Shown here: piece after piece, positions 1 through 26,640 of the stretch
Position numbering within the stretch: position 1 is the stretch's first letter
How the letters are laid out: every line of letters starts with the position of its first letter
Source of the DNA: an uncultured Pseudomonadota bacterium
GTDB lineage: Bacteria; Babelota; Babeliae; Babelales; GCA-2401785
Assembly (NCBI GenBank): GCA_964442725.1
Contig: CAYTZU010000001.1
Location: forward strand, 1-26,640
Direction: 5' to 3'
Length of the DNA stretch: 26,640 nt
Made by a program: the position numbers and the translations under genes
The notes under the pieces: generated by a model
The model's input: only the letters and a program-made list of their open reading frames with translations
Databases searched by the model: none
Told to the model about the DNA's origin: nothing

Positions 1-1392
1 CCTCATCACACGCTAATTTTGACAAACATGTTTTTCAAGGGTCTTGATGATTTTGAGGGCAACGGCCTGATTGTCGATCCCACGGCAAAAATAAAAATTT
101 CAAGAACTTCACTTTCGCTGAGCAGTCTTTACACTTTTTCATCAGGAACTCTTTCGGTTTTTGGCGACATTGCAAAAATTGTCTCTCCGGGCTTTGATTT
201 TACAATTACCGGTTCGGCAGTTTTAGAGCTTGATGGAACAACGCTTTGGTTTGACACGCTTGACCAGGCCAACGAATCCCCAGTCAAATTTACCAATGAG
301 TTGACCCAGCGGGTCTCTTTGAATGGTGGAACCATAAAATCGAGCAAAGGCGCCGATGGTGTCAATGGACTTGATGGTTCGCTGCCAGCTTCTGATAAAA
401 CCATAAACGTTGAATTTGCCGAACTGACAACAAACTTTGACATCACAGAGAGCAGCCGCCTAATTTTTGAAAATCCAACCGCTTTTATTCGCAAAATTGA
501 ACTGGATGGACGCGGCTACACAATTCGATTGCCAACCACGGCCAGCAAATATTTCATTATGGATCCAAATGTCCACGTGATCTTTAAAAACGTTGTTCTG
601 CGAGGATTTAATCCCGACGTAATTGACTGGGCCAGTGGGACAAAGATGAGTTTTGGCGAGGGAACAACGCTTGAACTTTCCTGCCCGATAAATTTGGATC
701 GTAGTTTTTCTGTTGTAGGAAGGACCTGCATTGATGGTCGAGGTGCAAGAATTAATCTTTTGCATGATGACGCGCTTCTTGTTGAGCCTCATGCAAATTT
801 AATCATAAGGAACGCAACTGTAATTGGCGCCTCTGGCGGACCTTTTGGTAGGCTTAGGGTGACAGAAAAATCAGCAGCTCCGACCTTTATAACGCTTCAA
901 GATTCTGGCCTTGCATTGGATGAAAATTATACCTTTTCCAACGGTTGTCTTGGTGTTTCATCGGACGCCAAAATATACGGTAGAGATAAGGTTTTTTCCT
1001 TTACCTCGACCGGCTCGATTGTCATTGATCCTAATTCGACCTTGACGCTTGATCACTCGATAACGTTTAGTTATGCACCGAGCATTCAACCCTGGGGGCA
1101 TAATCACTATGCTTCCAGCAAAGAGAGGATTGTTTTTTCCGATCCCAGTTCAACGCTTCATTTAAATGGTTGCACACTTTATTCAACGCACACAGGAATT
1201 CGCCTTAAAGATGGGCGGATTTTAGTTCAAGACGACGTGCAATTTATCAGTGTTGCAGGCATTGACGAGGGACCTTATGGTCATGGTGCGGCTCAAGACG
1301 GCGAGGAGATCGAGATTTTTGATTCAGTTCAAATAAAAATTTTATCTGGATCGGTTTTGTCAATTAATGGAAAAGTTCGATATAGGCTTTAA
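1..1392 (+). CDS. Beta-solenoid/beta-helix repeat protein, 5'-truncated, resembling a family expanded in Dependentiae
   Basis: Frame is open from base 1 (PHHTLILTNM...) to the stop at 1392. It is rich in short beta-strand motifs and has an internal repeat (LSLSSLYTFSSGTLSVFGDIAKI vs LALDENYTFSNGCLGVSSDAKI). The C-terminal STLHLNGCTLYSTHTGIRLKDGRI block is recalled as typical of TM6 proteins. Confidence 0.6.
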   Translation, partial: PHHTLILTNMFFKGLDDFEGNGLIVDPTAKIKISRTSLSLSSLYTFSSGTLSVFGDIAKIVSPGFDFTITGSAVLELDGTTLWFDTLDQANESPVKFTNELTQRVSLNGGTIKSSKGADGVNGLDGSLPASDKTINVEFAELTTNFDITESSRLIFENPTAFIRKIELDGRGYTIRLPTTASKYFIMDPNVHVIFKNVVLRGFNPDVIDWASGTKMSFGEGTTLELSCPINLDRSFSVVGRTCIDGRGARINLLHDDALLVEPHANLIIRNATVIGASGGPFGRLRVTEKSAAPTFITLQDSGLALDENYTFSNGCLGVSSDAKIYGRDKVFSFTSTGSIVIDPNSTLTLDHSITFSYAPSIQPWGHNHYASSKERIVFSDPSSTLHLNGCTLYSTHTGIRLKDGRILVQDDVQFISVAGIDEGPYGHGAAQDGEEIEIFDSVQIKILSGSVLSINGKVRYRL

Positions 1393-1516
1393 ATAAAACA
1401 AAATAGCTAAATTAAGAATCTTATTTTTGTCCATATCATGGAAAAAGTTGTTGGAGTTGAGATAAATAAGACTGGAAATGTGTTTAATTTGTCGATGTTT
1501 TTATAAAGAAAATATT

Positions 1517-2521
1517 ATGAATTATGGATTGTTTGCAAGGCTAAAAAGTTCAATTTTTGTTTTATTTCTCGCGACGAACCTGCTTTTTTGCGTAGAAAAG
1601 AATAAAGAAGCAGAGCCAGAACTAAAAATATCAAAGGAACAAACAAAAAAGGCAATTGATCAAACGATAAAATTAACGCGAGCCAAGCTTGATTCTGCAG
1701 GACGAGACCCTAAAAAATTTGAGGCAGTCATCGTTAATTTTGTTTCAAGGCTTGAAGATTTAGAGGTTGACGAAACGTCCTGGCCAGAAGTTTCATCATT
1801 GATCAAAGATTTGGATGATCAATTTATTAAAGTTTCTAAAGACAACGATTCCTTGAGTAAAAGCACGACTCAAGCAATTGATAAGTTGCGAGAGTTTTTA
1901 AAATTAGGAAATGAAAATTTTGCAGCAGAAAAAGCCTCTCACAAAGAGGAAAAAAATGAAAATGCTCGCCAAGACGAGCATGCTGAAAAAAAAGATGAGT
2001 CTGTTGAGTCCGAAAAAGCTCAAAAGAACGAAAAAGATTATGAAATTGAAATGGCAAGCGGAGATGAAAATAAAACTGATCCGACATTTTCAAAAAAGCA
2101 AGAGGTTGATGAACAGGACAATTTTGATGTTTCAGACTTTATAACAAAAACTAGCCAAGATTTAGTAAAGGTTGATAGCAAAGATGGATTGGAGGCTGAG
2201 GTTTCAAAGCTAGTTTCATTCCTTTCCAAACAAATTTTAACCGATAAAGAAGGCTCTGAAATTGGTGTTTTATTCGATGACAAGTTGAGCTCGCTTTTGA
2301 TGAAGTATGGTCTTGAAGAAAAATTGGCCGATGAATTATCAGATTTGTACGCTCGATTAAAAATTGTCTGGCCGTTTGGAAAAAAAATTGAAATTGAGAA
2401 GGCCCAAAGTTCAGAAAATGTTGAGGTTAAAGCTACAGAGAGTGCGTCCGAGACAAAAGAGGAAAATTCTCATAAATTAGAGACAAGCCCGGAAAATGGC
2501 GATTCAAAAAATAAGGCTTAG
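1517..2521 (+). CDS. Secreted acidic, helical/low-complexity hypothetical protein
   Basis: ATG at 1517 gives a signal-peptide-like N-terminus (MNYGLFARLKSSIFVLFLATNLLFC). Two helical blocks are separated by E/K-rich disordered linkers. Confidence 0.7.
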   Translation: MNYGLFARLKSSIFVLFLATNLLFCVEKNKEAEPELKISKEQTKKAIDQTIKLTRAKLDSAGRDPKKFEAVIVNFVSRLEDLEVDETSWPEVSSLIKDLDDQFIKVSKDNDSLSKSTTQAIDKLREFLKLGNENFAAEKASHKEEKNENARQDEHAEKKDESVESEKAQKNEKDYEIEMASGDENKTDPTFSKKQEVDEQDNFDVSDFITKTSQDLVKVDSKDGLEAEVSKLVSFLSKQILTDKEGSEIGVLFDDKLSSLLMKYGLEEKLADELSDLYARLKIVWPFGKKIEIEKAQSSENVEVKATESASETKEENSHKLETSPENGDSKNKA

Positions 2522-2535
2522 GATTGGTGGTTTTT

Positions 2536-4674
2536 ATGAATGCCAATAGGCTTTTTGCTCATAAGTTTTTCCTCAAATTATTGTTCGTTTTTTGCATCAG
2601 TTCACAGGCCTGGCTTAAATCAGAGATAGTTTTTGGTGATCTTGTTTTAATAAAAAACGTTGCAACCGGTCGTTATTTATCTTCTGGCGAAAAGTCTTTT
2701 AACAACGGCGAACTTGATTTACTCGAAGATGGTGACCGGCGTCACAAGCTTGTCTGGCTCACCTCAAAGGCCGATTATGGCTGTGGGTGGATTGTCAAAG
2801 GCGCTCATTCTGATGACTTGCGATGGAATGTGACTCTGGGCGAAAAGCTCAAAAAGAACCAGAAAATTCGTTTTGAAAACATCGATAATCACTGCAATTT
2901 AAGTGTGACTCGAAAGTCTCGAAACGTCATCGCAGTCAAACGAATAAATCTGCCCCTGGGAATTGGTGTAGATGAGGATAATTTAAAGATAAAATTTGCA
3001 GTAAAAACAGACGATGAACAAAAAGAGTTCGATTTAAAGGCCAATGAAGAATTCAGTCTAATTTTCACAGAAACTGATCCAGAGGTGCATTTATTTGTTG
3101 ATCCAAAAGATGGACTTTTAAAGGTTAAAGAGGAAAAAGATTTAACCGAAGATGAAAAAACTCACGGCCTTTGGGCCTGTGAGCTCGTCCAAAAGAATTT
3201 CGCTCAAAATGATGACAAAAAACTTGATGAATCAATTAAAAGCTTGAGATCAAGCAATGAGTGGTCTGAAGTTACAGGAAGTCTAGTTTCAAAGCTCTTC
3301 ATTTGGCAAGATGAGGCTGAGTCGAAATTTTTAATTTCAACGATTGATTTAGCCGATGGTTACGCTTATTTATCAAACACAGACAACAATAATGCAATCA
3401 ATGAAAAGTTGCCAGACCGCTTTGCCTCAATTTACCTTGAAAATGAACAAATTTTATTTGGAACCAACAAAGAAAAACGAATCAAAAAAATAGAATTAAA
3501 AGACTTGGCAGTGGAAAAAACATTTGATTTACCACAAAAAGGCGAGCTTATTTTCTCATCAAAAGCAGAGGATCTTTATCGACTTGAAAGTGTTGGTTGG
3601 GATCTATTTAAAAGTGAAAAAGTTGCGCCTGAGTTTACTTGGCAAAAGGAGCCGATTTTAAACAATGTTGTTTGCGGGGCGCAGGGAGCTGATGGAACGC
3701 TCTGGTGGATCGATCTTGACGGCAATATTTCAAAAAAGTTGGGCGACAAGCTTCAAAGTGTCTTCAGTCACACTGTTTTTAACAATCCAAAATTTATAAA
3801 AATAAGTGTGGCTGGCACTTGGGACAAAAATTATGTGGCCATTTTGCGTAGTGATGGCAGGGTTTTTTTCTCAAAAGACAATGGTGCTTTTTTCAGCCCA
3901 GGATTAAATCAAGCGCTCGATGTTTCAATTGGTCGAGCTGGCCGAGTTGGCTTGATCGTACGCCGAGCAAATTGGGTCAACGGACCAATTTTTAAATCAA
4001 AATTTGCCGACCTTGAAAAATGGTACAAAGACAATAACAAACAAGAAAAAAATGACTTTAAAGATCCTGCAGCTTTTCTTGATTATTATGCCTACAACTT
4101 TGAGTTGGTCAAACACGGCGCTGCGCAATTATGCCAATTAGTCGTGCATTTCCAGGCAGACAGTGAGGTAATTACCAAGGAGCTCAAAAACCATGATCCA
4201 GCACGAGCTTTTTTCAATGAAAAATTGAGGCCAGCGCTCAAAACAATTGAGCTTGATAATGCGGCAAAACTGGCACTTTCAACGATTGAGAGCGAACTCT
4301 TCCTTCAGGCTGCCGCTCAAGATGAATTGGCAAATATTGCTGAATTGACCGAAAAAAATCTCAAGCTTTCGGCAACTCTTGAAAGCGAAAAGACGGCGGC
4401 CAAAATCGCCTTGGACACTGAGGTCAATAAACGAGTGGCCCTTGAGGACAAACTTAAATTAATCGGCCAGGAGTTTGAGGCTGTTTTATTCCGGCTTGAT
4501 GAATTAGAGCACGAAAACAAAGATCTAAAGGTGCAACTTGAGAACTCTAAAAAAGAAAAAGAACTGGTGACGCCAAAAACTGGTACTGTTGATCAAAAGG
4601 CTGCAATTGAAAAAGATAAATTAGAAAATCCAGACGACCAGCCCATCAAATCGGAAAAAACCGAGGCTGAATAA
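2536..4674 (+). CDS. Secreted protein with MIR-like beta-trefoil, tectonin/propeller-like repeats and C-terminal coiled coil
   Basis: Signal peptide from ATG 2536. MIR-like motifs: FGDLVLIKNVATGRYLSS, WIVKGAH, KIRFENID. Propeller-like repeats: GADGTLWWIDLDGNI, ISVAGTWDKNYVAILRSDGRVF, DVSIGRAGRVG. Heptad-rich tail. Confidence 0.6.
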   Translation: MNANRLFAHKFFLKLLFVFCISSQAWLKSEIVFGDLVLIKNVATGRYLSSGEKSFNNGELDLLEDGDRRHKLVWLTSKADYGCGWIVKGAHSDDLRWNVTLGEKLKKNQKIRFENIDNHCNLSVTRKSRNVIAVKRINLPLGIGVDEDNLKIKFAVKTDDEQKEFDLKANEEFSLIFTETDPEVHLFVDPKDGLLKVKEEKDLTEDEKTHGLWACELVQKNFAQNDDKKLDESIKSLRSSNEWSEVTGSLVSKLFIWQDEAESKFLISTIDLADGYAYLSNTDNNNAINEKLPDRFASIYLENEQILFGTNKEKRIKKIELKDLAVEKTFDLPQKGELIFSSKAEDLYRLESVGWDLFKSEKVAPEFTWQKEPILNNVVCGAQGADGTLWWIDLDGNISKKLGDKLQSVFSHTVFNNPKFIKISVAGTWDKNYVAILRSDGRVFFSKDNGAFFSPGLNQALDVSIGRAGRVGLIVRRANWVNGPIFKSKFADLEKWYKDNNKQEKNDFKDPAAFLDYYAYNFELVKHGAAQLCQLVVHFQADSEVITKELKNHDPARAFFNEKLRPALKTIELDNAAKLALSTIESELFLQAAAQDELANIAELTEKNLKLSATLESEKTAAKIALDTEVNKRVALEDKLKLIGQEFEAVLFRLDELEHENKDLKVQLENSKKEKELVTPKTGTVDQKAAIEKDKLENPDDQPIKSEKTEAE

Positions 4675-4791
4675 AAGAAGGCTTAAATGTGGGTATCCAT
4701 GCTATTCTTGCTTGACAAATAGGGCATGTTGAGTTGCCGTGATCTTCATGCCTTTTGAAGCAAGATTTGTTGATACTTATTAAGATCAATT

Positions 4792-6426
4792 TTAACTTTT
4801 GGCATTGTTTCCTATTGTTTCGTCAGGTATTTTAAAGAATCTGTAAAGCACCTCCTCGGGGACATTGTCGACTTTAATTGTAATCACCCCGTCATGCATT
4901 TTTTCAATTGAGCCCCAGTGCACATTTTTTTCATCAGTGTAAAAGGATGATAATTGTTTATAACTCACTACGTCAAAGAGGTAAACTCTAGATCTAGAAT
5001 CTCCCCCAGCTGGTTTTGCGCAATCGTAGCCTAGCACAACTAGTTTTGTTCCATCTTCATTAAACTTAATGCTCTCTAAAACTGCACAGTCTCCGATATG
5101 TAAAGTTCCACAGGGATGCTTTTTAGATTTGCTCCTATAAAAAAGTCTAATCCAAAACGGGTGTTTTTCAGATTTCCTTGTATCAAAAACTCTAATCCCA
5201 AGGGGGGAGCCTCCAGATTTAACCCCCTTCTTTTGCACATTGCCCACCCAGCTGATGGCGGCAATCAAACCAGTTTTTTCATTGATGCAAATCGAACCGC
5301 TTCTCCCGTTGTAACAATCACAATCTAATAATAATGTACTCTTCCCTTCGAAATCATTGATGAAGAATTGTTCATTATATCTATTTTTCCTTTCATTATT
5401 ATTTCCATTTTGTTTGCGCGTAACAAAACATGGTTCATTGGAAATAGACCCGAACTTTGAGCACAAACTCTCTAAGATTTCCCCTCCTTTAAGTTCTATA
5501 TCTTTTTTCCCCTTAGTTGGGCTCAAAAGAGATATTTTAGTTTTCCCAGTAAGTTCGCCGTCATTTGTCGAAGAAACGATCATGAGAGATCCTGATTTCG
5601 CGTCAAAATCGGCTTTCTTGATCGAATTGGGCTCGATGTCTTCTAAATTAAAAGATGACAGTTGTAAGGGATCGGCTTCTGCTAAATTAATAATGCTTAT
5701 TTGGAAACTTTGGTTTAATTCTTCTTGCTCTCTCTTTATCATTAACATGTGCTTATGATCAGAGCTCAAACAAAAACCCCTAGAGGCTTTGGTCCAGGTC
5801 CAGCACTTCCAGTGAGGTGCGGCATAATAGGATTCGGTATAAATTCTACCTCTGATTCTCAGGAATGGCGGGAGCCCTTTATTTCTTATTTCATACAATG
5901 ATCCCTCCATTGGTGGCTCTCCCACCAATGGCAGTTTTAACTGATGTATTTCTTCCCTCATTTTCGCCTGCAATTCGTCCAATAACTCTTTCGGTAAATG
6001 ATATTTATAAAACCACTTCCACCATTTATTGACCCCTCGGAGAGCAAGGTATCCATCGGTACCTCTTTGTCCAAACCCAACATAGCTAGCAATCATTCCC
6101 CGCAGTTCAACTGGAAGGGCAAGATTGTTTTCTCCTTCATTGGGTTCTGGTTCCTCTTTGTTGATAAAAATCCCTCTTCTGTTGGCCTTTTTAAGCATAG
6201 CTGCCAGTCCAAAAGCTATTAGAGGAATTGAAATAGCGCAGATCATTCCGCATTTTTTGAGCAACCTTTCTCTGCCTCGTTGTTGTTTCCTTCTTGCCTT
6301 TAAGATTTCTCGTTTGTTTTGTCTGGTGGTTGCTGATACTTCATCGGATGCCAAGCAACTATTTTGCTCCAATCCCAAAGCAAGGCTTAAAATAATGAAG
6401 ATTAGTTTCCTTTCAGTTGTCAGCAT
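4792..6426 (-). CDS. Signal peptide + TM anchor + F-box-like motif + WD40/beta-propeller-like protein (candidate effector)
   Basis: LALPVELRGMIASYV...YLALRGVNKWWKWFY fits the F-box consensus (LPxEL...I.SYL...L..VxKxW). Propeller-like strands include IRVFDT and IKFNEDGTKLVV...VYLFDV. Confidence 0.65.
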   Translation of the reverse strand: MLTTERKLIFIILSLALGLEQNSCLASDEVSATTRQNKREILKARRKQQRGRERLLKKCGMICAISIPLIAFGLAAMLKKANRRGIFINKEEPEPNEGENNLALPVELRGMIASYVGFGQRGTDGYLALRGVNKWWKWFYKYHLPKELLDELQAKMREEIHQLKLPLVGEPPMEGSLYEIRNKGLPPFLRIRGRIYTESYYAAPHWKCWTWTKASRGFCLSSDHKHMLMIKREQEELNQSFQISIINLAEADPLQLSSFNLEDIEPNSIKKADFDAKSGSLMIVSSTNDGELTGKTKISLLSPTKGKKDIELKGGEILESLCSKFGSISNEPCFVTRKQNGNNNERKNRYNEQFFINDFEGKSTLLLDCDCYNGRSGSICINEKTGLIAAISWVGNVQKKGVKSGGSPLGIRVFDTRKSEKHPFWIRLFYRSKSKKHPCGTLHIGDCAVLESIKFNEDGTKLVVLGYDCAKPAGGDSRSRVYLFDVVSYKQLSSFYTDEKNVHWGSIEKMHDGVITIKVDNVPEEVLYRFFKIPDETIGNNAKS

Positions 6427-6484
6427 GGTTGTTTTACCCCAAAAATCAGTTAAGCCTAAGTTGTGCTATAAATTTTGCTCTGTT

Positions 6485-6808
6485 TTAAAGGCCCAAGTCT
6501 TTCCACCATTTGTCGCAGAAATACTCCTCAGGAACTTTTGAAAGCTGTTTTTTATCCAAAATGTTGTAAACGCCAAACTTTTCGCGAATTGTGTCGGCCC
6601 ACTCTCTGGCAAGGTCGGCTGGCAGCTCTTTTCCGCATGCTGGGCAATAAAAAATGTCATAGACGACCAAATATTGTCCTTTTTTTCGATATGCTGGCGG
6701 CAGGCTGAAAAACCTTATTCTGCGCTTTTCCGGCTCATATTGAAGCGGACTCTCCGGATCCTGATACAAATTATACAGGTTTTGGCAACACAAAAGGCTT
6801 TTTTCCAT
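6485..6808 (-). CDS. Small Cys-containing conserved hypothetical protein (DUF6980-like)
   Basis: CC near the N-terminus, IFYCPACGKELP, and a C-terminal PEEYFCDKWW. This pattern is recalled from a family seen in intracellular bacteria. Confidence 0.6.
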   Translation of the reverse strand: MEKSLLCCQNLYNLYQDPESPLQYEPEKRRIRFFSLPPAYRKKGQYLVVYDIFYCPACGKELPADLAREWADTIREKFGVYNILDKKQLSKVPEEYFCDKWWKDLGL

Positions 6809-6977
6809 GGGTTTTTAAAACCAAAATTTCTAATTAATTATGCTTTAAAGATCGTTGCTAGGATAATATAAGCAGAATTGCTTGGCAAAAGATGGGGTCG
6901 GACTTTTAAAAATTGCTCGTTTTTGCCAGTTTTTAGTAGGACCTTAGATAAAAATTGCAAATTTTAGGTAAGTTCAG

Positions 6978-7006
6978 TTGTCATAAATCGATCTCTAGGT
7001 TAAATT
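6978..7006 (+). promoter_or_regulatory. Putative sigma70 promoter of tRNA-Ser
   Basis: TTGTCA (6978-6983), 17-nt spacer, TAAATT (7001-7006), 38 nt upstream of the tRNA 5' end. Confidence 0.5.
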
Positions 7007-7044
7007 ACTGCGTTCCTTAATTTTTTAGTAAATTAAGGGCAACT

Positions 7045-7136
7045 GGAGAGGTGGCAGAGTGGTTGAATGCAGCGGTCTTGAAAACCGCCATGCCGGGAGA
7101 CCGGCATCGTGGGTTCGAATCCCACCCTCTCCACCA
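7045..7136 (+). tRNA. tRNA-Ser (anticodon TGA), CCA encoded
   Basis: Acceptor stem GGAGAGG/CCTCTCC; anticodon arm GCGGT-CTTGAAA-ACCGC; long variable arm ATGCCGG-GAGA-CCGGCAT; T arm GTGGG-TTCGAAT-CCCAC; 3' end ACCA. Confidence 0.97.
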
Positions 7137-7166
7137 GTTTTTCAATGAAACTCTTATTTTCCAATG

Positions 7167-8267
7167 TTATTGATCAACTGAAGTTAAAGCGCGAAAAGGT
7201 TCTGCCAATCTATATTTCCTCGATTTGTTAGACGGATCAGCGATTTCCAAAAAACCCACTTGAGTCCATTTTCTACAAAGTGCGGCACTAGTTTGTTGCG
7301 TAAAGCCGAATAGATCGCCGATTTGTTTGGCACTAATCAGGTCATATTCTTTGAACAATTCTAGAACTTTACGTTGTTTTGCGTCCAACGTGCGAATTAA
7401 CTGAGAGTGATCTTTTTGGCCTCTATCCTTGCTTGAAATCATCTGAGAGACGACCTTTTCAAAAGCAAAAGCCATGCCTTGTATAAAATATTCGATCCAG
7501 GAAGTAATATCGCTTTGGGCTCTTCCAAGGTAATAATTGTGGGATGGTCCGATGCTTATGGCCCTGTAATAACCAAGTAAATTTTTTGCGTAATATTCCT
7601 CAAGAGAATAAAGGCCTTTTAAGTCATAGCCACCCAAATGCAAAATTAATGTTGTTAGCAATCGACTTGTTCGGCCATTGCCATCGTAATAAGGGTGAAT
7701 TGTGGCGAATTGATAATGTGCAATGCTTGCAACAATTGGACATGGCAAATCTTTACTCTCTTGGATCCAGGACGCCAAATCGTGCATTAGGATGGGCACA
7801 TCTCGAAATTCCGGCGGCATATAAACAATTCTTCCGGTTCCACCGTCTTTGATAACATTTTGTCCATCACGATAAGGGGTGGGCAAAATTCGAGATCGGC
7901 CGTTGCTCATGACCAGGGCATGCAGTGTTTGAATAACCTTTTCCGTTACCGGATGCTTTTGTGCAGCGTATTGTTCAAGTTGAGCCAATGCTGCGTAATA
8001 GCCCCTAACTTCATGTTCATCTCGTTCTCTGCCTGGGAAGTGACCTTTGAGAGTGATGACTTCTTTGATCTCATCGGGTTTTAATTGATTGCCTTCAATC
8101 ATTGTTGAATAATGTGTTGTAAACAGCTTTGCCGTCTCGCGCAGAGAGGCAAGGACTGTGGGATTGACGGGCAAGAAAAAAACTTTTTCTTTAGCGGCCT
8201 CAATTTTCATGAGGTATTCAGCAATAATTGGGGTGATTTGAAATACAGGTTTAAAATTGCTTGGCAT
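7167..8267 (-). CDS. Fic-domain protein (class II, internal inhibitory helix) with C-terminal winged HTH
   Basis: Fic motif HPYYDGNGRTSR; N-terminal inhibitory (S/T)xxxE(G/N) motif STMIEG; wHTH-like tail QRKVLELF...ISAKQIGDLFG...GFLEI...KYRL. Confidence 0.92.
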   Translation of the reverse strand: MPSNFKPVFQITPIIAEYLMKIEAAKEKVFFLPVNPTVLASLRETAKLFTTHYSTMIEGNQLKPDEIKEVITLKGHFPGRERDEHEVRGYYAALAQLEQYAAQKHPVTEKVIQTLHALVMSNGRSRILPTPYRDGQNVIKDGGTGRIVYMPPEFRDVPILMHDLASWIQESKDLPCPIVASIAHYQFATIHPYYDGNGRTSRLLTTLILHLGGYDLKGLYSLEEYYAKNLLGYYRAISIGPSHNYYLGRAQSDITSWIEYFIQGMAFAFEKVVSQMISSKDRGQKDHSQLIRTLDAKQRKVLELFKEYDLISAKQIGDLFGFTQQTSAALCRKWTQVGFLEIADPSNKSRKYRLAEPFRALTSVDQ

Positions 8268-8304
8268 AAAAGAGGCCCAAAAATTCTGGTTTTTATTCTT
8301 GCAT

Positions 8305-8345
8305 ATCGATATTTTAACGATAAAACAACGATAAGTTAACGATAA
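8305..8345 (-). promoter_or_regulatory. Phased operator-like repeat array overlapping a putative fic promoter
   Basis: AACGATAA at 8316, 8327 and 8338, plus degenerate ATCGATAT at 8305, all with exact 11-bp period. On the minus strand, TTAACT (8339-8334), N17, TAAAAT (8316-8311) lies inside the array. Confidence 0.65.
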
Positions 8346-8352
8346 ATTAATA

Positions 8353-9762
8353 TTAAATTACTTTATAGGCAGCCAAAGCGCGATTCCGAGAGGCTTCTAA
8401 GCTAATTATTGGTTTTGGATAATCAACTCCCAATTTTATGCCCGCCGAAATTAGGACCTTTTCAGGCGCTTTCCACGGTTTGAAGAGATATTTGTTTGGG
8501 AGGTTTTTAAGTTCAGGAACAAATTTGCGTGTGTAAAGGCCTTCTTTGTCAAACTTTTCGCCCTGTAGAATTGGATTGAAAATCCTAAAATATGGCGTAG
8601 GATCGACCCCACTTCCCGTTATCCATTGCCAATTAAAGCTGTTGCTGGCCAGATCAGCGTCGACAAGGCAGTCCCAGAACCAATTGCGACCCTCGTGCCA
8701 ATGGATCATCAAATTTTTGACTAAAAATGAGGCCACCACCATTCTTACTCGATTGTGCATAAAACCGGTCTGCCAGAGCTCTCGCATTCCAGCGTCAATT
8801 AGGGGATATCCGGTGTTTCCTGTTTTCCAAGCATTGAATAGTTTTTCATTATAATTCCAGGGGAAATGATCAAACTTTGCTTGGAAGTTCTTTTGATGTA
8901 ATTCTTTGAAATGAAACATTAAATAAGCCGAAAATTCGCGCCAGATGATCTCGCTGACAAAACAATCTTTATCTTTGATATTTGTGTTTCCAAGCTTTGA
9001 AATTCTCTCGATAATTTGATGTGGGGAGATTTCCCCAAAATGTAGATTTGGTGAGAGTTTTGATGTTTTATCAAGACCTGGGAAATCGCGATCTTTATCG
9101 TAGCCAGATAAGTCTTTTTTTATAAAATTATCCAGTTTTTTTTGTGCCGTACTTTCACCAAAATGCCACTCGCGCTTGATTTTTTGCTCCCATTTTTGGC
9201 CTGAAAATAGGCCAAAATCAGACAACGTTGTTTTATTTTCATGGTCTTTTATGAAAATCAAATTTTTTGGCTTTGGCAGAGGCTTGTCAAATTCGAGGGC
9301 GAGAACTTTGCGTTTAAAAGCTCCGAAAATTTTGTAGTAGGAGCCGTTTCCAGTTTTGATCTGCGTGGGATCGGTTAAATAAGACTGATTAAAAATTTTG
9401 TAGACAATACCGGCTTTTCTTAGTTTTTCCTCAATGATCCCGTCTTTGGCCAAAACCCAAGGCTCATAAGCGCGATTCCAAAAAACATTTGAAATTTCAT
9501 ATTTTTTGGTCAGGTTTAAAATTATTTTCTGACTGTCTCCAATGTAAAAATTGAGCTTATTTTCCATCGTTTTATTAAGTTCTTCAAGGGAATGATGGAG
9601 ATAAACTTTGCTAGCCCCACCAAGTTTAAATTCTTGGGTGGCGCAATCATCGAAAATATAGATGGGCAGGACCTTTCCAAGTTTTGACGCTTCTGCCAAA
9701 CCGGCATTATCGGAGAGGCGTAGGTCCTGCCGAAACCAAAATATTGAAACAACTTCTTTCAT
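8353..9762 (-). CDS. phrB: Deoxyribodipyrimidine (CPD) photolyase, cryptochrome/photolyase family, probably class III-like
   Basis: WFRQDLRLSDN; FAD-binding WKTGNTGYPLIDAGMRELWQTGFMHNRVRMVVASFLVK; PYFRIFNPILQGEKFD. Confidence 0.95.
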   Translation of the reverse strand: MKEVVSIFWFRQDLRLSDNAGLAEASKLGKVLPIYIFDDCATQEFKLGGASKVYLHHSLEELNKTMENKLNFYIGDSQKIILNLTKKYEISNVFWNRAYEPWVLAKDGIIEEKLRKAGIVYKIFNQSYLTDPTQIKTGNGSYYKIFGAFKRKVLALEFDKPLPKPKNLIFIKDHENKTTLSDFGLFSGQKWEQKIKREWHFGESTAQKKLDNFIKKDLSGYDKDRDFPGLDKTSKLSPNLHFGEISPHQIIERISKLGNTNIKDKDCFVSEIIWREFSAYLMFHFKELHQKNFQAKFDHFPWNYNEKLFNAWKTGNTGYPLIDAGMRELWQTGFMHNRVRMVVASFLVKNLMIHWHEGRNWFWDCLVDADLASNSFNWQWITGSGVDPTPYFRIFNPILQGEKFDKEGLYTRKFVPELKNLPNKYLFKPWKAPEKVLISAGIKLGVDYPKPIISLEASRNRALAAYKVI

Positions 9763-9773
9763 ATTAAAATTTT

Positions 9774-10454
9774 TTATTTTGTTACTAATCTGCCCTTTTT
9801 GATTTCGCCTTTCACCTCTGATTCGTTGAAAATATGAACTTCGCCCCCTTCTTGCTCGAAAATGATGTCACCGGAAATGACAGTTCCTTCTTTCAACCTT
9901 ATAATTTGTTTTTTACTTTGGCTCCATTGAAACCAGTGCGTTGTTATCTTTTTAACTACAATATCATTGGCAATACTACAATTACTAAAAGTTGCGGTCT
10001 GGCAGGCAATTTCCATAGCTTTAAATTGTCCGTTAGATATATCGGCGTCTCCTGTTAATTTTGTGCTTTCAGTGACCTCAATAATATTTCCTTTCAATGA
10101 ACCATTGATAACAATATCTTGTGAGTGAAGACCTCTGACATCAAAGGATCCATTAACCTTTAGGACTTTACAGTTCAGATTTTTGCCTTTCCCACTTCCG
10201 TTAATTTCAAGCACATCTTTTATAGAAAGATTATCAAATTTTAGAGAGCCATTGATCTTTAAGTGGTCATATTGCTCATTTTTCGCACTTGTTTGTCCAT
10301 TTATCTCTGTCATGCTTTTCTCCTGAGAAATAAATTTTTTGCTCGATTGTTGCGAATTTTGGCTCGCCATCCATGCTCGTTGCCAGGCATAGAAATTCAT
10401 TAAAACTAACAAAAAAGTGAGATGCTTTTTATTGTACAAATTTTGGCTCCTCAT
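9774..10454 (-). CDS. Exported beta-helix protein with INGS repeats (bactofilin/polymer-forming-like)
   Basis: Repeats LKINGSL, LEINGSG, LKVNGSF, IVINGSL; C-terminal ISGDIIFEQEGGEVHI; hydrophobic N-terminus. An alternative TTG start at 10439 has GAGGAG 7 nt upstream. Confidence 0.6.
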   Translation of the reverse strand: MRSQNLYNKKHLTFLLVLMNFYAWQRAWMASQNSQQSSKKFISQEKSMTEINGQTSAKNEQYDHLKINGSLKFDNLSIKDVLEINGSGKGKNLNCKVLKVNGSFDVRGLHSQDIVINGSLKGNIIEVTESTKLTGDADISNGQFKAMEIACQTATFSNCSIANDIVVKKITTHWFQWSQSKKQIIRLKEGTVISGDIIFEQEGGEVHIFNESEVKGEIKKGRLVTK

Positions 10455-10511
10455 TAAATTTTCAAATCAATAGTCCCCTCTCAATTGCTTTAATTCAATG
10501 TTAAGTTTTTA

Positions 10512-12308
10512 TCAAATCTTTTCGTCGCTCAAAAAACCATTAATTTGAGCATTCCAAAGCTCCTTGTACAGACCGTGTTTGTTCAAAAGCTCATGATGGC
10601 TGCCGTCTTGAACAATTTTGCCTGCCTGGAAGACTAAAATTCTGTCCATATTTAAAAGTGTTGAAAGTCTATGGGCAATGGCAATGACAGTTTTTTTGTT
10701 CTCGCTTGATGCAGATGACTCATTCATGAGTTTTAAAAGGCTTTCTTGGATTTCGTGTTCTGTCACCGAATCAAGTTGAGATGTGGCTTCGTCCAAGATC
10801 AAAATTGGAGCATTTTTTAAGAAAGCTCTGGCAATCGAAATCCTTTGCCTTTGGCCGCCGGAAAGCTTGACTCCGCGTTCTCCGGTAAGAGAGGCGTATC
10901 CATCATGCAGTTTGACAATAAATTCATGAGCGTGGGCCGCCTTTGCTGCTTTGATGACCTCTTCATTGCTGGCTGATTCAAGTCCATAGCGAATATTTTC
11001 CATAATTGTTCTGTGGAATAAAATCGAATCTTGGGGAATTACGGAAATGGTCTTTCTCAAGGACTCTTGAGTTGCCATATTGATTGGCTGTCCATCGATT
11101 AAAATGTTGCCATCCGTTAGGTCATAGAGTCTCAAAATCAAGTTTACAAAGGTGGTTTTTCCGCCACCAGAATGCCCTACAAGACCAACTTTTTGCCCGG
11201 ATTCAATTTTGATTGATTTGTTTTCAAAAAGCGGTTCGAGCCCACTGTAGTTAAACTTAACTTTTTCAAAAATTATTTCTCCAGTCGTCACCTTCAGGTC
11301 GAAAGCATTGGGATGGTCGATAATTTTTGGTTTTACCAGAATTGTTCGCAGGGCCTGGGTTGTGCTACCAAAGTGTCTTGATAGCTGCGAAAATTCAAAA
11401 CCAATTTCCCATAAGTGACTTATTATTTGAGCGTTTATCGTAATAACGAGGGCAAAGTCTCCAATTGATAAAATACCCTTCTGGCGGCCGCTGACAAGAA
11501 AATAAAAATTGAAAATTGAAAGTATTAAAAATGTTATGTCATAAAACCACCACAAAAAATTATATGCTACGTTTAATTTTCTGTCCGCAATGACTTGCTC
11601 GTCTAAGACATGACTCAAATCAGCGATTTCATGCTTTTTTGCCGTAAATAATCTGACGGCTAAACTATTTGAAAGTGTATCGACAAATTTGCCTGAAATT
11701 ACAGCCTGTTTTTCAGAGAAAACGTCTGCCAAATTTGTTAAATATTTGGTTAGAGAAAGTGCAACAGCAGTAAAACTCGTTGCCCAGACAAGCATTGCTA
11801 CGCCAAAGACGGTGCTAACTTTCCATAAAATTATAATGGCACAAAAGACAAGCATGATTTTTATAAGAATTCTTTGTGCAAGAATGACCATTTGAGGGAT
11901 GTCTTCAGTTAAATCGTTGATTTTACCCGCAAGACTCCCAGAAAAATTATCCTGGAAAAATGAATTATCTTTGTCAACCAAAAGCTCCATGCATCGCATT
12001 CCAATGTTTTTTCGCATTATAGGGAGCATGTCTGTTTGGATAAAATAATCATAACATCGGTAACCAAGCGATTCGATAAAAGCTAGTCCCATGTAGGCTG
12101 AAATTGGCAAAAAAAGGCACTTGAAAAGATTTTTGTTGGCACCAAATTCAAGTAGGTCTATGAGAATTTTTTCAATATAAGGTAAAAATATTTTCCCGGC
12201 TATCTCGCTGCACATTTGAATAAAAATAAACAAAATATGGAATGGGAAAGGACTTATGCACGAGATAATAAACGACCAGATCTGGATTGGCCTTATTTGG
12301 TTGCTCAT
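10512..12308 (-). CDS. ABCB-type (MsbA/Atm1-like) fused permease-ATPase exporter
   Basis: N-terminal TM helices; Walker A GHSGGGKTT; signature LSGGQRQR; Walker B ILILDEATS; H-loop IAHRLST. Confidence 0.95.
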   Translation of the reverse strand: MSNQIRPIQIWSFIISCISPFPFHILFIFIQMCSEIAGKIFLPYIEKILIDLLEFGANKNLFKCLFLPISAYMGLAFIESLGYRCYDYFIQTDMLPIMRKNIGMRCMELLVDKDNSFFQDNFSGSLAGKINDLTEDIPQMVILAQRILIKIMLVFCAIIILWKVSTVFGVAMLVWATSFTAVALSLTKYLTNLADVFSEKQAVISGKFVDTLSNSLAVRLFTAKKHEIADLSHVLDEQVIADRKLNVAYNFLWWFYDITFLILSIFNFYFLVSGRQKGILSIGDFALVITINAQIISHLWEIGFEFSQLSRHFGSTTQALRTILVKPKIIDHPNAFDLKVTTGEIIFEKVKFNYSGLEPLFENKSIKIESGQKVGLVGHSGGGKTTFVNLILRLYDLTDGNILIDGQPINMATQESLRKTISVIPQDSILFHRTIMENIRYGLESASNEEVIKAAKAAHAHEFIVKLHDGYASLTGERGVKLSGGQRQRISIARAFLKNAPILILDEATSQLDSVTEHEIQESLLKLMNESSASSENKKTVIAIAHRLSTLLNMDRILVFQAGKIVQDGSHHELLNKHGLYKELWNAQINGFLSDEKI

Positions 12309-12349
12309 CGATTGAAAAACCTTTTGGAGCCTATTTGTTTCAGTTTTTA

Positions 12350-14488
12350 TTAACTGCTTGGAACTATGGGCAAGAGTCTACCACGATTTTTTCGTTGCAG
12401 CCAATTTTTAACTCTTTGGTAATGCTCTGGACCACGGTGTCCAAAATTATTGTTACAGAACTTGCGATCACAAATTAATGTTGAATTTAGGTCGATTTTT
12501 ATATGCAGACCACCATTGACAAACTTTCCTTTTGGTTTTTTTAAAGCTCTTTGGCATCGTTGTGCTTTATCAAATGGAAACGGTAAGCCACTTGGCGCAA
12601 ATTTTTTATTTGGACAGCCTTTTGGACTTTGGAATTGACAACACGCCTGTTCGTTTGTTTTAAACCTTGAATACGGTGGCATAAATTTGTCCATCACTTT
12701 GCGATCGGGTTCCGTTGTTGGCCATTGCAACCAGAACTTTCGTCCAAGCTTTCCAAACTCTGAATAAACGTAACTCCAGAGAGATTCTGGGTCACCGATT
12801 GCTCTAAAGTTCGAAGGATTTGTGTTTGCTGAACACAAAACATGGTCGAGGAATTCCGCTTTACCAGTTTGAGATAGACAACTAAATCCAGTGTTATTTT
12901 CAATAAGCCCAGCTGTTCTTTTTTTAAGCTCTTCAAGCGCATCCTTATGGTTTTGTGGAGCTGATCTACTGCTGTCCAAGTTGAAGTCTCCCATGACTAT
13001 GAATGGCAAATTGTTTTGACGGGCGATGTCCTCAACTAGCTTTTCTGTATCAAGCATCGGGAGGTGGACATTGAAAATTAGGCAAATTTGTTTTCCGTTG
13101 AGCGATAAAATTGCAATTTGATGTCTAGGCAGAGCTTTTCCTTTGGCTGTAGCTGTAATAAATTCTAAACTCAAACCAGAGCCATTTCTAACGTAAATTG
13201 AAAGGCCGTGTCCTGGAGTAGTTCCTGAAGATTTGGCTGATAGAGAGAATGCTGCAAGACTGTAGTCGTTTGGTATAAGCAAACCTTGGTGGCCATCCTG
13301 AATCTCTTGACATAAAATTAAGTCTGGAGACTCATTTTGAGCCAAAGAATCTAATTGCTTTTGTAAGTTGTCATATTTTGTCTTACATAATCTATCCAGA
13401 ACATTTGATATTTGAGCTTTGTCTGGATCGAGGGCTTGATTGTTGTTGGCCCAAAGGATTGTTTTTAGATCATCACGGAATGCGTGCTCTGCGCAAACAT
13501 TAAAAGAACAGATTTTTAAGTTTTTTGTGCCGACTTTAAATTCTGCAATTATGCTTTTATGGTCAGAGCCCCATGGTGTTGAATAAACAATTGCTGGAGA
13601 TCGAGCTGGAAGCGGTCTGGCTGGAGCAATTGGTTTGGTTGCAGGAACTGGTACTGGCATGGGTAGATTTGATTGGCCTGGACCTTGAGGAACATAAGGT
13701 CTAGCGCTTGAACCTGCTAAAGGCCTTGGACTTGGTCTAGGGTTGGATTTTGGTTGTACTACTGGACTTGGCCTTTGACTGATTTGTTCAAGTAATTTGT
13801 CGATGGCAAGCAAAAATTGACCAACTTGACCCACATCCATGAGAAAATATTGGCCTTTTTTCTTGTGGTGAGTTTTAATTGTGCTTACTAGGCCTGATTC
13901 TATGTTTACTAGTTCTGCTGATTTAAGACCGGGAAAATTTTTATTAAGCCATTGATTTTTTTTACTTTGAGTTCGCTTTACATCAAGATATTGCTTTTCA
14001 AGTCTGATGCAATCCAAGAGCATGTATAAAAGTTCATGCATAATAAGATTTGCAGTTACGATATTTTCACAGTTGCTTTGTGTCAAAACCATTGGTTCTA
14101 GTTGATTTAATTTTGAAATGATTTCTTGAGAATCTGATGTTCTACTATTAAAAAATACCTTAAATACGATGCTTTCTGGTGAAAGCTGAATTTTGTATAA
14201 AAACGATCTATTTAATCGTACGAGTTCCGTGTTTAACTCACTCACATTGTTTATTTTTAGAGCAGGGGCGATTCCAAGATTTTTTGCATGAATTATAAGA
14301 TTTTTTATCAGTGTCTTGTGATCATTTAACCCAGCAGCGATGACCATTTTACCGGTCCTCTTTCCTCTGGCTCCAAAGCTCTGATCAATCAGTTCTTTTT
14401 GCGCAATGGTTGCTCTTTCAGGCCTGCACAGCTCAATTTTGCCAAGAAAGGCTAAAATAATTAAACTCAATAAGGTTTTTATGTTCAT
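12350..14488 (-). CDS. Secreted endonuclease/exonuclease/phosphatase (EEP) fold protein with permuted motif order
   Basis: Signal peptide, helical N-domain and Pro-rich linker, then motifs in the order GSDHKSIIAEF, LKICSFNV, DLILCQEI, NVHLP, IVMGDFN, LDHVL, followed by a Cys/His-rich tail. Confidence 0.8.
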   Translation of the reverse strand: MNIKTLLSLIILAFLGKIELCRPERATIAQKELIDQSFGARGKRTGKMVIAAGLNDHKTLIKNLIIHAKNLGIAPALKINNVSELNTELVRLNRSFLYKIQLSPESIVFKVFFNSRTSDSQEIISKLNQLEPMVLTQSNCENIVTANLIMHELLYMLLDCIRLEKQYLDVKRTQSKKNQWLNKNFPGLKSAELVNIESGLVSTIKTHHKKKGQYFLMDVGQVGQFLLAIDKLLEQISQRPSPVVQPKSNPRPSPRPLAGSSARPYVPQGPGQSNLPMPVPVPATKPIAPARPLPARSPAIVYSTPWGSDHKSIIAEFKVGTKNLKICSFNVCAEHAFRDDLKTILWANNNQALDPDKAQISNVLDRLCKTKYDNLQKQLDSLAQNESPDLILCQEIQDGHQGLLIPNDYSLAAFSLSAKSSGTTPGHGLSIYVRNGSGLSLEFITATAKGKALPRHQIAILSLNGKQICLIFNVHLPMLDTEKLVEDIARQNNLPFIVMGDFNLDSSRSAPQNHKDALEELKKRTAGLIENNTGFSCLSQTGKAEFLDHVLCSANTNPSNFRAIGDPESLWSYVYSEFGKLGRKFWLQWPTTEPDRKVMDKFMPPYSRFKTNEQACCQFQSPKGCPNKKFAPSGLPFPFDKAQRCQRALKKPKGKFVNGGLHIKIDLNSTLICDRKFCNNNFGHRGPEHYQRVKNWLQRKNRGRLLPIVPSS

Positions 14489-14628
14489 AGCTGGGCTCTG
14501 TAAATAAATAATATTTGATTTAGCGCTTTAATTTTATGTAACAGGGTTTTTAACTTAAATAGTTTTGATTTTCTATGGGCTTTATTTTCCAATATCGATT
14601 TTCTCAAAAAAAGAGGTTTTAGATTAAA

Positions 14629-16656
14629 ATGAGTAGCGAAAAGTGTCATGTTTGGGAGCCAAAAACCAATACAATAAAGCCGGTTTTGAAGTATGGAGAG
14701 AGTTGTTTAGACTTTGAAAGTAGTAAATTTTATGTCACGACCCCAATTTATTATGTCAACGCTAAGCCACATTTAGGCCATCTTTATACGACACTTTTGG
14801 CCGATATTGCGGCCAGATGGAATAAATTAAAGGGTAAGCAGGTTTTCTTTTTGACCGGCCTTGATGAGCATGGACAAAAAGTGGCTCAGGCGGCAGAGTT
14901 GGCTGGCACCGATCCTCAAAGCTTTGTTGATTCAATGGTGCCAAAGTTTAAAAATGTTTGGGCCAAATATGGCTTTACTTACGACAAATTTATCCGAACT
15001 AGCGATCAGGAGCATAAAAAAGCCGTTGTAAAATTAATCGAAACATTGCTTAAAAACGACCAGATTTATAAGTCGGAGTACACTGGTTTTTATTGTCAAC
15101 CAGATGAGACATTTATAAATCCTCAGGAAGCTAAGGAGTTTGAGCAGAACGGCAAAACTCTATGCCCTTCATGCGGACGCGAAGTTGGGAAAATCAGTGA
15201 GGAATGTTATTTTTTCAGGCTTTCTAATTATCAGGATAAATTACTTGAGTTTTATGCGCAAAATCCTGGTTTTATTCAACCCAAAGAGCGTTTGAACGAA
15301 GTCATTTCATTTGTTAAAAGTGGACTGAAAGATTTAAGTTTTTCAAGGAAAAGCGTGTCATGGGGAATTCCATTTCCAGGAGATTCAAAACACACAATTT
15401 ATGTTTGGGGCGATGCGCTTACAAATTACATCAGTGCAATCGGGTATGAGCAAAATACCGATGAATTCAATCTTTTTTGGCCCGTAGATTTGCATATTTT
15501 GGGCAAAGACATTTTGAGGTTCCATGCTGTTTATTGGCCAGCAATTCTGATGGCTGCCGGACTTGAGCTTCCAAAAAAAGAGCTGGTTCATGGCTACATC
15601 ATTATGGATAACAAAAAGATGTCAAAATCACTGGGAAATGTTGTTGATCCAAACAGTTTGGCCGATTGGTACGGTGTTGATCAGGTTCGTTATTATTTGG
15701 CCAGGAACATTCCAACCACACAGGACAGCCAATTTGCGCTCTGCGACCTTGAAGAATGCGTTCGCGCTGATTTGGCCAATAATTTTGGCAATTTGCTTTC
15801 AAGGACGATTTCATTGGCAAAAAACAATGGAATTGATTTTATTGAAGCGATTCCTGCGACAGAATTAAATCATGAAAGTTCAGAACTATTAAAAAACTTA
15901 AGCTTAGAAATTGAAAACTTTAGGTTTAACATGGACCAAGGCCTTTGCCACATTGCGCTTTCCGGGCTTGTTAAGCAGCTTTCAAACGCAAATGTTATGT
16001 TTCAAACATTTCAGCCGTGGCGCCTGGTTAAAAGTGATTATGATCTATTTCGACAGGTTATATGGACGGTTTTATGCGTTTTAAAAACCTGTGCAACGCT
16101 TCTTTGGCCGATCATTCCAAATAAATCTGAGCAGTTACTTAATTTAATCGGCTGCAAATTTTCTTGTGATGGCAATCCTCTTGGCAAAATAAAGTCCTTT
16201 GAAAAATTCAGTTTCCAGCTCAGCGAAATTAAAGAGCCTTTGTTTGAGAGGCCAGAGGAGCATTCCAAGAAAAACTTGTCTGAGGAAAAACCTAATATTG
16301 AGCCAGAAGAAAAACCTCAAGAGCTCGAGTTGATCGATATTTCAGATTTTGCAAAGATAAAAATGGCTGTCGGAAAAATTGTTGAAGCCGAGCAGGTTTC
16401 TGGATCTGAAAAAAACCTTAAATTAAAGGTTGATTTAGGATGCTTTGGGGTTCGTCAAATCCTTTCAGGAATTGCAAAACACTACATTCCACAAACAATA
16501 ATTGGGAAAAGCGCAATTTTTGTAATCAATTTGAAGCCTCGAAAGTTACTTGGTTTTGAGTCTCAAGGAATGCTTTTGTGCGCTATGTCAAAAGACGGAA
16601 TTTTGGAGATAGTTGTTCCAGAGAAGGGATCAATTCCAGGGACTTTAATAAGTTGA
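14629..16656 (+). CDS. metG: Methionine--tRNA ligase with C-terminal tRNA-binding OB domain
   Basis: FYVTTPIYYVNAKPHLGH (HIGH), KMSKS, knuckle YCQPD...CPSCG, and a Trbp111-like tail DISDFAKIKMAVGKIVEAE...SQGMLL. Confidence 0.97.
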   Translation: MSSEKCHVWEPKTNTIKPVLKYGESCLDFESSKFYVTTPIYYVNAKPHLGHLYTTLLADIAARWNKLKGKQVFFLTGLDEHGQKVAQAAELAGTDPQSFVDSMVPKFKNVWAKYGFTYDKFIRTSDQEHKKAVVKLIETLLKNDQIYKSEYTGFYCQPDETFINPQEAKEFEQNGKTLCPSCGREVGKISEECYFFRLSNYQDKLLEFYAQNPGFIQPKERLNEVISFVKSGLKDLSFSRKSVSWGIPFPGDSKHTIYVWGDALTNYISAIGYEQNTDEFNLFWPVDLHILGKDILRFHAVYWPAILMAAGLELPKKELVHGYIIMDNKKMSKSLGNVVDPNSLADWYGVDQVRYYLARNIPTTQDSQFALCDLEECVRADLANNFGNLLSRTISLAKNNGIDFIEAIPATELNHESSELLKNLSLEIENFRFNMDQGLCHIALSGLVKQLSNANVMFQTFQPWRLVKSDYDLFRQVIWTVLCVLKTCATLLWPIIPNKSEQLLNLIGCKFSCDGNPLGKIKSFEKFSFQLSEIKEPLFERPEEHSKKNLSEEKPNIEPEEKPQELELIDISDFAKIKMAVGKIVEAEQVSGSEKNLKLKVDLGCFGVRQILSGIAKHYIPQTIIGKSAIFVINLKPRKLLGFESQGMLLCAMSKDGILEIVVPEKGSIPGTLIS

Positions 16657-16669
16657 TTCTGTTCAAAAA

Positions 16670-16722
16670 CAAACAATTTTACTTGGGACTAATCGGGGAA
16701 TTAGCCCAAGTAAAATTGTTTG
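16670..16722. terminator. Long hairpin between convergent metG and the 16729-17247 gene (probable bidirectional terminator)
   Basis: CAAACAATTTTACTTGGG(A)CTAAT / ATTAGCCCAAGTAAAATTGTTTG, about 23-bp stem with a single bulge and a 6-nt loop. Confidence 0.75.
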
Positions 16723-16728
16723 AAATAA

Positions 16729-17247
16729 TTATTTTCTATTATTGTGTTTATCTTCTTTTCGCTTTTTTTCGCGTTCTGACTTGTTCATTTCAGGATCTTT
16801 GTCGTCCTCTTCTAGCTCTTCTTCGGTCTCTCTTTCTTGTTCTTCCGGCATGATTTCCTCACCTTGGGATTCTTCTTCCATTTCATGAGGTCTTTTTTTT
16901 CTTTCTGGTTTTCCGTTTAAGTGCTTGCCTTTGCGATTTCCATTGCCATTGCAGCTATTTTCATCACAATTACAATTCTCAGAACAATTGCATGTATCAT
17001 CAGTCTTTTGCTTCATTTCTTCCTCCGTGCGCTTGTTGTCGGTTCCCAATATATATTCTTTGAGGAATGACAATCCCTTTTTTATTGAATTCTTCAAACC
17101 TTCCTCCTTCTCTGAGGCTTTATGTTTTGCACGACTAATTTTACGTTTGATCGAATTTTTTACAGAAGCCCCCTTTTTCGAAATCGAACGTTTCAATTTA
17201 TTCGCTTTCCTAGAGGCAATGTTCTTCATGCTGTTTTTCTGTGGCAT
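16729..17247 (-). CDS. Hydrophilic tripartite protein: basic 11-mer repeats, CxC cluster, acidic tail
   Basis: GAGG RBS before ATG 17247; five 11-mers in aa 8-62; CNCSENCNCDENSC; E-rich C-terminal half. Confidence 0.7.
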   Translation of the reverse strand: MPQKNSMKNIASRKANKLKRSISKKGASVKNSIKRKISRAKHKASEKEEGLKNSIKKGLSFLKEYILGTDNKRTEEEMKQKTDDTCNCSENCNCDENSCNGNGNRKGKHLNGKPERKKRPHEMEEESQGEEIMPEEQERETEEELEEDDKDPEMNKSEREKKRKEDKHNNRK

Positions 17248-17460
17248 AGTTAAGCCCTCAATGTAACTTTTTGGCTACTAATTGGGTTTGTTCGATTGTT
17301 CAAACCTTATCAGGGGGAGGTAGGGGTTTTTGATTGAGTTGTGTTTTTTTCGTTTGTCTAAGAAGCAAATAGTCAAACACAAGTTCTTTCTCGAGCCAAT
17401 TAAGGCCTCACACCCCCACCAGATCATTCAAGATAAATGAGATGTTTATTTGATGAGAGG

Positions 17461-18213
17461 TTATTGTCTCCTCTCATTTTCATCCTCTTCGATTTTTCTC
17501 TTTAGTTTTTCTTCAGCTTCAATCTCTTTTTCTGTAAGACTATCACGCAATTGTGAGCCCTTTTTTTTCGCTGAATCTTTTAATTGTTGCCCTTTCGATT
17601 CAACTTTGTCCTTGAGTTCAGAACTCTTTTCCTTTACAGAATCTTTTAACTCTTTGCCTGAGTCCCTCAATTCTCTACCTTTAGACTCAACCCTGTCTTT
17701 TACTTCTGAACTTTTACCTTGAATTGAATCCTTTAATTCACGTCCTTTTTCCACTACGGAGTCTTTAACGCTTTTTGCTTTGTTAACAACCGCATCTTTT
17801 ATATCGTCGGCAGTATTTTTAACTGAGTCTTTGAGATTTTCGAATTCTGTCTGCATATTGTTAAACATTATTTCGAAATCTTTCTTCCTGCTAGGGTTTA
17901 TTTTGTCTTCTTTGACCTTTTTATAAAGTTCATTCAATTGATTACAAAACTTATCAACTGATGAGCCTGTGAATGTTGAGAACTTCTCACTGCCCATCAA
18001 TGCTGAATTAAGTTTATTTGTATTGCGATCTATGAATTTATTCAGATCATCCTTTTTATCTTGTGAAACATTTTGTAATTCATCACAGAGCAAGGATATT
18101 TTGACTAACAACTCATGATCGCCATTATTGGCATTAATTTTCAAAACTGAATAGCTAGAGAAACTGAGTATAAAGCTCAAAAGTGCAATTAAACTCAAAA
18201 CTTTTTTTAACAT
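17461..18213 (-). CDS. Secreted LEA_4/apolipoprotein-like 11-mer repeat protein
   Basis: GGGGGA RBS before ATG 18213; signal peptide MLKKVLSLIALLSFILSFSSYS; nine 11-mers plus one 7-mer in the C-terminal half. Confidence 0.75.
   Translation of the reverse strand: MLKKVLSLIALLSFILSFSSYSVLKINANNGDHELLVKISLLCDELQNVSQDKKDDLNKFIDRNTNKLNSALMGSEKFSTFTGSSVDKFCNQLNELYKKVKEDKINPSRKKDFEIMFNNMQTEFENLKDSVKNTADDIKDAVVNKAKSVKDSVVEKGRELKDSIQGKSSEVKDRVESKGRELRDSGKELKDSVKEKSSELKDKVESKGQQLKDSAKKKGSQLRDSLTEKEIEAEEKLKRKIEEDENERRQ
17515..17832 (-). repeat. Coding tandem repeat, 33-nt/11-aa period
   Basis: KDSVKNTADDI KDAVVNKAKSV KDSVVEKGREL KDSIQGKSSEV KDRVESKGREL RDSGKEL KDSVKEKSSEL KDKVESKGQQL KDSAKKKGSQL RDSLTEKEIEA. 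Confidence 0.85.
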
Positions 18214-18381
18214 GATGAAGTCCCCCAAAACTGTAACAATTCAAGTAAGTTTGGACAATTAAATTTACTGATTAGTTAGAAGTAAAAATACACTCCAAAA
18301 CTTATGTTGTACCTTATATGTTCCTCGTCCCTCCATGATGTGAATATATTTCCAATGTTGTTATTTATGTTTTTATAATTT

Positions 18382-18576
18382 TCAAGGCAATACCTTCTTC
18401 ATTGGGCATGAATAGGGATTAATTAAAGACAAGCTGACACCATTAAATATCAAACTCTTAACACCAACCGAACAATTATTTTCAGGATTGATAAGGTATC
18501 CAATTTTTTGGATATCACTTTTCAATGATTGATCTAAGATCAAACTAATTGACCTCAGATTTTTTTGTGAAATCAT
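18382..18576 (-). CDS. Possible 64-aa small protein
   Basis: GGAG 5 nt before ATG 18576 in an otherwise empty 660-bp gap; no recognisable domain. Confidence 0.25.
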   Translation of the reverse strand: MISQKNLRSISLILDQSLKSDIQKIGYLINPENNCSVGVKSLIFNGVSLSLINPYSCPMKKVLP

Positions 18577-18879
18577 GATCGCTCCATCCAAGGTTGGAGA
18601 CACACTTGCAGACTCATTACGATCTCTATGGTAACCCAAATTTTATAATTGTGAAGCCCTCGCATCTCCATGTTTCTATTTTTTATATGCAACAAGACGA
18701 CATTTCTTTATGATTATCTTGACAGATTTAGATTTTGGCCAAATTAATCAATCGTAACTTTTATTTGGGTAAAAGTGTTTGATTGTTTAATTTGCCTTGT
18801 TAAAAATGATTCATTTGCGTAGGCTTTCAACTCTTAAATCATTAAAATTTTCTTTCAAAAGCTTAAAGAAAAATTGATT

Positions 18880-19491
18880 ATGGAAAAGATTTCAAACTCT
18901 GAACTTTTAGAACTATCGAAAAAATTAGATTTTTTGCTCAAATTAAACGTCGATTTTATAAATTACAGTCAAGAAGAGATCGCCAGACTCTCAACACTTC
19001 TCGATAAAGCCGCGCTAAAGCCTGATTCAGAAGGCAATATTGCTGAAGCGGTTGCAAGAATAAAAGTCATGCTTGAGCATAATATCAGTGAAATAGAACA
19101 GGAGTCACATGATTCCATCGAATCGCTTGAACGCAATAAAAAAATAGTTTCAGTCCTTGATGCGCTCGATTCAGGCCAAAAAAAGAATGAATTGATCGAA
19201 CTCTTTGCCCAAGAAATCGGTGAAGTAGAGCCCTTTGAAAGCTTTAAAATTAGAGTTTTGAAGGAAGAGTTGGCCCGCAGAAAGTCATTTAAATCTTTCA
19301 TCCAAGACATTGAGCAAACAATTGAAGATGGTGGGTCGCTTGAGCTTGAAGCCTTTTTGGATGAGCAGCTACTCAATCAAGCACATCAAAGCCTAAGCCA
19401 GGATGAGGATTCAATTGATTGCCAAGAGGACTTGAGCGAGGAAGAGCTAAAAAAATTCTTCGAGAAATTTAAGGACCCTTATTCAAACTAA
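18880..19491 (+). CDS. Acidic alpha-helical hypothetical protein
   Basis: Long ORF with helical, E/D-rich composition; its stop overlaps the convergent neighbour's stop (19488-19491). Confidence 0.75.
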   Translation: MEKISNSELLELSKKLDFLLKLNVDFINYSQEEIARLSTLLDKAALKPDSEGNIAEAVARIKVMLEHNISEIEQESHDSIESLERNKKIVSVLDALDSGQKKNELIELFAQEIGEVEPFESFKIRVLKEELARRKSFKSFIQDIEQTIEDGGSLELEAFLDEQLLNQAHQSLSQDEDSIDCQEDLSEEELKKFFEKFKDPYSN

Positions 19492-20162
19492 ATGTTTTTG
19501 GCTATATAGGCTTTCAACAAGATTGACACAAATTCGCCAAATTCTGCGGTTTTTATGGCTCCGTAGAAAAGATTGCTCGCAAACAAAATTAGGTTTTTGC
19601 CCCCCCAAATTACAGTTTTGAATGCTTTATTTAGGAAAAAGTTTGGTGAAAGTTCGGCAATTAGCCCATTTTCTTGATGTATTAGAATCAGGTTTCCTCC
19701 CAAACTTCTTTGAAAATAGTATTTTGTTTGTGCTACCAGACAATTTAGTTTTACCAACATTGGGTCGAGGGGGGTCTCTATCAACTCGAATGAGGATTCC
19801 TCTGTTGCCGGTGGTGGTGGTGCATGGCAAATGATTTCCTCTGTAACCTGCCCATTCTCATCGGTTAGTTGGAAGACTTCTCCTGCAGCCTTGATTAATT
19901 CGAAATTGTCAAATGGCGGCGGAAGACTTTCAGATTCATAAAAACCATCAAAACCATCGAGCTCTGATTTTAGAATTGGAATACAAAAAAGAGCAAATTG
20001 TTCACCGGTTGTTGGATTTGTGCAGAGCAGCATTGGTGTAGTATTTGCGTTTTGTAAATTTGGAAGCTCACCATTGCCAAAAGGTGGTGGGGCAAAGAGG
20101 TTTTGAAAGACTACAAAAACGCTGTTTAGAAAGAGTTTTTTGTTATAAATCATCATTTGCAT
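19488..20162 (-). CDS. Hypothetical protein, possibly exported, with Pro-rich patches
   Basis: Hydrophobic N-terminus ending in FA|PPPF; PPPF and APPPP motifs; fills the gap between genes. Confidence 0.65.
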   Translation of the reverse strand: MQMMIYNKKLFLNSVFVVFQNLFAPPPFGNGELPNLQNANTTPMLLCTNPTTGEQFALFCIPILKSELDGFDGFYESESLPPPFDNFELIKAAGEVFQLTDENGQVTEEIICHAPPPPATEESSFELIETPLDPMLVKLNCLVAQTKYYFQRSLGGNLILIHQENGLIAELSPNFFLNKAFKTVIWGGKNLILFASNLFYGAIKTAEFGEFVSILLKAYIAKNI

Positions 20163-20342
20163 CTAAAAATCAGCTTTTCCGAATTGTATTTAACTTTTTT
20201 CAAAGTAGAAGAATTCTTATTTTTTTTGCAATCTAAATTTTGCCAATAAATGAGGGTTTCTTTGTAGCGCTTCACAAAAGCGTTACGTTGCCATAAACTC
20301 AGATTCAATAGTGGCAAATTATTAATAAAAATAAGGAGAAAT

Positions 20343-22328
20343 ATGGAAGCGGCGATCTGTTTTACCATAACAATGATGGCCTCCGTTGTTGGGATTTTAA
20401 TTACGGCGATCTCTTTTTTTAAAATTTTTGGTCAAAAAGTCGAGGCTGGAAAGGCTTCTGAAGTTGCGGCATTAATTCGCAGTGGCGCAATGACCTTTTT
20501 GCAAAAAGAATATATGGCCTTGGCCGTTGTAATTGCGCTCGCTTCATCCTTGATTTACTTTGCAAGTGGCTCTTATTCGGCTGCGGCCTATATTTTGGGT
20601 GCTTTGGCATCAATGCTTGCTGGATTCATCGGGATGGATTCAGCCACTCGGGCAAATCTTTTGACAACGCTGGCTGCAAAAAACAGTGGAGAAAGGGCTG
20701 CATTTTTTGTTGCTTTAACTGGTGGCTCGGTTATGGGCTTTGTTGTAGCAACGCTTGGTATTTTATGTATCGGCTTGATGATGCGATTTTTTGGTACAAG
20801 TGCCGATTTTTCAACAATCATTACCTGTTTTGCGGTTGGAGCAAGCTCTATTGCACTTTTCGCTCGTGTTGGTGGTGGAATTTATACAAAAGCTGCTGAC
20901 GTTGGAGCAGACATTGTGGGTAAAATCGAATTTGGAATTCCAGAGGATGATCCTCGAAATCCAGCAGTAATTGCCGACAACGTTGGAGATTGTGTTGGGG
21001 ACACCGCTGGCATGGGAGCCGATATTTTTGAGTCATACGTTGGATCGATCGTTGCAACGATGGTTTTGGCTATGGAAAATTACCCGGGCAGCGTTGCATA
21101 TTTGTCTTTACCTCTAATTCTTTCCTCCATTGGGCTTATTGCTTCTGCAGTTGGCTTTTTTGGAGTTTTCAGTCTGAGCTGTCAACTTTCAACGCTCTTA
21201 CATAGATCGACACACATAGCAATGGCGATTTATCTAAGTCTTTCAACCATTTTTATTTATTTTTCATCCGAAATAGGCAATGAGTTGATAGGGTCAGTTT
21301 TTATAGGTGCAATTATTGGCTTTTTAATAGGCCAAATCACAGAGTATTACACCAATGGCTCGCCTATTAGAAAATTGGCTGAAGTTTCAGCCTCTGGTGC
21401 TGGAACTAACGTTATTGAGGGTCTGGCCATAGGTTATGAATCGATAATTCTCCCAATGCTAACAATTGCTGGAAGCGTTTTTGCTTCTTATCACTGGTTT
21501 GGTGGCCTTTACGGAGTTGCAATTTCTGCTGTTTCAATGCTTGCAACGGTTGGAATTACAATGGCTGTTGACGCCTACGGGCCAATTGCTGATAACGCTG
21601 GTGGAATTGCCGAAATGGCCGGTTTTCCAAAAAGTGTGAGAGCAACGACGGATAAACTTGATTCATTGGGCAATATGACAGCAGCTCTTGGAAAAGGTTT
21701 TGCAATCGGTTCAGCTGCTCTTGCCGCCTACTCAATTTTTGCAGCATTTTGCAGTAAAGCTCACATTTTGTGTTTGGATTTGCTCGATCCAGCCGCAATA
21801 ACTGGGCTTTTCATTGGTGGAACAATGCCATTTCTGCTTTCGGCAAGCACGATGAAATCGGTTGGTCGAGCAGCAAACAAAATGGTTGAAGAGGTTCGAC
21901 GTCAATTTAATACGATTCCTGGACTTATGGATGGAACAGCTCAGGCCGATTATGCCTCTTGCATCAGCATTAGCACAAATGCAGCGCTTTGGGAGATGAT
22001 TTGGCCGGGAACAGTGACAATTGCCGCTCCAGTCTTTGTTAAATTTATCTTTGGTGCCAATGGAAACATTGCGCTTGGTGGATTTTTGGTCGGAGCAACT
22101 CTGGTGGGTGTTTTGATGGCGCTTTCGATGGCAAATAGCGGTGGTGCCTGGGACAATGCGAAAAAATACATAGAGGCTGGCAATTTTGGAGGAAAAGGTT
22201 CTCCAGCGCATAAAGCGGCTGTTGTTGGTGATACGGTTGGCGATCCATTTAAGGATACTTCCGGGCCATCATTGAATATTTTGATCAAGCTTATGTCAGT
22301 TTTGTCATTATTTTTAGCAGGCCTATAG
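20343..22328 (+). CDS. hppA: Membrane-bound ion-translocating pyrophosphatase, K+-dependent type, likely Na+-pumping
   Basis: AAGGAG RBS; [42 protein letters not shown] (Ala at the Ala/Lys site), [26 protein letters not shown]. Confidence 0.97.
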
Positions 22329-22354
22329 AATTTTATTTGATTGTTGTTTTATGG

Positions 22355-22391
22355 AAAGTGGTGATGGATTTTAACAACCCATCACCACTTT
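22355..22391. terminator. Hairpin between convergent hppA and the Cys-rich peptide gene
   Basis: AAAGTGGTGATGG / CCATCACCACTTT, perfect 13-bp inverted repeat followed by T-rich sequence. Confidence 0.8.
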
Positions 22392-22406
22392 TGTATTTTC
22401 AAAGGC

Positions 22407-22616
22407 TTATTTTTTGCAAGTGCAATCTTTTAAGCTTTTTCCGCAGGTTTTGCATTTCGCGCAGTTTGGACACTTTCCATTGACAAGTTGGGTTCCGCAA
22501 GCAACGCATTTTGGTGCTTTAGGAGTTGTTTGTGTTGCACAATTAAGCATGTCTGTTGAAACTGGAATTGCTAGCATTAAAATTGAGGCCAAAAATAGGT
22601 ATTTTTTGAATGGCAT
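22407..22616 (-). CDS. Small secreted cysteine-rich peptide (69 aa, double zinc-ribbon-like)
   Basis: GGAGG RBS before ATG 22616; signal peptide MPFKKYLFLASILMLAIPVS; CVAC, CPNC, CKTC, CTC; terminators on both sides. Confidence 0.75.
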   Translation of the reverse strand: MPFKKYLFLASILMLAIPVSTDMLNCATQTTPKAPKCVACGTQLVNGKCPNCAKCKTCGKSLKDCTCKK

Positions 22617-22650
22617 AGTAAAAATCCTCCAGAAAATCATTAATTTTAAA

Positions 22651-22695
22651 TAAAAAAGGGAAGCGGACAAAATTTTAGTCCACTTCCCTTTTTTA
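22651..22695 (-). terminator. Rho-independent terminator of the 22725-23147 gene
   Basis: TAAAAAAGGGAAGCGGAC / GTCCACTTCCCTTTTTTA; the single mismatch is a G-U pair on the minus-strand RNA and a U tract follows. Confidence 0.8.
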
Positions 22696-22724
22696 TTTCT
22701 ATTCTTTAGATTTTAGTTATTGAT

Positions 22725-23147
22725 TTATCCCTCTGCTTCAGTCGGCTCTTCATCTGATGGAGTTATAGTATTTTGTTTTTTGGGTTTTATTAAATTATCA
22801 AGGGCTTTGTCTGCACCGTTAAGACTGCCATTAACATTTGTTAACTTGCCTTGTGGAGCTTTTTCGCCAATTTCTCTTAGCCGAGCACAGAATTCTTTGA
22901 CTGTGGGTTTTTTACTTACAGTGGTTTGGAATTTTGCTCCTTTTTCTAAACATTTTGATTCATTAAGGTTGTTAATCCTTGCATTCATGAATCTTTCAAG
23001 TTTTGCTTCTGAAACATTAGAGACTTCCGATCCAAGTCTTTTACAAATTTTTTCTATGTGATCTTGTACCATTTCTCTTGTTACAACAGCATGAGCTGAG
23101 CCTATTAATCCGAGGGCTAAAACTAAGCCCAAACTTTTCTTCAACAT
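22725..23147 (-). CDS. Secreted hypothetical protein (140 aa)
   Basis: GGAGG RBS before ATG 23147; signal peptide MLKKSLGLVLALGLIGSAHA|VV with an AxA cleavage site. Confidence 0.8.
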   Translation of the reverse strand: MLKKSLGLVLALGLIGSAHAVVTREMVQDHIEKICKRLGSEVSNVSEAKLERFMNARINNLNESKCLEKGAKFQTTVSKKPTVKEFCARLREIGEKAPQGKLTNVNGSLNGADKALDNLIKPKKQNTITPSDEEPTEAEG

Positions 23148-23362
23148 GAATGGTCCTCCAATCTTTGAGATAAAAATGTTAAGAACAACCAAAATCCAAT
23201 TATTTTATATCTAAAATATACTGACAATTATTTTCTTATTGCAATATTTTAATTTATTGGCGCCACGGCTATAGAGTAGATGATCAAAAATACACCCTAA
23301 AACAAGGCAAAATTAACATTTTCTAAGTTTTGAAAGCTGAATTAAGCTATAAAAACCCATTT

Positions 23363-24715
23363 TTACAGTTTGAATATTAGCGGGGGTTCTCCTATTTTAG
23401 CTGAATCGAGAAAATAAATTGGGTCAAAAATTCGTTTTTTATCGATTTCTATGTTTTTTAAAGGCTCCTTAAAGCACGAATGCGCGACTAAAATAACAAC
23501 TAAATCAGCTTGGGAAAGCCTTTCTGAGACTTCCGCTTGATCAAAGGTCTTCAATCCCAAAGTTTCTATTGCTGCTCTTTCAATCATTGGGTCAAAAACC
23601 ACCAAGTTGATTTCTGGACAAGTGTTCAACTTTAAAGCGATTTCAAGAGCCGGTGACTGATCAATGTCAGAAACATCAGATTTATACGTTAATCCAAAAA
23701 TTAAGATTTTAAATTTCTCTGGGCTCGAGGATTTTTTGCTATCAACTATTTTCAAAATTTGATCGACAATTTTTTGTTTTTTAGCTTTGTTGATTTCAAT
23801 TGAAGCATTTAGTAGCTCGAAATCTCCGTTTAATCCATTTTTCAGGAGTTCTGGATCGATGGCCATTGAGTGCCCACCGGCTCCAATTCCAGGATTTAAG
23901 ATATTTACTCGCGGATGTTTGTTTGCAAGCTCGATGACCTCTTTTGGATTTAGCCCGAATTCAAGGGCCATTTCATTGACTTGGTTGGCAAAGGCGATTT
24001 CAACACTTCTGGAGATATTTTCTATGAGCTTGGCAAACTCTGCACTTTTTGGGTCTGTAAAACTCAAATTTCCACTATTGAATAATTCATAAAATTCTTT
24101 GGCCAAAATGAATGTTTGTGGGCATGATGCCCCAATTATTCGGTCGTTTTGAGCGATTTCATGCTCACTGCGTCCTGGAATAAATCTTTCAGGACTGTAT
24201 ACGACGAAAAAATCCTCATTTGCTTTTAGCCCTGATAAAGAGGCGATTTGTCTTTCAAGTTTTTCCGTTGTTCCGACTGGGACGGTTGATTGCAAAATTA
24301 CTAAAGCTCCAGGCTTTAAATTTTTTGAAATTTCTTCAGCGCAGTCAAAAATATCTGAAAGGTCCGCCGCTTTGCCATTCAATAGCGCTGGAACGCATAT
24401 GATGAAAGTATCAGGGAATATTTCGAGTTTTTCGGCGATTTTTAATTTCTCATTCAAAAGGCTTTCTTTAAGCTCTTTGTGGAATGTTTTTTCGCAAAAC
24501 TTAATCTTTAGATCATTTATTTTATTGATTCTATCTTTGTTTGTGTCAATTCCGATCACTGAAAGGCCCGCTTTTGCCATAATAATTGAAGTTGGCAAGC
24601 CCAATTTGCCAAGACCAAAAATTGCAACGGTTTTATGAGAATTTTCGTTATTAATTGACATCAGACTTACTTGACTAAATACCAAAGCAAGAAGCGCTAA
24701 GATCATTGTTTTCAC
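23363..24715 (-). CDS. WecC (UDP-ManNAc dehydrogenase)-like paralog with signal peptide and catalytic Cys replaced by Ser
   Basis: Nucleotide-sugar dehydrogenase motifs GLGxxGLP, STVPVGT, PER, KLIEN, but GGHSMAIDP in place of GGHC. Likely GTG start at 24715 with GGAGG RBS; alternative ATG 24748 overlaps the upstream stop as ATGA. Confidence 0.85.
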   Translation of the reverse strand: MKTMILALLALVFSQVSLMSINNENSHKTVAIFGLGKLGLPTSIIMAKAGLSVIGIDTNKDRINKINDLKIKFCEKTFHKELKESLLNEKLKIAEKLEIFPDTFIICVPALLNGKAADLSDIFDCAEEISKNLKPGALVILQSTVPVGTTEKLERQIASLSGLKANEDFFVVYSPERFIPGRSEHEIAQNDRIIGASCPQTFILAKEFYELFNSGNLSFTDPKSAEFAKLIENISRSVEIAFANQVNEMALEFGLNPKEVIELANKHPRVNILNPGIGAGGHSMAIDPELLKNGLNGDFELLNASIEINKAKKQKIVDQILKIVDSKKSSSPEKFKILIFGLTYKSDVSDIDQSPALEIALKLNTCPEINLVVFDPMIERAAIETLGLKTFDQAEVSERLSQADLVVILVAHSCFKEPLKNIEIDKKRIFDPIYFLDSAKIGEPPLIFKL

Positions 24716-24744
24716 AGTACTTTCCTCCACGTGTAGAATTTTTG

Positions 24745-26640
24745 TCATTGAGTTGCAAAATCTTTTTTTGATACGAGAATCTGTTGCAATTTTCCTTCTC
24801 TTTTAATTGTTTCCATCAAACAAACAGAGTCCAAAATTTTTAAGCGATCAATTTGCATTGTGCTAAAAAGTTCTTTAAAAGATGTATGAGCAACCAATAT
24901 TGCGATCAAATCGATATTTTTTATCTCTTCGATGATCTCTTTTTGATCCAAAGATTTTATGCCCAAGGCTTCTATTATGCTTTTTTCAACATGTGGATCA
25001 AAAACTGAGACCTCAATATTTGGGAAATTGTTTAATTTCAACGCTATTTCAAGGGCCGGCGATTCTCTAAGGTCAGGCACATTGGGTTTGTATGTCAATC
25101 CAAAGATTAAAACCCTGAATTTGTCAGTATTTGTTAGGTTTTTATATTCAGCCTTTTTTAAAATTTGCTTGATGATTTTCTCAGGTCTAGCTCTGTTAGC
25201 CTCAATTGCACTGCTTAAAACCGCGTATTCACCGCTCAATCCAGCCTCTAAAAATAATGGGTCGACCGCTACGCAGTGTCCGCCAACGCCTGGTCCGGGA
25301 TTTAAAATATTGACTCGTGGGTGCCGATTTGCGATTTCTTTAATTTGTGTTGCGTTAAGCCCAAGTTCATGGGCAATGTCACAAACCTCATTGGCAAGGG
25401 CGACTTGAACATTCCTAAAGCTATTTTCGACAAGTTTGATCAGCTCTGCGCTTTTGAAGTCGACAAAGCTCAAGTTCCCAGTACAAAATGATTTATAAAG
25501 TTTGTTTGCAAAAAGAAAGGCTTGTGGGCACTCTGCTCCGATGACTCTGTCATTTTCGATAATTTCCTGTTCCATGCGGCCTGGAAGAACTCGTTCTGGA
25601 CAATAAGCAACGAAAAAGTCTTTGTTTGCCTGCAGTCCTGACAATGAGCTGATTTTTGCCTCTAGTTGCTCGGTTGTGCCGACTGGGACGGTTGATTCCA
25701 AGATTATTAGAGCGCCGGGTTTTAAATTTTTGGAAATTGACTCTGCGCATTGAAAAACATATGAAAGATCAGCTTTCCCATTTAAAAGCGGTGTGGGAAC
25801 GCAAATGATGAAGAAATCAACAGGTTTGTCCAGTGTTTGCAAGAGTGTTAATGTGTTTTTTTGGATCTGATTTTTTAACTCGTCACAAAGCGCTCCTTCT
25901 AAAAACTCGATTTCTCCAGCCTTTATTTTATTAAGTCGAGCTAAATTGGTATCAATTCCGGTCACGCAAAACCCGGTTCTTGCCAAAACAGTGGCGGTTG
26001 GAAGTCCGACATATCCAAGTCCAAAAACTGCCACAGAAATCGGTTTCTTTTCACAAAATTTTATATTTTTATCAAGTGTGGCTGGCTTGATAGATAGAGC
26101 GTCTTCGGCCTCTTTTGGGAAGTGCTGTTCAATTATCTCGACAATTTTCTTGCTCGCGTCTCCCTGTCCATAAGTATTGAATAAATCATTTGATTGAGCA
26201 GTTTTTTCGCATTTGATTGAATAACAATTTTCAAGTGCTTGATTGATGAGCTCCTGGTCAAAGCCTGTCAAAATAACATTGTCCAACTGAAGATTTTCAG
26301 GCCGCTCAATATTATTTCGCACACAAATTGTTGGTTTTCCGAGTGTTGAGGCCTCTTCAAAGACTCCGCCAGAATCAGTTATTACAAAATCTGTTTCTTT
26401 TAGGGCATAAATAAACTCTGGATACCCCAACGGAGGCATAAATGCGATGTTTTTTGAGAGATTATTTTTTAGAAAATTGCAAAAATCATCAAGTGCTGGA
26501 TTTGGATGTCGTGGATAAATGATTGCCAGGCTATCCGGTCCATGTTTTTCGATGAATTTTGAAAAACTTGCAGCAAGATTTAAAAGTTCAGACCCAAGTG
26601 ATTCGCGCCTGTGCACAGTCATTATTGCAAGTTTTTTATA
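24745..26640 (-). CDS. wecC: In-frame fusion of UDP-GlcNAc 2-epimerase (WecB, 5'-truncated by the window) and UDP-ManNAc dehydrogenase (WecC)
   Basis: WecB motifs TVHRRES, HPNP, PPLGYPEF, TDSGGVFEEA, RNNIERPE, YGQGDAS. A linker of about 26 aa with no stop leads to WecC motifs FGLGYVGLPTA, YCPERVLPG, KLVENSFR, GVGGHCVAVDP, YKPNVPDLRESPA. The frame is open to base 26640. Confidence 0.9.
   Translation of the reverse strand, partial: YKKLAIMTVHRRESLGSELLNLAASFSKFIEKHGPDSLAIIYPRHPNPALDDFCNFLKNNLSKNIAFMPPLGYPEFIYALKETDFVITDSGGVFEEASTLGKPTICVRNNIERPENLQLDNVILTGFDQELINQALENCYSIKCEKTAQSNDLFNTYGQGDASKKIVEIIEQHFPKEAEDALSIKPATLDKNIKFCEKKPISVAVFGLGYVGLPTATVLARTGFCVTGIDTNLARLNKIKAGEIEFLEGALCDELKNQIQKNTLTLLQTLDKPVDFFIICVPTPLLNGKADLSYVFQCAESISKNLKPGALIILESTVPVGTTEQLEAKISSLSGLQANKDFFVAYCPERVLPGRMEQEIIENDRVIGAECPQAFLFANKLYKSFCTGNLSFVDFKSAELIKLVENSFRNVQVALANEVCDIAHELGLNATQIKEIANRHPRVNILNPGPGVGGHCVAVDPLFLEAGLSGEYAVLSSAIEANRARPEKIIKQILKKAEYKNLTNTDKFRVLIFGLTYKPNVPDLRESPALEIALKLNNFPNIEVSVFDPHVEKSIIEALGIKSLDQKEIIEEIKNIDLIAILVAHTSFKELFSTMQIDRLKILDSVCLMETIKREGKLQQILVSKKDFATQ

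Follow-up and report, generated by a model that had tools for sequence, protein, structure and literature searches.

The gene P0001 occupies positions 12350..14488 on the minus strand of the window, the whole 26,640-nucleotide stretch of DNA that was analysed, and its entry in the ORF list translates into 712 amino acids and a stop. The host bacterium is probably a protist parasite with a tiny genome. All features described here lie on the same strand. Residues 1-22 (14423..14488) read as a hydrophobic leader of the kind seen in Sec signals, which is also found in the orthologues P0002 and P0003; the signal peptide suggested by the original prediction is probable. Residues 23-240 (13769..14422) form an N-terminal domain of no recognised kind, for which BLASTP alignment found a match only in P0002 and P0003; the same residues gave no hit in Pfam, no usable hit in the Atlas and an empty protein-language search. 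A proline-rich linker follows (residues 241-299, 13592..13768, 31% Pro by computed composition). The permuted element spans residues 303-320 (13529..13582), with W306, then S308-D309-H310 and a strand, as identified from conservation, model, docking and an HMM. The EEP core (residues 323-569, 12782..13522) was delimited from the Pfam PF03372 match, VIA-align and invariant columns, and it ends in IGDPES (residues 564-569, 12782..12799), located at the canonical SDH place by the end of the Pfam match and by DSSP. A C-terminal Cys/His-rich module (residues 610-700, 12389..12661) has Cys columns kept across P0001, P0002, P0003, P0006 and P0008 in alignment A2. The module has no match in Pfam and is possibly a metal-binding unit.

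The SDH motif had been predicted to lie ahead of LKICSFNV with none following LDHVL, and both the motif order and the coordinates were confirmed. S-D-H are residues 308-310 (13559-13567) within WGSDH, and His310 (13559-13561) lies 14 residues upstream of LKICSFNV, the first EEP strand (residues 324-331, 13496-13519). The chance of finding an SDH within 25 residues of strand 1 is about 0.002 as a rough estimate from typical residue frequencies. The complete set of EEP catalytic residues claimed earlier was located. In addition to D309-H310, it comprises N330, which shares strand 1 with S328, Q394-E395, H475 in FNVHL, D501 and N503 in GDFNL (with G500), and D548 in LDHVL (with H549, 12836-12850). 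No SDH occurs downstream of LDHVL in P0001. IGDPES contains no His, is followed by a helix in place of the last strand and is possibly a vestige of the ancestral SDH motif. The first His past IGDPES is residue 662, inside the Cys/His-rich tail.

About a dozen relatives share the rewired order. The syntenic orthologues P0002, P0003 and P0004 adjoin MetRS, as does P0001, and a W/F-x-SDH directly precedes the S-F/L-N strand in P0002, P0003, P0004, P0006, P0007, P0008, P0009, P0011 and P0012. The D-H at the N-terminal spot is kept in all ten full-length homologues at 15-48% identity (alignment A4), which weighs more than the chance estimate, and these homologues likewise retain the other EEP catalytic residues. 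Across 11 sequences, N330, Q394, E395, H475, G500, D501, N503, D548 and H549 are invariant. In alignment A1, W, D and H of the permuted element are invariant. Both alignments are shallow, at 7 and 11 sequences, a point against a permutation. A compact subfamily of ~300 amino acids also exists, including one member from an Oligoflexia-like genome. A downstream His does not appear to complete the site, the outcome that would have spoken against the original prediction, because chains of this subfamily end ~25 residues past the FDH strand and mostly contain no His there. P0006 and P0008 carry GDH at the canonical C-terminal SDH column, so the C-terminal His could still serve in those two. Searches of 60 relatives, the other 260 genomes of the phylum and 4 Oligoflexia/Bdellovibrionota genomes brought up no member of the family, a negative result that holds for the genomes covered and does not prove absence. 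A search for related loci with the single P0001 domain sequence returned only distant canonical EEPs from Kiritimatiellae and Planctomycetes MAGs, and no close canonical ancestor was found among 14 EEPs from relatives. P0005 (5185 aa, E 3.8e-27) was left out because it is a repeat protein in which weak repeated matches add up, and not an EEP. At the C-terminus of P0002, a NADAR match was given no functional weight since it is weak (21.5 bits vs a cut-off of 35.1) and has no sequence match in the PDB.

Standard profiles had been expected to misjudge the domain, and they do so for much of the family. P0001 itself passes the PF03372 cut-off (29.9 bits vs 24.5, E 5.9e-07, residues 376-568), with the match reaching profile position 218/225 at IGDPES. 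P0003, P0004, P0007 and P0009 fall below the cut-off, P0008 is not matched by PF03372 at E up to 1, and matches in the family end 7-20 positions short of the profile end. Precomputed Pfam hits are lacking for several members, and NCBIfam hits for all of them. Such low scores, together with the His-free GDP at the canonical SDH site, would be expected of a catalytically dead EEP retained as a pseudoenzyme or binding module, in which the C-terminal His was lost and the N-terminal SDH strand serves solely to stabilise the sheet. We consider this unlikely, given that the N-terminal D-H and all other catalytic residues are invariant in sequences as divergent as those aligned here, and that a purely structural strand would have no need of W-x-S-D-H.

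The segment ahead of strand 1 resembles the terminal element of canonical EEPs. With an HMM of this N-segment, 14 of 15 canonical EEPs were best matched at their C-terminal SDH, with 11 of these 14 scores above the maximum among 300 shuffled decoys. When the family profile was run against PDB sequences with hmmsearch, Nocturnin ranked top (E 1.3e-10) and was matched a second time, non-collinearly, by the N-terminal segment at its C-terminal PSDH strand; non-collinear N-segment matches were also found to L006 and L010. A phmmer search of the PDB with the single P0001 domain sequence returned nothing useful. Re-permuted constructs, with the core placed before the N-segment, are collinear to the end of the canonical EEP HMM for P0001, P0002, P0003 and P0007, with a small gain over shuffled controls of 2.8-6.2 bits. 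The gain is absent for P0004, P0006 and P0008, which counts against a permutation. The sequence matches as a whole indicate homology between the moved segment and the terminal element of canonical EEPs.

Predicted structures are consistent with the segment taking the place of the last strand. The AlphaFold2 model of P0001 covers residues 295-625, with model numbering counted from there (pLDDT 80.9, pTM 0.83), and a model of the compact P0009 (pLDDT 86.4, pTM 0.88) has the same layout. In the P0001 model, the strand after SDH (18-25, residues 312-319, pLDDT ~90) forms a hairpin with strand 28-36, and DSSP assigns one strand past the LDH strand and then a helix (273-285), the last strand being absent. 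Both confident models, in which an N-terminal strand pairs with strand 1 as a hairpin and the C-terminal last strand is missing, agree with the original prediction. VIA-align gave Z 16-19 over ~200-230 residues against many solved EEPs for both models (Z 16-17.6 for P0001), which points to the four-layer alpha/beta sandwich fold. The aligned ranges run from P0001 model residues 26/28 to 273/276 onto APE1 58..304/305, L1-EN 6..229, mouse TDP2 120..354 and Mth212 2..244, and from P0009 model residues 31-36 to 295 onto DNase I 1..245, Nocturnin to 403-408 and CNOT6L to 516. By the catalytic residue numbering of these enzymes, the sequential alignments end just short of the catalytic His of the canonical enzymes. 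Alignments of the P0001 model to CNOT6L, ANGEL2 and Nocturnin start at model residues 1-4, an observation against a permutation. The ESM Atlas fold search returned only canonical EEP clusters, with 8 of the 10 listed aligning from about residue 29-34 on, and the protein-language search with P0009 returned only generic EEP clusters. Two AFDB entries, A0A812WUH6 and A0A7W0FWH0, align from model residues 8-10 on. The predictors may recall canonical EEPs when placing the SDH strand. The geometry of the His is inferred from DSSP, the hairpin register and an unpaired contact list.

The models also bear on whether the N-terminal SDH might be the decaying relic of an upstream EEP copy lost after tandem duplication, lying outside the fold while H549 or another residue completes the site. 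Permutations usually arise by duplication and the subsequent loss of both ends, canonical EEP genes are neighbours in a related genome (G021), and H549 is invariant. However, canonical EEPs with a C-terminal SDH of their own also commonly have an IDH at the H549 strand, so H549 is no substitute for the missing His. A relic would have drifted, whereas the segment is conserved in all members, and it is modelled inside the sheet at pLDDT ~90-97 in two subfamilies. A relic outside the fold is thus highly improbable, and a strand integrated into the EEP sheet remains our preferred reading.

Split-chain modelling with ESMFold2 docked residues 299-322 on residues 323-580 plus Mg at an ipSAE of 0.93 vs 0.07 for the best control, a mark that 51 of 78 solved complexes attained, compared with 2 of 108 mismatched pairs, in a calibration set whose chains all had at least 30 residues. 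The interface includes residues 323-332, 499-501, 547-550 and 555-573, and thereby strand 1, the GDF motif with D501 and the LDH motif with D548, contacts that also speak against a dead EEP. E395 and H475 are missing from the reported interface list, which counts against a permutation. That the segment docks as a separate chain, and that a long flexible Pro-rich linker precedes it, could also fit a 3D domain swap, where the segment completes the core of another molecule and the active unit is an obligate dimer. Yet the gap between the strand and strand 1 is only ~4 residues, and a hairpin is formed in both monomer models. The intramolecular hairpin is the simpler reading, and we regard the swap as scarcely probable at all.

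Circular permutation of the domain, with SDH and the last strand moved ahead of strand 1, is supported by the non-collinear matches, models, alignments and docking. P0001 is likely a Sec-exported multidomain protein with a central, naturally circularly permuted EEP phosphoesterase that is most likely active. The sequence arrangement, conservation, predicted topology and docking were computed here; the exact geometry of the His and the catalytic activity, substrate and host targeting of P0001 are what we infer. D309-H310 and the strand normally closing the domain would be encoded ahead of strand 1 and joined to it through a tight hairpin (residues 320-323), so that the permuted strand would sit between strand 1 and the penultimate strand, a placement that would bring H310 beside D548 and D309 beside the metal ligands N330 and E395. 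In canonical EEPs, the Asp equivalent to D548 pairs with the catalytic His. D501, N503 and H475 would complete the canonical site, while the former C-terminal SDH may have decayed to GDP followed by a helix. The models and residue conservation suggest that the permuted domain is probably catalytically competent. Like Nocturnin, CCR4, PDE12 or TDP2, the enzyme would probably use Mg2+ to hydrolyse a phosphate ester of a nucleotide or at a nucleic-acid end, and it probably acts after leaving the bacterial cytoplasm, inside the eukaryotic host or at its surface.

APE1, DNase I, CCR4, INPP5, sphingomyelinases, CdtB and the L1 endonuclease are EEP enzymes and belong to the best-studied phosphoesterases; annotation pipelines assess EEP enzymes by collinear motif order. 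Because their motif order is permuted, members of the P0001 family go without annotation or receive the scores of a truncated or dead enzyme. Full-text literature searches, NCBIfam and large ESM Atlas clusters yielded no description of a circularly permuted EEP fold. Chances appear evenly balanced for the reading that no natural circular permutation of the EEP/DNase I-like fold had been recognised before, and that the permuted proteins form a small, rapidly evolving family of phosphoesterases exported or injected by Babeliales-like and Oligoflexia-like bacteria with a host-dependent or predatory life. In such a family, an N-terminal catalytic Asp-His would be accompanied by a C-terminal fossil (GDH, GDP or GNP) that marks a duplication-and-truncation route. 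The family would indicate that the EEP fold tolerates the catalytic His strand at the other terminus, and the GDH and GDP remnants might provide a natural example of that route. Sequence and models also flag a set of secreted enzymes in obligate protist parasites that are likely active but would otherwise be disregarded. Non-collinear SDH motifs are worth looking for in other proteins annotated as truncated EEPs.

By sequence and predicted fold, the nearest branch appears to be that of Nocturnin, CCR4, PDE12 and TDP2 rather than INPP5 or sphingomyelinase. The effector role and the substrates proposed in the original prediction are conjectural. Nocturnin, CCR4 (CNOT6L), PDE12 and ANGEL2 share with the P0001 family an N-V-L-type strand 1, the T/V-H-L motif, GDFN and long helices after strand 1, and this branch aligns to the compact P0009 model at Z 18-19. 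In these enzymes, SDH and the last strand are C-terminal, whereas they come first in the P0001 family, and identity is only 13-20%. Known substrates in the Nocturnin branch are poly(A), NADP(H), 2'-5' oligoadenylate and 2',3'-cyclic phosphate. TDP2 is the top structural match of the compact subfamily (Z 19.3) and shares the core residues, but it has the canonical topology and its sequence E-values are weak (0.001-0.02). Against the P0009 model, Z lies between 18.3 and 19.3 for TDP2, PDE12, Nocturnin and CNOT6L alike; with TDP2 equal in structural score, the placement in the Nocturnin branch is tentative. More broadly, P0001 has in common with APE1, ExoIII, DNase I and L1-EN (PF03372) the four-layer alpha/beta sandwich together with a complete catalytic set of Asn, Glu, His/Tyr, Asp-x-Asn, Asp and Asp-His, but the chain order of these elements is rotated. 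Natural circular permutations are known in other folds, including DNA methyltransferases, saposin/swaposin and lectins. There, a terminal element was shifted to the opposite end with the three-dimensional site preserved, as we propose for P0001, and by analogy a duplication-and-truncation route is plausible for the permutation in this family.

The protein under study (P0001) is encoded by an open reading frame of 712 codons on the minus strand (12350..14488), as identified from the ORF list and its translation. All motifs lie on the same strand and their coordinates were verified base by base in the window. The chain first presents W306-G-S308-D309-H310 (residues 306-310; 13559-13573), followed by strand 1 of the EEP domain (DNase I-like phosphoesterase fold, Pfam PF03372), LKICSFNV with S328 and N330 (residues 324-331; 13496-13519). 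Q394-E395 (residues 394-395; 13304-13309), FNVHL with H475 (residues 472-476; 13061-13075), GDFNL with D501 and N503 (residues 500-504; 12977-12991), LDHVL with D548 and H549 (residues 547-551; 12836-12850) and IGDPES (residues 564-569; 12782-12799) come next. Inspection of P0001 found no SDH downstream of LDHVL, and the first His beyond that strand is residue 662, within a Cys/His-rich tail. The original prediction that SDH (13559-13567) lies ahead of LKICSFNV, with none after LDHVL, is thus confirmed by base-level coordinates. The PF03372 match is restricted to residues 376-568 (profile positions 19-218 of 225, E 5.9e-07) and therefore misses both strand 1 and the last motif. In the compact relative P0007, the last profile position covered by the Pfam match is 204, which falls on the FDHI strand. 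This identifies LDH/FDH as the canonical 'IDx' strand, whose Asp is Asp283 in APE1, and not as the catalytic SDH.

The permuted family is small and divergent. When 1.84 billion representative proteins were searched exhaustively with HMMER, only seven besides P0001 were retrieved, one of which (P0005) was a repeat artefact and was excluded. Word-based searches supplied P0009, P0011 and P0012, along with P0013, which is truncated at its N-terminus. A long group (P0001, P0002, P0003, P0004, P0006 and P0008) carries WGSDH, WPSDH, WFSDH or WGADH ahead of strand 1. A compact group of about 280-376 aa (P0007, P0009, P0011 and P0012) carries F-[SP]-SDH-[LF]-P-[VI], the textbook SDHxPV motif, directly ahead of ASFNVLNE. 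Compact proteins terminate ~25 residues past FDHI, mostly without any later His. Identity to P0001 is 24-47% in a seven-sequence alignment (A1), and identity to P0009 is 15-43% in an 11-sequence alignment including the compact group (A4). Across A4, S328, N330, Q394, E395, G428, I457, H475, G500, D501, N503, D548 and H549 are invariant, and D309-H310 is kept in all ten sequences possessing an N-terminus.

Several sequence tests identify the segment preceding strand 1 (N-segment) with the canonical last strand. Searching PDB sequences with the family profile gave Nocturnin as the best match (E 5.1e-07 with A1, 1.3e-10 with A4), each time with a second, non-collinear piece aligning W-G-S-D-H-k-a-i-i of the profile with the C-terminal P-S-D-H-L-S-L-V strand of Nocturnin. 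A canonical HMM was built from 14 EEPs of related genomes with C-terminal SDH, and re-permuted constructs (core, then N-segment) were assembled in silico. Re-permuted P0001, P0002, P0003 and P0007 match this HMM collinearly as far as position 296-297 of 298 and gain 2.8-6.2 bits over shuffled N-segments; native-order sequences stop at position 233-263 or split in two. Re-permuted P0004, P0006 and P0008 showed no gain over shuffled N-segments. For 14 of 15 canonical EEPs, the best match of an HMM of the 23-column N-segment alone fell on the SDH motif at the C-terminus, with 11 of these 14 scores exceeding the maximum of 300 shuffled decoys. Non-collinear BLASTP matches also join P0009 to two canonical EEPs: residues 19-30 match the last 12 residues of L006, and the end of L010 matches residues 17-30.

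Predicted structures share this rotated layout. The AlphaFold2 model of P0001 residues 295-625 with A1 (pLDDT 80.9, pTM 0.83; about 88-90 in the N-terminal segment) passes from SDH straight into a strand at 18-25 (absolute 312-319), which a turn of two residues connects to strand 1 at 28-36. Beyond the LDH strand (254-259) follow a strand (264-270) and a helix (273-285), and the final strand is absent. The P0009 model with A4 (pLDDT 86.4, pTM 0.88; 94-97 across the N-segment) has the same layout, with SDH at 19-21, strands at 24-29 and 35-42, late strands at 267-272 and 275-278, a helix and then the protein end. In the models, the strand-1 Asn sits at the C-terminal end of its strand and SDH at the N-terminal end of the hairpin partner, so this register alone would place D309 and H310 at the catalytic end beside N330. 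Sequential VIA-align alignments to solved EEPs reached Z 16-19.3. P0001 model residues 26/28..273/276 aligned to APE1 58..304/305, L1-EN 6..229, mouse TDP2 120..354 and Mth212 2..244. P0009 model residues 31-36..295 aligned to human TDP2 111..346, DNase I 1..245, Nocturnin up to 403-408 and CNOT6L up to 516. These alignments exclude the N-segment and, by the catalytic residue numbering of these enzymes, all end just short of the canonical catalytic His. A small number of CCR4-type alignments with the P0001 model begin at model residues 1-4.

Docking of the N-segment was assessed by alignment-free ESMFold2 folding of residues 299-322 against 323-580 with Mg as split chains. The score was 0.93 in three runs versus 0.07 for the best of three controls. 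In the calibration, whose chains all had at least 30 residues, 51 of 78 solved complexes attained that mark, as did 2 of 108 mismatched pairs. The core interface comprises 323-332 (strand 1 including N330), 499-501 (M-G-D501), 547-550 (L-D548-H549-V) and 555-573 (penultimate strand and IGDPES loop), as well as residues 370-388 of a helix and several loop positions. The segment is therefore predicted to run between the penultimate strand and strand 1 and to reach both catalytic aspartates, in the slot occupied by the canonical SDH strand. This list of interface residues, which does not specify residue pairs, suggests that H310 would pair with D548. The circular permutation of the EEP domain proposed in the original prediction is hence supported by sequence tests, models and docking, with the His geometry putative and the suggested substrates as candidates only. 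We consider both a real permutation and a competent domain probable.

How the permutation arose can be approached from remnants in the sequences. In the column of the canonical SDH, members of the long group have G-D-P, G-N-P or G-D-H (A1, A4). This resembles a remnant of the ancestral motif and would fit a duplication in which both ends were later lost. P0006 and P0008 have both G-D-H at the canonical C-terminal site (the IGDPES column in A4) and the N-terminal WGSDH, and may represent intermediates. A related genome encodes two canonical EEPs (L019 and L021) ~1.3 kb apart on the same strand (G021:C1:375946-378762), the kind of arrangement from which a permutation could arise. Their C-termini, F-S-D-H-A-[IV]-I, resemble SDH-K-A-I-I of the long group. 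BLASTP against canonical EEPs of related genomes found no close canonical ancestor.

MetRS is the divergent neighbor of the EEP gene in four lineages (window 7167-16656, L033, L032 and L114) and adjoins the genes of P0002, P0003 and P0004 as in the window. Downstream, both the window and L033 carry the ABC transporter, photolyase and Fic genes, and P0003 shares all three. Given this synteny, P0002, P0003 and P0004 are vertically inherited orthologues of P0001. The contig carrying P0007 is 1.68 Mb long and encodes a GidA with 75% identity to its counterpart in an Oligoflexia MAG. No member was found in the remaining 260 species genomes of the window's phylum, in which genomes measure roughly 0.5-1.9 Mb.

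Accessory modules vary among relatives. A Cys/His-rich C-terminal module of P0001 (residues 610-700; 12389-12661, minus strand; CC-x7-C ... C ... H ... C-x4-C ... H-x4-H) recurs in conserved form in P0002 and P0003, with partial conservation in P0006 and P0008; it had no Pfam match and may bind metal. An N-terminal domain (residues 23-240; 13769-14422, minus strand) is common only to P0001, P0002 and P0003, with no Pfam and no usable Atlas match. P0004 and P0008 instead have a second hydrophobic stretch after the leader and may therefore be membrane-anchored. P0002 (L032:5829-9005) has an additional C-terminal extension of ~300 aa with a sub-threshold NADAR match (E 3.1e-04, 21.5 bits versus a cut-off of 35.1). 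Since NADP(H) is a substrate of Nocturnin, the match may hint at chemistry on NAD or ADP-ribose, but it is too weak to use.

Database coverage of the family is sparse. A full-text literature search found no paper on a permuted EEP, circular permutation as such being well known. For several members, no Pfam hit is recorded. Four scanned members gave no significant NCBIfam match, three lacking any match and P0009 having a weak generic EEP match (E 0.0033, 16.8 bits versus a cut-off of 144). Of ten large ESM Atlas clusters listed as nearest, eight were canonical EEPs aligned from about residue 29-34. Foldseek ranked two AFDB clusters, A0A812WUH6 (513 aa) and A0A7W0FWH0 (347 aa), highest for the P0001 model, with alignments that begin at model residues 8-10 and so span the N-terminal SDH strand. 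Both may be further permuted members beyond the lineages sampled here.

We propose that the domain is a metal-dependent phosphoesterase whose EEP site is complete, although its parts follow one another along the chain in rotated order. Mg2+ would be held by N330 and E395 together with D309, and D501, N503 and H475 would position phosphate and water. H310, polarized by D548, would act as in canonical enzymes. The roughly 1-Mb genome suggests a host-dependent lifestyle. Together with the leader peptide, the Pro-rich linker and the extra N- and C-terminal modules, this leads us to infer action outside the bacterial cytoplasm. By sequence, Nocturnin is the nearest branch to the permuted family. 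By fold, the compact P0009 model scores Z 18-19 with TDP2, PDE12, Nocturnin, CNOT6L and ANGEL2, whereas DNase I, sphingomyelinases and L1-EN fall below this set at about Z 15.5. The proximity to Nocturnin and the TDP2/Nocturnin-type fold scores tentatively favor a nucleotide or nucleic-acid end over a lipid as the substrate.

Follow-up and report, generated by a model that had tools for sequence, protein, structure and literature searches.

A WecC paralog encoded by a small-genome Babeliales bacterium from wastewater is, as our analysis supports, a duplicate that has been retained and neofunctionalised rather than left to decay, catalytically degenerate and equipped with a new targeting signal. 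In the window, the whole stretch of 26,640 nucleotides that was analysed, the gene lies on the minus strand at 23363-24715 (450 aa, stop codon at 23363-23365) when read from its best-supported start, GTG 24715, and at 23363-24748 (461 aa, as translated in the list of open reading frames) if ATG 24748 is used. NDP-sugar dehydrogenases are taken to work exclusively in the cytoplasm, to depend on NAD and to have a catalytic Cys that never varies; our search of the accessible literature found neither a naturally dead NDP-sugar dehydrogenase nor any member of the family that carries an export signal.

Origin and maintenance of the duplicate

The immediately upstream neighbour of the paralog, on the same strand, encodes a WecB-WecC fusion (24745-26640, the 5' end being cut by the end of the contig) whose catalytic residues are all intact, and ATG 24748 of the paralog overlaps the stop codon of this gene (ATGA). 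A preliminary description made from the DNA alone had taken the paralog for a copy of the adjoining WecC domain, which is borne out by 54% identity over 413 aa between the two (BLASTP, E 2e-159); the fusion gene is the parent, its WecC half having been duplicated. All three UDPG_MGDP_dh Pfam domains are found (PF03721 with 124.8 bits, PF00984 with 66.2 and PF03720 with 52.7) and TIGR03026 is matched with 324.5 bits at a cut-off of 189.8. The cut-off of 459 bits of the WecC equivalog NF008286 (NCBIfam) is reached neither by the paralog (275) nor by its intact fusion neighbour (333). An AlphaFold2 model of the paralog (mean pLDDT 92.7, pTM 0.86) has as its best Foldseek matches the P. horikoshii UDP-ManNAc dehydrogenase 4R16 (TM 0.88) and Cap5O (TM 0.84 and E 1e-37 against 3OJL). 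Judged by architecture and predicted fold, the product is a full three-domain member of the UDP-glucose/GDP-mannose dehydrogenase family, with the same fold as WecC, S. aureus Cap5O (3OJL/3OJO) and 4R16 (TM 0.84-0.88, 32-35% identity). As the identical sequence is present in contigs of two separate studies, from samples taken years apart, an assembly error is ruled out. The preliminary description had suggested looking for orthologs that carry both the leader and the motif GGHS; none was found, nor any other ortholog of the paralog, among the 5.8 billion proteins of the databases searched.

In a pairwise comparison of the paralog with the active WecC half, dN is 0.33 and dS 1.86, which is saturated, and dN/dS is about 0.18, far from the value near 1 that would mark a young pseudogene. 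The two paralogs have evolved at equal rates, with 40 versus 39 unique changes in the Tajima relative-rate test and branch lengths of 0.62 (degenerate) and 0.56 (active), and no stop interrupts the 450 codons of the frame, for which 19-60 nonsense mutations are expected under neutral drift. These estimates show that the paralog has been maintained by purifying selection since the duplication. The DNA identity to which the preliminary description had drawn attention is real and includes a 19-nt exact match to the corresponding paralogous region in the fusion gene (24273-24291, not assigned to a strand); it is no sign of youth, since with a saturated dS the copy need not be young. The match lies within a stretch of higher third-position identity (0.70 versus about 0.47, codons about 130-159) that may be a small gene-conversion tract.

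The catalytic nucleophile (SpUGDH Cys260, Cap5O Cys258) is replaced by Ser294 (codon 23867-23869, minus strand), whereas the fusion gene retains it as Cys450 (codon 25273-25275); the change from GGHC to GGHS had been placed at the same codons before, and our recomputed coordinates agree. This Cys is kept in 120/120 close homologs and in all cluster representatives except two (n=150), and it is invariant across 229 curated members of the family (PMC4794789). Three further positions bear on cofactor and catalysis, all on the minus strand. The Rossmann motif GxGxxG (G45-L-G-K-L-G50, 24599-24616) carries Lys48 (codon 24605-24607) at the position of Tyr10, which acts in the hydrolysis of the thioester; the invariant VPTP reads VPAL (24383-24394), with Ala121 at the position of Thr83, which makes a hydrogen bond to the nicotinamide ribose of NAD; and Asp363 (23660-23662) reverses the charge at the position of Arg327, which forms a salt bridge to the NAD pyrophosphate (PMC4794789). 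In addition, Gln153 (24290-24292, minus strand) stands at Glu117 (Cap5O numbering), a residue invariant in UDP-ManNAc dehydrogenases. The drift of the NAD-contacting motifs reported earlier therefore holds for VPTP to VPAL, GYVG to GKLG and DLRESP to DIDQSP, but the glycines of GxGxxG are intact and only the Tyr has changed there.

The changes are focused at such catalytic and NAD-contact positions, which, together with the rates and the open frame, agrees with the proposal of neofunctionalisation made in the preliminary description. Compared with 119 homologs, of which 95% or more agree in 94 columns, the paralog deviates at 17 of these columns, and 10 of the deviations, including Y48K, T121A, E153Q, C294S and R363D, are unique to it, compared to two unique changes in the active paralog (binomial p 0.039). 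The family-invariant set of PMC4794789 is present at 16 of 18 positions, Thr83 (Ala121) and Cys260 (Ser294) being the two that are missing, and the near-invariant Tyr10 and Arg327 are Lys48 and Asp363. In contrast, R188, R247, K240, N244, K356, H278 and E243 are all kept, and so is the KLxEN motif, with the Lys and Asn already pointed out. The paralog, which adjoins wecB-wecC, shares with Cap5O and WecC the UDP-ManNAc-group residues R188, P191, R247, H293 and H278 (Cap5O Arg152, Pro155, Arg211, His257 and His242), and it differs from them in having Ser for Cys and in the replacement of the equivalents of Tyr10, Thr83, Glu117, Val254, Phe265 and Arg327; within the UDP-ManNAc group the altered positions are E153Q, V290A and F301L, along with the conservative V297I. 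The ion pair of the dimer, H278 with E243 (Cap5O His242 and Glu207), has been preserved, and so has the long interdomain helix. By alignment, most residues of the UDP-ManNAc(A) pocket and of the fold are still present, and residues needed for the four-electron oxidation are lost, so that from what is known of the family the protein would be inactive.

Two of these substitutions have been engineered elsewhere, in UDP-glucose dehydrogenases, where they give inactive mutants. The S. pyogenes Cys260Ser mutant, also brought up in the preliminary description, forms a stable ester, a trapped covalent adduct (PMC6367545), and Tyr10Lys was made in Burkholderia BceC (PDB 2Y0D); the same two changes are natural in the paralog (Ser294, Lys48). 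Unlike these laboratory point mutants of cytoplasmic enzymes, the paralog has fixed both, along with further changes of the NAD site, in a gene under purifying selection.

Translation start and leader

Translation most likely starts at GTG 24715. A Shine-Dalgarno sequence GGAGG (24724-24728, minus strand) is located 8 nt before this codon, at -13 to -9, and the Shine-Dalgarno cores of this genome peak at -15 to -9, although 69% of its genes have none; the next two genes on the same strand show GGAGG followed by 7 nt and by 9 nt, and both open with signal peptides. No such core is present in the -15 to -9 window before ATG 24748, which would add a candidate 5' extension of 11 codons (24716-24748, minus strand, from the list of open reading frames) and whose use through translational coupling is possible, and none was found before ATG 24661. 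The candidate GGAGG-GTG start and the leader-like stretch behind it agree with the first description, and so does the intact reading frame of 450 aa.

A Sec signal peptide consists of a positive n-region, a hydrophobic h-region of 7-15 residues and a polar c-region whose positions -3 and -1 are occupied by small residues. From GTG 24715, the first 20 residues (24656-24715, minus strand) form a signal-peptide-like leader, Met-Lys-Thr being followed by 10 hydrophobic residues and an end rich in Ser, Gln and Val. With Lys at position 2, the N-flank reads as more positive than the C-flank; the hydrophobic core has 10 residues only, and the candidate cleavage sites, after Val-Phe-Ser or Leu-Met-Ser, are non-canonical (Val or Leu at -3, Ser at -1). 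The best 10-residue Kyte-Doolittle mean is 3.22, a value attained by 0.46% of stop-free 27-mers drawn at random from the genome. The GC content of the leader (36.7%) is like that of the gene (37%) rather than that of the adjoining spacer (25.9%), and in the AlphaFold2 model residues 9-32 form a helix of their own ahead of the Rossmann strand. The cytoplasmic WecC and Cap5O enzymes have no N-terminal hydrophobic leader. SecY, signal peptidase I and two secretins are encoded in the genome. The paralog has six Cys residues, a number within the normal range that does not point to adaptation to an oxidising compartment; one of the analogs described below has 11.

Independent leader-bearing copies in Babeliales

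Family f12 of the Babeliales includes three leader-bearing WecC copies that would likewise be inactive: P0134 (identical to G172:C69), P0141 and P0281. They have lost the same set of positions (the equivalents of Tyr10, Glu117, His257, Cys260, Phe265 and Arg327) and retain the equivalents of Arg152, Arg211, Lys204 and Lys320, but the Cys is replaced by Gly, compared to Ser in our paralog. P0281 directly follows wecB-wecC in a wecB-wecC-dead copy operon, whereas two of the three copies have been relocated and still persist. Judged by eye, the leader of P0281 fits the pattern of a lipoprotein signal and that of P0134 nearly does. The branches of these copies are accelerated relative to their parents, and a single origin of all degenerate copies is rejected (AU test, p-AU 5.8e-6). 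Judged from the trees and alignments, the f12 lineage has reached the combination of leader and catalytic loss independently, and such convergence of two lineages speaks strongly for a real non-enzymatic function that is under selection, probably outside the cytoplasm. In a third Babeliales group the Cys has also become Ser in proteins that have no leader, indicating that catalytic loss and export are not necessarily coupled.

All leader-bearing copies, here and in f12, are now annotated as 'nucleotide sugar dehydrogenase', labels that should serve as a warning to annotators.

Possible functions of the paralog

With moderate confidence, we propose that the paralog is a Sec-exported, non-catalytic ligand binder derived from WecC, its export and its ligand being inferred. 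The WecC half of the fusion was duplicated and the copy then maintained by purifying selection. It has lost the nucleophile Cys, the thioester-hydrolysing Tyr and, through changes of Thr to Ala and of Arg to Asp, two contacts to NAD, but it retains its fold, the ion pair of the dimer and most UDP-ManNAc(A)-pocket residues. Translation from GTG 24715 would provide a leader that functions as a signal peptide of the Sec pathway or, failing that, as an anchor with N-in/C-out topology. The WecC-like body of ~430 residues would then fold at the periplasmic face, which offers neither NAD nor a pool of UDP-sugars; a secretin-type system might pass it onward. The exported body would be a binder and not an enzyme, the likeliest ligand, speculatively, being a uronic-acid or ManNAcA-type sugar, as glycan or nucleotide-sugar. 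EnvC and NlpD of E. coli, catalytically dead LytM-domain proteins, are exported pseudoenzymes in which a dead enzyme fold acts outside the cytoplasm by binding, and the predicted export of the paralog would liken it to them; in contrast to theirs, its fold is cofactor-dependent and cytoplasmic and has no known extracytoplasmic role. The suggestion of a dominant-negative action on host UDP-sugar dehydrogenase found no support.

It is conceivable, though we consider it unlikely, that the paralog works on the cytoplasmic side, either soluble or tethered to the membrane (by an N-out/C-in anchor or an amphipathic tether), and that it pairs with the WecB-WecC fusion in mixed dimers, which would regulate the synthesis of UDP-ManNAcA at the membrane or localise it there. 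The ATGA overlap and the lack of a promoter-like site between the genes suggest co-expression, the dimer ion pair and the interdomain helix are there, the pocket residues that were kept would fit a ligand-sensing subunit, and from ATG 24748 the charge of the N-flank is about zero, leaving the topology ambiguous. However, the GTG start backed by a Shine-Dalgarno sequence puts the positive charge on the N-side, predicting C-out, and a stable transmembrane helix would need a core longer than 10 residues; furthermore, the lipoprotein-type signal of P0281 makes sense for export only, and two f12 analogs persist despite having moved away from wecB-wecC.

A start at ATG 24661 (Met30), 29 codons downstream, would leave the upstream frame fortuitous and untranslated and yield a leaderless, soluble cytoplasmic pseudoenzyme with an N-terminus of normal length, 10 residues ahead of the first Rossmann strand and near the 7-residue norm of homologs. 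As most genes of this genome have no clear Shine-Dalgarno sequence, and as leader-like N-termini on two intact WecC homologs (P0090 and P0103) are probable over-extended gene calls, which tells us that such extensions can arise by chance, this start deserves mention, and yet we regard it as improbable: the full GGAGG at the preferred distance precedes GTG 24715 and not ATG 24661, the 29 upstream codons have a coding-like GC content and a hydrophobic run met in fewer than 0.5% of random frames, and unlike P0090 and P0103 the paralog has no start codon at the canonical site just before the Rossmann strand.

We give still less credence to a remaining enzyme activity, whether with Ser294 as nucleophile or limited to a two-electron step, maybe on another nucleotide sugar. 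The general base Asp298, Lys240, Asn244, Thr155, Ser154 and the NAD-adenosine contacts GxGxxG and Asp68 are retained, and Ser can form a hemiacetal and an ester in the S. pyogenes mutant, but there the ester is a trapped adduct (PMC6367545); moreover, Tyr10, Thr83 and Arg327 are also gone, with an acidic residue in place of the Arg, the Cys is invariant in the curated members and in every intact homolog sampled, and an exported protein would have no NAD available. That the paralog, a singleton with no ortholog in the databases searched and with its catalytic residues gone, is a pseudogene being lost is hardly credible given the saturated dS against a dN of 0.33, a rate equal to that of the active paralog, 450 codons open in spite of the nonsense mutations expected, a confident predicted fold that points to preserved packing, and an identical sequence in the samples of both studies.

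If the paralog is indeed exported, it would be a tractable case of host-dependent bacteria putting housekeeping folds to use in the envelope or towards the host, and it would offer a natural binder of UDP-ManNAc(A)-like ligands that does not turn them over. In Chromulinavorax, predicted signal-bearing proteins make up 44% of the coding sequences (PMC6561590). More tentatively, and with our doubts outweighing our confidence, we suggest that Babeliales have repeatedly, at least twice and with a signal or lipoprotein leader, made a spare WecC into exported non-catalytic proteins with a uronic- or UDP-sugar pocket, destined for the periplasm, the surface or the host, where they may serve the bacterium's own ManNAcA-containing glycan as lectin or chaperone, or else bind or scavenge nucleotide-sugars of the host, on whose metabolites the organism depends. 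Should this reading be true, the fold of UDP-sugar dehydrogenases would have given rise to a new functional class.

A retained WecC duplicate with a disabled redox site

The minus-strand open reading frame at 23363..24748 (461 codons counted from ATG 24748) lies directly downstream of a WecB-WecC fusion gene on the same strand (24745..26640, cut by the contig end), the stop codon of which overlaps ATG 24748 as ATGA. In the fusion, a UDP-GlcNAc 2-epimerase, of which the C-terminal half is present, is joined without an intervening stop to a complete nucleotide-sugar dehydrogenase, and the WecC half of the fusion is 54% identical to the product of the downstream gene over 413 residues (E 2e-159). 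This product, referred to here as the dead paralog, contains each of the three UDP-glucose/GDP-mannose dehydrogenase Pfam domains and scores above the TIGR03026 cut-off. Its AlphaFold2 model (61 sequences) is confident, with a mean pLDDT of 92.7, and it most closely resembles two UDP-ManNAc dehydrogenase structures, that of Pyrococcus horikoshii (4R16, TM 0.88) and Cap5O of Staphylococcus aureus. Homology and modelled fold place the dead paralog in the NDP-sugar dehydrogenase family, with an apparent origin in the UDP-ManNAc dehydrogenase subgroup. The source assembly is of 0.96 Mb, with 38.5% GC and 83% completeness, and belongs to Babeliales (Dependentiae), judging by the names given to proteins of related genomes. 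Two studies, with wastewater (2025) and activated-sludge (2020) runs, yielded contigs in which the gene is the same to the letter, so neither the Ser codon at the nucleophile position nor the leader is an assembly error; no polymorphism within the gene was found among contigs of four runs from two studies.

To compare active sites, the two paralogs were aligned with 119 homologs and scored at the 94 columns in which 95% or more of the homologs agree. The dead paralog departs at 17 columns and the fusion at 9, of which 7 are common to both and are therefore older than the duplication, or lineage-specific. The ten changes found only in the dead paralog (Y48K, T121A, P122L, E153Q, C185S, V290A, C294S, F301L, P324K and R363D) compare with two found only in the active one (p 0.039). 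According to the family analysis (PMC4794789), position 294 is the covalent nucleophile (Cys260 of the S. pyogenes UDP-glucose dehydrogenase), position 48 is Tyr10 of thioester hydrolysis, position 121 is Thr83, which contacts the nicotinamide ribose, and position 363 is Arg327, the salt-bridge partner of the NAD pyrophosphate, here reversed in charge from Arg to Asp; Glu153, Val290 and Phe301 occupy positions specific to UDP-ManNAc dehydrogenases (PMC4794789). Among close homologs the nucleophile Cys is universal (120 of 120), and of 150 cluster representatives two lack it, cases taken up below. On the NAD side the dead paralog keeps the GxGxxG glycines and Asp68, which contacts the adenine ribose, and elsewhere it keeps Ser154, Thr155, Pro186, Glu187, Arg188, Glu237, Lys240, Asn244, Arg247, Gly291, Gly292, His293, Asp298, Asn320 and Lys356, as well as the dimer ion pair His278-Glu243. 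The losses therefore fall on the catalytic machinery and, within the NAD site, on the nicotinamide half, whereas the protein has kept its fold, its dimer contact and most of its pocket for UDP-ManNAc(A). As the equivalents of Cys260, Thr83, Tyr10 and Arg327 are replaced, the protein fails the catalytic definition of the family and should not be annotated as WecC. Two of its substitutions have been engineered elsewhere, namely Cys260Ser in the S. pyogenes enzyme, in which an ester is trapped (PMC6367545), and Tyr10Lys in Burkholderia BceC, a mutant that was made and crystallised (PDB 2Y0D); the dead paralog bears both naturally.

The preliminary description had proposed a search for orthologs combining a leader with GGHS, and none was found among 5.8 billion proteins, where the best non-self match of any kind is 45% identical, among 1.84 billion cluster representatives, where it is 50% identical (P0122, a WecB-WecC fusion protein), or in Babeliales genomes, of which 40 and then 201 were searched (no closer relative; best in the 40, 45% identity). 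Nor did the open-access literature searched yield a description of natural pseudoenzymes or signal-bearing members of this family. As no ortholog was available for dN/dS, the paralog pair and relative-rate tests were used instead. The pair gives a dN of 0.33 and a dS of 1.86, the latter near saturation, and the resulting ratio of 0.18 is probably too high an estimate. Tajima-type counts against the consensus give 40 unique changes in the dead and 39 in the active copy, counts against the consensus and six single outgroups are likewise equal (p 0.14-0.91), and the branches from the duplication node measure 0.62 and 0.56, respectively. Thus the overall pace of the dead paralog is as slow as that of its active sister, and yet its catalytic positions have been specifically replaced. 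Single-base changes create stops in 4.8% of cases, so that at 0.3-0.9 substitutions per site 19-60 nonsense hits would be expected in 450 neutral codons. Together with the split at conserved columns, these measures indicate that the gene is not decaying.

The visible DNA identity between the copies, pointed out in the preliminary description, includes a real 19-nt exact match with the fusion gene, which is not a sign of a young copy: it falls inside a stretch of 30 codons (24273-24360, codons about 130-159) where third-position identity reaches 0.70, compared with about 0.47 in the rest of the gene; the two neighbouring copies may have undergone a short gene conversion there. In the tree the dead paralog clusters with the fusion and P0122 (SH-aLRT 99), and P0122 splits off after the duplication, but the alternative is not rejected (p-AU 0.48); there is no dead copy at the P0122 locus. 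The dead paralog is a retained duplicate, with its fold intact and its redox site disabled.

Translation start and leader

Across the genome, four-base Shine-Dalgarno cores are concentrated at -15..-9 of the first ATG of long open reading frames, where they are found in 31% of genes, about ten times background. GGAGG stands at -13..-9 of GTG 24715, and no core is present in the -15..-9 window of ATG 24748, ATG 24706 or ATG 24661. A start at GTG 24715, giving a signal-like leader, is thus well supported by sequence. The predicted product begins with Met-Lys-Thr, ten hydrophobic residues and a stretch rich in Ser, Gln and Val, with candidate cleavage (-3/-1) sites after Val-Phe-Ser or Leu-Met-Ser. 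The Kyte-Doolittle value of the hydrophobic window, 3.22, is equalled by 0.46% of random stop-free genomic 27-mers, a null set that takes in real membrane segments too. The GC content of the leader is gene-like (36.7%, that of the adjoining spacer being 25.9%) and in the AlphaFold2 model residues 9-32 form a separate helix. As the charge lies on the N-side, the body of the protein is predicted to be outside; the genome encodes SecY, signal peptidase I and two secretins. The WecB-WecC linker is not supported as the source of the leader: DNA similarity between the two did not exceed that of shuffled controls. Cysteine depletion was uninformative as a mark of export (6 Cys versus a family mean of 8.7, with 11 in one analog).

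On the minus strand the dead paralog is followed by two genes, for a 140-aa protein (start 23147; GGAGG, 7 nt, ATG) and a 69-aa Cys-rich peptide (start 22616; GGAGG, 9 nt, ATG), both with an obvious N-terminal signal peptide. Thus, at 22407-24728 (minus strand), each of the three genes has GGAGG 7-9 nt ahead and a signal-like leader, and together they may form a small block of exported proteins.

Analogs and other altered WecC homologs in Babeliales

When the matches were screened for unusual active sites and extended N-termini, three analogs came to light in the Babeliales family f12, all with Gly at the nucleophile position: P0134 (G172:C69; L027 / L024:3431-4783) and P0141 (L025:8001-9365, a JGI metagenome contig), which have hydrophobic leaders, the latter having also lost the second Rossmann glycine, and P0281 (L060:8001-9356, a Logan contig), which begins with Lys-Lys, a hydrophobic run and Phe-Val-Ala-Cys. 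Judged by eye, the P0281 leader fits the lipobox pattern of lipoproteins. No start codon stands at the canonical site in any of the three, which means that translation must cover their leaders. Tyr10, Glu117, His257, Val261, Phe265 and Arg327 are each replaced in two or more of the analogs, and Thr83 in one, positions that largely match those replaced in the dead paralog, while Arg152, Arg211, Lys204 and Lys320 are kept (conservatively Arg for Lys320 in one). The P0281 locus reads wecB, wecC, dead copy and a 752-aa oxidoreductase fusion, so that the copies stand in tandem just as they do in the window. P0134 and P0141 have a different locus in common, adjoining genes for an amino-acid permease and iPGM, and the gene after them encodes a small protein with a signal and a C-terminal transmembrane segment. 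Small ORFs downstream of the analogs were considered as homologs of the secreted protein downstream in the window and set aside, as by eye the sequences appear unrelated.

The analogs nest inside f12 beside the ordinary WecC of the same genus (SH-aLRT 100), and a tree uniting them with the dead paralog is rejected (p-AU 5.8e-6). Their pairwise dN of 0.41-0.50 is far under the saturated dS. Given this separate origin, the combination of an extra WecC copy, an export-type leader and the same catalytic and NAD losses arose at least twice.

A third leader-bearing case, P0090 (G014:C57, L015) and P0103 (L059:2336-3787), was rejected: active sites are intact, AAAGGAG, 5 nt and GTG are conserved immediately ahead of the canonical Lys-Lys start, and the 31-40-residue hydrophobic N-terminal extensions of the public gene calls are most likely over-extended calls. 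Three family f13 homologs carry Ser at the nucleophile position (L142:6043-7380 in G106, L143:5911-7341 in G143, and L144 in G151). They have intact ORFs and no leader, Arg327 is lost and sugar-site residues are eroding; each is the sole WecC-like gene of its genome, in none of which WecB was found (92%, 92% and 59% complete), and an ADH_zinc_N/GFO_IDH_MocA fusion gene lies downstream of them. Such a protein looks like a relic, or one repurposed following pathway loss. The group shows that the Cys can be lost in place on pathway loss, without export. On the tree, the dead or alive state needs four changes in total.

A WecC-like subfamily of metagenomic proteins (P0127, P0133, P0137 and P0142), whose clade is sister to that of the WecC in the window, has GGDC...H in place of the GGHC...D of the family, so that the nucleophile-adjacent His and the general-base Asp appear swapped; the Cys is kept, Tyr10 is Asn or Gln and the CPER motif contains Ser, and the catalytic arrangement may be altered.

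Several Babeliales loci carry, after wecC, a fusion of 720-750 aa joining a zinc-type alcohol dehydrogenase and a GFO/IDH/MocA oxidoreductase (L056:12509-14731, L060:9360-11618 and L142:7377-9536), followed at the P0122 locus by an asparagine-synthase-like gene, which suggests a conserved pathway for a modified uronic-acid sugar; in the window, small secreted proteins stand in place of the fusion.

Possible role of the dead paralog

The observations of the preliminary description, among them Ser in place of the Cys and the leader behind GGAGG-GTG, were confirmed, and its main reading of a retained duplicate with a disabled redox site and a signal-like leader is supported, export being a prediction from sequence. 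We propose that the leader would direct Sec-dependent export, or at least serve as an N-in/C-out anchor, and that a WecC-shaped protein would then sit where NAD and UDP-sugars are absent. Since the sugar and diphosphate contacts are kept, it could be speculated that its role outside is the binding of a ManNAcA-type sugar, a glycan or a nucleotide-sugar.

In the main rival reading the protein stays in the cytoplasm and works with the fusion enzyme, tethered to the membrane or, with a start at Met30, lacking the leader; the dimer contact is retained, and the Met30 codon, ATG 24661, is among the starts lacking a Shine-Dalgarno core. Residual or altered catalysis is unlikely for a protein that has lost the nucleophile together with Tyr10, Thr83 and Arg327. 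Plain decay, with an intact frame and a rate equal to that of the active sister, is also unlikely.

In Chromulinavorax, a cultured member of Babeliales, 44% of the proteins are reported to bear signal sequences (PMC6561590), so that acquiring a leader may be an easy step within Babeliales. The convergent evolution of such duplicates adds to the interest of this pseudoenzyme paralog, the export and function of which are predicted.
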